A stretch of 64,000 nucleotides of DNA from Shewanella sp. (GTDB lineage Bacteria; Pseudomonadota; Gammaproteobacteria; Enterobacterales; Shewanellaceae). Position 1 is the stretch's first letter. Each line of letters begins with the position of its first letter. The stretch is from NCBI GenBank assembly GCA_028223395.1, contig JAOIUG010000007.1, positions 45 to 64,044 of the forward strand, given 5' to 3'. The translations under genes were made by a program, and so were the position numbers. This document shows, one piece after another, positions 1 through 64,000 of this stretch. Under the pieces are notes generated by a model that was given only the letters and a program-made list of their open reading frames with translations, made no database searches and was not told the origin of the DNA.

Positions 1-107
1 TATGCATTTATGCATTTATGCATTTATGCATTTACTTATACATTTATGCATTTACTTATACATTTATGCATTTACTTATGCATTTATGCATTTACTTATG
101 CATTTAT
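1..107. repeat. Short tandem repeat, (TATGCATT)n grading into a 20-bp unit CATTTATGCATTTACTTAT[A/G]; runs off the window edge
   Basis: Directly visible: about 4 copies of the 8-mer, then about 4 copies of the 20-mer. Confidence 0.9.
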
Positions 108-195
108 CGTTGTCTTGTTCACATAACTGACGTAACACCCTGACGAGCCTGCGGTGACAAAAAATCGCAAACGCTCACCTGCAACTAGCTGACAC

Positions 196-223
196 AAAAA
201 AAGCCGTCAATTGACGGCTTTTT
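196..223 (-). terminator. Intrinsic (probably bidirectional) terminator after erpA
   Basis: AAAAAAAGCCGTC-AATT-GACGGCTTTTT hairpin with A/T tails. Confidence 0.8.
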
Positions 224-266
224 GATGGGTGCCACATCGGCCATCCACTTTAGTCTGCAAGGTTAC

Positions 267-617
267 TTATACTGAGAAACTCGCGCCACAACCACAGGTT
301 GTTGTCGCATTGGGGTTTTTCACAAAAAAACGTGATCCCTCAAGGCCTGAAGTGTAGTCCACTTCACCACCGACTAAGTACTGTAAGCTCATAGGATCAA
401 CAACTAACTGAACACCCTGCTTCTCTACAGTAAAGTCACCCTCATTTACTTTTTCATCAAAAGTAAAGCCATATTGGAAACCAGAGCAACCACCACCAGT
501 TACATAAACACGTAATTTAAGCGCGTCGTTTTCTTCTTCATCAAGCAAGGTTTTTACTTTTGATGCCGCTGCATCTGTGAAGCGGATCGGCAAAGCATCT
601 TCAGCTTGTTCAGTCAT
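267..617 (-). CDS. erpA: A-type Fe-S cluster carrier ErpA
   Basis: [17 protein letters not shown] and C-terminal TCGCGASF motifs; 116 aa; near hemL and a ClC gene as in other Gammaproteobacteria. Confidence 0.95.
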
Positions 618-636
618 TATTACCTCTTACCTCTAT

Positions 637-1413
637 TTACTGTGCAGAATTATCTAATACCTGAGTGTTTTGTTCAAGTAATATGGTCTGCTCATTTTCA
701 TCCACAAGTAATTCTTGTGAACTGTATTCTTGCTCAGCCTGTGAGCCTTTGGTCCAGCGGCTTGCAGGCACGATCACTTTGACTATGACTCTAGATAACA
801 CAAAATTGTCGGGTAATGTGAACTCAGCCTCTAATACTTGAAAATAAGTAAATTTAAATTTCAATGGCGTCTTGCTCAAATCGGCCAATCTGATGGTTTT
901 AATTTTTCCCTCTTGTAAGCCCACAAAACTCACTTCACTGCGTCCTGAAACTGACCGCTTACGCTTTTGTAATTGGGTCAGTACCAGTCTTAATCGGTAT
1001 TGCCCCGGTAGTGGCTCTGGCAGCAACTCAAGGTTGTTAATCGCGACGCCTTCTGCGCTATGTTCTGGAGCCATCACGCTGCGATAAAAAGCCAGCTCAC
1101 GCGTCAGTTCTTGTTGCTTTTGCTGTTGTTTAACAAACATTGCTTGCATGTTGGCATTGGCTTCTTTTTCGACTGCCAGCTCAATATTGCGGGCAGCAAG
1201 GGTATCGGCCTGTTGTTGTAATTTTGCTTTAAACACTAACGTGTTGTCCGTCTGCTGTGTGACTTTTGCAGAGAAATAGTCCGCACCAACATGAAAGCAT
1301 AAAGCACCTAATACAAACGATGTCAGCACCAGTAACAATAAATAAATACTAGATGAACGCAACTGCCGCTCGAGCACTTGCAAGCGGTCGAGCCAGCGGT
1401 GGTAACTTGCCAT
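637..1413 (-). CDS. Membrane-anchored coiled-coil hypothetical protein (DUF6776-like) upstream of erpA
   Basis: One N-terminal TM helix, coiled coil (ELTRELAFYRSVMAP), beta-rich C-terminus (FKFTYFQ). Start moved to ATG 1413 to avoid overlap with the divergent gene. Confidence 0.7.
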   Translation of the reverse strand: MASYHRWLDRLQVLERQLRSSSIYLLLLVLTSFVLGALCFHVGADYFSAKVTQQTDNTLVFKAKLQQQADTLAARNIELAVEKEANANMQAMFVKQQQKQQELTRELAFYRSVMAPEHSAEGVAINNLELLPEPLPGQYRLRLVLTQLQKRKRSVSGRSEVSFVGLQEGKIKTIRLADLSKTPLKFKFTYFQVLEAEFTLPDNFVLSRVIVKVIVPASRWTKGSQAEQEYSSQELLVDENEQTILLEQNTQVLDNSAQ

Positions 1414-1484
1414 TAAATAACAGCCTCTTAATAAAAAACTCACATTACAGTATAATAAGTTCACTGAACTTTGGGGATGTGTCT

Positions 1485-3194
1485 GTGTATCAAACGATAG
1501 CAAAATTGCAACAGCAAGCTAAACAGTATCTCAATACAGAGCTAAAAGACACGCTTTCTCATGCCAAAGTCAGCGTTCAATTATGCATATTGGCGTTGCT
1601 ATTTGCGCTATTTGCGTCTGCTGTTATTTTACTTTTTAGATTGTTGCTGGAGTGGTTTGACACTTTTTTGCAAAATCAAAGTGTGAATTTTACGGATCTG
1701 ATCGATGACTGGCGAGTATTATTACCACTTTTTGGATCTTTTTTGATCTGGGGCGTCGCTAAGTTAGGCTCAAAACGTTACCAACGTATGGGGATAGCCT
1801 ATGTGATCCATCGCATGAAATTGCATTATGGCAAAATTCCATTGCAGTCAGCTCCTGGGCAGTTTTTTCAAGCATTATTTGCCTTAGCCACTCATTTTTC
1901 TGTCGGCCGAGAAGGTCCTGCAATCCACCTTGGTGCTGTCAGTGCCAGCATGTTGGCCGAAAAATTCAAGCTGCCAGATAACAGCGTCCGGATCATGTGC
2001 GCCAGTGGCATTGCAGCTGGCATTGCTGCTATTTTTAATGCTCCTCTTGCGGCGGTTATTTTTGTCTTTGAAGTGGTGTTACGTGAATATAAAATTCACT
2101 ACTTTTTCCCTGTGATGCTATCTGCCATCTGCGGCGCGTTAACCAGCCAAGTGGTGTTTGGTAATGTGCATGAGTTTGAGCAAATTGGTGCCGAAGTGAT
2201 CCCGTTGAGCCAATATCCTCTACTGGCAATATTTGGCGTTGTGCTTGGCTCTATAGCGGCATTTTTTAATAAATCTTTGCTTAAATTAACCGCGATGGGT
2301 CAGCGCTGGCCATTATTCCAACGACTATTATTAGCTGGGGCGGTTACCACACTGGTAGGGCTTATTCTGCCACAAGCAATTGGCAGCGGGGAGCTGGCTA
2401 TTGCCGAAGCCATTAACGATCATCCCAGTATTTTACTGCTGGTGGCAATTTTGATAGGGAAGGTTATCGCGACCATCGCCGCCATTGGACTTGGGATCCC
2501 AGGCGGCCTCATTGGTCCACTTTATGGTATTGGCGCGTTAATTGGCACAATATTAGCGCTGGTTTGCGCGATCTGGTTTCCCTCAATTGCACCGTATGTG
2601 GGTTTATACACGATTATCGGTATGACCGGCATGATGGGGGTTTGTCTTAGTGCGCCGCTAGCGGCATTAGTCGCCTTAATTGAGCTGACCAATAATGCTT
2701 CCATTATTTTACCGTCAATGTTTGTAGTCATTCCCGCGTTTTTAATCTCGCATCAAGGCTTTAAAACGAAGTCGATTTTCTTTAAACAACTGGAAATGAT
2801 GGGGCTTGGCTACAAGGTTCCACCGGTTAACCTCGGTTTACAAAAAGTCGGCGTCCGCCATTTGATGGATAAGCGCTTTGTGATTGTGGCTGATAATGAC
2901 CAATTATTACTCGAAGTATTAAAACGAGCAGAGGGTCGCTCAGTCCTTGTGCGCAACGCCAATGATGCTGTCGACATGCTACAACTTGAGCTGCAAGCCA
3001 CTGATAACGCATCGACGTTAACTCGCCATCCCGTCTCTGGCGTGCCAGATACTGTAACGTTAAATGAAGTGTACTTGATTTTGTCACAGCAAAGATGCGG
3101 TGAAGTCTATGTTTATCAAGAAAGTAAAAACAATATTGTAGGCGTGATAAATTGGGCGACGCTGCAAAAAGAGATCCGCTCTGGGCAGGTTTAA
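1485..3194 (+). CDS. ClC-family chloride channel/transporter with a degenerate CBS-like C-terminal region
   Basis: SVGREGP, AAGIAAIFNAPL and APL motifs; many TM helices; GTG 1485 follows a GGGGA SD. Confidence 0.85.
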   Translation: MYQTIAKLQQQAKQYLNTELKDTLSHAKVSVQLCILALLFALFASAVILLFRLLLEWFDTFLQNQSVNFTDLIDDWRVLLPLFGSFLIWGVAKLGSKRYQRMGIAYVIHRMKLHYGKIPLQSAPGQFFQALFALATHFSVGREGPAIHLGAVSASMLAEKFKLPDNSVRIMCASGIAAGIAAIFNAPLAAVIFVFEVVLREYKIHYFFPVMLSAICGALTSQVVFGNVHEFEQIGAEVIPLSQYPLLAIFGVVLGSIAAFFNKSLLKLTAMGQRWPLFQRLLLAGAVTTLVGLILPQAIGSGELAIAEAINDHPSILLLVAILIGKVIATIAAIGLGIPGGLIGPLYGIGALIGTILALVCAIWFPSIAPYVGLYTIIGMTGMMGVCLSAPLAALVALIELTNNASIILPSMFVVIPAFLISHQGFKTKSIFFKQLEMMGLGYKVPPVNLGLQKVGVRHLMDKRFVIVADNDQLLLEVLKRAEGRSVLVRNANDAVDMLQLELQATDNASTLTRHPVSGVPDTVTLNEVYLILSQQRCGEVYVYQESKNNIVGVINWATLQKEIRSGQV

Positions 3195-3239
3195 TACATC
3201 ATCGGTGCCAGAACGTCCAATCCTGGCACCTTAATATGA

Positions 3240-4034
3240 TCAGTCCGCTGTTTTTTTGCGCAAGTAAGGCATTGCCAGCAACACACAACCCACAATAAAA
3301 AACGGTATACTGAGTAATTGTCCAGCACTGAATACCCAATCACCGGTATAAACCGCTTGCTTGACTTTTACCATTTCAATCAAGAATCGGGCGCTAAAAA
3401 TTAAAATTAAGAATAAGCCAAAGATAGCGCCATGCTTTTGCTTCATCGATGAAAGTCGGTAAAGACACCACAACAACGCAAATATCGACAAGTAAGCAAT
3501 GGCTTCATAGAGTTGAGCGGGATGACGCGGTAAAAAATCGATCCGTTCAAACACTACGCCCCACGGCTGGTTGGTCGGCAAGCCTATGATCTCAGAATTA
3601 ACAAAGTTGGCCATGCGCACAAAAAATCCAAATATGGCCGTTGCAATGGCTAAGCGGTCAAGTAAAAACAAAAACGGCAACTTAACCTGACGCTGATAAA
3701 CGTAAAGTGCAATAATGGCGCCTAAACCGCCACCGTGACTGGCTAATCCACCTTCCCAGATAGCCAAGATTTTAAGTGGATGACTGAGGTAGTAACTGGG
3801 ATCGTAAAACAAGCAGTGGGCTAACCGTGCTCCAACAATAATGCCGACCACACAATACATCAATAAGTTATCAAGTGATTCGACCGGTAAGTTTTCTCGC
3901 ACATAAATACGTTTCATCACCTGAAACCCAGAGGCAATAGCCAACGCGAACAATATGCCGTACCAATGTATTTTTAGCCCCATCACATCTATTGCAACAG
4001 GATCTACATTCCAAATTAAATGCTCCACACTCAA
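3240..4034 (-). CDS. lgt: Prolipoprotein diacylglyceryl transferase
   Basis: IHWYG, GARL, WEGGLASHGG, RMANFVNSE and RHPAQLYE motifs. Confidence 0.92.
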   Translation of the reverse strand: MSVEHLIWNVDPVAIDVMGLKIHWYGILFALAIASGFQVMKRIYVRENLPVESLDNLLMYCVVGIIVGARLAHCLFYDPSYYLSHPLKILAIWEGGLASHGGGLGAIIALYVYQRQVKLPFLFLLDRLAIATAIFGFFVRMANFVNSEIIGLPTNQPWGVVFERIDFLPRHPAQLYEAIAYLSIFALLWCLYRLSSMKQKHGAIFGLFLILIFSARFLIEMVKVKQAVYTGDWVFSAGQLLSIPFFIVGCVLLAMPYLRKKTAD

Positions 4035-4324
4035 CCTTCCAAAGTTATGCTTTCAAATTAAAATATTAAATATATGGCTGTTTTACGCTGCAACAAATCA
4101 TTTGGCAAGTAATAACCCCATATAACGGTGCATTTGGTCTTGTCATTTACCCCTACAGACTCTGTTTACCAACATCGCTTGTGGTTTGCACCAACATGGG
4201 TATGTTCCACTGCCACATAAATTTTGCTATAGTGCCGCCTCAGCCACCCTACATAAATTTAGGGCAAATTAGCCGCGTGATAACGCTTGCTAAAAAGCCC
4301 CCCAGAAATTGGAAATAAAGGCTG

Positions 4325-5344
4325 ATGACTCAGTTTCAAGGTTCACATATCCTTTCAGTAAACCAGCTTAATTTGGATGCGGTACAGAACATTTTTGATG
4401 TTGCAACCCGCATGACGCCTTATGCATTAAGACAAAAACGCACCACGGTTTTAGATGGCGCAGTATTGGGCAACCTTTTCTTTGAGCCCAGCACTCGAAC
4501 GCGAATAAGCTTTGGTAGTGCGTTTAATTTACTTGGCGGCAAAGTCAATGAAACCGTCGGTATGGCGTCATCGTCATTATCAAAAGGTGAGTCGTTGTAT
4601 GACACCGCGCGGGTACTTTCAAGTTACTCTGATGTGATTGCTATGCGCCATCCTGACGCGTTTTCAGTTAAAGAGTTTGCTAAAGGCAGCCGCGTACCGG
4701 TGATCAACGGCGGCGATGGCTCAAACGAGCACCCGACTCAGGCATTGCTGGATCTATTTACCATCCAAAAAGAACTCGCCTCTGGCGGGCGCGAGATCAG
4801 TGGCATGCATATTGCGATGGTCGGCGATTTGAAGTTTGGTCGCACCGTACACTCTTTATCTCGCCTGTTATGCATGTATAAGAATGTCAGCTTCACGTTA
4901 GTGTCGCCAAAAGAGTTGGCAATGCCTGATTATGTGATCGATGACATTGAAAATGCTGGGCATAACATCACAATAACCGATCAACTTGAAGGCAACCTAG
5001 ATCGCGCTGATATACTCTATCTGACTCGCATTCAAGAAGAGCGCTTCCCATCACAGGACGAAGCCAATAAGTACCGCGGTAAGTTTCGACTCAACCAAAG
5101 TATTTACACAAAGAATTGTAAATCTAACACAGTGATCATGCATCCTTTGCCACGAGACTCTCGTGAACAAGCAAATGAACTGGATAACGATCTTAATAAC
5201 CACCCGAATCTGGCTATTTTTAGGCAAGCAGATAATGGGTTATTGATCCGCATGGCACTGTTTGCACTGACGCTAGGTGTTGACTCTCAATTGGAGCAAT
5301 ATGAGCGTCCAGTCAATTGGTATTCACGAAAAGCTGAACTTTAA
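4325..5344 (+). CDS. pyrB: Aspartate carbamoyltransferase catalytic subunit
   Basis: FFEPSTRT, HPTQALLD, GDLKFGRTVHSL, TRIQEER and MHPLPR motifs. Confidence 0.95.
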   Translation: MTQFQGSHILSVNQLNLDAVQNIFDVATRMTPYALRQKRTTVLDGAVLGNLFFEPSTRTRISFGSAFNLLGGKVNETVGMASSSLSKGESLYDTARVLSSYSDVIAMRHPDAFSVKEFAKGSRVPVINGGDGSNEHPTQALLDLFTIQKELASGGREISGMHIAMVGDLKFGRTVHSLSRLLCMYKNVSFTLVSPKELAMPDYVIDDIENAGHNITITDQLEGNLDRADILYLTRIQEERFPSQDEANKYRGKFRLNQSIYTKNCKSNTVIMHPLPRDSREQANELDNDLNNHPNLAIFRQADNGLLIRMALFALTLGVDSQLEQYERPVNWYSRKAEL

Positions 5345-5372
5345 TCCAGCTACTGACTTTTAAGGATCTAAC

Positions 5373-6662
5373 ATGACCCGTTCCGACGAGCTTTTTGAAC
5401 AGGCTAAAAAAACCATTCCTGGCGGCGTTAATTCTCCAGTGCGCGCTTTTAATGGTGTGGGGGGCTCTCCCCGTTTTATTGACAAAGCTGATGGCGCGTA
5501 TATCTTTGACGCCGATGGTAAAAAGTATATCGATTATGTCGGATCTTGGGGACCGATGATCTTAGGCCATAATCACCCGAAAATCCGCGAAGCGGTCTTA
5601 AAAGCTGTGGAAAATGGCCTGTCATTTGGCGCGCCAACAGAGCTTGAAGTCACCATGGCTGAAAAAGTCATTGAAATGGTACCTTCAATGGAACAAGTGC
5701 GCATGGTCAGTTCAGGAACTGAAGCGACCATGAGTGCGATCCGTTTAGCACGTGGCTTCACTAACCGTGACAAAATCCTAAAGTTTGAAGGTTGTTACCA
5801 CGGCCACGCTGACTGCCTATTAGTAAAAGCAGGTTCAGGCGCACTCACGCTTGGTCAGCCTAGCTCTCCTGGTATTCCTGAAGATTTTGCTAAGCACACT
5901 TTAACTGCCACTTATAATGATCTTGATTCTGTTAAGGCGCTGTTTGCACAGTACCCTGAAGCGATTTCGTGCATTATTTTAGAGCCTGTTGCCGGTAACA
6001 TGAACTGTATTCCACCTGTAGAAGGTTTCTTACAAGGCTTACGTGCTATTTGTGATCAATATGGTGCATTGCTGATTATTGATGAAGTTATGACTGGTTT
6101 TCGCGTCTCTAAGAGCGGTGCACAGGGTCACTACGGTGTCACGCCCGATCTAACCACATTAGGTAAAGTGATTGGCGGCGGCATGCCTGTAGGCGCTTTT
6201 GGTGGCCGTAAAGATGTCATGCAGTTTATCGCCCCTACCGGCCCTGTTTATCAAGCTGGGACACTCTCTGGTAACCCAATTGCCATGTCTGCTGGCCTTG
6301 CACAAATGGACGCGCTGTGTGAAGACGGCGTTTACGAGCAGCTAGCGGCAAAAACGCAATACATTGCTGAAGGCTTTAAAGCCGCGGCCAATAAACACGG
6401 CATTCCAATGGCCATTAACTACGTCGGTGGCATGTTTGGTTTCTTCTTCACTGAAGAGGAAACCGTCACTTCGTTTGAACAAGTCACTCAGTGCGACGCC
6501 GAAAAATTCCCCGAATTTTACCATGGCATGCTAGATGAAGGTGTTTACCTCGCACCAAGTGCTTATGAAGCAGGTTTCCTCTCGCTTGCTCACGGTGAAG
6601 CAGAGCTTGAAGCAACACTCGCGGCGGCTGAGCGTGTATTTGCAAAAATGGCTAAAGGCTAG
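5373..6662 (+). CDS. hemL: Glutamate-1-semialdehyde 2,1-aminomutase
   Basis: [42 protein letters not shown] (PLP lysine) and [10 protein letters not shown]. Confidence 0.97.
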
Positions 6663-6692
6663 CGCTTAAAAGCCACTTATTGTAAGCACAAT

Positions 6693-6719
6693 AAAGGAGC
6701 GTTTCGGCGTTCCTTTTTT
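6693..6719 (+). terminator. Intrinsic terminator after hemL
   Basis: AAAGGAGCG-TTTCGG-CGTTCCTTTTTT. Confidence 0.75.
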
Positions 6720-6780
6720 ATTGCCATTCACACAGGTGCCATCTCGCGCTTTATCGTATTAACTCGTAGTACAATATGCA

Positions 6781-6828
6781 GCGGTGCAGTATATGAGTAG
6801 TACAGTATATGAGTAGTGCAGTATATAA
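6781..6828. repeat. Three tandem imperfect 16-bp repeats (GTAGT[A/G]CAGTATATGA)
   Basis: Units at 6781-6796, 6797-6812 and 6813-6828, plus a decayed copy from 6766. Confidence 0.8.
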
Positions 6829-7389
6829 ATAGCCCATTATCCACTCATCAAAAGGCTCAATCTATCGATTAAAAGCCTTGAGGCGTTCGAGCGCTAAAGT
6901 CAACACCATCGCTCTCACTCACAGACTACCCACCAGCAGCATAATCACCTACAAGAAGCCATTAAGCATCATTTAAATCACAAATATTGACAATTTCCTC
7001 GCTAGAGAACAATTGCGTTCTATTTTTCGCTGTGCTCTGATCGTCACGCTCTATCCAAAGAAAGCTTAAATATTTAGCCAAATAATTTAGAAATGTGAAT
7101 GTCTAAGGCGTTGCATCAGTTAGGCGCTACGCACCGTAAGATGAAAGGCCTCTCGCCTGTTTAATCGATGCGCTGCCGGCTTCAACGGCATACAACCTTC
7201 GTCAATGGATTTGAATACGCAGCATCTTAGATTATCAACTTGGGAGCGCTCACCGCTCCCCCTAATCGATAGTTTGCCCGTGTCAATTCACTCCCACAAC
7301 TCTACTTTTTAGGCTCTATGCTATCTTGCTTAGTAGCAGAACAATACTGAACTCAGTATCCAATATAAAAATAGCCTGTGAGTTGCCCT

Positions 7390-8637
7390 ATGTTGTACGC
7401 CTTTCTAATATCGCTAGCAGTACTTGCGTTGTTAAGTATTGTGTTTGAAGAAGTTACCCACCTCAATAAAGCTAAAACAACCTTGTTTTTCGGATGTATC
7501 TCTTGGATTGTCCTTTTTATGGCCGCAGGCAGCCCTAGCCATGAGAAGCTAGTCGAAGAGCGGCTAAACGAAAATTTGCTTGAAATTGCTACTTTGTGGT
7601 TATTTCTCATGTCGACAATGACCTTTGTCGCTTATCTCAATGCAAAAGGCATGATCCAGATACTGGTGCAAAAGTTGTTTCCCCAACGGGTCTCTGTGCG
7701 GATGTTAATGTTGCAAGTTGCGTTATTTTCTTTAGTGCTTTCAGCCATCTGTGACAACGTTACGGCCACTTTGGTGTCTTTAGGGTTACTGACTACTTTT
7801 AAGCTCGATAAACAGATGCGTCAGCGTATGGCCGTGCTGATCATCTTTGCAGTTAATTCTGGTGGAGTTGCGCTCATTACGGGCGATGTCACCACATTAA
7901 TGATTTTTCTTCGTGGCCATGTACACATGTCGGAACTGTTACTGCTATTTATGCCTGCGGCGGCGAGTGTGATGCTGCTTGCAGCGCTGCTGTCAATAAA
8001 GGCTGAAGGAGAAGTCAGTACCACGCCCATTAAGACAAAAGTGCGTTCAGTCGATATTATTATCGCGGCGCTTTTTTTCAGCACTATTGTGATGACCATG
8101 CTCCTCAATATCCTGTTTAACATTCCTCCCGTGCTCATTTTCTTAACAGGTTTGTCTATCATGTTTCTCATCGGCCATACGACTCGAAGCAACAACGAAG
8201 AGTTACAGATTTTGGAGTACATTCGGCAGGTCGAGTATGACACATTGCTATTTTTCTTAGGCATTTTGCTACTTGTTGGCATGCTTAAAGAAATAGGTAC
8301 TCTTGATCTACTCACGCAACTCTACTCGCAGTTTGACCCTAACATATCTAACTTTGCAGCAGGTATAGGCTCAGCGCTGCTTGATAACGTGCCACTAACC
8401 GCCGCATTATTAAAAGCAGAGCCGGTCCTTAACACGCCGCAATGGCTTGGATTAACTTACTCTGTGGGCGTGGGAGGCTCATTACTGGTTATTGGCTCTG
8501 CCGCAGGCATTATTGCCATGAGCAAAGTCAAAGAGTTAACCTTTGTTAGCTATCTTAAATTTGTACCAGCGCTCGCACTTTGTTATAGCGTGGGTTACGG
8601 GCTGACGTTGCTACTGTCTTACCATTTCTATGGTTAG
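7390..8637 (+). CDS. NhaD-like Na+/H+ antiporter (ion transporter superfamily)
   Basis: FEEVTHLNKAK, SAICDNVTATL, ITGDVTTLM, SALLDNVPL and GGSLLVIGSAAG motifs; polytopic membrane protein. Confidence 0.8.
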   Translation: MLYAFLISLAVLALLSIVFEEVTHLNKAKTTLFFGCISWIVLFMAAGSPSHEKLVEERLNENLLEIATLWLFLMSTMTFVAYLNAKGMIQILVQKLFPQRVSVRMLMLQVALFSLVLSAICDNVTATLVSLGLLTTFKLDKQMRQRMAVLIIFAVNSGGVALITGDVTTLMIFLRGHVHMSELLLLFMPAAASVMLLAALLSIKAEGEVSTTPIKTKVRSVDIIIAALFFSTIVMTMLLNILFNIPPVLIFLTGLSIMFLIGHTTRSNNEELQILEYIRQVEYDTLLFFLGILLLVGMLKEIGTLDLLTQLYSQFDPNISNFAAGIGSALLDNVPLTAALLKAEPVLNTPQWLGLTYSVGVGGSLLVIGSAAGIIAMSKVKELTFVSYLKFVPALALCYSVGYGLTLLLSYHFYG

Positions 8638-8880
8638 GGCTGTTGCTCTTTCGAGCTTAGTTTTTGTTCGAATTCATTTTTTTAGTACAAGGCTTGAGCG
8701 ATGATGCTTAGCTGGCTAAGTGAAAAGCGCGTCACGCACTCAAGTCATAAAAGAATTGAAATGAACCCAAAGGGCCGCGTTTATTGGCTATTTTGACTGT
8801 GCTGTAGACTATTTGTGGAGAGTAACTAAACACCATAGCCTCCGCCTTGTCAAAATAACTAATAAACTGCGGCAAAAATA
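8638..8880 (+). mobile_element. MITE-like repeat, copy 1 (one terminal inverted repeat lost)
   Basis: Starts GGCTGTTGCTCTTT right after the nhaD TAG; aligns along its length with the reverse complement of 29910-30196. Confidence 0.85.
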
Positions 8881-8910
8881 AAAAGGCCTAGCGATTGCTA
8901 GGCCTTTTTT
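8880..8910. terminator. Bidirectional intrinsic terminator between nhaD/MITE and exeB
   Basis: AAAAAGGCCTAGC-GATT-GCTAGGCCTTTTTT. Confidence 0.85.
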
Positions 8911-8954
8911 ATGGGGTGAGCTTTTGCCGTAAAGCCTTTGCCAAAGCTGCAGCG

Positions 8955-9908
8955 CTAAATGGCAGGCACTTTAAACTCTGTCCCTTCAATGGACAAAACA
9001 ACATCACGCGGGCGGATCTCGACCACCGTTAACTTATTTTGGATCTTATCCCCTTGCTGCAGCTCTTGGCCGTCGACATTTAACCAACGATTACTAGGGT
9101 TGCTAGAATATACATGGGCATTAATATTAAACTCAGGCACTTGTAGTTGAAGCCCAGCAGGTAACTGCCCGTATTTAGGTAAAGAGTCCGATTTACTTAC
9201 TGTAGGGATCGGGTCTAAGTTGGGTCGAGAAACGGGAGTTGCCAATGCATGCTCACGCTCAACATCTTTTAAGGCTGCTTCAAATGCGGCCACTAAATTA
9301 TTGTTATCTTGTACTGTAGAGTCTGTCCCTAACCCGACCTCTGCAGCCGCGAGATCCACTTCGTATTGAAGTGATGCCAATACATTTTTACCCCGCTGAT
9401 TAGCATTTTTTCCAAGAATAATAGGCTCGGGATCTGACACATTAGACACTCCAGTATTTGGCTCAGTGCTCACTAATGTACGAAGTCCCTCCTGCTGCCC
9501 AACCTGTTCAGTCGCGGCTGCTGTAGTTTGATCGGTAAAGTTAACCACAGCTACGCTTGGCCGCGCTTGAGCAACAGGCAATGGCGCTTTCCCAGCAAGT
9601 TTAATACCGGCATCATCAAATGTCGCCTCAACAGTTACCGCCGGCGCAAGCTGCACACTGTTTACAGCGCGATCTAACGCGGGGGCATTTGCAGTATGGG
9701 GCTTAGCCAACACGTCGCTTAACAGCCAAGCTAACGCGATAATGGCACCAAAAAGAGCCACAAAAAACGCAGTGCGTTTAATCATGCGACGCTCACTGTG
9801 ATAGTCATAGCGTTGAGCGCTCGCCGATGGCACTGGCGTCACTAAATCTAACTCTCCAGCTTGAGATTGTTGCTTATCCCGAGTCACAGCATCGAGTAAA
9901 ATAGACAT
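8955..9908 (-). CDS. gspB: Type II secretion accessory protein GspB/ExeB
   Basis: MSILLDAV N-terminus, one TM helix, C-terminal INAHVYSS..RWLNVDG..LQQGD domain; coupled to exeA. Confidence 0.85.
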   Translation of the reverse strand: MSILLDAVTRDKQQSQAGELDLVTPVPSASAQRYDYHSERRMIKRTAFFVALFGAIIALAWLLSDVLAKPHTANAPALDRAVNSVQLAPAVTVEATFDDAGIKLAGKAPLPVAQARPSVAVVNFTDQTTAAATEQVGQQEGLRTLVSTEPNTGVSNVSDPEPIILGKNANQRGKNVLASLQYEVDLAAAEVGLGTDSTVQDNNNLVAAFEAALKDVEREHALATPVSRPNLDPIPTVSKSDSLPKYGQLPAGLQLQVPEFNINAHVYSSNPSNRWLNVDGQELQQGDKIQNKLTVVEIRPRDVVLSIEGTEFKVPAI

Positions 9909-11500
9909 TAATACAACCTCTTAGACTGAGCCAATCGAGGCCCAGCATCGCTAAGATAAAGATTAAGCTGCACTAGTGTTTGAGCGCCCGCAATCCCATC
10001 TGCAATTAACCCATGTTGGCGCTGAAATGCTTTAAGTTTTTGTTCTAATTGGGCATCAAATCGGTTCACCAGCCTAGGCTTTTCGCCAGCCACCACTGCT
10101 AAGCTGTTCTCTAACCACTGTAACTGGGCTTGATTGGCTGATTGACCAATTTCACTGACTTGCGTATTTGGCGCTTGCCATAAGATCTCAAACGTACCGC
10201 TAAAATGGCGAGTAAACCAGTCGCGCTTAACCCACAGCTGCTGCTCATTAAGTTGCAATAAAATTTGCTCCCCTTGCCGCGCAACGACCGTGCCGTAAAA
10301 CGCCTGCTGTTTATCATCAACTAAATAAACCACTGCAGGATAATTAAGCCGCATAATGGAATGCCAATTGCCTTGCTGCTGATAACAAGATAACCCTTGT
10401 TGCTGTGCAGATTGACAAGCTGTTAAGCCGATATAAGGTGTTTTCCCCCATAAACCTAAGATGCTGGCATAAGCCTTCTCAATATTACGGCTGTTATCGA
10501 TGGCATTTTGCAGCACTCTTTGAGTGTTACTTTGGCTGGCAGGCATGGTGGCGACCGGTGGCTTTGTCGTTGCCTCATCTGCTTGCGTGTTTAGCGGAGT
10601 TGGGTTGTGACTGAAGAAATAAAAGGCACCACTAAAGGTCAATATCAGCGCTGCCGCCAGTCCTGCGGGTAACCACAGGTTATTTTGAGCTGGCGCTTCA
10701 CCTAATACTTCTTGTGATGCCATGTGGATCATTTTATTGTCTATTGGGACTTTAGATTGAGCGTAGCTTGCCATTAAGGCTCGCTCACACATTAAATTAA
10801 TCAGCCGAGGGATCCCGCCGCTGTGCTTATGTAGAGCGCGAATTGCACGCCGGTGAAAAAGTGGCTCGTGACGCCCAGCAACTTGTAAACGGTGTTGTAC
10901 GTATAACGCCACTTCCTCAACCGTCAGTGGTAATAAATGGTAACGCGCCGTGATCCGTTGCGCTAATTGCCTCAATTCTTGTCGTTTTAATAGTTGCTGC
11001 AGCTCTGGTTGGCCTATCAAAATAACTTGCAGCAGTTTTTTTGTGTCTGTCTCTAAATTGGTCAACAACCTTAGCTGTTCTAAAACTTCAGCTTTTAGAT
11101 GCTGTGCCTCATCGATGATTAATACCGTGTTTCGGCCTTTACTGTGGTTATCGAGCAAAAAACGGCTTATTTGATCCGTCAGCTGCTTAAGGCTGGGTGA
11201 CTCACCATAAGTGATACTAAGCTCATCACACAAAGTCGCTAATAATTCTAATTCTGTTAGCGCAGGGTTCAAAATAAAAGCGGTGTCAGTATTGTCAGGC
11301 AGTTGATTTAATAAACAACGCGATACCGTAGTTTTGCCTGTCCCCACTTCGCCGGTTAATAGCACAAAACCACCGGTCTCACCTAACCCATAGGTTAAGT
11401 GGGCTAGTGCTTCGCGGTGACGATCACTTAAAAACAAATAATGTGGATTCGGAGCTATCGAAAATGGATTGTCTTTTAATCCAAAAAAAGCCTTATACAT
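9908..11500 (-). CDS. gspA: ExeA/GspA ATPase with C-terminal peptidoglycan-binding domain
   Basis: MYKAFFGL..PFSIAPNP, Walker A GEVGTGKTT, Walker B IIDEAQ, FQRQHGLIADGIAGAQT. Confidence 0.92.
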   Translation of the reverse strand: MYKAFFGLKDNPFSIAPNPHYLFLSDRHREALAHLTYGLGETGGFVLLTGEVGTGKTTVSRCLLNQLPDNTDTAFILNPALTELELLATLCDELSITYGESPSLKQLTDQISRFLLDNHSKGRNTVLIIDEAQHLKAEVLEQLRLLTNLETDTKKLLQVILIGQPELQQLLKRQELRQLAQRITARYHLLPLTVEEVALYVQHRLQVAGRHEPLFHRRAIRALHKHSGGIPRLINLMCERALMASYAQSKVPIDNKMIHMASQEVLGEAPAQNNLWLPAGLAAALILTFSGAFYFFSHNPTPLNTQADEATTKPPVATMPASQSNTQRVLQNAIDNSRNIEKAYASILGLWGKTPYIGLTACQSAQQQGLSCYQQQGNWHSIMRLNYPAVVYLVDDKQQAFYGTVVARQGEQILLQLNEQQLWVKRDWFTRHFSGTFEILWQAPNTQVSEIGQSANQAQLQWLENSLAVVAGEKPRLVNRFDAQLEQKLKAFQRQHGLIADGIAGAQTLVQLNLYLSDAGPRLAQSKRLY

Positions 11501-11734
11501 GCCGCTTTCAATCCTTGTTAGGGCGCTAACTTACCATACAGTAATGCGGCCTTTGCTGTTACTCAAACGCTTTGCGTCTTGACAAAAATACAGAAATTAC
11601 CCTCACGTTAAAGCCAAGCTGAACTGTTGTCAAAACTTGCCTCCAATTAAACCACTAAAATCAGATGTCTATCGGTGGTTATTTGAGCGAAAAATATCAA
11701 TTTAACCATGCTAGACTAGTACTTATGTCCATTA

Positions 11735-12985
11735 ATGAGTTTGACTGTGAATATATACCTTGTCGGCGGTGCTGTCCGCGATAGTTTGTTAAAGCTGCCC
11801 ATTAAAGATCGTGATTATATGGTGGTGGGCAGTACCCCTGCACAGATGTTAGCCTTGGGCTATAAGCAAGTTGGCAAAGATTTCCCTGTGTTTTTACACC
11901 CTAAAACACAACAAGAATATGCCCTTGCTCGCACTGAACGAAAAATGACAGCGGGCTATGCAGGCTTTAGTGTTGACGCCAACCCCAGTGTCACGTTAGA
12001 GCAAGATCTATTAAGAAGGGATTTAACGATTAATGCCATTGCAGAAGACGATAAAGGCAATATGTTTGATCCTTTTAACGGCATAGCCGATCTTAATCAT
12101 CGTCTATTAAGGCATGTGTCAAATGCATTTACAGAAGATCCTTTACGCGTACTGCGGGTTGCTCGTTTTGCCGCACGCTTTCACGGTTTAGGCTTTACTA
12201 TCGCAACTGAAACCATGGCGTTAATGCGCCAGATCAGCAAAAGTGGTGAACTTGAGGCATTAACCGCCGAGCGCGTATATATTGAGCTTGATAAAGCACT
12301 CAACTGTGATGCCCCGCAAGTGTTCTTTGATGTATTACGGCAATGTGATGCACTTGCTATTTTATTTCCTGAGATTGAAGCGCTGTTTGGCGTACCGCAA
12401 CCTCAACAATGGCATCCAGAAATCGATACCGGGATCCACACGCTAATGGTACTTGAGCAAGCTGCAAAATTGTCTCACGACAATGCGGTTCGATTTGCAT
12501 CACTCGTGCATGATCTTGGCAAAGCGTTAAGCCCAAAAGAGACGCTGCCAAAACACCATGGACACGGTCACAAGGGCTTACCGCTTATTAAAGCACTTTG
12601 CCAACGCTTTAGAGTCCCTAATGAATACCGTGATCTTGCGTTACTCGTCAGTGAGCAGCATCAAAATGTCCATAATGCCTATCAACTTAGAGCCGACACC
12701 ATAGTGAAACTTTTTGATAAAGCAGATTTTTGGCGCAAACCGCAGCGGTTTGAACAATTACTGTTAAGCTGTGAAGCTGATGCAAAAGGCCGTCTCGGAT
12801 TTGAGTGCGATCCTTACCCGCAAGCAGACTATCTTCACGAATGTTTTCAGGCAGCCTCTAACGTGGCGGTAAAAGAAATTATTGCCGCCGGGTACAAAGG
12901 GGCAGAGATAAGACAGCAACTGACACAACGCCGCATTGATGCCGTACAGCACGTGAAAAACAGCAGAGAAATGGTCAATGCATAA
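11735..12985 (+). CDS. cca: Multifunctional CCA-adding enzyme with HD domain
   Basis: [27 protein letters not shown] and HDLGK motifs. Confidence 0.97.
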
Positions 12986-13201
12986 AAGAGCGTTTAACTT
13001 GATGCTAATGAGCTAATATTATAGCAGTGTGACAGAAGAGAAAAATGATGAGTGATTTGCATTTGCTTGGCAATTAGCCAAAGTATTAAGCTCTTAGCAT
13101 TAAAATTCATAGCAAATTTTTTTGTCTGTGACATAATTAAACAGTTCAGTTGTACGTACAGCTGTACTTAATTAATCCAACCTAAACAAAGGGAATTCCC
13201 G

Positions 13202-13465
13202 ATGAATAAAAAACTTATGATTGCTGGTGTAGCAATGACTACCCTACTAGGTGGCTGTGCAAACACAACTGCTCTTGAAGAAAGCGTTGCAAACCTAGGT
13301 AATAAAGTTGATCAACTGTCAGCTGAAGTTAGCTCTCTAAAATCAGATCACGGTAAGCTGTCTGCTAACGTCAACGACGTAAAAGCTGCGGCTATGGATG
13401 CACAAGCAGAAGCTAAACGTGCAAATGCTCGTATCAATAACGTTGCCTCTTCTTACAAGAAGTAA
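13202..13465 (+). CDS. lpp: Major outer-membrane lipoprotein (Lpp/OprI alanine-zipper family)
   Basis: Lipobox LGGC, coiled coil, EAKRANARINN, C-terminal YKK. Confidence 0.88.
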   Translation: MNKKLMIAGVAMTTLLGGCANTTALEESVANLGNKVDQLSAEVSSLKSDHGKLSANVNDVKAAAMDAQAEAKRANARINNVASSYKK

Positions 13466-13567
13466 CAACGCTTAGCGTTTAACCTGTTTCTCAATAGGTT
13501 GAATTAAAAGGCTTGGCTCAAGGTAATTTGACCAAGCCTTACATTTATCTACTCTGTACATACACGC

Positions 13568-14479
13568 TTAAGAAGACTCATCACTGCCAATATCAATCGG
13601 GATCCCGTTTTGATTCAATAATGCATCATTAGCTTTTATGTAATCAACGCCTTGTTGCCCAATAAACTTGACCACACTACGATTCATTTTAATGATCCCG
13701 CTATCTTGCCCTTCAGCATCAGATAAAGGTGAATGCACTTCAATTAACGCTCGCCCGTTTGGTTCTAAAGATGTTTTAACCGTTTGATTGATCACTCTTA
13801 CAGAGTCACCGTATCGGACCTGATTAAATAGCCATTCGATATCATCAGGGTTTAGACGAATGCACCCTGCACTGACTCGCATACCAATGCCAAAGTCTTT
13901 ATTCGTGCCATGGATCAAGTAACTACCGTCACCATAAGAAAGCTGAATAGCATATTTACCCAATGGATTATCAGGCCCTGCCAACACAACACGCGGCAGC
14001 ACCTCACCACGTTCTTCCAAATGCTCTTTGCGGATACTCGCCGGTGGTGTCCAGCTTGGGTTAGGGATCCGAGATTTTATCCGTGTCACCATCTCAGGTG
14101 TCTCTCGGCCTATTCGACCGATCCCAACAGGAAATACGTGCACTTCCTCTCTATCTTTAGGAAAATAGTACAATCTCAGTTCAGGCAAATTAATGACTAC
14201 CCCCTCATGAGGGACGTCAGGCAGCAACATTTGCGTTGGGATCAATAGGCGACTGCCAGGTTCAGGTAGAAAAGGATCAACGCCAGGGTTCGATTCCATC
14301 AACTCCAAAATACCAATGTTGTACTGTTGAGCAATCGTTTTAAAATAATCGCCCTTTGCAACGATATGCTCTTGTAACTTACCCACAAGGCGGCTACCGT
14401 CTTGCGGGATCGGATACACGTTAGCAAATGAAACTAGCGGTAAAGCAGTTAAGATGAAAAACAGCAATGTACGCATCAT
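13568..14479 (-). CDS. L,D-transpeptidase (LysM + YkuD; ErfK/YbiS/YcfS family)
   Basis: Signal peptide, NPGVDPFLP, INLPELRLYY, GPDNPLG and HGTN..SAGCIRL catalytic motif. Confidence 0.92.
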   Translation of the reverse strand: MMRTLLFFILTALPLVSFANVYPIPQDGSRLVGKLQEHIVAKGDYFKTIAQQYNIGILELMESNPGVDPFLPEPGSRLLIPTQMLLPDVPHEGVVINLPELRLYYFPKDREEVHVFPVGIGRIGRETPEMVTRIKSRIPNPSWTPPASIRKEHLEERGEVLPRVVLAGPDNPLGKYAIQLSYGDGSYLIHGTNKDFGIGMRVSAGCIRLNPDDIEWLFNQVRYGDSVRVINQTVKTSLEPNGRALIEVHSPLSDAEGQDSGIIKMNRSVVKFIGQQGVDYIKANDALLNQNGIPIDIGSDESS

Positions 14480-14532
14480 CAGTATTTAACATTCCATTAG
14501 GTTGTATAAATTAAGATTACCCTGAGCGACAA

Positions 14533-15366
14533 CTATTTTCTAGTCATCACATTAATCACAAAGTCTATTTCGAGTGAGTCGAACTTAGCTTGTTGAATAT
14601 GATGGCGCATATTATCATTGGCTCGCCAAGCGTAAGGTGTCATTTCAAGCAGTGCGATTGCTTGTTCACCGGAAACGCTCACCTTAATCGACAGTCGTTC
14701 GCTTTGGAGCAATTCAAGCTCTTTAGGCAAATTATGGCTAACAGATCTTTCACTCAAATCTGGATAGATAAACTCTCTTATCTGCCATAAGTGTCTAGGC
14801 CCGGCTGCCACTTGCAATAAAATCCCATCTTGCTTGAGCACTCGCGTTAACTCTTTTCCCTTAAGCTGTTTATCAATTAACGTGACTAAATCAAAGCTTT
14901 CATCTTTAATCGGTAGGTGCTTTAAGTTTGACACAATATAAGTCGGCCCACTTTGCGACTTAGCGGCTGCAAAAATGGCGTTCTCAGCTTCACTGATCCC
15001 AGTTTGCTCCACAGCAAGATCAGGCTGTTGCTCCGCTAGAATGTCCTTAACCGTTCTTAAAAAGTAACCTTCGCCGCAATCATAATCTAACTGCGACAGC
15101 GACTGACTGGCTGAAAAACGAGGAAACTGCCCAATCATCTCTGCCAGTTTTTGTGCTAACGGCACATAAATTCCAGATTCAAGCACATAGCGTTTTGCAC
15201 GCATCACCGCTCTTGAATCTACTTTTGGCTTTTTAACTAAGCCAAAGAGCCAATATCCTTGCTCATTTTTGTCAAAGTGATGCTTATTCTCACAATGCAG
15301 CCCTTTAGACTCTTGATGCACCATTAAGTCTGATTGGCATAGGGGGCAAAGATAAATACTGTTCAT
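14533..15366 (-). CDS. RlmA-like zinc-finger SAM-methyltransferase homologue (divergent)
   Basis: CPLC..C..H.FD zinc finger, CGEGYF, GPRHL and MTPYAW; start moved to ATG 15366. Confidence 0.8.
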   Translation of the reverse strand: MNSIYLCPLCQSDLMVHQESKGLHCENKHHFDKNEQGYWLFGLVKKPKVDSRAVMRAKRYVLESGIYVPLAQKLAEMIGQFPRFSASQSLSQLDYDCGEGYFLRTVKDILAEQQPDLAVEQTGISEAENAIFAAAKSQSGPTYIVSNLKHLPIKDESFDLVTLIDKQLKGKELTRVLKQDGILLQVAAGPRHLWQIREFIYPDLSERSVSHNLPKELELLQSERLSIKVSVSGEQAIALLEMTPYAWRANDNMRHHIQQAKFDSLEIDFVINVMTRK

Positions 15367-15400
15367 AACATGCTCACGGTTCAAATAATTAGGGGTAGAT

Positions 15401-16201
15401 CTATAAGAAGATAAAGCCACACAGGACGGCGCCTAGCACTAATCGATAGATCACAAATGGCGTCATGCCCATTTTACTGATAATTTTCAAGAAGTAATGG
15501 ATACACACATACGCGGCAACAAATGACACCACGATACCTAACCCTAAGGCTTGGTAATCAATAGCTTGGCCACTTGATAGCAGATCTTTTGTCACTAAAA
15601 TAGCCGCACCAAGACTCACCGGTACCGACATTAAAAATGAGAACCTTGCCGCGGCTTCACGACTAAGCCCAAGCATCAGTGCGGCGGTAATGGTAGCGCC
15701 TGAGCGGGACGTACCCGGAATAAGCGCCATGGCCTGCGCAATACCAATCACTAGCGCTTTTTTCCAGCCCACTTGAAATTCATTGAAACCTTGACGCTGC
15801 ATTTTATCTGCCCACCAAAGCAGCAAACCAAAAATGATCGTCGTGGCAGCGATCACCTCGATATTTCGCAGGTGAGTTTCAATAAAGCCCTTGGCAGTAA
15901 AGCCCACCACAACCGCTGGAATTGTGGCTAATATAATCCACCAAGACAATTTACTTTCTTGGGTTTGTTTACCGCTGCCAAGGCTACTTATCCAAGCCTT
16001 AAACATAGAGAATAACTCATGACGAAAATACACGACCACAGCAAGCAATGAGCCGGTATTAACGGCAACATCAAAAGACAAGCCTTGATCTTGCCAATTG
16101 AGCAGCTGCGCTGGCAAAATAAGGTGTGCAGAACTTGAAATAGGCAAAAACTCAGTAAGCCCCTGAATTAAAGCCAATATAATCACTTGAAACGTGTCCA
16201 T
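15401..16201 (-). CDS. uppP: Undecaprenyl-diphosphate phosphatase (BacA)
   Basis: [25 protein letters not shown] and AARFSFL. Confidence 0.96.
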
Positions 16202-16225
16202 ACTTATCCTATTTATATGATGATA

Positions 16226-16717
16226 TTACGCTGACCAATGAAATTCGATTGGCCATAGTTTTTGTTCCGATTTGTCGTATTCAGCCCAAAGTGATTGGTA
16301 AGACTGTTGGGCGATGGGGTGTATCAGTGTGGGCGCCACTTCAGCGAGCGGCCAAAGTACAAACGCGTTATAGAGGATCTCTGCTCGTGGTAACGCCACT
16401 GGCAATTGGCAAACGACATCATCATATAGCAGTAGGTCTAAATCTAATGTCCTTGCGGCAAACTTCTTAGCGCCAACCACACGGCCGTTGTCTTGCTCTA
16501 TTTGTTTAAACGTCGTGACGACCGCTTCAATGGATAATGAAGTGTCAGCGGCTACCACCATGTTCAAAAAGTTTGTCCCATCAAAGCCGACCGCCTCACT
16601 TTCAAATACCGATGACAACACAAGGTTGTCAAAATGACGATCCAAGTCGACAAGCGCGGCTTTAAGGTAGCGAACAGGTTCAATATTACTGCCTAAGCTA
16701 ATGTAGATCTTAGCCAT
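16226..16717 (-). CDS. folK: 6-hydroxymethyl-dihydropterin pyrophosphokinase (HPPK)
   Basis: YISLGSN, FLNMV and RTLDLDLL motifs; follows folB. Confidence 0.92.
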   Translation of the reverse strand: MAKIYISLGSNIEPVRYLKAALVDLDRHFDNLVLSSVFESEAVGFDGTNFLNMVVAADTSLSIEAVVTTFKQIEQDNGRVVGAKKFAARTLDLDLLLYDDVVCQLPVALPRAEILYNAFVLWPLAEVAPTLIHPIAQQSYQSLWAEYDKSEQKLWPIEFHWSA

Positions 16718-17071
16718 TTACGCATGACCTCTTTCTATCTCAACACCAACAGCAACTGCACTGGGTACAGCCCCAGGTTTCATCACTTTGACTTTGACCC
16801 AAGGCACCATAAACTCATCCATCACGCAGCGAGCAACCAACTCAGCAACGGTTTCAATAAGCTCTATAGGCTTTTCAGTGATCAGTGCTGTGAGTCGGTT
16901 AGATACCGTTTCATAGCAAAGCGCGTTCTCGTAGGCATCACTTGCTGCAGCCAAACGGTTATCCCATGCCATGTCTAAGTCCAGTAACAAGGTTTGATGG
17001 ATCTGTTTTTCCCACTCGTAGATCCCAATCACTGTTTCTACTTTAAGTTCTCTGATCAGCACTTTATCCAT
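16718..17071 (-). CDS. folB: Dihydroneopterin aldolase
   Basis: IGIYEWEK, LIETVAE, KPGAV and VGVEIERG. Confidence 0.95.
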   Translation of the reverse strand: MDKVLIRELKVETVIGIYEWEKQIHQTLLLDLDMAWDNRLAAASDAYENALCYETVSNRLTALITEKPIELIETVAELVARCVMDEFMVPWVKVKVMKPGAVPSAVAVGVEIERGHA

Positions 17072-17379
17072 TTTTCCTCCAAAACCTTAATCTTGGCCAA
17101 TGAGGTCTGACAAGCTAAAGCGAACAAAAAGGATATAATCCGTCGCAAAGCTGAGATAATACTCTATGGCACTTTCGAACAGGAGTCGATCCTAGTAGGA
17201 TACTCCTCGTCAATAAAGAATTAATAAAAACTGTCGCTTTATCTAAAAGTAAATAAAAAGCGTTTAATACCTTTATAAATACTCACTTAGACCGGAAAGC
17301 AGCGTGGTCATTCAGTTGAGTCTAAAGCACATTTTTATACGTGGCGCGATAATACCCTAAGACGGATAAGGAAACCAAC

Positions 17380-17991
17380 TTGACCACTGTAGCACTAACA
17401 ATAATCATGATAGTAGGGGCCTATTTAGCAGGCTCTGTATCGAGTGCTGTATTAGTGTGTAAAATGCGCGGCTTACCTGATCCACGCACTGAAGGCTCAG
17501 GCAACCCGGGCGCCACCAATGTGTTACGGATAGGCGGCGTCAGCTCCGCAGTATTAGTCTTGTTTTTTGACATGTTAAAAGGCGCTGCTCCCGCCTACCT
17601 CGCTTTTAGACTGGGCGTGGATCCCATCGCACTAGGCTTAATTGCCATCTCTGCATGCTTAGGACATATTTTCCCTGTCTTTTTTGGCTTTAAAGGCGGG
17701 AAAGGCGTCGCAACCGCATTTGGCGCAACGGCACCAATTGGCCACTTTCTCGCGCTATATCTGGTATTAACGTGGGTGGCCATTGTTTTTATTACCCGTT
17801 ACTCATCATTTGCCGCTATTTGCACCGCACTGCTCGCACCGGTTTATACTTGGTGGCTCGATGACCGATTTACCATTCCTGTGGCCATGCTTTCCACACT
17901 TATCGTGATCCGTCACCGTGACAATATTAAACGTCTGCTAAAAGGTGAAGAATCCAAAGTCTCTCGAAAAAGACGTAATAAAAGCTGCTAG
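17380..17991 (+). CDS. plsY: Glycerol-3-phosphate acyltransferase PlsY
   Basis: [21 protein letters not shown] and RHRDNIKRL; TTG start after an AAGGA SD. Confidence 0.95.
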
Positions 17992-18019
17992 AAACGCTCA
18001 CTTTACGCAGCAAAACCAC

Positions 18020-18046
18020 AAAAAACGGCGCAAGTTGCGCCGTTTA
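18020..18046. terminator. Terminator between convergent plsY and tsaD
   Basis: AAAAAACGGCGC-AAGTT-GCGCCGTTT. Confidence 0.75.
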
Positions 18047-18063
18047 TTATATTTAATCTACCG

Positions 18064-19080
18064 TTAATTAACTGGCTCTAATGTGTCCAGTGGCCATCTT
18101 GGTTGCCCTTTAACCGCCAAGTCATCAGTTTGCCCCGCCTTTAAACGTTGTAAGCCTGCATACGCAATCATCGCACCATTATCAGTACAAAACTCACCAC
18201 GGGGATAAAATACTTGTCCGCCAAGATTTGTCATCATGTCAGCCAATTGCGCACGTAAACGCGTGTTAGCACTCACTCCGCCTGCAATCACTAAACGCTG
18301 ATAACCGGTTTGTTTCAGTGCTCGCTTACATTTTATGGCTAAGGTATCAACCACCGCCTCTTCAAATGCACACGCAATATTTGCTCTTGTTTGTTCATCA
18401 TTAGGTTCGGCTGCAATCGTGTTCGCCGCAAAGGTTTTCAAACCTGAAAAACTCATATTCAGCCCAGGTTTATCCGTCATTGGCCTTGGGAAACGGTAGC
18501 TATTAGCCACGCCTTTAGCTGCCAATTTCGAGAGCCTTGGCCCACCAGGGTAATCAAGCCCCATTAATTTTGCTGTCTTATCAAACGCTTCACCGGCAGC
18601 ATCATCCACAGACTCACCTAACACCTCATAACGGCCGATGCCTTCAACCCCCACAAGCATCGAATGCCCACCTGACACGAGCAATGCAAGAAAGGGGAAC
18701 TGAGGTACGTCATCTTCAAGCATTGGCGCGAGCAAATGCCCTTCCATGTGATGCACGCCTATTGCAGGCTTATCCCATGAAAATGCTAACGCACGTCCCA
18801 CACAAGCCCCAACAAGTAAAGCACCAATAAGCCCTGGGCCTTTGGTGTATGCAATACCGTCAATATCTTCTATCGTCATATCGGCATCAGCTAATGCTTG
18901 ACGGATCAATGGTACAATTTTACGCACATGATCCCGAGAGGCTAACTCAGGCACAACACCGCCATAATCGGCATGCAATTTAACCTGACTATAAAGAGTG
19001 TGCGATAAAAGCCCTTTATGGTCATCGTAAACGGCAATACCTGTTTCGTCACAAGACGTCTCTATTCCTAAAACCCGCAT
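18064..19080 (-). CDS. tsaD: tRNA t6A threonylcarbamoyltransferase TsaD
   Basis: [34 protein letters not shown] and TDNGAMI. Confidence 0.97.
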
Positions 19081-19206
19081 TGTTTCTCATCTTGACTTCA
19101 TATATATTACTGCCAATTCTACCTGCTGTGCTTTAATTACTCCATAGCGCTGGCTGCCTTAACCCCAATTATCGCCTATGAACATCATTCATATCGCTAA
19201 TAAGGG

Positions 19207-19236
19207 TTTACAACATGGTCTGAGTCGGTGTAGAAT
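19207..19236 (+). promoter_or_regulatory. Probable sigma70 promoter of rpsU
   Basis: TTTACA-18 bp-TAGAAT upstream of rpsU. Confidence 0.55.
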
Positions 19237-19308
19237 TTCGCACCATTTTTAAATTATCTGAGTCAAGTAATTGTCTCAATACAACCTACACCTAAGGGGT
19301 GATGGCGT

Positions 19309-19524
19309 ATGCCAATTATTAAAGTACGTGAAAACGAACCATTCGACGTAGCTCTTCGTCGTTTCAAGCGCTCTTGTGAAAAAGCTGGTATTTTAGCTGA
19401 CGTTCGCGCTCGTGAATTCTACGAGAAGCCAACGACTGCACGTAAACGTGCTAAAGCCGCTGCTATCAAGCGTCTTGCTAAGAAGCTTTCTCGCGAAAAC
19501 GCACGTCGCGTACGTTTATACTAA
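19309..19524 (+). CDS. rpsU: 30S ribosomal protein S21
   Basis: [27 protein letters not shown]...RRVRLY. Confidence 0.98.
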
Positions 19525-19531
19525 TCTCATT

Positions 19532-19975
19532 ATGAGCCTAATTGATCAGCTAAAAGAGCAAATGAAAGACGCCATGCGTGCCAAACAAAAGGTACGCTTG
19601 GGGACTATTCGTATGGCACTGGCCGCCATCAAGCAAATTGAAGTGGATACCCGCGAATCTTTGAATGATGACCAAGCTATAGCGGTCTTAACCAAAATGG
19701 TTAAACAGCGTCGTGATTCTATTGCGCAATATGCCGCAGCAGGACGTGACGAACTAGCACAAATTGAAGCAGATGAAATTCAAGTACTTGAAGAGTTTCT
19801 GCCTCAACCTCTTACCGAAGAGGAAATTGTTGCGCTAGTTGATGCAAGTATCCTAGAGATAGGCGCATCCTCCATGGCGGATATGGGTAAAGTAATGGGA
19901 TCATTAAAACCTAAAGTAATGGGTAGAGCAGATATGGCGGCAATTGGCGCTATGATCCGTGCAAAACTCAAGTAG
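19532..19975 (+). CDS. GatB/YqeY domain protein
   Basis: MSLIDQLKEQMKDAMRAK, KQRRDSI, LPQPL and DMGKVMG; start moved to ATG 19532, after rpsU. Confidence 0.93.
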   Translation: MSLIDQLKEQMKDAMRAKQKVRLGTIRMALAAIKQIEVDTRESLNDDQAIAVLTKMVKQRRDSIAQYAAAGRDELAQIEADEIQVLEEFLPQPLTEEEIVALVDASILEIGASSMADMGKVMGSLKPKVMGRADMAAIGAMIRAKLK

Positions 19976-20084
19976 TTTTTGTTTTAATGATGAATAAGCC
20001 GTGCTTTTGCGCGGCTTGTTTGTTTTCGATTTTCTCTATTTTAACTTCACGACAGTACAGCAAAGGCGACATTAAACAACACAA

Positions 20085-21815
20085 ATGGCGATACCTCGTG
20101 ATTTTATCAATGAGCTAGTGGCTCGCACTGACATAGTCGACTTGATCGACCCTAAAGTGCCCCTAAAGAAGGCGGGTAAAAATCACTCTGCCTGTTGTCC
20201 TTTTCATAGCGAAAAATCTCCCTCTTTCACCGTAAGCAGAGACAAACAGTTTTATCATTGCTTTGGCTGCGGCGCACACGGAAATGTGATTGACTTTGTC
20301 ATGGAATATGACCGGCTCGATTTCGTGGATGCAATTGAAGAACTCGCAGGACAATTAGGGTTAGAAGTGCCTCAAGAACAAGGCACCGGTAAGCCACGCG
20401 ATCAAGAGCTAAGTCGTGATTTATACCAACTGATGGAAGAATCGAGCTTATTTTTTCAAAGTCAGTTAAGGCAACATCCAGATAAACAAAAAGTGCTTGA
20501 TTACTTAGCCCATCGTGGACTTTCAAAAGAAGTCGTCGAGCATTTTAATATTGGTTTCGCACCCGATGGTTGGGACGGCTTATTAAGCCGATACCGCCAA
20601 AACCAAGATTCACAGAACAAGTTACTCACCGCCGGCATGGTCATCGAAAATGACAGCGGCAAGCGCTATGACAGGTTTCGCGATCGATTAATGTTCCCCA
20701 TCAGGGACAGGCGCGGCCGAGTGATAGGCTTTGGTGGTAGAGTCTTAGGAGAAGGTACGCCAAAGTACTTGAATTCTCCAGAAACGCCCATATTTCACAA
20801 GGGTAATGAACTTTATGGGTTATACGAGTTAAAACAGCGTTATCGTGATCCACAACAAGTGCTCATTGTTGAAGGTTATATGGACGTGGTGGCACTCGGG
20901 CAATTTGGCGTCGACTATGCCGTTGCCTCGCTAGGTACTTCAACTACCGCTGATCAGTTTCAGCTATTACTGCGTAGTGCAAAAGAAGTGATCTGCTGTT
21001 ATGACGGCGACAAAGCAGGTAAAGAAGCTGCTTGGCGCGCACTTGAAACCGCCCTACCGCTGTTAAAACCAGGTAATCAAGTTCGCTTCATGTTTCTACC
21101 TGAAGGCGAAGATCCTGACACTTTAGTAAGGCAGATCGGTAAAGAAAAGTTCGAACAAAATATTAGCCAAGCCATGGCACTTCCAGAGTTTCTCTTTGAG
21201 AACTTAGCGAAAAAATTTGGTAAAGAAGACAAAAGTGTTCTGGCAAAAAATGCCATTAAACTGATAGAAAAAGTGCAAGACACTGTATTGCAGAGTCTGC
21301 TGCTTGAAGATTTAGCACACAAGCTAAGAATGAACGGTGCTGATGAGCTTAAACGAAAATTTAACTTTTCAACTAAGACGGCCGATAAACCTAAACAGCA
21401 CAAAGCGTTGAAAGGACGTGGTACCCCATTGCGACTAGCCATTGCATTGTTAGTACAGCATCCGCGCCTAGGTGAAAAATTACCTGAGCAACTCGCGCTA
21501 AAACACGTACAAATGCCCGGCATTGATTTGCTAGCCCTTGTACTGGATTTAACTCGCGGCAAAGTAATGAGCAGCGCACAACTACTTGAACAGTTCAGGG
21601 GCGATAACCAAGTCAGCACCCTAAAAAAACTGACCCAATGGGATCATCAAGTGGCGGATGAAAACTTACTTAAAGAGTTAAAAGGCACCTTAGTGTGGTT
21701 GAACAACCAGTATCTTGAGCAACGCTACCAAGAACTGAGTTTAAAAACCAACCTCACAAAAGATGAACGATTACAGCTAAGCAAACTAATTTCAGTGATG
21801 AAAAGTAAGGCGTAG
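20085..21815 (+). CDS. dnaG: DNA primase
   Basis: CPFHSEKSPSF/CFGC zinc finger, KYLNSPET, TOPRIM VEGYMDV and YDGD. Confidence 0.98.
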   Translation: MAIPRDFINELVARTDIVDLIDPKVPLKKAGKNHSACCPFHSEKSPSFTVSRDKQFYHCFGCGAHGNVIDFVMEYDRLDFVDAIEELAGQLGLEVPQEQGTGKPRDQELSRDLYQLMEESSLFFQSQLRQHPDKQKVLDYLAHRGLSKEVVEHFNIGFAPDGWDGLLSRYRQNQDSQNKLLTAGMVIENDSGKRYDRFRDRLMFPIRDRRGRVIGFGGRVLGEGTPKYLNSPETPIFHKGNELYGLYELKQRYRDPQQVLIVEGYMDVVALGQFGVDYAVASLGTSTTADQFQLLLRSAKEVICCYDGDKAGKEAAWRALETALPLLKPGNQVRFMFLPEGEDPDTLVRQIGKEKFEQNISQAMALPEFLFENLAKKFGKEDKSVLAKNAIKLIEKVQDTVLQSLLLEDLAHKLRMNGADELKRKFNFSTKTADKPKQHKALKGRGTPLRLAIALLVQHPRLGEKLPEQLALKHVQMPGIDLLALVLDLTRGKVMSSAQLLEQFRGDNQVSTLKKLTQWDHQVADENLLKELKGTLVWLNNQYLEQRYQELSLKTNLTKDERLQLSKLISVMKSKA

Positions 21816-21930
21816 ATCCAAACGCAGCCTCACAGTCAACACTTGGACTAGCACAGCGAAGCACCGAAGGCTATAATTAACGACTTGCGCGGCTTTTTTA
21901 GCCCGTCGTTTTAACTGTTTCCCAACTTGG

Positions 21931-23769
21931 ATGATATCTATGGATCATACTCCGCAGTCGCAACTTAAATTGTTGCTTGCCAAAGGTAAAGAGCAAGGTT
22001 ACTTAACCTACGCAGAAGTGAACGATCACCTACCTGCAGACATGGTCGACTCTGACCAGATCGAAGATATTATCCAGATGATCAATGACATGGGTATTCG
22101 GGTCTATGAACAGGCTCCCGATGCTGATGAAATCATGATGTCTGAAGACAGCACCGATGATGATGCTGCCGAAGAAGCTGCTGCCGCGTTAGCGACAGTG
22201 GAAGCTGAATTAGGTCGAACTACTGACCCAGTGCGCATGTACATGCGCGAAATGGGCACCGTAGAGTTACTGACCCGTGAAGGCGAAATTGTTATCGCCA
22301 AACGAATAGAAGAAGGGATCAACACCGTACAGGCTTCAGTGGCAGAATACCCACAAGCCATCGCCATGATCCTAGAGCAATTCGATCGTTACGAAGCAGA
22401 AGAAGTCAGACTGTCTGACATCATTTCAGGTTTTGTCGATCCTAATGCTGAAGACGTTGCACCAACTGCAACTCACGTCGGCTCTGAGCTGTCTGATGAA
22501 GAATTAGATGACGAAGATGATGAAGATGAAGACGACGAAGAAGAGGAAGGTCCAAAAGGGCCAGATCCAGAAGAAGCCAAAGAGAAATTTACTACGCTTC
22601 GCGTTGCTCATGAAAGAGCATTAGAGATCATCTCTATCAAAGGTCGTGGCCATCCAGAGTCTACTGTCGCCCTTTTTGAAATCGGCGAGATCTTTAAAGA
22701 GTTCCGCCTAATGCCTAAGCAGTTTGACCGCTTAGTCAAAAGCATGCGCGCCATGATGGACAAAGTCCGTGTTCAAGAGCGTTTGATCATGAAGCTTTGT
22801 GTTGAACAAGCGAAAATGCCTAAGAAAAATTTCGTCAAGGTATACACCAGCAACGAAAGCAGCATCGAATGGTTCAATGAAGAACTCGCCTCAGGTAAGC
22901 CATACGCAGAAGGCCTGAAAATGGTCGATTTCGACGTTCAGCGTTGCCGCGCAAAACTTGACGCGATTGAAACAGAAACAGGCCTCGCCATCGGCGCGAT
23001 TAAAGATATTAACCGCCGCATGTCTATTGGTGAAGCCAAAGCACGCCGCGCCAAAAAAGAAATGGTCGAAGCGAACTTACGTCTCGTGATTTCGATTGCT
23101 AAAAAGTACACCAACCGTGGTTTACAGTTCTTGGATCTCATTCAAGAAGGTAACATCGGTCTAATGAAAGCAGTAGATAAGTTTGAATACCGCCGTGGTT
23201 ATAAGTTCTCAACTTACGCGACATGGTGGATCCGTCAGGCCATTACGCGCTCTATTGCTGACCAAGCAAGAACCATTCGGATCCCAGTGCATATGATAGA
23301 GACGATCAACAAGCTAAACCGGATCTCTCGTCAAATGCTACAAGAAATGGGCCGCGAGCCATCACCAGAAGAACTGGCTGAGCGCATGTTAATGCCTGAA
23401 GACAAGATCCGTAAGGTATTGAAGATTGCTAAAGAGCCAATCTCAATGGAAACACCCATTGGTGACGATGAAGATTCGCACTTAGGTGACTTTATTGAAG
23501 ATACCACGCTTGAGCTACCACTTGACTCTGCAACTGGCGAAAGCTTACGTAATGCAACGCACGAAGTTCTTGCTGGCCTAACCGCCCGTGAAGCGAAAGT
23601 ATTGCGTATGCGATTTGGTATCGACATGAACACCGACCACACGTTAGAAGAAGTGGGCAAACAGTTTGATGTAACGCGCGAGCGTATTCGTCAAATTGAA
23701 GCTAAAGCGCTACGTAAGTTGCGCCACCCTTCTCGCTCAGAGATTTTGAAGTCGTTCCTAGACGAGTAG
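21931..23769 (+). CDS. rpoD: RNA polymerase sigma-70
   Basis: [33 protein letters not shown] and [17 protein letters not shown]; start may be ATG 21940. Confidence 0.99.
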
Positions 23770-23837
23770 TCTTAACAAAAAGGCGAGTAGTCTTGATAAA
23801 GACACCACTAGTCTCAAGATAGATTCAAAACTCACTT

Positions 23838-23865
23838 AAAAAGCTGCCTTCTTGGCAGCTTTTTT
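23838..23865 (+). terminator. Intrinsic terminator after rpoD
   Basis: AAAAGCTGCC-TTCTT-GGCAGCTTTTTT. Confidence 0.85.
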
Positions 23866-23948
23866 GTACGCAGTAGCTTAAAGCAAGCTCAGATTGATTA
23901 ACAGATAAGCAGTTGAACCGTTAGCGCTAAAATCATTGTAAAACACGG

Positions 23949-23977
23949 GTGACAAGCGCATTTAAACCTCGTATACT
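23949..23977 (+). promoter_or_regulatory. Probable sigma70 promoter of the tRNA gene
   Basis: GTGACA-17 bp-TATACT, ending 36 bp before the tRNA. Confidence 0.55.
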
Positions 23978-24013
23978 TCTTTTCGCTTTCGGTAGTGACG
24001 ACTATCCTAAGTC

Positions 24014-24090
24014 GGCCCCTTAGCTCAGTTGGTTAGAGCATACGACTCATAATCGTCAGGTCCCCAGTTCGAGTCTGGGAGGGGCCACCA
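24014..24090 (+). tRNA. ileX: tRNA-Ile2 (anticodon CAU, lysidine-modified)
   Basis: GGCCCCT acceptor stem pairing with AGGGGCC-ACCA, D arm AGCTCAGTTGGTTAGAGC, anticodon loop CT-CAT-AA, GTTCGA T loop; resembles E. coli ileX, which also lies near rpoD. Confidence 0.93.
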
Positions 24091-24099
24091 ATACAGATG

Positions 24100-24133
24100 A
24101 GCCGTAGTAGGTTAGTACCTACTACGGCTTTTT
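24100..24133 (+). terminator. Intrinsic terminator after the tRNA
   Basis: AGCCGTAGTAGGT-TAGT-ACCTACTACGGCT followed by a T tract. Confidence 0.85.
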
Positions 24134-24417
24134 CGTGTCTGGAGTTCTGTGTAGCAAATATGTAGCAGACTGAGGTTACTTAAATAGAAGTTATTGCGAG
24201 AGGAAGTTTGGAACGATTCTCAGATTAATGTTTGCTAACTATCTCTATACATCACACTTATTCGCCCCGATTTAGCTATTGCTCCTCTCTAATCATAATA
24301 TAGTCGATGATGACTAAGCCTCCTAAAGAGCAATATGATGCGCCTTAGCTGCTTACAGAGAGACCTAGATAGTTGAACACGCTTAACGGTCTAACTGAGT
24401 AGTTACAATCAGTTATA

Positions 24418-24543
24418 CGGTAACGCCGAGTTATGTAGTGAGCAACGCCTCCACCTAACCTAAACCATTGCGCCTTAAACACAAAACCCAATTTGAACTG
24501 AAAATACCAAGCGTTGGGAATCTGCCTTAAACGCTTGTTATGT
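24418..24543 (-). other. Integron attC site of the long Vibrio superintegron-repeat type (~126 bp)
   Basis: Minus strand ACATAAC-AAGCG-TTTAAGGCAGATTCCCAACGC...GCGTTGCTCACTACATAA-CTCGGC-GTTA: R'' and R' cores, L boxes and the CAACGC/GCGTTG inner repeat. Confidence 0.85.
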
Positions 24544-24985
24544 TCGTTACTCTACGAATTTCGCATAAGCCCTTTCATCACATAGTTTTTGCCAAACATC
24601 TTTAGAAATCACTTTGCTTATGTACCCATAATACCCCCAAGTTGTACTTAAGTTTTCTTGCCAACAAGCATCACAACTCAAAGCATGATATGGCACAGTG
24701 CTTTTGAGTATATCTTTACATACATCGTCTAAGGTTCTAGGTTGGTTACAGTAACAGCTAAATTTGGGGCCTCGTTCACGATGAAATAGCTATCCAATTT
24801 TTCGTTGGTAAAGCTTGGGGTAATACTTTTTAAGTCGTTGCTCGGCGGCATCTTGAATGCCCAAATGACCAGTGTTTATAGCATTATCACGAATAACAAA
24901 AAGCCTTTTGGAATCATAATCATATCTACCTTGATTTATGTATACTCGCATATCTGCCATTCTTGAATTCCCCCTGAGAACATAA
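24424..24985 (-). mobile_element. Solitary integron gene cassette
   Basis: Begins G/TTATGTTC (24986-24978); its attC begins with the exact reverse complement GAACATAAC (24545-24537); one ORF fills the space between. Confidence 0.8.
24547..24960 (-). pseudogene. Cassette-borne hypothetical Cys-rich protein (137 codons) with one internal TAG at 24790-24792
   Basis: AGGGGG SD then ATG 24960 (MADMRVYINQGRYDY...RKIG*); the same frame stays open for 80 more codons (LFHRERGPKFSCYCNQ...SCDACWQE...AKFVE) to TAA 24549-24547 next to R''. Confidence 0.8.
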
Positions 24986-25143
24986 CGCCCTAATAATGAC
25001 ATTTAAAGTAAACTAGAAACATTATAAAACAATGACTTACCTTGATTTCAAACAACCCACTCACTATGTTGTAGCGTATATCTAGCACCCTGAAATTTGA
25101 ATAAATATTATGAAATTCTTCAACTATAATTACACAATTTATC

Positions 25144-28100
25144 TTATGGCCACCATATTGAAGCTTCTTTCATCGAATCTCTAAAACACACCAATAGTTG
25201 CTCTCCACCTAATTCATATAGGTAGTCTAGGTTGTTCGTGATAAATGCTAAAGCTTCTTGCCTAGAAGCTTTAGAATGCCTACTTAATAATATAGGTAAA
25301 AGCTTAATTTTATTTTGCTGATTAACAATTGGAAAAAGGTTTGAAAAAATACGACTTTGCCCTTCAACATCTATTACTTCAAATACAGTACTTATCAGCT
25401 TATCAATTAATATATCATCTCCAACATCAGGTCTTTTACTGCTGCTTGATATACTTCCCAGTATCTTAGCTTTAAATTCATAACCTTCCGAATAAGCATA
25501 GTCATCTATAGATTTATTCATAAACTCATATGTTCTCCCATTCAAACTTAAAACTAAGAGCAAAGATTTTTTATATTCTTTTTCCGTTTGAAATTCACTT
25601 AATAGATTAACTGCATTCTCAAAAATTTGATGGTAGTACTTTTTAGGTGCATATCGGTTTATACTTAAATATGCTTGAAGTTTATCGCTAGGAATATCCA
25701 GACTATTAGCGATATCCAATGCTTTTATATATAAATTATCATCATTTGTAATTTCACCCAGTAGTGACAATAATCCACACTTTTGAGAGCCATCAATTTT
25801 GGCTTCGATTTCTATAGTATAACTATCTACATACTTTTCTTTATCTTTAAAGTTGACATCTTTTAGCAAATAGAGTTTACCTTCAAGTTCAGTTTCTAGC
25901 TTAGAAGCTAAATAAAACAACTCTAATTGATCGTCTTCTTTCAAGTATTTTTTTATGCAGTTAAAATATAGCCAAGATAACCTTTTCCAACTTTTCATTT
26001 CATCATTTACGGACTTCAAGATATCAGAATAAGTTTCTTCATCCACTTCCCCCTCTATTAACTCACATAACTGCCAGTAATATTGAACTTTGATATCACT
26101 TCCATAATTAAGTTTTAGAATACTTTTAAGTTCTTCAATATACATTTCTCTTAAAGAGGAGCCTCTGACTTTTATAATAGATATCAATGCAGTAAGCTTT
26201 TGATGAATGAAAGATATTGAACAACATATATTAAAGGCATCCTCGAGTGCACTATTTTTAAAATCCAAATCTTTTGTAGTATTTGCTATAGACGTTAAAA
26301 AAGATATTTGAGAGGATTCATCTTCGATTAACTCTGAAGCCATTAGGGCACGATTAACAGCATCCTTACATACCTTTTCATCATTTAAAAACTCTAAAAG
26401 ATTGGTGATAGCATGAGTTTGGTTATTTCCAGAAGGTAACTTGTTAATAGCATTTAGAATATTATTTTCTATTTCTTCTGACATTCCTATTTCAATTAAT
26501 ATATTCCTAAAAATCTTATATAAATCTATAATCACACCTGATTCATGGTAGTGAACCTCACGCATGGAGGCTTGTATGAGGTATTCATTAAAGTGAGTTG
26601 AAAAAGTAGTAACACCTTCCTCAATTGCTAACTTCATAAATGTGCATAGAAATAAAGCAACTTGAGCTTCATCTTTATTATATGTTTCTGCACTATTAAG
26701 TTTGGATGTTACTCTCAACACTAAATTTGCGTGAATAGTCAAAAGATTAACTAACTCAATAGGAGGTAAAGAATTACTGTTAATAATCACACGTTTAATT
26801 AAGTGCATTCGAGAACGTAAATTTTTTTCTGTTTCAAAATCATGTAAAAAATTAATTCTATAAGTACAAGTGCTGAATGCCTTTGAAGTAGCATCAATCG
26901 TTTCAAACTCATTTTTTATTTTTTTAGCATATACATCTAAATCATCAAGCTTAGAGACCAAATATGTTTCATCTATACCCATTAGGCTTGAGAGTGAAGT
27001 CGATAGACAAGGCTCTTCTTTATATTTATTTAGCTCTTTTATGATCTCACCTATCTTTGATTTGTAGCTCTCGTATTGAACAGTGTTCAATTGTTTCAAG
27101 AATGATTCATATTGTATTTTTTTATTTTTGATATTAGGAGATAGCTCTATCATATTTATTGCCGTTAATGTTTGCTCTGCATCGAGATATTTAGCAACTT
27201 CAATTAATGGTTGAGGCTTATTTTCATTTTGGAGAGTGTCTATTTGCTTTAATGATTGGCCAACTGTCATTAAGTTATGCTTAATGGCATAAGAGCGCAG
27301 TTTTGGAGGTGTATTTCTCCCCATACCATTGATAGAAGATGAAAAAATAGTACATTTCCCTATAATCGAATAATAATCTCCTTTAGTTAAATTGCGTAAA
27401 TCATACTCTTGTTTAGCTTTAGAAATAACTTCTTCAAGTTCTCGAATAAATCCCAAGTGCCTAGATTCACTAGCTAAATGAGCCTTACGCCACCCATTGC
27501 AAATCAATTTTTCAAATTGGCTTAATTTTCCATCATTATCTTTCAAATGCTGGCTGTAGAATTGCAGCAGATAAGAAGAGACATCCTTAGGCATTACTTC
27601 TTCTGAATCAAGTTTTGAAATTGTTTGGCTGCCCCACCTAAGAATTGAATTTTTGGTTTCATCTATTCTTCTATTGTTTTTGAAATATTCTTCACGTAAA
27701 AAAATCCCAAACAATGGATGACTTAATGCATAAGCATTGGATACACCATCACCTATTATGAATCGTTGAATAGGTGCTAACTTGTCTCCTTCTAAATAAA
27801 ACGGCTTATCAAAAATTATTGAAATTATATCTTCTAAATCAGTTATGTACATAGGAGCCATAGCACACGAAAAAACAGCTAACAGTGTGGTTATATCATC
27901 GTCAAATGGAATATCACTATTGTATTTTTTTTGGTCATACATCCATTTTTTAAAATATGCTTCAAAGCCTGGAGCAACTGTAGCTAAGTTTTCATGGGAT
28001 GTGAGCACACCGTTTTGAGCTGAATATAATAAATCTGTAATGTACAAATTAAGAAGAAGAGGCTCACCTTTAGTTAGCCTAAACAGTTGAATTACATAAC

Positions 28101-29295
28101 ACTCAATTAGTGATTTATCTATGGGTTGATTCTCAACATTAATAAGTAGCTCTCTCACTCCATTTAAATTGAGGAGAGGTACTTCCATAGTTTGAACATG
28201 CTTATCTTTCCAACCTAATTGTTCTAACCAATTGGATGAGTCCTTATCACTCAATATACGTGCGCTAGCTATAATTCTTAAGTTAACATTCAAATTATTA
28301 GAGAATAAGTTCTCACTAACTTCCCAACCTGTAGCTTCATCTAAACCATCGATTACTATTAAAACTTTCTCTTCTGACTTTTCTAATAGCTCAAAATACT
28401 CAGCAATCTTTTCTTTGTAATACTCAACAGGATCATACTCACTTGCTACAAGTGTAACTTTAAGAACTCCAGCCAACTGAACAGCTAAAGATTCAAAGAA
28501 CATTATCGGTTTATTAGTTTCATAGCGGAGACTAATTGGCATAAAACATATAGGCCAATCTAAAGAGATATTCTCTAACCAATGGAGCAACAGAGCCGTC
28601 TTCCCTCTACCAGCCGGAGACGTTATAAGAAAGTTTTTAGGTGAATTATCATCTATAAGCCAATTATTAAGTGAGTCAATTTCGGTTTTACGCCCACCAA
28701 AAAAAACATTTTTAGCTGAATTGTCTAGATAAGAATCGCGAAACCTTTTAATCCTCATTTTATAATCGCTTGGAACTCTTCTTGTTATGATGTGGATACG
28801 ATCAAATTGTTCAAGGAAATATTCATAAACGATGTTTAAATTCTCGTCATCTAAGGAGTTTATTTTTTTTATTAGGTCTCTATAATCCCAGATGTCGCTT
28901 TTCGTATCGATGTAGTGATTAATATCCCCATATTTTTTATCTTTATGGTGCGACTTTCTAACAATATTGAATATTATTAATCTGTCGTATTCTTTATATA
29001 ATTCTTTTTCAATGAATTTTTGTACGGTATGTTTAGTTTTATTAGGTGTTTTAGTTGAGGTTATTTGAATAGCTATACGATTTATAGAATCACCTAGATC
29101 AATCGAGGCTGAATTAGCCTGCTTAAAATTAGTATTTACTAATTTATAGCCGTAAACAATATTAAAAAGGCGACAATAAAAATCTTCCGCATATATGTTT
29201 ATGTCTGTTAAATTCAAAGTAGCCTTGATTTCTATCTTTGATCTCAGCTCTCCTAATTTATCTGTTATGTAGTCAATTTGTTTAGAGCGCTTCAT
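25144..29295 (-). CDS. SMEK-like nuclease + STAND (NACHT-like) NTPase + C-terminal helical/TPR-like repeats; candidate NLR/Avs-like defence protein, 1383 aa
   Basis: N-terminal DINIYAEDF..YGYKLVNTN..IDLGD..IAIQITS; FGGR pre-Walker motif, Walker A SPAGRGKT, Walker B IVIDGLDEA, GEPL (GxP), SHPLFGIFL winged-helix motif; helical C-terminal half ending WWP. Confidence 0.8.
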   Translation of the reverse strand: MKRSKQIDYITDKLGELRSKIEIKATLNLTDINIYAEDFYCRLFNIVYGYKLVNTNFKQANSASIDLGDSINRIAIQITSTKTPNKTKHTVQKFIEKELYKEYDRLIIFNIVRKSHHKDKKYGDINHYIDTKSDIWDYRDLIKKINSLDDENLNIVYEYFLEQFDRIHIITRRVPSDYKMRIKRFRDSYLDNSAKNVFFGGRKTEIDSLNNWLIDDNSPKNFLITSPAGRGKTALLLHWLENISLDWPICFMPISLRYETNKPIMFFESLAVQLAGVLKVTLVASEYDPVEYYKEKIAEYFELLEKSEEKVLIVIDGLDEATGWEVSENLFSNNLNVNLRIIASARILSDKDSSNWLEQLGWKDKHVQTMEVPLLNLNGVRELLINVENQPIDKSLIECYVIQLFRLTKGEPLLLNLYITDLLYSAQNGVLTSHENLATVAPGFEAYFKKWMYDQKKYNSDIPFDDDITTLLAVFSCAMAPMYITDLEDIISIIFDKPFYLEGDKLAPIQRFIIGDGVSNAYALSHPLFGIFLREEYFKNNRRIDETKNSILRWGSQTISKLDSEEVMPKDVSSYLLQFYSQHLKDNDGKLSQFEKLICNGWRKAHLASESRHLGFIRELEEVISKAKQEYDLRNLTKGDYYSIIGKCTIFSSSINGMGRNTPPKLRSYAIKHNLMTVGQSLKQIDTLQNENKPQPLIEVAKYLDAEQTLTAINMIELSPNIKNKKIQYESFLKQLNTVQYESYKSKIGEIIKELNKYKEEPCLSTSLSSLMGIDETYLVSKLDDLDVYAKKIKNEFETIDATSKAFSTCTYRINFLHDFETEKNLRSRMHLIKRVIINSNSLPPIELVNLLTIHANLVLRVTSKLNSAETYNKDEAQVALFLCTFMKLAIEEGVTTFSTHFNEYLIQASMREVHYHESGVIIDLYKIFRNILIEIGMSEEIENNILNAINKLPSGNNQTHAITNLLEFLNDEKVCKDAVNRALMASELIEDESSQISFLTSIANTTKDLDFKNSALEDAFNICCSISFIHQKLTALISIIKVRGSSLREMYIEELKSILKLNYGSDIKVQYYWQLCELIEGEVDEETYSDILKSVNDEMKSWKRLSWLYFNCIKKYLKEDDQLELFYLASKLETELEGKLYLLKDVNFKDKEKYVDSYTIEIEAKIDGSQKCGLLSLLGEITNDDNLYIKALDIANSLDIPSDKLQAYLSINRYAPKKYYHQIFENAVNLLSEFQTEKEYKKSLLLVLSLNGRTYEFMNKSIDDYAYSEGYEFKAKILGSISSSSKRPDVGDDILIDKLISTVFEVIDVEGQSRIFSNLFPIVNQQNKIKLLPILLSRHSKASRQEALAFITNNLDYLYELGGEQLLVCFRDSMKEASIWWP

Positions 29296-29909
29296 TGTCG
29301 TTTTGTAATTTCATTAATTTATATTTATACTACAGGTAAAACAGCAATAATTCAATGCGTTACGTCGTAATGTTGAGCTCTACTAACATGCGATTTATTT
29401 GTCCTAAAAATCACATTTAAAAATTTATTACAGTTATTTATAGAACTCCAAGTAAAAGCACTTTAGTCATTCTGGCTAGAGATTAAATCAAGGGACAAAA
29501 AACAGGTTTACAGGATGTTTGTTGCTTTTGAAGCTTAAGAAAGAAGCTTTGTTATGGTAGATGTTACTGCAATTAAAGCATGAATTTAAAACATTAGACA
29601 TTACTTCTAGCCGCCTAATTAAACCGCTTATGCTTTTTGTACCCTCCATTGATAAAGTCTTGTAAAAATCGCTTGTCCTGCGAACCACAGCCCCTTAATT
29701 TTAGTGGTAAGCTCACCATCATAGTAACTCGGTAAGCATTCACCAGTTTGTTCATCAACGTTAAGCTCATAATGCAATTTGATAGGTCTATCTTTTAGGT
29801 TAATTGAAACAAAGCATATAGCCAGCTATTACTAATCAGTAACATAGCAACATTCCTGTGGGCAGGCAATGATGAGCCTTACTTAAAGCGGGAACTTGAG
29901 AAACACTAG

Positions 29910-30196
29910 GGCTGTTGATCTTTCACGGTTATTTTTTCCGCAGTTTATTGGCTCTTTTGGCAAGGTGGAAGCTATGCCGTTTCGTTATTCTCCACAAGTA
30001 GTCTACAACACAGTCAAAATAGCCAAGAAACGCGGCCCTTTGGGTTCGTTTCAATTCTTTTATTATTTTATTCTTTTATTCTTTTATGACCAGAGTGCGT
30101 GACGCACTTTTCACTTAGCCAGCCAAGCTCACCCATTAGCCTTGCACTAAAACAATTGAATTCGAACAAAAACTAAGCTCCAAAGTTCAACAGCCC
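29910..30196. mobile_element. MITE-like repeat, copy 2 (complete, ~290 bp)
   Basis: Terminal inverted repeats GGCTGTTGATCTTT / AAAGTTCAACAGCC, flanked by CTAG (29906-29909 and 30197-30200); no transposase; second copy at 8638-8880. Confidence 0.88.
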
Positions 30197-30235
30197 CTAG
30201 CGTTTTGTCGCTTGTTAAGCTTATTTAATCCGATT

Positions 30236-30258
30236 AAAAAGGGCTGCCATTGCAGCCC
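30236..30258 (-). terminator. Intrinsic terminator after cstA
   Basis: GGGCTGC-AATG-GCAGCCC-TTTTT on the minus strand. Confidence 0.75.
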
Positions 30259-30278
30259 ACTGTCACCGGTAGCGTAGT

Positions 30279-31748
30279 TTACTGAGCGAGACTCACTTTG
30301 CGCTTTTGATGCGTAATAATGAGGGCAATAAGGCATACGACTGCAACGACGATGCCTGCAGGCTGTGCAAATGATTGTGGTAACCCTAAGCCTATCCCTG
30401 CGGTCATAATGTACGAAACAGTCACGCTTGTTCCTACTATGGCTGGCAAACTGACAATCCAATGGCAAGTGCCTCTGTCCCATAGGTATTTGGTGGCTAA
30501 CCAAAGCACGCTGGTTGAGAGCAACATATTGGAGAAGGCAAAGTAACGCCAAATCAATGAGAAATCGATTTTTGTCATAAAGTAGGCAATAACTAGAATT
30601 GGAATGGCTAACAATAAACGGTTACGCATACTTTGGGGGATCTTAAAGGCGTCAGTAATCGTCAGCCTCAGTGAGCGAAATGCAGTATCTCCAGAGGTGA
30701 TAGGGAAAATAGCCACAGCGATAATGGCCATGATACCGCCTGCTACGCCTAAATAAGTCGAGGCAACTTGATTAACCACTAAGCCCGGCCCACCTGCATC
30801 CAGCACGCTTTTTAACTCAATATAACCACCAGGGAAAGCCGCTATGCCTGCCATCGCCCACACACATGCGACTAATCCTTCAGACATCATTGCGCCGTAG
30901 TACACTGGGCGAACATACTTTTCGTTGGTTAAACAACGGGCCATAATCGGGGCTTGGGTTGAATGAAAACCACTAATCGCACCGCAAGTAATAGTGACAA
31001 ATAATAGCGGCCAAACAGGCAATCCATCCGGATTAGGCTTGAGTAAATCGTTGTTATAGTGACTGTGCTCAAAGTAAGCAAATACATCGCCCATTTCAGG
31101 AAGGTGCGGCGCATGCATAATAAGCGCGACGGCAATTGATAATGTCATAACAATCATCAACGCGCCAAACAGTGGATAAAGTTTGGTAATAATTTTGTCT
31201 ATCGGTAGCAGCGTTGCTAAAAAGTAATAACCAAGGATGGCTAACACCCAAAAAGTGTTGTTAGCAAAAATAGTCCCTTCAAAGTAATCCAGATGGCTTA
31301 ATAAGCCCGCTGGACTCATGATAAACACCACACCCACAAAGAACAGTAGCATCGCGGTAAAAATGAGCATCACGCCTTTAAAGTACACATTAAAATAGTG
31401 TCCGGCGATTTCAGGTAAGCTTTTGCCGTCTTCTTTAATACTCAACACCCCTGAAAAATAGTCGTGCACTGCGCCGCCGATGATGTTGCCTAACACAATC
31501 CAAACAAGCGCGATGGGGCCGTACAATGCGCCCAAAATAGGCCCAAAAATAGGGCCGACGCCAGCGATATTAAGAAATTGAATTAAAAATGCTTTTACAG
31601 GATGAACTTTGACATAATCGACGCCATCATCAAAACGTGTCTGTGGGGTTTTGACGTTAGGATCAATCCCTGCTTGGCGCTCCACAAACGGGCTATAAAA
31701 CTTGTAGGCAAGCAATAGTAATCCAATACAGATAAAGAAAATAAACAT
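30279..31748 (-). CDS. cstA: Carbon starvation protein A family transporter
   Basis: DGVDY, NIAGVGPIFGP, GAVHDY, ITCGAISGFHSTQ and ITSGDTAFR. Confidence 0.88.
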   Translation of the reverse strand: MFIFFICIGLLLLAYKFYSPFVERQAGIDPNVKTPQTRFDDGVDYVKVHPVKAFLIQFLNIAGVGPIFGPILGALYGPIALVWIVLGNIIGGAVHDYFSGVLSIKEDGKSLPEIAGHYFNVYFKGVMLIFTAMLLFFVGVVFIMSPAGLLSHLDYFEGTIFANNTFWVLAILGYYFLATLLPIDKIITKLYPLFGALMIVMTLSIAVALIMHAPHLPEMGDVFAYFEHSHYNNDLLKPNPDGLPVWPLLFVTITCGAISGFHSTQAPIMARCLTNEKYVRPVYYGAMMSEGLVACVWAMAGIAAFPGGYIELKSVLDAGGPGLVVNQVASTYLGVAGGIMAIIAVAIFPITSGDTAFRSLRLTITDAFKIPQSMRNRLLLAIPILVIAYFMTKIDFSLIWRYFAFSNMLLSTSVLWLATKYLWDRGTCHWIVSLPAIVGTSVTVSYIMTAGIGLGLPQSFAQPAGIVVAVVCLIALIITHQKRKVSLAQ

Positions 31749-31978
31749 AGGGTATTTATCCTTAATTAATAGACGGTATTATTATCACCTTAGTGTCAAT
31801 CACATCCCACAGTGGGTCAAGCTGCAAAGTATTATACCAAGGTCGGGGTCGCATTTTGGATCCACTTAGGTATGGGCAACGTCACAAAGTCAGGCCTATT
31901 TGTTACCGCTAGCGTTTATCTGCGGGTAAAAATAGGCTAGATTGGACGTCACCTTCTGCATTTAGAGTCTGTTAACTG

Positions 31979-32389
31979 ATGAAACAAAAGAGCGTATTAG
32001 TGAAAAGCTACTTTACTAAAACTCCCACCGATAAACGTGAGCAGATCTGGCAAGCAAGCCCGAACACAGGCGATTGGGAATACTCAAACTGTAAAATCGA
32101 TACTGAAAAATTAGCCCACGATCTGCAAGCGGCCATCACCACACTCAATTTACAAGGTTTTAAAGTGGTGCAAGTGTTGCCCATTACTTCTGGTGATTAT
32201 CATTTTAGCGATCATGTTAGCGATCCGCATTTGTTAGGCAGTGGTGTGACAACCGAAGGCGGTTATGGTTATGGATTTTCTTACACCGACAGTTTAATCA
32301 TTTTGGCTGAATCCACCGCTGCTGAGTGCCCATCAGCAGACGTTCAAGATCCCATTACCAGCACTGATGATGTGATAATTGTTGATTAA
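31979..32389 (+). CDS. Hypothetical protein (weak DUF4177-like pattern)
   Basis: 136-aa ORF with host-like composition; LNLQGFKVVQVLPI and GGYGYGFSYT segments. Confidence 0.6.
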   Translation: MKQKSVLVKSYFTKTPTDKREQIWQASPNTGDWEYSNCKIDTEKLAHDLQAAITTLNLQGFKVVQVLPITSGDYHFSDHVSDPHLLGSGVTTEGGYGYGFSYTDSLIILAESTAAECPSADVQDPITSTDDVIIVD

Positions 32390-32465
32390 AGTACCTGCGG
32401 GTGGGCATTGCTGCATTAACCCGTTAGTATGCCTTTTTAAAGCAACTTGTTAATCTGGAACTTGT

Positions 32466-32939
32466 GTGAAAAAAATGGCTCTTTTTGTGGATGTTCAAAA
32501 CATCTACTACACCTGTCGACAAGCTTATGGTCGCCAGTTTAACTACCGAAAACTCTGGCAGCATTTAGTTCATGAGGGGGAGATCACCCAGGCTAATGCT
32601 TATGCTATTCACCGCGGTGATGATGGTCAGTTAAAATTTCAAGATGCACTAAAGCACATTGGATTTGAAGTCAAACTCAAGCCTTTTATTCAACGCAGCG
32701 ATGGCTCAGCTAAAGGCGATTGGGACGTTGGGATCACCATTGACATCATGGAAGCGGCCAGCGAAGTCGATTGCATTGTACTGTTATCCGGTGACGGCGA
32801 CTTTGATCAACTCATGCTCAAGGTATACCAAAAGTATGGCGTTGAAACACAAGTTTATGGCGTGCCGGGCTTAACCGCTAAATCACTCATTGATGCTAGC
32901 AGCCAGTACCATGAAATCGATGCGCATTTATTACTCTAA
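32466..32939 (+). CDS. NYN domain protein (LabA/DUF88, PIN-like fold)
   Basis: ALFVDVQN, KGDWDVGITID and LLSGDGDF acidic catalytic motifs. Confidence 0.9.
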   Translation: MKKMALFVDVQNIYYTCRQAYGRQFNYRKLWQHLVHEGEITQANAYAIHRGDDGQLKFQDALKHIGFEVKLKPFIQRSDGSAKGDWDVGITIDIMEAASEVDCIVLLSGDGDFDQLMLKVYQKYGVETQVYGVPGLTAKSLIDASSQYHEIDAHLLL

Positions 32940-33000
32940 GCATCATGTGCGTTAAGCATCAGTCGGCAAAATCACTTACTGAGTCTTAAATGCTTAACCG

Positions 33001-34737
33001 CTAAATAGTACCGTGCTGCTGGCAGTATAGCGCCTTAACATAGTGACCCGCTTGCGTTGCCCAATCTACACGTTGTTGCTTGGCTTGCTTTACCATCGTA
33101 TGCCAATGCGCACTGCCATAAAGCGCGATGGCGGCCTCAAAGGTCGCGATTAGCGCCTGTGCTTGCGCTTGCACGTTTTCGCCTTCAAACACAAACCCAT
33201 TTTCCATGTGTGTCACCGTATCTTTAAGGCCGCCAATACGATTGACTAAACATAACTGCCCCGCTCGCATCGCCAACATTTGACTAATACCACAAGGTTC
33301 AAATGAACTTGGCATTAAAAACAGCGAGCCTTGTTGATAAAGTGCTGATGATAATGGCTCATCATAGCCCTCCAAAAAGACAAAGTTACTCTGTTGAGCC
33401 CCAACATCGGCAAATTCGCGCGAGATCTGTTGATCACCACTGCCTAACATCAAGAACTTACCGTTAGGCACTAACGCTGCCAAGCCCTCAAGCAGCACTT
33501 GTAAAACCGTTTTGCCTCTGTTGCAGCGCTCGGGAGCGTTTGCCGGAAAACGGTAGCGTAAAATCATCATTTTTTGATCGGTTAAACGTCCCACTGACGT
33601 CATGAGCAATGAAGCTTCTTTTTGTTGCTGCCACTGTTGCAATCGCGCGTGGGCCACAAAATGTTGACTGCTAAGCTGCTCTTTGCCGACTTGCCAACCT
33701 AGTATTGCGCTTTGAGCTTGTTGTAATAGCGCTTTCCAGCCACTTTGGGGCGTATTTCCTGCCGGCTCGACGCTATTTAACTCACTGTTCAACTCGCCGT
33801 TATTAGCGTACATGCAACCATTTAAAATGCCCACTAACTGTTGTTTATTGAGCCGCTCACGTAAGTCATGTTCAAGCCCTTCTCCACCAAAAAAGCCCCG
33901 CGCGAGATCAGACGGTTGCAGTATTTCTTTTGCATAACTTGGCGACACCACATGCACAATATCGGACAGCACGATACCTGCTCGTAACGGATTAACGCAA
34001 TGAGGATAACGAGGGTCGATAATGGCCGCGAGCTGTGTTGAGCTTAACTGAGAGAATAACCGTGGAAACCAGGCTGATAACGACGATAAATCACCACTTA
34101 ACGGCCTGATCCCTTGCATCGCTAAATTATGAATACTCAACACGCAGCGTAAGTTTTTTAACGCCTTAAAACGCGGCTCAAACGCCCGTAACAATGCAAA
34201 AAAACCACAATGCCAATCATGTAAATGCACAATATCAGGTGCGGGAGTGATCACCGGCTGGCTTGCATTGCCGGGGCGGCTGTTTGTGTTCGTCAGCCCC
34301 ATTGCTAGCGCTGTCGCGACCGCTAAGTTAAACAAAGCAAATTTACTGGCATCAACTGCAAATGGCCGTGATGGCTCACCTTGAGAGTAAATAGCGGTGC
34401 GGCCATTGAGTAAAGGGTGAGAAAAAAGATAGCAGTTACTGTCCTTCAGATCTGGATGTTTCGCTTTATGCACCGTCACCTTTTCTTCTCGCCCTGCAAA
34501 GTTAACGCTTAACTCACATAGCCAATGAGCACCCGCTACAGGCACTAAAAAACCATAGCAAGGCATGGCAATATCCACCGCGATCTGATGCGTTGCGAGG
34601 GCTAAAGGTAAGTCACGGATCACATCTGCCATACCGCCGACTTTGGCACCTGCAAGCGCGCCGTTTTCTGCCGCCAGCATTAATACTCTTGGCTTAGTTT
34701 GCTTGCCCGTCGTTAGGGTTTGCGCTTTATTGTCCAT
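33001..34737 (-). CDS. glgA: Glycogen synthase
   Basis: KVGGMADV, HLHDWH, IHNL, GRLTDQK and PSSFEPCGISQM; last gene of the glg cluster. Confidence 0.92.
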   Translation of the reverse strand: MDNKAQTLTTGKQTKPRVLMLAAENGALAGAKVGGMADVIRDLPLALATHQIAVDIAMPCYGFLVPVAGAHWLCELSVNFAGREEKVTVHKAKHPDLKDSNCYLFSHPLLNGRTAIYSQGEPSRPFAVDASKFALFNLAVATALAMGLTNTNSRPGNASQPVITPAPDIVHLHDWHCGFFALLRAFEPRFKALKNLRCVLSIHNLAMQGIRPLSGDLSSLSAWFPRLFSQLSSTQLAAIIDPRYPHCVNPLRAGIVLSDIVHVVSPSYAKEILQPSDLARGFFGGEGLEHDLRERLNKQQLVGILNGCMYANNGELNSELNSVEPAGNTPQSGWKALLQQAQSAILGWQVGKEQLSSQHFVAHARLQQWQQQKEASLLMTSVGRLTDQKMMILRYRFPANAPERCNRGKTVLQVLLEGLAALVPNGKFLMLGSGDQQISREFADVGAQQSNFVFLEGYDEPLSSALYQQGSLFLMPSSFEPCGISQMLAMRAGQLCLVNRIGGLKDTVTHMENGFVFEGENVQAQAQALIATFEAAIALYGSAHWHTMVKQAKQQRVDWATQAGHYVKALYCQQHGTI

Positions 34738-34740
34738 GTT

Positions 34741-36006
34741 CTACTCATACCCCACAGGTAAACCCAGCATGTCACGCGTGACTAATACCACGCCTTTATC
34801 TGACACCCTAAAACCTTTTGCGCGATCTTGCTCATGGTTATGACCGATGACACTGCCTTGAGGAATAATGCAGCCACGATCAATAATGGCATTTTTAATC
34901 TGACAGTTTCGCAATACCACAACGTCAGGCAAAATGACCGTGTCCTCAACGGTTGAATAAGAGCACACTCTGACCTCGTTAAATAACACACTGCGGCGCA
35001 CTGTGGCGCCAGAGATAATACATCCGCCTGAAATAATCGAGTCTAATGCCATGCCGCGCCTATCGTCGTCATCAAACACAAATTTAGCTGGCGGCAGCTG
35101 CTCTTGATATGTCCAGATTGGCCATTTAGCATCATATAAATTCAGCGCTGGCGTGGGCGATAATAACTCCATGTTTGACTGCCAAAAAGAATCCAGTGTC
35201 CCCACATCACGCCAGTACGCCTCTTCATTAGGAAAGTCGCTTCTAAAGCGATGTGCATACACTTCATGCTCTTCTATGATGGCGGGAATAATGTCTTTGC
35301 CAAAGTCGCGATCGGAGTGTTCATTTTGCGCATCACGCTTTAATTGCTCAAACAAAAACTCGGTATTGAACACATAGTTTCCCATTGAGGCTAAGCATTT
35401 TTCTGGATTTTCAGGCAAGTGCTTAGGCGACGCTGGCTTTTCTTCAAAGCCCAAGATTTTTCCGCTGTCGTCCACTTCAACCACGCCAAAGGCGCCAGCG
35501 GCTTCCGCGCTCGGCACTTCGAGGCAAGAGACCGTCATGTCTGCGCCTGACTCTGCATGGGTGGCAAGTAGGCCGGCATAATCCATACGATAAACATGAT
35601 CGCCAGATAAAATCATCACGTACTTAGGTAACTCATGGCGAATAATATCGATATTTTGAAACACCGCATCAGCAGTACCTTGATACCAGTTTTCTGAATA
35701 ACGCTGCGAGGCCGGTAAAATCTCCACTGACTCCCCCAACTCTTTTTTAAAGTGCCCCCAGCCTCGCATCACATGCCTAATGAGCGAGTGAGATTTATAT
35801 TGCGTCACCACTCCAATACGGCGGATCCCGGAGTTAATGCAGTTGGATAAAGGAAAGTCGATGATCCTAAATTTACCGCCAAAATAAAGAGAAGGCTTAG
35901 CGCGCCAGTCGGTCAGTTCATGCAAACGTGAGCCCCGTCCACCCGCTAAAATTATCGCGTAAGTATCACGAGTTAAATTACTAATGTAACGTGGGTTATT
36001 GCTCAT
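34741..36006 (-). CDS. glgC: Glucose-1-phosphate adenylyltransferase
   Basis: [28 protein letters not shown] and YWRDVGT. Confidence 0.97.
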
Positions 36007-36060
36007 ATAAGTGCTCTCCTTGAGCGGGCCGTAATAGGGGAATATTGACTGATATATACA

Positions 36061-38532
36061 TTAGGCTTTCCAAATTTCGTCGCGGTAACCCGCTATGGTG
36101 ACATCACTGGAAAAACGCCCGCTGGCGGCGGTGTTTCTGATGCTCATTTGAGTCCAGCGTGTTGGATTTTGATAAGCTGTAGCCGCGTCAGCCTGAGCTT
36201 GGCGATAAGATTCAAAGTCAGCAGCAATCATCCAAGGATCATGCGGGCTTTTGATGCTATTGATGATGTCGTCAAAGATCCCCGGCTCTTGTAAGTTAAA
36301 GTGGCCGCTTTCAAGTAATTGCATCACCGCTGACAAGGCGCTTGGCGCTGCCATATACGATGCGGGCTGATAGTGTTGTTTCAGCGCCGTCACTTCATCA
36401 GCATTGAGGCCAAATAAAAAGAAGTTGTCTGGGCCTACTTCTTCTAACATCTCGACATTCGCTCCATCTAATGTGCCAATGGTTAACGCGCCATTCATCA
36501 TGAACTTCATGTTGCCGGTGCCTGATGCTTCTTTACCCGCGGTCGATATTTGCTCAGACAAATCGGTCGCGGGGCAAATTTTCTCCATTGCACTGACATT
36601 GTAATTGGGTAGAAAAGCAAACCTTAAATAAGGTGCGACAACTTTATCGGCATTCACTCGGTGTGCCACATTATTGGCCAGTTTTATCAATAGCTTTGCC
36701 ATGGCATAACCCGGTGCGGCTTTACCACCAATCAATACACAACGTGGCACTAAACCTTCGGTGTGACCGAGACGGATCTGTTGGTAAAGATGGATCACAT
36801 GCAAGATATTAAGCAGTTGACGTTTGTACTCATGGATCCGCTTAACCTGTACGTCAAACATCATATTGACGTCAAAATCAACGCCACATTCGTGGGCGAT
36901 CAGTTGCCGCAATTGCATTTTATTTGCCTGTTTCACCGCCGCCCATTCATTAAGCAAGCCAGCATCATCAGTTAATGCATTTAACCTATTAAGCTCAGTG
37001 AGATCCCTGATCCATTGATCGCCCAAACGCTGGCTAAGCAAAGCAGCTAACTTAGGGTTGCATTGAGCCAGCCAGCGTCTTGGTGTCACGCCATTAGTGC
37101 GGTTATTAAACTTGTGTGGCCAAAGTTGATAGAAGTGACTAAATAACCCAGAGCTCAGCAATTGAGTGTGCAGTCTTGCCACACCATTGACCGAAAAGCT
37201 GGCAACAATGGCCAAATATGCCATGCGCACATGTGGCTCAGCGCCCTCTTCTATGATTGACATCTGCGCTTGTTTATCAGGATCGCCTGGCCATTGGTGG
37301 GCTACATCCTCAAGGTAACGGGCGTTGATCTCAAAGATGATCTCCATAATACGTGGCAACATGTGTTGAATCGTTCTTACAGGCCAACGCTCTAACGCTT
37401 CAGGTAATAAGGTGTGATTGGTGTACGCCATCGTTTGGCTAACCACCTGCCACGCATCATCCCACTCCAAAAAGTAGTCATCCACCAGCAAGCGCATTAA
37501 TTCTGGGATAGCTATCGCCGGATGGGTGTCATTTAACTGCATCACGTTGAACTTGGCAAAATCACTAAAATCTTGACCGTGCTGATCAATCCAACGATTA
37601 AGTAAATCTTGTAAGCTCGCTGAAGACAAAAAATACTGTTGCCGCAAACGTAATTCTTTTCCGTTTTCGCTGGCATCATTAGGGTAAAGTACCATCGTGA
37701 TCTGCTCGGCCATGTTTTTACACGCTACCGCTTCGCTGTAATCACCTTGGTTAAATTCAGTTAAATTAAAGTCATCTGTAGCTTCTGCCTTCCATAACCT
37801 TAACGTATTAATACGGCCATTTTGATAGCCAGGTACTGGCATATCATATGCGGCGGCAAGCACATCTTGGGTGTCTATCCAGGTGATGTGCTTGCGTCCA
37901 TCGCGGTCAACATAGTGATCAGTGCGGCCAAAAAATGGCACTTTAACATTATGTTTGACGGCTCTGACTTCCCACGGATTCCCCTCTTTTAGCCAGCGGT
38001 CGGGCCGCTCAACTTGAAAACCATTGACCAGTTTTTGGGCAAACATGCCGTATTCATAACGAATACCATAGCCGGTCACCGCCAGATCCATACTGGCACA
38101 ACTGTCTAGAAAACATGCCGCTAAGCGCCCTAAACCGCCATTGCCTAAGCCGGCATCATGCTCTTGTTGCTCAAGCTCTTCTAACGTGACGGCGTAACGG
38201 TGCAGCACTTCGCGAGTGGTCTGCTCAATATCAAGATTAAGTAATGCATTGCCGAGTGTGCGTCCCATCAAGAACTCAAGCGATAAATACGCCACTTGTT
38301 TACGGTTTTGGCGCGCATCATTGACGCGGGTTTCACGCCAATGTGCGAGCATATTTTCCTTAACGGTGGTGGCCAAAGCTTGAAACAGCTCTTGCCTGTC
38401 CAGCGGATCTTGGCCTAAACCATGGCTAACATGGCGCGCCATCACCAACGAAAATGCATCACAAGGCTCACAGGTATGTTTGGCTATCGCCTTGGTCAGT
38501 TTGGTCTTAGTGGGCTTGACTGGTGTGGTCAT
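36061..38532 (-). CDS. glgP: Glycogen/maltodextrin phosphorylase
   Basis: GNGGLGRLAACFLDS, NDTHP, KRIHEYKRQ and EASGTGNMKF (PLP lysine). Confidence 0.95.
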   Translation of the reverse strand: MTTPVKPTKTKLTKAIAKHTCEPCDAFSLVMARHVSHGLGQDPLDRQELFQALATTVKENMLAHWRETRVNDARQNRKQVAYLSLEFLMGRTLGNALLNLDIEQTTREVLHRYAVTLEELEQQEHDAGLGNGGLGRLAACFLDSCASMDLAVTGYGIRYEYGMFAQKLVNGFQVERPDRWLKEGNPWEVRAVKHNVKVPFFGRTDHYVDRDGRKHITWIDTQDVLAAAYDMPVPGYQNGRINTLRLWKAEATDDFNLTEFNQGDYSEAVACKNMAEQITMVLYPNDASENGKELRLRQQYFLSSASLQDLLNRWIDQHGQDFSDFAKFNVMQLNDTHPAIAIPELMRLLVDDYFLEWDDAWQVVSQTMAYTNHTLLPEALERWPVRTIQHMLPRIMEIIFEINARYLEDVAHQWPGDPDKQAQMSIIEEGAEPHVRMAYLAIVASFSVNGVARLHTQLLSSGLFSHFYQLWPHKFNNRTNGVTPRRWLAQCNPKLAALLSQRLGDQWIRDLTELNRLNALTDDAGLLNEWAAVKQANKMQLRQLIAHECGVDFDVNMMFDVQVKRIHEYKRQLLNILHVIHLYQQIRLGHTEGLVPRCVLIGGKAAPGYAMAKLLIKLANNVAHRVNADKVVAPYLRFAFLPNYNVSAMEKICPATDLSEQISTAGKEASGTGNMKFMMNGALTIGTLDGANVEMLEEVGPDNFFLFGLNADEVTALKQHYQPASYMAAPSALSAVMQLLESGHFNLQEPGIFDDIINSIKSPHDPWMIAADFESYRQAQADAATAYQNPTRWTQMSIRNTAASGRFSSDVTIAGYRDEIWKA

Positions 38533-40684
38533 GGGTCATTCCTTTTGACTGAGCAGAAAACAACATTAAACTGCGATCTTGCAGCACATAGCCTGAATTT
38601 ACTGGATGAACATCCGCAGGCTGCGCGGCTTGAGCATGCTCAAAGTCTGCTGATTGAGTGTGCAACACGCAGTGCCAAGCACTAAAACCTTCTAGCGCTG
38701 GGGGCGTAAAAAACAAGGGCTGTTCATCGGCATTCAACATTAATAACAATGCTTGTGAGTGATTTGTGGATGCATCTTTTGCGCCGCTTAGCACCAAGCT
38801 TAAACTGCGCGCATGCTCATCACGCCAAAGTGCTTTGCTCATGGGGTTGCCATCGCGGCAAAACCAGCTCAATCCTGCCCCTTCATGGGTGGCTGGCTGG
38901 TGAATAAACGAGCGGGGATAGAGGGCTGAAAATCGCTGACGAATGGTTATCAGTGTTTGCACAAAATGCAGCAAGCTTTGCTGCGCTTCGGTGTGACTCC
39001 AATCTCGCCAACTGATCGCATTATCTTGGCAGTAAGCATTATTGTTACCCTGTTGGCTGTGACCGATTTCATCACCAGCGAGCAACATTGGCACCCCTTG
39101 TGATAAGCACAATGTAGTGAGTATATTGCGCGTTTGCCGTTGGCGCAGCGCTGTCAGCTCTTTGTTATCACTGTGACCTTCTTCGCCATAATTGTGGCTG
39201 TAATTTTCAGTGTGTCCATCACGGTTTTGCTCGCCATTGAGTTCATTGTGTCTGCATGTGTAACTGACTAAGTCGTGCAAACTAAAGCCGTCATGGCTGG
39301 TCACAAAGTTAACGCTGGCATCTGCCCCTTTATCTGCGTGTTCAAACAAGTCACTTGAGCCATGTAGCCTACGCGCAAGCTCAGGTAACATGCCCAAATC
39401 GCCCCGCCAAAAGCGTCGTACGGTATCGCGGAATCGATCATTCCATTCGCCCCAGGCTTGTGGATATCCGCCGAGTTGATAGCCTCCAGGGCCAAGGTCC
39501 CACGGCTCTGCAATAAGTATGACTCGGCTTAATTGCGGATCTTGAGCTATGGCATCAAAAAAGCCCGCGCCGGGGTCAAAACCATGGGGTTCTCGTCCTA
39601 AACTGCTGGCAAGATCAAACCTAAATCCATCGACACCCATCACTTCAACCCAATAGCGCAATGCGTCCATAACAAGTTGCAACACTCTGGGGTGATTAAT
39701 ATTTAGTGTGTTACCACAGCCGGAATCATTAATATAAAAACGCTTATCGTCTGGGTTTAAACGGTAATAACTGAGGTTATCTATTCCTTTGTAACACAGC
39801 GTTGGCCCGAGGTGACCTCCTTCAGCGGTATGATTGAACACCACATCAAGTAGCACGCTTATCCCCGCTTGATGTAATGTATCCACCATTTGCCTAAACT
39901 GGCTAATCGCTTTCGGCGCCCAGGAGGCTTGGCAAGCATAACCTTCGTGAGGCACAAAAAAACTCAAGCTGTTATATCCCCAATAATTGGTCAGTGTTTT
40001 TTCTTGTAAAAAAGCTTCACTGATAAAAGCGTGCACTGGCAGTAATTCAACGCAAGTGATCCCAAGCGCCGTTAAGTACTGCACGATGTTGGGATCTGCT
40101 AACCCTAAATAGGTTCCCCGCTTTGCTGCTTCTAAAGCTTCACATTGCTGTGTAAACCCTTTGACATGGAGCTCATAAATAATGTGCCCCGTCAGATCAT
40201 CTGCACTATTGTGCCTTTGGGCTATGTGGCTAATCGGGGCGCTCTTAACCAACGCCGCGACATCGACCACCTGACATTTTGGCAGGTAAGCGGCATTATC
40301 TGCATGGTAAAAATCATCTGCGCTGAGCGCTGGTGCAGACTCACCGCTATAGTGGCTTGGATGCTCAATAAACTGTCCCACCCAAGATTTAGCGTACGGA
40401 TCTAGCAGTAACTTATTGGCATTGAAACGATGCCCATCTTGTGGTGCAAAAGGTCCATCGACTCGGTAACCGTAGATCAAGGCTTTATCTTCACTCTGTA
40501 AATGCGTATGCCACACATGGTGCGTTTTTTGCTGTAATGGGTAACGCGCCACTTCGCGCTCGCCACTGGCGTCAAATAAGCATAAAACCACTGATGTTGC
40601 ATGCGCTGAAAATAGCGCAAAGTTAACACCGCTTGCATCCACACTCGCCCCTAGGGGATAAGGTTTTCCCGCTGTTTGCCGCAT
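38507..40684 (-). CDS. glgX: Glycogen debranching enzyme (isoamylase, GH13)
   Basis: YPLGA, NYWGY, DVVFNHTAEG, GFRFDLA, AEPWD and HDGF. Confidence 0.95.
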   Translation of the reverse strand: MRQTAGKPYPLGASVDASGVNFALFSAHATSVVLCLFDASGEREVARYPLQQKTHHVWHTHLQSEDKALIYGYRVDGPFAPQDGHRFNANKLLLDPYAKSWVGQFIEHPSHYSGESAPALSADDFYHADNAAYLPKCQVVDVAALVKSAPISHIAQRHNSADDLTGHIIYELHVKGFTQQCEALEAAKRGTYLGLADPNIVQYLTALGITCVELLPVHAFISEAFLQEKTLTNYWGYNSLSFFVPHEGYACQASWAPKAISQFRQMVDTLHQAGISVLLDVVFNHTAEGGHLGPTLCYKGIDNLSYYRLNPDDKRFYINDSGCGNTLNINHPRVLQLVMDALRYWVEVMGVDGFRFDLASSLGREPHGFDPGAGFFDAIAQDPQLSRVILIAEPWDLGPGGYQLGGYPQAWGEWNDRFRDTVRRFWRGDLGMLPELARRLHGSSDLFEHADKGADASVNFVTSHDGFSLHDLVSYTCRHNELNGEQNRDGHTENYSHNYGEEGHSDNKELTALRQRQTRNILTTLCLSQGVPMLLAGDEIGHSQQGNNNAYCQDNAISWRDWSHTEAQQSLLHFVQTLITIRQRFSALYPRSFIHQPATHEGAGLSWFCRDGNPMSKALWRDEHARSLSLVLSGAKDASTNHSQALLLMLNADEQPLFFTPPALEGFSAWHCVLHTQSADFEHAQAAQPADVHPVNSGYVLQDRSLMLFSAQSKGMTHDHTSQAH

Positions 40685-40686
40685 TG

Positions 40687-42942
40687 TTATGCCTGACCTA
40701 TGACAAGGCAGGCCAGTGGTGGCACAGTGATTAACGCGCTATAAGGCTGGCCTTGATAAGCGCACTCTTGCGCCACTATCACGCCTTGATTACCAACGTC
40801 GCTGCCGCCATAAAACGCACTGTCGCTGTTGAGTTTTTCGATATATGGTCCACTTGTTGGCAAGCCTATCTTGATGCCATGGTGCACGCTGGGAGTCATA
40901 TTAATGACAAAAATTAAGGCCGAGTGCTGCTCTTGGTGGCTATCGGTGATATCGCTATAGCGAATAAAGCTAAATATACTCGACTTGGCATTATCGCAAT
41001 CTAGCCAACTAAAACCGGCTTGATGGCTGTCTGCTAACCACAGTGTTGGCGACGCCTTATATAGCGTGTTTAAATCTTTAACCCATGTTTGCATGCCTAA
41101 ATGAGGCGGATATTGCAGCAAATGCCAGTCTAAACTTTGGCTGTGGTTCCACTCGTCTCGCTGTGCAAACTCCCCGCCCATAAAGAGCAATTTTTTCCCT
41201 GGATGCCCCCACATAAAGCCATAGTAAGCCCGCAATGATGCAAACTTTTGCCAATCATCACCGGGGATTTTGTGTAGTAATGAGCCCTTAGCATGCACCA
41301 CTTCATCATGACTCAATGCCAAGATAAACTGCTCAGTGTATTGATAGACAAGACTGAAACTAAACTCATGGTGATGATAACGACGATGGATAGGATCGCG
41401 CCCCAAATAACTGAGCGTGTCGTTCATCCATCCCATATTCCACTTAAAGTCAAAACCTAAGTTTTGTGGCGTCGAAGCAAATGATTGTTGCGATGTGTGC
41501 TCAACAACTTGGGTCACACCAGGCCAAGCAGTTGACTCTTCGGCAATCATGCAGATCCCGGCAAACTCTTGCTGCATGCGTTGGTTCAGATTTTGTAAAA
41601 AATGGATCGCGGCGAGATTTTCTCTCCCGCCATGGGCATTGGGTAACCATTGACCGGCTTCTCGGCTGTAATCGAGATACAACATAGACGAGACGGCATC
41701 GAGCCTTAAACCATCAAAGTGGAACTCTTTCAGCCAATAATACGCATTACTTAGCAGGTAACTTTGCACTTCACCTCGCCCATAGTTATAGATCAGAGTG
41801 TCCCAGTCAGGATGCTCGCCTTGGCGAGGGTCTTCATGCTCATATAAAAAAGTACCGTCAAACTGCTTTAAGCCATGAGGATCTTTAGGAAAATGAGCAG
41901 GCACCCAATCAAGCAGCACTGCAATATCAACTTGATGGCACGCGTCAATAAAAGCTTTTAATCCATTAGCATCACCAAAACGATAACTGGGAGCATAAAG
42001 CCCTACCGGTTGGTATCCCCAAGAGCCATCAAAAGGATATTCACTGATCGGCATCAGTTGTAAATGCGTAAAGCCCATCTCAAGTACGTATGGGATCAGC
42101 TGCTCAATGAGCGCGTTATAATCTAGATAATCTGTACCGGCATCGCCCTGTCGACGCCATGAACCTAAATGGACCTCGTATATCGACATGGCAGCTTGAT
42201 GCCACACTTTACGGCTGCGTGCCTGACACCACTTTTGATCTTGCCAGTCATACACGTCATTAACCCCAACAATTGAGGCATTGCCCGGAGCACATTGCAT
42301 CGCTTTGGCATAAGGATCTGCGCGCTCAGAGCAGTCGCCATTAACATCGATGATCTCAAATTTATACCGCTCACCGGCAGTTAATTCGGGGATAAAAATC
42401 TCCCACAGTCCATATGCAATATGCTGGCGCATCACGTTAGCCGCGCCATCCCAGTGGTTAAAATCGCCGATCAATGACACCCGCTTTGCATTAGGCGCCC
42501 ACAAACAAAACTGCACACCATCAATGCCTTGGACTGTTCGCCAGTTAGCCCCGAGAAACTGATAAGCTTGCTGTTGCTCCCCTTGGGAAAAAAGCCATAT
42601 GTCAGCGGGATCTAGCACACTAGCAAACTGATAAGGGTCGATGATCTCTTTTGTCGCTAGCGGGTATTGGATCCGTAACTTATACAAAAAGGGGTTGACC
42701 CGGCGCGCCACTTTGCCACTAAAAAGCCCTTGCTCATCACACTTGTCTAAACTGGCAACCTTACGAGAGGTTTTCATGCAAATGACATCGACGCGTAAAG
42801 CGCCTCGTAAAAAACAACGCACGGTTAACGACCTATCCTTGTCATTACGATGCATACCTAAAAGTGCGAAGACATCAATGTACTCACCATTTAATAAGGC
42901 GATATCGATACCATGCTGAAAATCGGGGGCATTATTAGTCAT
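40687..42942 (-). CDS. glgB: 1,4-alpha-glucan branching enzyme
   Basis: [30 protein letters not shown] and LSHDEVVH; start ATG 42942 overlaps the malQ stop (ATGACTAA). Confidence 0.95.
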
Positions 42943-45262
42943 AGCGCGTGGATCCATTAAGTTGAAGTGACAAGCTTGCTGAGCTTGCTGGAGTCGGAAT
43001 GTTTGCTGAAGTGTTGATGTTCTCTGCCAATTTTGCCGCCAAAGCGCTTGCCCCATCGGCCTCAGTCAATTGACGAGATTGCTGTAACAGCTGTAATAAC
43101 CCTCGCCGCTGAGCAGAGGTGGTCAACTCCGTTAATGTGGCCGATAAACGCCGCTGCCAGTTGGGATACTCAAGCCAAGTACCAGGAATATTGACTGGCT
43201 CAACGTCCATCATTAAGTCGCACAGTTGCACACTAAAAAGGGCCGACTGCCCTGCTGCGGTGACGGCAAGCAAAACATGAAACAGTGCGCTGTAATCGAC
43301 CTCATTAACCGTTGCTTGCTGCAAAGCGCCTTCTTGCTGCAACAGGGTCAGTAACTGCTGTTTGTCTTGTGCACGCTCGCCATGCAACAACAGCCAGTGC
43401 TCGTCGTCTATCAGCCCTATTTTACGTCGCAGCTGTAAGTCATCTGCGTGCCACCAAGCCCGTAATGTCGGTACATCGTGATTGGCCAACATCATCAAAC
43501 TTTGTGCTTTATAATCCGCGGGAGGAGTAAAATGAGCCTGCTGTTTACTAAAATAAAAAAGTTCATTAGAGAGCACGCCAGCCGCTGCAAGCTTGCCGAC
43601 GATCTCGGGAGGGATCAGCCCCAGATCTTCACCTATCACCCAGCACTGCGCTCGCTGACTTTCAGTGCAGACGATGGCCAACAACGCATCTAGTGGGTAG
43701 TACACATAACAGCCACCTTCTTGTGCATGGTGACTCGGCCACCACCACAAGCGTAATAATGACATCACATGGTCAATGCGTAATGCTCCACATGACTGCA
43801 TGTTACTTCGCAACAGTGCAATAAAGTGTTGATAGCCAGTGCGCTTTAATGCAATGGGATCAAAAGGGAGCAGCCCCCAATTTTGCCCTTGAGGCGCAAA
43901 TTGATCCGGCGGAGCGCCTATCGAGGCTGATGCACAAAAAGGGTTATTATCACTTTTTATTTCAACACTATTGGCCGCAGCGCCTACCGCCAGATCTCGC
44001 ACCAGACCGATAAACATTCCCCACTGCTTAGCATTAACTTGGCACTGCGCTAACTGTTGCTCTGCCACAAACTGTAAGTAAGCAAAAAATGATTCATCTA
44101 CACCTGAAAACGCCTCAATATCAGCGGTATCAATTACTTGTTGCGTACAAAAGGCATGTAAGTCTTCACCACGTTCATTAACAAACTGCGTAAAAAGCGC
44201 ACCTCTGGCTGAATGATTATCGAGATGATTTTTTATAAACTCATGATATAACAACATAAAAAAGTGATATTTATGTTGACTCACCGCGGTATAATCGATC
44301 CATTGATTACTGTTAAGCTTCTTTTTTATCGCGTTGACATCATCAATAAGTGCGGAAAACGCTGCTGTGTCGAGGCGTTGGCATAAATCCGCCCACTCCG
44401 GCACCGCCTCCAAATGAATATACAGTGGGTTGAGCCGACGCCGATCTGATGGACTGTAAGGGCTACATGCTGCTGGCTGAGCAAGATCTAATGCATGCAA
44501 AGGGTTTAACTGCACAAAACTGCCGCCTTCTTTTGCAACCCATTTTATCAGCGCAGTAAGATCGTTAAAGTCACCAATGCCCCATTGCGTTTCACTGCGC
44601 AAACTGAACAATTGTACACTCACGCCCCAGTGTTTTTGGCTTTCAGGCTGGCGCGCCGCACCAGCGGGATAACAGCTACTCGAAGCGACAAGCCACGTTC
44701 CGTTAGCCTTGCGTGATTGAACTGCCTGCGTGTCACTCACCATTTCAACGTGCAGCTCATGATAACCCAAGCCCAGATAGGGCAACACATTACAGCTTGT
44801 ACTAACAACCAATTCTGATTCAAATAGCGTTTGGTTAAAGCCGATTTGATAGTGATAATAGACACGCTCACCGATTCGATAATCGCCCACAATTTGAACC
44901 AAGTCAGGGTGATTGAGCAGTGAAGTGGGATCGAGTGAAAACTGCATAACCTCACCATTTTCAAACTGCACTTTAATGTTAAGTATTGCAGTGCAGCAAC
45001 GGCGAAGAAACAAGCTCAGCGTAGGTTTGTCTGTGCTTGTGTGTTGAAAAGGAGGCAATAACTGCGTCCAAGGCTCTGCATCTAATTGATAGATCCGCTG
45101 TGCGATCTGTTCAGCACTCAGATCCGTTTTGCTCCATTGGGCTGGCAACATGCAACGTAACATGGCGACGCGATCTTGCTCAGCGATCTCAACCCTCTCG
45201 CCAAGACTGTTGACAAAATCGGCTCCGACGCCTTGCAAGTACAATAATTTGTCTAGCCCCAT
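42935..45262 (-). CDS. malQ: 4-alpha-glucanotransferase (amylomaltase, GH77)
   Basis: WGIGDF, SPYSPS, RDLAVG, GAPPD..GQNWG, LRIDHV, GEDLG, HD and NIPGT..YPNW; ATG 45262 after AAGGA. Confidence 0.93.
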
Positions 45263-45562
45263 GCACCATTCCTTGTGTATAGCGAAGCACAATTTAAATT
45301 GAACAATCACCTTGCCAGCTACAAGTAACAGATTAAGTACAGTTTGATGACATGCAAGTGACAATAAAACCCATAGCAAAAACTAACCGCACTATTAGCG
45401 TCATAAAGTTACACCCATGCTACACAGATCGCTTTTCTAGCGAATTAATGCGGTATTTTTGATGACTTTAAGAGCCAGATCACACCATCGACACACCAGT
45501 ATTGGTACTTTAATTACCAGATAATGAATATAAATTTTAACATTAAGTGTATAGGTGAGTTT

Positions 45563-46711
45563 ATGGCGACTAAATTTTTTATTCCTTCTGTCAATATCTT
45601 AGGTCAAGATGCTGTGACAGAAGCCATTGCAGATATTAAAACGCTGGGCTTTAAAAAAGCCTTAATTGTGACAGATAAACCGTTAGTGGAAATGGGCTTA
45701 GTTGAGCAAGTTGTCAGTAAACTTGCCAGCAGCGACATTGCTGCAATTGTGTTTGATGGTGTACAGCCCAATCCAACCACAGCCAATGTGGCTTCAGGTC
45801 TGGCATTGTTAGAAAGTAATCACTGTGACTTTGTGATCTCTCTTGGCGGTGGCTCTCCCCATGATTGCGCTAAAGGCATTGCTTTAGTTGCCACGAATGG
45901 CGGCCACATCAAAGACTATGAAGGTCTTGATGTGTCAACCAAGCCGCAACTGCCACTTGTGGCTATCAACACCACTGCGGGTACCGCCAGTGAAATGACA
46001 CGTTTTTGTATTATTACCGATGAACAGCGCCACATAAAAATGGCCATTGTGGACAAACACACCACGCCGCTGCTATCAGTCAATGATCCAGAATTAATGC
46101 GACTAAAACCTGCCGGTTTAACAGCGGCAACGGGAATGGATGCGCTCACTCATGCAATTGAAGCTTATGTGTCAACCGCCGCAAACCCCATCACTGACGC
46201 CTGCGCTATCAAAGCCATTGAGCTGATTAAAGGTCACTTAGTCGAAGCGGTAGATAATGGTCAAAACATCCAAGCGCGTGATCAAATGGCTTATGCGCAG
46301 TTCTTGGCTGGAATGGCCTTTAACAATGCCAGTTTAGGTTATGTCCATGCAATGGCGCATCAGCTAGGCGGCTTCTACGATTTACCGCACGGGGTATGTA
46401 ACGCATTGTTACTCCCTCATGTACAAGCTTATAATGCGCAAGTGGTACCTGCACGCTTAAAAGATGTGGCTCAGGCAATGGGTGTTGATGTGAGCGCCAT
46501 GAGCGACACTGACGGTGCAAACGCAGCCCTTGAAGCCATTAAAGCATTATCAAGCGCAGTAAAAATTCCTGAAAATCTAACTCAGTTAGGTGTTAAAGCA
46601 GAAGATATTCCAACCCTTGCAGATAATGCACTTAAAGATGCTTGTGGATTAACAAACCCTAAGCAGGCAACACATGAAGAAATTTGCCAAATTTTTAGCA
46701 ACGCGCTATAA
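45563..46711 (+). CDS. Iron-containing alcohol dehydrogenase (YiaY/AdhB type)
   Basis: [23 protein letters not shown] and [12 protein letters not shown]; start moved to ATG 45563 (SD AGGTGA). Confidence 0.93.
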
Positions 46712-46730
46712 ATAAGCGCAATTAAAAGAC

Positions 46731-46761
46731 GCAAGCAAGCCCACGATACTGGGCTTGCTTG
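46731..46761 (+). terminator. Hairpin/terminator after the Fe-ADH gene
   Basis: CAAGCAAGCCC-loop-GGGCTTGCTTG. Confidence 0.6.
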
Positions 46762-47033
46762 TGATAAATAGCCTTAAATGACCACGCAATAAAAGCCGCC
46801 TTAAAGTAACGATCAACACATCTGACTCATAATTTAAAACTTTTAAGCTTTTAGGCTTTTAAAAAAGTCAGTTAATAGCGGTAAAAATATGAACAGTAAA
46901 AAGCAGGCAACAATCTGTATTCTTGCCCAATGGTCAAAATATCAACCGCGGTTTAAATGAGCTCAATGAGGGTGCAATACCATAATAGTGACTTGAACGC
47001 TCATTGAGCTACTAATCATACCTGAGCGCTCAA

Positions 47034-48224
47034 CTAGTATTTAGCTTCTACAGTTAACCAAAGTTTGTCAGCATCATTTGAGAAACTATAGCCTTTATCA
47101 GCGCCGCTAAAGCTTGCGTACTTAACACCTACGCTATAATGCTCTGCAAATGGGTAAGTCACTGCCACGCCCCACTCTTTACCCATATCAATGTCGCCAA
47201 AGTCAGAGTCAAACTTGTGGTATTTAGCTAATAGTTTTAAGCCCGCCACTTTCGCCGTTAACATCACATTGGCATCAACTAAACCGTTATCCCAGTTGCC
47301 TTTGCCACCAAATAAAAACTTATCTGTCCAACCGTTAAACGCATGCAAAGTCGCCAGTGGCGTAATGAAGCCCGCTTTACCGTTATCTGAGCCCAGTACT
47401 TCATAACCAGCTTTAAAGCCAATACCATCAACGTGAACACCAGCACCGAGTTTATAATAACTAGCACTGTAGTTAACTGGGTTATTAGCTGCTTCAGATT
47501 GCTGTGCAAACTCAGCTTCGTAACTTAATTTAACGCTATCGAGTTTCACATCACCGGTAGCACGAAGGCCGTAAGTGTCGGTCGAAAAAGCAGCAAGATC
47601 TTGATTATCAATTAAGTAACCATAACCGGTAATGCTCGCAAAACTTAAACCTGAATAGTGAATATTAATTAAGTTAGTTTTATTCTCATGCTCCTCTTTA
47701 CCAGAGCCTTCAGGGAAAATACGATTCACCGTCGCGACATAAGCATAATAAGCCGTTAAATCCTCTAAAATAGTATTTTTTATTGAGAATGCATCATAAG
47801 TTTGCTCATTCTGGCGAAAGCCAACTCCCCCGACAAAACGTTGGTTATCGAGTAAAATACGCTGACGTCCTAATTTAACAAGCGTGTTAGCAGGCCCTTT
47901 ATAACCAATGTATCCTTGGTTAATTTGCGTGTACTCATAGTCAGCAATCAATGATTCATTATCGCTTGAGCGTACATCGTCTATTTCAGTCACTGCAAAT
48001 AAGTTGTACAGCTCTCCGGTCTTATAAGTTAGGCGAGTACGTAAAGTGGTTTGATTTTCGTGACCAATGTCAGCAACATCGACATCTTCATAACGTAAGC
48101 GGAACTGAACCGCAACTTTTGAATCGTCAATAAACGCTTTTTTCAATGGATCGATACTTTCAGCAGTGACTGCTGTAGACGCTAAACTGGCAAGAACGGC
48201 TAAGGTTAATGTATGTACTTTCAT
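47034..48224 (-). CDS. Outer-membrane beta-barrel of the alginate-export (AlgE-like) family
   Basis: Signal peptide, FRLRYEDV, GRQRILLDNQRFVGGVGFRQNEQTYD, TPLATLHAFNGWTDKF, terminal aromatic residue. Confidence 0.8.
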   Translation of the reverse strand: MKVHTLTLAVLASLASTAVTAESIDPLKKAFIDDSKVAVQFRLRYEDVDVADIGHENQTTLRTRLTYKTGELYNLFAVTEIDDVRSSDNESLIADYEYTQINQGYIGYKGPANTLVKLGRQRILLDNQRFVGGVGFRQNEQTYDAFSIKNTILEDLTAYYAYVATVNRIFPEGSGKEEHENKTNLINIHYSGLSFASITGYGYLIDNQDLAAFSTDTYGLRATGDVKLDSVKLSYEAEFAQQSEAANNPVNYSASYYKLGAGVHVDGIGFKAGYEVLGSDNGKAGFITPLATLHAFNGWTDKFLFGGKGNWDNGLVDANVMLTAKVAGLKLLAKYHKFDSDFGDIDMGKEWGVAVTYPFAEHYSVGVKYASFSGADKGYSFSNDADKLWLTVEAKY

Positions 48225-48288
48225 TTATTTTAATCCCTTTGTGTCATCATTATATCAAGGGTTATAAAGCCGAATACCATTTTAAAAG

Positions 48289-48302
48289 TTGATCTAAAAC
48301 AA
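48289..48302. promoter_or_regulatory. FNR(EtrA)-like box upstream of the barrel gene
   Basis: TTGAT-CTAA-AACAA, one mismatch to TTGAT-N4-ATCAA. Confidence 0.5.
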
Positions 48303-48830
48303 AGTTGCTAACTGATTAGCACTTTATGTTAATAAACGTGAACAAGATCATTAATAAAACCCACAAAAATACCTAATTATGGGTATTATAATTTATTTTA
48401 TTGAACCGTTTAATTATTATTCAGCCCAATAGAGATAACACATGTGGTGCGAATTTATTAAGCAATAAGCCATAAAGTGGAGTAGAATATAATCCATATT
48501 ACTTTGGTGGTGAAGACGGTGATGAAGCGATTAATTTTTAAAAAAGCACATTAAAATTCGAGCTTTTTAAAGACGTTTATCAAGCTGAACTGTTTTAGTT
48601 AGCCACAACAACAATGGGTAAGGTGTTACCGCGCTTTCCTTAACGCGCGTAGTAATCAGTCAACTCTCGTCATAAGCCAACTCAAGAATTTATCGAAACC
48701 AGTCATTATTTAAAGCCAGCTTTCATTAGGGGATGTTTTGCGTCTTTTATGCATGAAAAGAAAACACCTCTGTTGACTTAAATACCTCTCAAACCAACCA
48801 TATCTGCTTTGGTTTAATTCCAATAGGCAC

Positions 48831-48859
48831 AAAAAAGCGGACTTTAAATGTCCGCTTTT
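48831..48859 (-). terminator. Terminator of the deo operon
   Basis: AAAAAAGCGGAC-TTTAAAT-GTCCGCTTTT. Confidence 0.8.
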
Positions 48860-48904
48860 AATCACTCATCAATTTGCTTTACGCCATGAGGATATGAGTT
48901 GCAC

Positions 48905-49615
48905 TTAAAGCGTGATAGCTGCTTCTAGTGTCATTTCAATCATTTCATTGAATGTAGTTTGACGCTCATCAGAGGTTGTCTTTTCGCCAGTACGGATATG
49001 ATCTGATACCGTCACAACACACAATGCTTTAGCACCAAACTCTTTAGCTACGCCGTACAGACCAGCGGCTTCCATTTCGACACCAAGTACGTCCATTTTT
49101 TCCAACACGTCAAACATTTCTGGATCTGGCGTGTAGAATAGATCGGCTGAGAATACGTTACCTACGCGGTACTTTGTACCTTTTGCGTCAGCGGCTTTAA
49201 CCACTGCACTGAGTAAGCCGTAGTCAGCAATAGCGGCAAAATCTTGGCCACGGAAACGTAAGCGGTTAGTTTGTGAGTCTGTACAAGCACCCATACCGAT
49301 AATCACGTCACGGACTTTTACGTCTGTGCTGATCGCGCCACAAGTTCCAACACGGATCAAGTTCTTAACACCGTAATCCTTAATGAGCTCTGTTGCGTAA
49401 ATTGAGCAAGAAGGAATACCCATGCCTGAGCCCATAACAGAGATGCGAACACCTTTGTATGTGCCAGTAAAACCTAGCATGTTACGCACGTCAGTCACTT
49501 GCTCTACATTCTCTAGAAACGTTTCAGCAATGTATTTTGCACGTAGTGGATCGCCTGGAAATAGTACTGTATCGCCAAATGCGCCGTCTACTGCATTAAT
49601 ATGTGGTGTAGCCAT
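48905..49615 (-). CDS. deoD: Purine-nucleoside phosphorylase
   Basis: [25 protein letters not shown] and VEMEAAG. Confidence 0.97.
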
Positions 49616-49710
49616 TGAAAAACCCCTATTTATATTTGAGACTGTTATTAATACTTAGTCTTTGTATGTGGGTGGCTCCGATGAGCCACCTAATTAAATG
49701 CTATGGTGGA

Positions 49711-50931
49711 TTATGGACGAATGAATGATTCGCCATATTCCATTGGTTCAAGCTTAAAATAACTTGCGATAGACTGACCCATATCAGCAAAGCTATTACG
49801 CAAGCCTAGTGAACCGGCCTCAAGTCCTGCTCCGTATGCCAGTACAGGGACTCTTTCACGCGTATGATCACTGCCCGGCCATGTTGGATCACAACCATGG
49901 TCGGCGGTTAACAAGAGAAAATCATCTTCACTTAATAAGGCTAATATTTCAGGCAAACGTGAGTCGAAATATTCTAAAGCACGTGCGTAACCTGCAATAT
50001 CACGGCGATGGCCGTAATGTGAGTCAAAATCAACAAAGTTAGTGAATACGATTGTATTGTCACCGGCTTGTTTGACTTGCTCTAATGTGGCATCAAATAA
50101 AGCCTCAAGGCCCGTAGCTTTTACTTTTTGAGTGATCCCACAGTGTGCGTAAATGTCGGCAATTTTCCCCACACTCACCACTTCACCGCCCGCGGCTTTA
50201 AGTTTATCAAGTACTGTTGGCGCTGGTGGCTCAACCGCGTAGTCGCGACGATTACCGGTACGCTCAAAATTACTTGCATCTGTGCCTATAAATGGACGAG
50301 CGATAACGCGGCCAATATTGTAATCGGCCAGCTCTTCACGGGCGATAATGCAAAGCTCGTATAGTTTTTCGAGACCAAAACTCTCTTCATGGCAAGCAAT
50401 CTGGAACACTGAATCAGCAGAGGTATAAAAAATAGGCTTACCTGTGCGCATGTGCTCTTCACCACGCTCTTCTAAAATAACGGTACCGGATGAGTGACAG
50501 TTACCAAGAAACTCCGTTAAACCAGCACGCGCAAGTATTTTGTCTGTTAATTCCTGCGGAAAAGAGTTAGTCAGTTCGCTAAAGTAGCCCCATTCATATA
50601 AAACAGGAACGCCCGCCATTTCCCAATGGCCGCTCGGCGTGTCTTTACCTGAGCTGAGTTCATCAGCATGGCCGTACGCGCCGATGATCTCAACATCATC
50701 ACCGAATCCAGCCGGAAATTCGCCGGTGCTTTCTTTAGATGCGTGCCCTAAACCTAGGCGTGCAAGGTTAGGTAATTTTAAAGGCCCTTCACGACCGTCA
50801 TTTGCTTTACCTTCGGCACATGCTTGTGCGATGTGGCCAAAGGTGTCAGATCCTATATCGCCGAAGGCTGCTGCATCATGCGCGGCGCCCACACCAAAAG
50901 AATCTAACATCATAATAATTGTACGTTTCAT
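49711..50931 (-). CDS. deoB: Phosphopentomutase
   Basis: [30 protein letters not shown] and TADHGCDP; start moved to ATG 50931. Confidence 0.97.
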
Positions 50932-50944
50932 AAACTGTGCTCCA

Positions 50945-52276
50945 TTACAGATCGGACTCACGGATATAACGGTATATCTCAGGAGTTTTCTCTGGTTGGG
51001 TGTCGCCAATATGAATTGCTTTTTTTACTGCAGCTTGTGCTTCAGCAAAGGCACCTTCAGATTGAGCGTGTATAAAGGCGATAGGCTTGTCGGCACTGAT
51101 CTCATCGCCAAGGGCGCAAACTTGAGTCAGTCCAACACTGTAATCGAGTGTGTCACCGGGCTTGCGACGTCCGCCACCTAGCGTCACAACGGCAAGGCCG
51201 AGTTCACGCGTATCCATTGCCGTTGCAAAACCGCTTTGGTCAGCGTAAACAGGACGAATAATTCGTGAGTCTGGTAAGTATTTACGGTAATTTTCTACAA
51301 AATCAGTCGGGCCACCAAGACCTGATACCATACGGCCAAATATCTCAGCAGCTTTACCATTATCAAGTACTTCATTGAGTTTGGCACGTGCCTGCGCTTC
51401 ATTACTTGCAATACCACCAAGGGTAAGCATTTCTGCGCAAAGTCCCATTGTCACTTCGTAAAGCCGCGGATTACGGTAAGCACCGGTCATAAAATCAACC
51501 GCCTCTTTTACCTCAACCGCATTACCTGCACATGATGCTAAAACTTGGTTCATGTCCGTTAGCAGCGCGGTTGTTTTAGTACCTGCACCATTAGCAACCG
51601 CCGTGATACTGCGCGCAAGTTCTTCAGATGCTGCGTAGGTTGGCATAAAGGCGCCAGTGCCCACTTTGACATCCATGGCGAGGGCATCAAGACCTGCGGC
51701 AAGCTTTTTAGAAAGAATAGATGCGGTAATAAGCGATATTGACTCTACTGTCGCGGTATTGTCGCGAATAGAGTAAAAGCGCTTATCTGCAGGGACAAGA
51801 TCGCCTGTCTGGCCAATAATTGCTACGCCGGCCTCTTTAACCACTTTGCGAAACAATGCACTGTCAGGCTCAGTATTGTAACCAGGGATAGCATCAAACT
51901 TGTCAAGTGTACCGCCAGTGTGACCAAGGCCGCGACCTGAAATCATTGGCACGTAACCACCACAAGCCGCAGCCATAGGGCCTAACATCAAACTAATGAC
52001 ATCCCCCACACCACCGGTTGAGTGCTTATCGATAATTGGGCCATTAAGATCAAGAGATTGCCAGTCGAGAACCGTGCCAGAGTCTCGCATGGCAGTGGTA
52101 AGCGCGATACGCTCATCCATATTCATGTCGTTGAAATAAACCGCCATACCGAGTGCAGCGATCTGCCCTTCAGATACCGAGTTATTGGTGATGCCATTCA
52201 CAAAGAATTGGATTTCTTCAGTTGAAAGCGCTTCAGCATTGCGTTTTTTACGAATAATTTCTTGAGCTAAAAACAT
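50945..52276 (-). CDS. deoA: Thymidine phosphorylase
   Basis: [24 protein letters not shown] and SILSKK. Confidence 0.97.
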
Positions 52277-52439
52277 GTATCGTCTCCAAGAATGTAACCA
52301 AATTTCCTATTATGGAATGATTCAGTTAGCAATCAGCTAAAAAGGAATCAAATCCGTAATCAAATTACATGATAACGGACTTTTGATACGCCTAATTAGA
52401 TTTAGATCACACTTAACAACAAGCTTTAAGATGCCAAGA

Positions 52440-53213
52440 TCAGTAACCTTGTGCACCTTGTGGTGCATCGCCTAACTCCAATGTATGAAGTAAGTTAGTT
52501 AATAAGCTAGAAGCGCCAAAACGGAATGTTGCTGGCGTTGCCCAGTCATCACCTAGAAGACGTGCTGCAACACCTAAAAACTCTGCCGCTGCTGCTGCAT
52601 CTTTCACGCCGCCAGCAGGCTTAAAGCCGACTTTGGTATTCTTCTCGCTGATCACTGTCATCATGATTTCAGCCGCTTCAAGGGTTGCGTTAACAGCCAC
52701 TTTACCTGTTGATGTTTTGATAAAATCAGCGCCGGCATCGATAGATAACTCTGATGCTTTACGGATAAGCGCCGGATCAGCAAGTACGCCTGATTCGATG
52801 ATAACTTTTAATATTGCAGCATCACCACACGCTTCTTTACACGCTTTAACCAGCTCAAAACCGACCGTTTCGTTACCCGCCATTAATGCGCGGTATGGGA
52901 ATACTACGTCAACTTCGTCAGCGCCATATGCAACGGCTGCACGCGTTTCTAATACTGCAATTGCAATATCATCGTTACCGTGTGGAAAGTTAGTGACAGT
53001 CGCAATTTTGATATCATCGCCGTCGATTTCATTTAGGGTTTTACGTGCAATAGGAATGAAGCGAGGGTAAATACAAATAGCAGCAGTGTTGCCAGCTGGT
53101 GTCTTGGCTTTATGACAAAGATCAATTACCTTTTGATCGGTATCGTCGTCATTTAGCGTAGTCAGATCCATTAAGTTAATGGCTTGTTGTGCTGCTTTTT
53201 TTAAGTCGCTCAT
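52440..53213 (-). CDS. deoC: Deoxyribose-phosphate aldolase
   Basis: [31 protein letters not shown] and FRFGASSLL; start moved to ATG 53213. Confidence 0.97.
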
Positions 53214-53308
53214 AATAGCTCTCCGAGACATATTCAAATAGTGAAAATTTATAGAAATTTGTCGTATGGCTACGCTGAGAAGTGGCTATTTTTATTCATC
53301 ATTATTGG

Positions 53309-53456
53309 CCGGGTCTTCGCGCATTGCCAAACTTTAACCGTAAACATTAAAAGCAACATTTATGCTAAAGTTTAAATTCAGGTATCCAACATTGCAGTGC
53401 TACAGCATTGCAATCATCTTGACACAAGTGTCACGACTTGAATCCATGAAGACCGG
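53309..53456 (-). ncRNA. Candidate structured cis-regulatory RNA in the deoC leader (family unassigned)
   Basis: Five nested helices folded by hand; several G-U pairs work only on the deoC sense strand. Confidence 0.4.
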
Positions 53457-53635
53457 GAAGGGAGATACAATTTAGGTCTACCTTTCCGCGAAAAGTCCTT
53501 TTTAACGCGTTGTAAATTTTATATCAGTGTTAATTAATACTTACCTAAACAAGCTATTAAGGATAGTTAATGCTTAAGTAAAAATTAATTTGTTTGCGTT
53601 ACTAACATACCTAAAATTAATGTACTAATCATATA

Positions 53636-53664
53636 GTCAGAGCCGCGATATTCGCGGCTCTGAC
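53636..53664 (-). terminator. Strong hairpin after tsx
   Basis: GTCAGAGCCGCGA-TAT-TCGCGGCTCTGAC; weak U tail. Confidence 0.65.
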
Positions 53665-53693
53665 AGATACTTAACGGTGCTTTAAGCGTTTGC

Positions 53694-54560
53694 TTAGAAC
53701 TTGTAAGTAGCCGTTAGGTAATGAGCAAAACCGGTTGACTCAAGACCAAATGTTCCTTCATCTTTAAGAAGGTATACATCTTTGTATGCTTTTAAACCAT
53801 AACCCAATGCGTAGTTGTCTGAATGCCAGTGTAGACCGAAGTATGCAGCACCACCGCTTGAAGTAAATGTAGTATTTACGAAGTTGCCGTTTTTGTCATA
53901 AGCTTTAACTTCATCTGCACCAAATTGGTAATCAACATAACCTTGGAAAGAGATGAAAGTACCATTGTCAAAGTTAACAACTGGCTTGAACCAGTTCATA
54001 GAGAATTGGTAACCGTTCCATTCTTTAGCATTCATATCGTAGTATGAGTAAAGGTTCATGCCAGTTTTACCTAACCATGGAACCATTACGTCAGCACCGA
54101 TACCTACTGAAGCGTTGTTTACGTCTTCACCGATAACACCGCCACCCCAGTTAAATAGAGTTGAGATGTATACTTCTTGGATTGGACCAGCAGAAAGATC
54201 CCAACCAGTCATTGCATCGATAGAGAAGCGTGGAGCAAATTTCATAAACATCTTGCTCTTGCCAGTACCCGTTGCTTTATCGCCTGAATCACCTGTCGCT
54301 AGGTTGAATACATCAACGTAACCGTATAGGTCAACGATGCCAGCGCGGCCGCCGAATTCCATTTCTAGGTAATCATGTCCGCCATCATCAGCGTCAGAAC
54401 GTGGAAGTTCGTTAAATGCGTACATTGCGTTGAACTGCATCCAGCTGTAATCGCCAGAGCGGATATCTTCGCCGCGATCTGCTGCGAAAGTAGGTGCTGC
54501 CATTGTAGCTGTTGCTGCTAGTGCAGTAGCTAGTGCGATAGTTTTAACATTTTTCATCAT
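53694..54560 (-). CDS. Nucleoside-specific outer-membrane channel (Tsx/OmpK family)
   Basis: Signal peptide, DYLEMEFGGR, LYGYVD, FAPRFSID, NWFKP, C-terminal YKF; lies between nupC and deoC. Start uncertain (54569/54560/54557). Confidence 0.88.
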   Translation of the reverse strand: MMKNVKTIALATALAATATMAAPTFAADRGEDIRSGDYSWMQFNAMYAFNELPRSDADDGGHDYLEMEFGGRAGIVDLYGYVDVFNLATGDSGDKATGTGKSKMFMKFAPRFSIDAMTGWDLSAGPIQEVYISTLFNWGGGVIGEDVNNASVGIGADVMVPWLGKTGMNLYSYYDMNAKEWNGYQFSMNWFKPVVNFDNGTFISFQGYVDYQFGADEVKAYDKNGNFVNTTFTSSGGAAYFGLHWHSDNYALGYGLKAYKDVYLLKDEGTFGLESTGFAHYLTATYKF

Positions 54561-54853
54561 CAACCCCATTTTTTATGGTTTACCGCTCAACTTTATGAAG
54601 AGTCAGCATTTGTTTTTATGGCGCCGCATTTTACTTAATTAATGCCAAATTTCAACACTATTTACATAAAAATACGAACACTATGTTTTAACAAGCAAAC
54701 AAAATCATGAACTTTATAGCAAGTTTGCTCAATGGCTCACAATCTTAAGTAGTAAGCCGGAATAATCGCTAACCGTAGTTATTGATCATGTCGTCAATTT
54801 TATTATTTGGAAAATGATTGATCTCATTACTTTTGCTCTTGCAGAGCAACATC

Positions 54854-54884
54854 TAGACTGAACGACAAACTGTCGTTCAGTCTA
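54854..54884 (-). terminator. Hairpin after nupC
   Basis: TAGACTGAACGACA-AAC-TGTCGTTCAGTCTA. Confidence 0.6.
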
Positions 54885-54891
54885 TTGAGGC

Positions 54892-56166
54892 TTACAATGC
54901 GAGGAATAGACCTGCAAGTGTTGCACTCATTAAGTTTGCTAGCGACGCTGCCATCACGGCACGCATACCCAATTTAGCAAGGTCATGGCGACGGCTAGGC
55001 GCCATAGCACCAAGACCACCAAGTAGGATTGCGATTGAAGATAAGTTAGCAAAACCACACAATGCAAATGAAATGATAGCTTTGGTTCTATCTGTCATTG
55101 CAACGCCCGTTTCAGCCACAACCATTCCACCATCAGCAATATCTTTTAGGTACGGAGCAAAGTTAAGGTAAGCAACAAACTCGTTAACAATGATCTTTTG
55201 ACCAATGAAAGAACCTGCAACCATCGCTTCGTTCCAAGGCACACCGATAAGGAATGCTAAAGGCATGAACAAGTAACCTAAAATAAGCTCTAGAGAAAGA
55301 TTTTCCATCCCAAACAAGCCACCAACGCCACCTAACATGCCATTGATCATAGCAATAAGACCGACGAAAGCTAACAGCATTGCGCCAACATTAAGGGCTA
55401 GATGCATACCAGAAGCTGCGCCAGCTGCTGCAGCGTCAATGACGTTAGCAGGCTTGTCTGTGTCTTCAGGTAAATCGGTCATTTCATTGTTAGTGGTTTC
55501 TGTTTCTGGGTGCATAAGCTTAGCCATCATTAGGCCACCCGGTGCAGCCATAAATGACGCTGCCACTAAGTACTCAATTGGCACCCCCATGCCCGCATAA
55601 CCGGCAAGTACCGCACCAGCAATAGAGGCAAGACCACCCACCATGATGGCGAATAGTTCTGAATTTGTCATTGTCGCAATAAATGGACGTACAACTAATG
55701 GTGCTTCAGTTTGACCCACAAAGATGTTTGCAGTAGCAGACATAGACTCTGTACGGCTAGTGCCCAGTGCTTTTTGAAGACCACCACCGATAAACTTAAT
55801 CACCACTTGCATAATGCCAAGGTAATAAAGTACGGCAATCAAAGAAGAAAAGAAAATAATCACAGGCAATACGCGAATAGCGAAGACAAAGCCTACACCG
55901 TTTGCGAACATCGCATCTGTGCCTAGACCACCAAATAAAAAGTTGATCCCCGCTTGAGAGTAACCAATAACGTTAGCAACGCCTTGTGAAACATCTCCTA
56001 GTATTTGTTCACCCAGTGGTACGTATAATACAAAACCACCAAAAAGAGCTTGGATCCCCAACGCACCGAAAACAGTACGTTTATTAATTGCTTTTTTGTT
56101 ATTCGAAAGCCCGAAAGCAATCGCAAGTAAGGTAACCACCCCTACTAAACTCATTATAATATCCAT
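54892..56166 (-). CDS. CNT-family (NupC-like) nucleoside symporter
   Basis: NIFVGQTEAP, NEFVAY and FALCGFAN motifs. Confidence 0.93.
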   Translation of the reverse strand: MDIIMSLVGVVTLLAIAFGLSNNKKAINKRTVFGALGIQALFGGFVLYVPLGEQILGDVSQGVANVIGYSQAGINFLFGGLGTDAMFANGVGFVFAIRVLPVIIFFSSLIAVLYYLGIMQVVIKFIGGGLQKALGTSRTESMSATANIFVGQTEAPLVVRPFIATMTNSELFAIMVGGLASIAGAVLAGYAGMGVPIEYLVAASFMAAPGGLMMAKLMHPETETTNNEMTDLPEDTDKPANVIDAAAAGAASGMHLALNVGAMLLAFVGLIAMINGMLGGVGGLFGMENLSLELILGYLFMPLAFLIGVPWNEAMVAGSFIGQKIIVNEFVAYLNFAPYLKDIADGGMVVAETGVAMTDRTKAIISFALCGFANLSSIAILLGGLGAMAPSRRHDLAKLGMRAVMAASLANLMSATLAGLFLAL

Positions 56167-56350
56167 TAACCATCACCCTATTGTTAATTTGTTAATACTT
56201 TTTTAATTATGTTGTTACCAACCTTTTCCGAGCTCAATTATACCCGAGCAGAATGCCAAAAGCGTCGAATCGATCAAGTTTTTGAAGTTTTATTTCAACG
56301 ACTTCGTCAATTATTACGACTACACCACCCTTTGTTTTTCACAAATAAAA

Positions 56351-57196
56351 CTAAAGGTCAAAGAGTTGCGAAACATTCAAATACAACTGTTTCGATATAA
56401 GAACATTAGTTTTTTTTTGTAAACTTGCAATTTTTTTAAGCAACAAAGGCAAAATAAGTGGGGTGTTACGAGGGTTTTCACTATTTTTAGGCGCCATTGC
56501 AGGAGAATCGGTTTCCAAGACAAAAGCACTTAGAGGCAGCTCAGCTACCGTCCGCTGTAATTTCTTGGCGCTGTCATTTAACAGCAACCCACCAATGCCT
56601 AATTTATAGCCTAACTGCAAATAACGCCGAGCAAGTTCAGGTCCACCAGAAAAGCCATGGATCACGCCAGCTTTAGGATTATTACTGCATTTGAGTTGTT
56701 TTAGCACCTCTTCATGACTTTTTACACAATGAATAATCAAAGGCAATTCAAACTCTTTAGCCAGCATAACTTGTGCTTTAAATAAGGATAATTGCGTTGT
56801 GAAATTACTTTTATGCAACTTATCCAAACCACACTCGCCTATGGCTACAAGCCGTTTTTGCTGTTGATGTTCAAGTAATAATTGCCGCAATTTTGACACA
56901 CTATGCTGGCTTTGTGATCCACAAAACCAAGGATGTATTCCTAAGGCGAAGGGACAATCATACTGCGCGGCTACACGTATTTGCTTGTGCCAATGAGCTT
57001 CAGATACTCCCGGAATAAGTACTTGAGTGATCCCTTTTGTATGCATTTTCTTAAACAGCGCTGCTCTGTCATGATCAAATTCGCTGAAATCTAAATGCGC
57101 GTGACTATCGATTAAAGGGAGCGGTGCAGATAAATCACTTTGCGTGCTGACGCGGGTTAACATCGGTATTTTGACTCCCTGTTTATTCATTTCCAA
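56351..57196 (-). CDS. TatD-family nuclease (YjjV-like)
   Basis: DSHAHLD, GIHP, IGECGLD, IIH, IHGFSG and ETDSP; start uncertain. Confidence 0.9.
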   Translation of the reverse strand: MEMNKQGVKIPMLTRVSTQSDLSAPLPLIDSHAHLDFSEFDHDRAALFKKMHTKGITQVLIPGVSEAHWHKQIRVAAQYDCPFALGIHPWFCGSQSQHSVSKLRQLLLEHQQQKRLVAIGECGLDKLHKSNFTTQLSLFKAQVMLAKEFELPLIIHCVKSHEEVLKQLKCSNNPKAGVIHGFSGGPELARRYLQLGYKLGIGGLLLNDSAKKLQRTVAELPLSAFVLETDSPAMAPKNSENPRNTPLILPLLLKKIASLQKKTNVLISKQLYLNVSQLFDL

Positions 57197-57311
57197 TTCG
57201 CCTTAACCTCGTTGATTTAGCCTCGTTCAGCCCGCTTGAGCAAAGCGGCGCTTTTAAAGAGAAATATGAGAGTTAAAGATATAGTGGTTTGATTGTTAGA
57301 TCTATTAATAC

Positions 57312-57339
57312 AAAAAAACCCAAGCCTTCGCTTGGGTTT
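57312..57339 (-). terminator. Terminator after prfC
   Basis: AAAAAAACCCAAGC-CTTC-GCTTGGGTTT. Confidence 0.8.
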
Positions 57340-57367
57340 CCTATACTGCAGACCTTAACGATGGGCA

Positions 57368-58948
57368 TTAATTTTCACGGGTTTTTGCAAACTCGATATC
57401 AGGGTAGCGCTCCATTGATAAATTAAGGTTAACCATAGTCGGTGCGATATAGGTCAGGTTATCACCGCCATCAAGGGCTAAGTTCATGCTGCACTTACGC
57501 TTGAAATCATCTAATTTTTTGTGATCATCACAATAAACCCAACGCGCTGTCGCAACGCTAATGGCTTCATAGATAGCTTCAACTTTGTACTCTGTTTTTA
57601 ATCGGCCAACGACCACTTCAAACTGCAATACGCCCACAGCGCCTACAATTAAATCATTGCTATCTAGTGGTCTAAATACCTGTACAGCACCCTCTTCTGA
57701 AAGCTGTACTAAGCCTTTTAGCAGCTGTTTTTGCTTTAATGGATCTTTAAGACGAATACGACGAAACATCTCTGGGGCAAAGTTTGGCACTCCAGTAAAG
57801 CGTAACTTCTCACCTTGGGTGAAGGTATCACCGATACGAATAGTGCCATGGTTATGCAAACCAATAATATCGCCTGGATAGGCCGCCTCTGCGCGGTTTC
57901 GATCGCCCGCCATAAACGTTAATGCATCGCTAACGTTTACATCTTTACCTAAACGCACATGGTGCATTTTCATGCCCTGCTCATAACGACCAGAGCAGAT
58001 CCGCATGAATGCCACGCGGTCACGATGTTTAGGATCCATGTTAGCTTGAATTTTAAATACAAAACCACTGAACTTGGGTTCTGTTGGCTCAATATCTCGC
58101 GCTTCAGTTTCACGAGGCTGCGGGGTAGGCGCCCACTCGACAATGCCATCAAGAATATGATCGACACCGAAGTTCCCTAATGCTGTACCGAAATAAACCG
58201 GCGTTAACTCACCTTTTAAGAATTGTTCGCGATCAAAATCATGCGACGCACCGGCTACCAGTTCCATCTCATCGCGGATCTCATCTGCGTAACTGCCAAT
58301 CGCTTCATCAAGTTCTGGGTTATCGAGACCTTTAATGATTTTGGAGTCTTGTATGGTGTGGCCCATACCATTTTGGTACAAGATCACCTCATCACGTAAA
58401 AGATGGTAAACCCCTTTAAATTCTTTGCCAGCACCAATGGGCCAAGTGATAGGAGCACATTTTATGTTGAGCACCTCCTCAACTTCATCCATTAACTCAA
58501 TAGGATCGCGTATGTCGCGATCGAGTTTGTTCATGAAAGTCACAATTGGCGTATCGCGTAGGCGAGTCACTTCCATTAATTTAATGGTGCGTTGCTCTAC
58601 ACCTTTCGCTGAATCAATCACCATTAAGCAAGAGTCTACCGCGGTCAATGTGCGGTAAGTATCTTCAGAGAAGTCTTCGTGACCCGGTGTGTCAAGAAGA
58701 TTAACTAACGCATCATTGTATGGAAACTGCATGACAGAGGTTGTAATCGAGATCCCACGATCTTTTTCCATCTCCATCCAGTCTGATTTAGCGTGCTGAC
58801 CTGATTTCTTGCCTTTTACTGTGCCCGCTTTTTGTAACGCGTTGCCGAATAAAAGAACCTTTTCAGTAATGGTGGTTTTACCCGCATCTGGGTGAGAGAT
58901 GATGGCGAAAGTGCGACGTTTGTCGACCTCAACTTTATAGCCTGACAT
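57368..58948 (-). CDS. prfC: Peptide chain release factor 3
   Basis: [25 protein letters not shown] and [13 protein letters not shown]; start moved to ATG 58948. Confidence 0.98.
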
Positions 58949-59058
58949 GTATACCTGTAATTCTGGGAGTTCACAAAGGCGGCAATTATAGCTGTTCACC
59001 TAAATTTTGGCTACTGGCGCGGCAGCTTAAAGTAAGGCCAGCGCCTTATTATGCCGCT

Positions 59059-59083
59059 AAAAAAGCCTCCTTTTAGGAGGCTT
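59059..59083 (-). terminator. Terminator after nlpI
   Basis: AAAAAAGCCTCCT-TTT-AGGAGGCTT. Confidence 0.75.
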
Positions 59084-59100
59084 CAAAGCGTACGCTAAAC

Positions 59101-59994
59101 TCAGTTAGCAGTTGAGTTTGCAGCAGCAACGCCTCTTTCAAGCTCAAGCCGCGCATATCGATGTTCAACAAAATCGTAGACGTTAGTTGCTAAAGCTAAC
59201 TTAAAGTAAGTCGCAGCTTGGGTATGATTGCCAAGCTGTTGCGCTCTTTTGGCCATATAAAAGTAAGCTTCACACAATCGCTCTGCATACTCATCAGGCT
59301 GCTTGAGCCCTTTTTTGGCTAATGCAAATACTGCTGCTTCACTTTTCAGCCCCAGGTAGTAATCCACCAAAGCACTTGACCAAGTGTCGGAGTTTAACTT
59401 GGTGCGATGGTCCGCCATCTTAGCTATTGCGGCTTTTTCATCGTTCTCTCTTTCTACAAGGTAAAGCCACAATACTCGATAACCATCTGATTTATCGAGG
59501 TTGTAAAACGTGCGCATGTCTAATAGGGCTAATTCTGTCCGCTGTCCATAATACAAAGAGATCCCGCGATTCAAATAAGCGTAATCATAGTCAGGTGATA
59601 GCTCAAGGACGGCGTCGAATGCTTCATAAGCACTCTCATATTCATTTTCTTGCGTATAGTAAATACCAAGGAAGTTATATGCATCAGCGAGGTTAGGTTG
59701 CAGCTTTAACGCTTGAATAAAATCAATGCGGCTTAAAATGCGCATTCCTAGTCGATCGTAGCTCACTCCGCGATCATACAAAAATCGAGCACGTTGCTCA
59801 GGCGTCAACTCCATGCTTGATAAAATGTCAGTAAGCTTCGCTAAAGTAACCTCTTCCTTATAGCTTGCAGGCACAGGAGCAACTTTAATCGCATCCAGTT
59901 GTTGACTCTCTAATGGGCTCAATGCACACCCACTCAGTGCCATACCGACCCCTGTTATCGCAGCCATTGCCGCAACACGCACTTTTTGATTCAT
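59101..59994 (-). CDS. nlpI: TPR lipoprotein NlpI
   Basis: Lipobox LSGC, RGVSYD, YNFLGIY, LNRGI, LCEAYFY and FVEHRYA; follows pnp. Confidence 0.93.
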   Translation of the reverse strand: MNQKVRVAAMAAITGVGMALSGCALSPLESQQLDAIKVAPVPASYKEEVTLAKLTDILSSMELTPEQRARFLYDRGVSYDRLGMRILSRIDFIQALKLQPNLADAYNFLGIYYTQENEYESAYEAFDAVLELSPDYDYAYLNRGISLYYGQRTELALLDMRTFYNLDKSDGYRVLWLYLVERENDEKAAIAKMADHRTKLNSDTWSSALVDYYLGLKSEAAVFALAKKGLKQPDEYAERLCEAYFYMAKRAQQLGNHTQAATYFKLALATNVYDFVEHRYARLELERGVAAANSTAN

Positions 59995-60119
59995 CCATTT
60001 AACCTTTTGAATTCCGCTATATCGCCAATAATAGCAATCTGACGTTGTGACTGCTATTAAGTAATTAAAATAATGTCATTTGTTATTACCATTGATCCCA
60101 ATTCATTAAAAACAACCAT

Positions 60120-60144
60120 AAAAAAAGGAGGCCATTGGCCTCCT
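60120..60144 (-). terminator. Terminator after pnp
   Basis: AGGAGGCC-AAT-GGCCTCCT-TTTTTT on the minus strand. Confidence 0.8.
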
Positions 60145-60165
60145 CTTGGATATACGCTTTAGCGT

Positions 60166-62271
60166 TTACTCTGCTGCTGGCGCTTCAGCTTTAGGTGCCG
60201 CTTCTTTCATAGAAAGACGCACGCGACCTTGACGATCCACTTCCATCACTTTAACTTTAACTTCTTGACCTACTTCTAGGTAGTCAGACACATTCGCCAC
60301 ACGCTCTTCAGCGATTTGAGAAATATGCACTAGACCATCTTTACCTGGAAGAATTGTCACGAACGCACCGAAGTCAACGATACGAACAACTTTACCGTTG
60401 TACACTGTGCCCACTTCAACTTCAGCAGTGATTTCTTCAATACGACGAATAGCTTCTTTCGTGGCTTCGCCATTTGAAGAAGCAATTTTAACAGTGCCGT
60501 CATCTTCAAGTTCAATCGTAGTGCCCGTCTCTTCAGTCAGTGCACGAATGGTTGCGCCACCTTTACCAATAACATCACGGATCTTCTCAGGATTAATCTT
60601 AAGCGTTGTGATCCGTGGGGCATGATCAGAGATATCGTCACGATGTGAACCAATCGCTTGATCCATTACATTTAGGATATGCACACGCGCGCCATAGGCT
60701 TGCTGTAACGCAATCTGCATGATGTCTTTAGTGATACCTTCAATTTTGATATCCATCTGCAATGCCGTAATACCGTCACGCGTACCCGCCACTTTAAAGT
60801 CCATATCACCAAGATGATCTTCATCACCTAGGATGTCAGAAAGAACAACAAAGTCGTCGCCTTCTTTAACTAGACCCATCGCGATACCAGCAACTGATGT
60901 TTTGATCGGTACACCTGCATCCATCAGCGCAAGTGAAGTACCACAAACAGAAGCCATTGAGCTTGAACCATTTGATTCAGTGATCTCAGATACCACACGC
61001 ACGCTATACGGGAACTCTTCAGCAGAAGGCATAACTGCGTTAATACCACGCCATGCCAGCTTACCGTGACCGATTTCGCGGCGCTTAGGTGAACCAACAA
61101 AACCCGTCTCACCAACTGAGTAAGGAGGGAAGTTGTAATGCAGCATAAAGCGGTTGGTCGTTTCACCCATGATGCTATCAACTTTTTGTGCATCACGCTC
61201 TGTACCTAAAGTACAAGTAACAAGTGCTTGAGTTTCGCCACGCGTAAACAATGAGCTACCGTGTGTACGTGGTAGCACACCCGCCATTACGTTTAGTGCA
61301 CGAACCATATCTGGCTCACGACCATCAATACGTGGGTTACCTGCAATGATACGACTACGTACTACACGTTTCTCTAAACTACCGAGAAGGCCGTCGATTT
61401 CACGTACATCAGCGTCTGGGTTTTCTGCCAGTAACGCTTCTTTTGCAGCGGATTTAATTGCGCCGACTTGCGCGTAACGATCTTGCTTAACTTCAATTTG
61501 GTAGGCTTCAGTAAGACTTGATTCTGCCAAATCTTTAATCTTAGCCACAAGCGCTTGATCTTGAACTGGCGCAGTCCAATCCCAGGCAGGCTTACCCGCT
61601 TCTGCTTTAAATTCGTTAATCGCGTTGATAACAATTTGTTGTTGGTCGTGACCGTAAACCACACCGCCTAGCATCACTTCTTCAGGTAAAGAGGCCGCTT
61701 CTGATTCAACCATCAGAACTGCACCTTCTGTACCAGCTACGACTAAGTCAAGCTGGCTTTCTTCTAGCTGAGTGATATCAGGGTTAAGTACGTATTCGCC
61801 ATCAGTATAACCAACACGTGCAACACCTAGCGGGCCATTAAATGGCAAGCCAGAAATCGCCAACGCAGCAGAAGTACCAATCATTGAAATGATATCTGGG
61901 TTGATTTCAGGATCAACAGAAACAACAGTGATAATCACCTGAACTTCATTTTTGAAACCATTTGGGAACAGTGGACGAATCGGACGGTCAATAAGGCGTG
62001 CAATCAGTGTTTCGCTTTCAGATGGACGGCCTTCACGTTTGAAAAATCCGCCTGGGATCTTACCTGCAGCGTATGTTTTTTCCTGGTAATTAACCGTTAA
62101 TGGGAAAAAATCACGACCAGGCTCTTCTGCTTTTTTACCCACAACAGTGACCAATACAGTGGTATCACCCATGCTAGCTAAAACAGCAGCGTCTGCTTGA
62201 CGTGCAATAACACCCGTTTCTAACGTAACGGTGTGCTGACCATATTCAAAACTCTTTACGATTGGATTCAC
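60166..62271 (-). CDS. pnp: Polynucleotide phosphorylase
   Basis: [34 protein letters not shown] and S1 domains; GTG 62271 is best spaced from AAGGA (ATG 62280 is the alternative). Confidence 0.98.
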
Positions 62272-62490
62272 GTGAACCATTCCTTAAATTTAATTACCTT
62301 AATTACGCGCACAAGTATACTGCAAGTTCATCGAATAGATAAAGAGAATAGATTACTGATAAAGCGGAAATATTAATTTAAAAGCAGATCGGTTCGGTAA
62401 CTCAGCAAAGCGCCCACTCACCACGCCATGAACCATGGCTTTTTAAGCGAATGAAATAAAAATAAAACTTATAATATTAAACGGTAAATA

Positions 62491-62517
62491 TAAAAAAAGG
62501 AGGCTAAGCCTCCTTTT
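62491..62517 (-). terminator. Terminator after rpsO
   Basis: AAAAGGAGGC-TTA-GCCTCCTTTTTTT on the minus strand. Confidence 0.8.
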
Positions 62518-62544
62518 ATAGATCAAGCGTTATCTTAATAAAGA

Positions 62545-62814
62545 TTAACGACGTAGACCTAACTTCTTGATCAATTCTTGGTAACGAACATTTTCAGTAC
62601 GCTTAAGGTATGCAAGAAGTTTACGACGTGTGCTAACCATACGCAGTAGACCACGACGTGAATGGTGATCATGGATGTGCTCTTTGAAGTGACCTTGTAG
62701 GTGGTTGATCTGCGCAGTTAGCAGAGCAACTTGAACTTCAGAAGAACCAGTATCATTTTCACAACGACCAAATTCAGCTAGGATTTTAGCTTTCGCTTCA
62801 ACACTTAGTGACAT
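62545..62814 (-). CDS. rpsO: 30S ribosomal protein S15
   Basis: [23 protein letters not shown] and LGLRR; ATG 62814 after a GGAG SD. Confidence 0.98.
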
Positions 62815-62872
62815 TTCTATCTCCAAAATAATAATTAAAAATCTTTAGCCGATCACTAACTCAGCCAAAGTG
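62804..62872 (-). promoter_or_regulatory. S15 autoregulatory leader (pseudoknot)
   Basis: CTTTGGCTGA-GTTAGTGA-TCGGCTAAAG hairpin; loop TTAGTGA pairs with ATG-TCACTAA; promoter TTGCTA-17 bp-TAGAAT at 62909-62881. Confidence 0.8.
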
Positions 62873-62933
62873 AGCGCGCTATTCTACCCATTAACCTGGC
62901 CAGTAGCAACCGCATTACTGCGATAAAAAAAAG

Positions 62934-63887
62934 TTATGTTGCTACTGGCTCATCTCTTATGACGATAAGTCGTTTAGGAGCAAGCAGTCCATCATCATTC
63001 ATCTGACCAATGCCAACAAATTTGCGCTCAGCACCTAACGTTATCCGCACCAGTTCATCAACAGGTAAGTTTGCCACTTGAACAGGATTACCATTCATCA
63101 AGAACGGGGCGATGTCATCAGAGACATTAATTTCTTTGAAGCTACTGACGGCAGTATCCATCGGCAATAATAAGGGATCTAACACGTCTGCTAATGTTAA
63201 TGACTCCGTCTCAGCCTGAGTCACCAAGGCTTCAAGCTGAGCCAAGGAGACCATATTATCATAGGGATAACCTGCAACTTGAGTACGTCGCAGCATGATC
63301 ACATGCGCGCCACAGCCCAGCATTTCACCCAGATCATCAGTGATGGTTCGGATGTAAGTGCCTTTAGAGCAATGAATATCTAAGGTTAACTCATCGCCTT
63401 CTAGGCTGATAAAGTTAAGCTCAAACACATTGATAGGCCGCGCCTCACGTGGCACCTCAATGCCTTCACGCGCATATTTATACAAAGGCTGACCTTGGTA
63501 TTTAAGCGCTGAATACATTGATGGTACTTGCATCGTTTTACCACGAAAATGCTCAAGTGCCGTATCAAGTTGCGCTTGCGTAAAGTCGATTTCACGTGTC
63601 TGAACGACTTCACCATCAGAGTCACTAGTGTCAGTACGCTGACCGAGCTTAGCAGTCACTAAATAGCGTTTGTCAGCATCGAGTAAGTGCTGTGAAAACT
63701 TAGTTGCTTCACCTAAGCAGATAGGCAGCATGCCTGTTGCTAATGGATCAAGCGCACCTGTATGCCCGGCTTTGTTGGCATTAAAAAAGCGTTTGACTCT
63801 TTGTAATGCAAAGTTCGAGCTCATGCCAGTGTCTTTATCTAGCAACAGCACTCCATCAATGTGACGACCACGAGAACGGCGCGCCAT
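62934..63887 (-). CDS. truB: tRNA pseudouridine-55 synthase
   Basis: [30 protein letters not shown] and LRRT. Confidence 0.97.
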
Positions 63888-64000
63888 TACTTGTCGTCCT
63901 CAGCCTTGTCAGTGTCTTGCTTCATGTTGTCAGCTGTGCCGTGCTCTTGCTGCTTTGCTTCATCATTGCTGATCACTCGGCTAACAAGATTAGACATGCG
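63887..64000 (-). CDS. rbfA: Ribosome-binding factor A, 3' end only (truncated by the window)
   Basis: Hand translation [21 protein letters not shown]...EDDK*; stop overlaps the truB ATG (TAATG); standard rbfA-truB-rpsO order. Confidence 0.85.

What the first reader, a model, noticed from the sequence alone, without database searches (positions are those of the whole stretch)
25144..29295. Stand-alone SMEK-nuclease/STAND/helical-repeat protein: candidate single-gene NLR-like (Avs-like) anti-phage system
Seen: an intact, very AT-rich 1383-aa ORF in a tRNA-linked islet, in three parts. (1) An N-terminal ~165 aa with E..IDLGD-x5-AIQITS. (2) A P-loop module with FGGR, SPAGRGKT, hhhhDGLDE, GxP and S-H-x2-F motifs in STAND order. 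(3) A long helical C-terminal half with recurring 'AL..A..I' units, ending WWP. Established: effector-STAND-sensor is the layout of bacterial Avs/NACHT immune receptors, which oligomerise on a phage protein and activate the N-terminal effector; SMEK domains are PD-(D/E)xK-like modules found in conflict systems. Inference: this is a phage-sensing receptor with a DNase effector. I do not recognise this SMEK + STAND + WWP-ending combination as a named, validated system, so it may be a new subtype.
Basis: partly seen in the sequence, partly recalled or inferred. Interest (0 to 1): 0.82.

Follow-up and report, generated by a model that had tools for sequence, protein, structure and literature searches.

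The report
Avs-type receptor with SMEK nuclease
An intact gene beside a tRNA and the stump of a phage-type replication gene joins an Mrr-like SMEK domain, a STAND ATPase and a predicted helical solenoid, and is likely a one-gene bacterial immune receptor that would sense a phage protein and cut DNA: a known design, in a large family that matches none of the named Avs types that could be tested.

Summary
The ORF is real and intact (1383 aa, 31.5% GC; four full-length relatives at 37-77%). Residues 1-165 are a SMEK domain, homologous to the solved Mrr domain of Kordia Mrr-APAZ. Residues 178-545 are a STAND NTPase with the NACHT-type DGLDE motif. The rest is a predicted all-helical solenoid.

The NTPase belongs to a large family (1,695 clusters at 50% identity, mostly ending WWP) whose N-termini are swapped among SMEK, TIR, DUF4062, trypsin, CHAT, PNP and EAD domains. 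The gene lies downstream of a P2-type gpA stump at a tRNA hotspot; related genomes carry other defence genes in the same slot. A Cellvibrio orthologue also sits between a tRNA and gpA.

Most likely an Avs/NLR-type abortive-infection receptor with a DNase effector; trigger and activity are untested. It fails the Avs1-5 profile tests. Avs11-24 and the 90 clusters of Lee et al. 2026 could not be tested. New here: a SMEK effector on a STAND, a QxT site in place of QxK, and a conserved 'NNRTH' sensor patch shared across separate NTPase lineages. Verdict: new variant of a known kind.

The parts
25144..29295 (-). Whole gene, 1383 aa (P0001): SMEK - STAND NTPase - helical solenoid ending WWP
28801..29295 (-). 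SMEK (Mrr-like, restriction-fold) effector domain, aa 1-165; E37, D66, Q77, T79 and K86 invariant in 12 of 12 SMEK sequences aligned
   Evidence: Pfam SMEK_N E 1.4e-42; NF033859; PDB 26bh Mrr domain E 7.8e-13; secondary structure of the model
28171..28764 (-). STAND nucleotide-binding domain, about aa 178-375: FGGR, Walker A K232, Walker B DGLDE 316-320, SAR 344-346
   Evidence: Pfam NPHP3_N 27 bits, cut-off 24.8; boundaries estimated from the model
27226..28170 (-). STAND helical domain (GEP 410), winged helix (SHPLF 525) and helical arm, about aa 376-690
   Evidence: boundaries approximate
25144..27225 (-). Predicted alpha-solenoid (HEAT/TPR-like) sensor, aa 691-1383, ending WWP; the fastest-diverging part
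26317..26436 (-). Conserved sensor patch PSGNN(Q/R)TH-x28-LIEDE, aa 954-993; candidate trigger-contact site
29631..29822 (-). Last 64 codons of a P2-type replication gene gpA (remnant), upstream of and co-directional with the receptor gene
   Evidence: 92% amino-acid identity to the C-terminus of the Phage_GPA protein of the integrase+gpA element at the same tRNA in G066/L109
29404..29809 (.). Element DNA shared with L109 (88% over 412 bp) and partly with L096: gpA end plus the spacer in front of the cargo slot
24014..24090 (+). tRNA(CAT) after rpoD, an integration hotspot in the genus; ARAGORN calls it Met, the position and sequence recall ileX-type tRNA-Ile2 (recalled, not tested)

Best explanation
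The gene joins an Mrr-like SMEK domain, a STAND NTPase and a predicted helical solenoid, and most likely encodes a one-protein Avs/NLR-type anti-phage receptor that would bind a conserved phage protein, oligomerise and cut DNA. Shown: the three modules, intact NTPase motifs, purifying selection, effector swapping across the family, and the position downstream of a gpA remnant at a tRNA hotspot. Inferred from Avs3, Avs4 and Avs7-21: the solenoid folds back and holds the NTPase off; binding one phage protein monomer, probably through the NNRTH/IEDE patch, releases it; ATP-bound NTPases assemble, probably as a tetramer; the clustered SMEK domains then degrade DNA non-specifically and abort infection. 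Inferred active site: E37, D66 and Q77, with K86 on the following helix standing in for the lysine of the usual QxK motif. Inferred history: the gene came as cargo of an integrase+gpA element that has since decayed.
For: Effector: SMEK_N E 1e-42; homology to the solved Mrr domain of Kordia Mrr-APAZ, with E, D, Q and K aligned. That complex is reported to have weak collateral DNase activity (PMC12205087 passage). SMEK is also a Lamassu LmuA effector (PMC12663957 passage). NTPase: best fold matches are Avs3, Apaf-1, MalT, PH0952 (6mfv; name recalled), NRC2 and Avs4. Family: 32 of 53 N-termini scanned had a Pfam hit: trypsin 13, DUF4062 8, CHAT 2, EAD 2, and one each of TIR, Mrr, SMEK, HetE-N, NNH2, zinc ribbon and a second NTPase, several below the curated cut-off. 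PNP and caspase-like domains occur in others. SMEK member P0039 groups at 100/100 with three members that carry a different QxK nuclease-like N-terminus. Monophyly of the SMEK-bearing members is rejected (p-AU 6e-54). The sensor diverges faster than the NTPase (65/64/57/27% against 93/90/72/52%). Context: gpA stump at 92% identity to an element whose cargo is PDC-M49A; a type IIG RM gene fills the slot in G010. The Cellvibrio orthologue lies between tRNA-Ala and gpA. The gpA flank is a described defence hotspot (PMC9122126 passage). 5 of 18 family loci have a specific PADLOC defence hit within 5 kb, one a complete Zorya II.
Against: No experiment, no trigger and no expression data. The SMEK site reads QxT, whereas most nuclease mutants that abolished Avs toxicity in PMC13581612 were QxK or ExK, and the one tested SMEK complex is described as weak. 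13 of 18 family loci had no specific defence neighbour, and no control set was run. 21 of 53 N-termini had no Pfam hit, and 23 of 76 loci have a short or missing N-terminus, so part of the family may not be self-contained. The top whole-model structural matches by VIA include non-immune STANDs (MalT Z 16.0), tied with the NLRs. The gpA orientation differs between the window (co-directional) and Cellvibrio (tail to tail). Only 4 of 19 related tRNA loci showed defence-type cargo among 58 hand-picked ORFs.
Confidence: 0.7

Rival explanations
1. It is a defence receptor with the same output but a different input: it guards a host protein, or senses nucleic acid or a competing mobile element, rather than binding a phage protein directly.
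For: bNACHT25 senses chaperone perturbation, and Avs22-24 and bNACHT20 had no phage activator in the screen (PMC13581612 sections 11 and 13). The sensor model resembles generic HEAT and Pumilio-type solenoids.
Against: At least 12 of 14 investigated Avs families bind phage proteins through shape-complementary interfaces. The sensor varies faster than the NTPase, as expected of a surface chasing a viral ligand.
Confidence: 0.14
2. It is a phage-sensing STAND whose SMEK domain is a weak or dead nuclease, working by DNA binding or by recruiting a partner.
For: QxT in place of QxK. Only weak collateral activity is reported for SMEK-APAZ. Some family members carry adaptors (EAD, trypco-linked proteases) instead of enzymes.
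Against: E37, D66, Q77 and K86 are invariant in 12 of 12 SMEK sequences, across STAND and LmuA-like fusions. The gene stands alone, with no partner ORF. SMEK replaces a QxK nuclease-like domain within one clade.
Confidence: 0.1
3. It is not a defence gene: either a signalling or regulatory STAND, or an addiction module of the decayed element.
For: MalT is among the top structural matches. Defence and non-defence STAND clades are interspersed. One relative carries an HTH.
Against: No DNA-binding output domain and no antitoxin neighbour. The N-terminal domains are the lethal-effector set. The slot holds RM and PDC-M49 genes in relatives. The gene stayed intact while the element decayed.
Confidence: 0.06

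Closest known systems
Avs3 / Avs4 (AVAST; PDB 8dgc, 8dgf)
   Same: Nuclease - STAND - helical sensor layout; Avs3 is the top Foldseek match of residues 1-700 (E 1.4e-11) and Avs4 is also listed.
   Different: 12-13% identity and TM-score 0.23-0.28; no Avs profile matches P0001; the STAND profile finds no Avs chain in PDB sequences; SMEK effector; 1383 aa against about 1530-2030 resolved residues.
Avs7-24 and the 90 defence STAND sensor clusters (Lee et al. 2026, PMC13581612)
   Same: Single-gene effector-STAND-TPR-like receptors, mostly with QxK/ExK nuclease effectors; this survey very probably samples the same NTPase clade (inference from family size).
   Different: 'SMEK', 'WWP' and the family motifs do not occur in the 7 readable supplements. 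The family was not found in 400 other genomes of this order, where most tested systems came from. Sequence tables could not be read, so identity with Avs11-24 is untested.
Bacterial NACHT proteins (Kibby et al., bioRxiv 10.1101/2022.07.19.500537), e.g. bNACHT25 with an Mrr-like effector
   Same: D[GAS]hDE Walker B (DGLDE); swapped N-terminal effectors; variable sensor.
   Different: Pfam NACHT stays below cut-off (15.6 against 26.7 bits) while NPHP3_N just passes; 'SMEK' has 0 occurrences in that main text; clade placement not tested.
SMEK-APAZ / short pAgo of Kordia jejudonensis (PDB 26bh) and SMEK-type Lamassu LmuA
   Same: Homologous effector domain with the same IDL.D..QITST..K pattern.
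   Different: A different sensor (guide RNA or SMC complex); here SMEK is fused to a STAND.
P2/P4 defence hotspots (PMC9122126, PMC13586616)
   Same: Defence cargo next to gpA, including NLR-like and Avs genes.
   Different: The related element in G066 is about 8 kb (integrase + gpA), with no portal-sized structural block among the ORFs scanned; here only a gpA stump remains.

Membership tests
STAND NTPase superfamily | P-loop NBD followed by a GxP helical domain and a winged helix | tested here: met
   motifs; model matches 6mfv Z 16.7 (rmsd 6.0, 363 aligned), MalT Z 16.0, NRC2 Z 15.4; Apaf-1 and Avs3 by Foldseek
NACHT module (bNACHT) | D[GAS]hDE Walker B motif | tested here: met
   DGLDE 316-320; 219 of 226 unique relatives over 1000 aa; criterion from the passage
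NACHT module (bNACHT) | Pfam NACHT score above cut-off, or placement in a bNACHT clade | tested here: inconclusive
   NACHT 15.6 < 26.7 bits; NPHP3_N 27 > 24.8; no reference bNACHT sequences available for a tree
SMEK domain | PF21941 and NF033859 above cut-off | tested here: met
   145 against 27 bits; 104 against 30 bits
Mrr-like PD-(D/E/Q)xK nuclease | Restriction fold with E...D...Q | tested here: met
   26bh homology; helix-three-strand-helix-strand core in the model; invariant E37, D66, Q77
Mrr-like PD-(D/E/Q)xK nuclease | Lysine two residues after Q | tested here: not met
   T79 at that place; K86 invariant instead; same in the Kordia domain
Mrr-like PD-(D/E/Q)xK nuclease | DNase activity | not testable with these tools
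   needs an assay
Avs1-Avs5 | Full-length match to type profiles in PADLOC and NCBIfam | tested here: not met
   No Avs hit for P0001. Among 30 relatives only partial Avs1b hits: protease domains, and one 31-bit stretch in the NTPase of P0041; 25-46 bits against a cut-off of 1500 in NCBIfam
Avs with solved sensors (Avs3, Avs4, Avs5, possibly Avs7) | Same sensor fold | tested here: inconclusive
   The sensor model matches only generic solenoids, best Z 12.8 (rmsd 10.8, 318 aligned), below the level meaningful for helical repeats
Avs7, Avs8, Avs10-24 and the 90 sensor clusters of PMC13581612 | Sensor structural cluster and NTPase clade as in its Supplementary Tables 1-6 | not testable with these tools
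   MOESM1, 3 and 4 too large to read; readable files hold no matching motifs or accessions
Avs (functional definition) | Phage-protein-triggered oligomerisation and protection | not testable with these tools
   needs experiments

The most novel reading that the evidence does not exclude
The WWP-ending STANDs are an untested Avs family of more than 1,600 clusters. Their NNRTH-patch subtype is a sensor module that has moved between NTPase lineages and effectors and recognises a phage component for which no Avs sensor is yet known. This protein is the first STAND-activated SMEK nuclease, with a relocated catalytic lysine.
Probability: 0.3. Interest if true: 0.7.

Novelty: new variant of a known kind. 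Interest (0 to 1): 0.46.

Why it matters
The design is established (Avs1-24), so the gene does not change the concept. It would add a large receptor family that appears rare in the enterobacterial order where most Avs testing was done. It offers a short conserved sensor patch that makes the trigger question directly testable by a phage gene library screen and point mutants. It also gives a clean setting to settle whether SMEK domains, known from Argonaute and Lamassu systems, are strong nucleases despite lacking the QxK lysine.

Tried and rejected
Co-folding four copies of the SMEK domain gave no verdict (score 0.00); it is not used as evidence.

The full-length family profile against PDB returned only compositional repeat matches (CagY, Pumilio, designed repeats), rejected as artefacts. 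The STAND-only profile gave nothing better than E 0.03. Sensor fold searches gave no specific match.

The search for more NNRTH sensors with alignment A8 among longer proteins returned only P0001-P0004, a weak negative because it also missed known members.

No earlier findings of this scan. No Rfam match besides the tRNA. No tRNA 3' duplicate in the window and no intact gpA in the 53%-complete genome, so the element's far end is lost or unassembled. Promoter scan at chance level. Repeat scan of the islet showed only chance pairs apart from the 29909/30196 inverted repeat. The break in the Cellvibrio copy falls on NN bases and is treated as an assembly gap. The attC-like repeat did not fold significantly (z -1.6). 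The first IQ-TREE run on 124 rows timed out and was redone with FastTree and with IQ-TREE on 32 chosen rows. SMEK and the QxK-type N-termini of L019 and L055 show no detectable similarity, so they are treated as replacements.

Literature searches for a SMEK-STAND system: 'SMEK, STAND, phage' gave 1 unrelated paper; 'SMEK, nuclease, phage, defense' gave 5, on Argonaute, Lamassu and papain folds. The library lacks most subscription papers.
Full report
Observation. The ORF at 25144-29295 (-) encodes 1383 aa without a break. It is 31.5% GC against 44-47% for four neighbouring core genes. It lies between rpoD-tRNA(CAT) and a cstA-like transporter gene (name recalled). All named NTPase motifs and IDLGD-x5-AIQITS are present; 'E..IDLGD' and the 'AL..A..I' repeat are only approximate. 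Four full-length relatives exist at 77, 74, 64 and 37% identity. Against the 63%-identical Cellvibrio copy, dN is below dS in every domain (dS saturated or nearly so). The gene is patchy: only the own genome had it among 61 relatives, and the NTPase profile found 0 of 400 other genomes of the order at E 1e-20 (one genome per species, so not proof of absence).

Effector. Residues 9-146 match Pfam SMEK_N (E 1.4e-42) and NF033859. The only PDB sequence hit is 26bh, the Mrr domain of Kordia jejudonensis Mrr-APAZ (E 7.8e-13). The only strong PADLOC hit is the N-terminus of the Argonaute-associated REase. In 12 SMEK sequences E37, D66, Q77, T79 and K86 are invariant. The site therefore reads QxT, not the QxK or ExK mutated in most tested Avs effectors. 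I infer that K86 on the next helix supplies the lysine; this was not checked in 3D. The Kordia complex has weak collateral DNase activity (PMC12205087, passage; the primary paper was not read). SMEK is also a short-Lamassu effector (PMC12663957, passage).

NTPase and sensor. The model of residues 1-700 (pLDDT 85.5) matches Avs3, Apaf-1, MalT, 6mfv and Avs4 by Foldseek at 12-16% identity. VIA gives 6mfv Z 16.7, MalT 16.0 and NRC2 15.4. DGLDE is the NACHT-type Walker B (bioRxiv 10.1101/2022.07.19.500537, passage), though Pfam NACHT stays below cut-off. Residues 641-1383 model as 40 helices with no strand (pLDDT 86.2) and match only generic solenoids. Identity to the four relatives falls from 93/90/72/52% in the NBD to 65/64/57/27% in the sensor.

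Family. The NTPase region retrieves 61 proteins, 234 genomic stretches (76 loci kept) and 1,695 clusters of 50% identity at E 1e-30. Members come from Proteobacteria, Chloroflexota, Actinomycetota, Nitrospirota, Bacteroidota and others. 115 of 226 unique relatives over 1000 aa end in WWP and 165 in a close variant. Of 53 N-termini scanned, 32 had Pfam hits (trypsin 13, DUF4062 8, CHAT 2, EAD 2, TIR, Mrr, SMEK and others; several below cut-off) and 21 had none; 23 of the 76 loci were not scanned because the N-terminus was short or cut. Among 121 adjacent ORFs, trypco genes precede three trypsin members, integrases flank two members, and further STANDs flank five. SMEK-bearing members fall in three places on the NTPase tree, and their monophyly is rejected. 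One of them groups at 100/100 with members whose N-terminus has a GPGDDL..EAQxK motif (Cap4-like by recall; weak PDC-M54A hit). This is effector swapping of the Avs type.

Sensor patch. A motif P[ST][GA]NN[RQI]TH followed about 28 residues later by [LR]I[ED]D[ED] occurs in 13 of 279 sequences, about 390-430 aa from the C-terminus in the full-length ones; the second piece of the Cellvibrio gene also has it. A profile from the six P0001-like proteins ranks six of the other seven carriers next, ahead of all non-carriers; the seventh ranks lower. The carriers were picked by the motif, so this test is partly circular. The Burkholderiales-type carriers rank only 114-199 of 279 by NTPase similarity. 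The label needs four changes on the tree and monophyly is rejected (p-AU 0.0004; 32 rows that I chose after seeing the FastTree; composition is uneven). Either sensors were exchanged or the patch was lost repeatedly. A shared ligand is my inference.

Context. In the 3 of 19 related genomes where cstA lay within the stretch fetched, it is 1.2-2.0 kb from the tRNA, against 6.2 kb here. Three others have integrases in elements with tRNA 3' repeats. Window 29631-29822 is the end of a gpA gene, 92% identical to that of an integrase+gpA element at the same tRNA in G066, whose downstream cargo is PDC-M49A. G010 shares the spacer DNA and carries a type IIG RM gene there. 4 of 19 loci had defence-type hits among 58 hand-picked ORFs. 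The Cellvibrio orthologue lies between tRNA-Ala and a gpA gene, in the opposite orientation. The gpA flank is a known defence hotspot of P2-like phages (PMC9122126 and PMC13586616, passages). For 18 family loci (6 of 24 dropped for the size limit), 5 had a specific PADLOC hit within 5 kb, including a complete Zorya II; 3 had generic hits that I discount, and 10 had none. No null set was run.

Mechanism. Most likely (0.7) an autoinhibited receptor that binds a phage protein with its solenoid, oligomerises through the NTPase and turns on SMEK DNase to abort infection. The modules, motifs, selection, swapping and context are shown. Sensing, oligomer state, catalysis and protection are inferred from Avs precedent (PMC13581612: abstract, sections 5, 11, 12, 13, 15, 18, 42, 52, first part of 43, passages, first part of supplement 3, term searches in 7 supplements). 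Rivals: indirect or non-protein sensing (0.14), weak or dead nuclease (0.10), non-defence role (0.06).

Comparison and novelty. It works like an Avs. It is not Avs1-5 by profile. Avs6 and Avs9 are SAMD9-like families (PMC12680541, passages); SAMD9 appears only low in the fold list. Whether it falls in Avs11-24 or in one of the 90 sensor clusters cannot be decided, because the files holding the sequence tables were too large to read. A family this large was probably sampled there. Its absence from the 400 genomes of this order makes identity with the enterobacterial test cases less likely; the Moraxella, Myxococcus, Halomonas, Alloalcanivorax, Acinetobacter and Cereibacter cases remain open. 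No paper describing a SMEK-STAND system turned up. Verdict: new variant of a known kind, interest 0.46.

Noticed in passing
window 24415-24984 (-): Integron-like gene cassette between the tRNA and the receptor: GTTATGT, a 137-codon ORF with one internal TAG (70% identical to an intact ORF in G068/L111), then an approximately 125-bp attC/VCR-like repeat starting ACATAAC. The repeat has a second copy in this genome and scattered copies across the genus. The attC label is recalled; the fold was not significant.
   Followed up: partly
window 29909-30196: About 290-bp element with 29-bp imperfect inverted ends (GGGCTGTTGA...TCAACAGCCC) flanked by CTAG, MITE-like. It sits where the gpA remnant breaks off; a similar end lies at 8637.
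   Followed up: partly
window about 25030-25045 and L004 about 1290-1304: The same short motif TAAGTCRTTGWTT lies on the tRNA side of the gene in both the window and the Cellvibrio locus; possibly an integrase arm site.
   Followed up: no
L109:6175-14640 (G066): About 8-kb element of integrase + Phage_GPA + PDC-M49A cargo with a 47-bp tRNA repeat and no evident structural genes: a possible gpA-type satellite or integrative element.
   Followed up: partly
L002:1030-1995 and L003:1489-2487: SMEK domains fused to a short C-terminal domain ending in a C-x-V-F-P or C-D-V-G motif, resembling SMEK-type Lamassu LmuA (recalled).
   Followed up: no
L032, L034, L039 (Chloroflexota): Trypsin-bearing family members are followed directly by an nSTAND1-WD40 gene; L014 is flanked by STAND-like genes on both sides.
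   Followed up: no
L095 (G004): Nested islands at the same tRNA with PADLOC hits to NsnA, PDC-S15, RmrA/RmrT and a DRT-type polymerase model.
   Followed up: no
L005, L007, L008, L010, L012 and others: Many family members have almost no N-terminus before the NTPase; several have a small co-directional upstream ORF without a Pfam hit, possibly a split effector.
   Followed up: no
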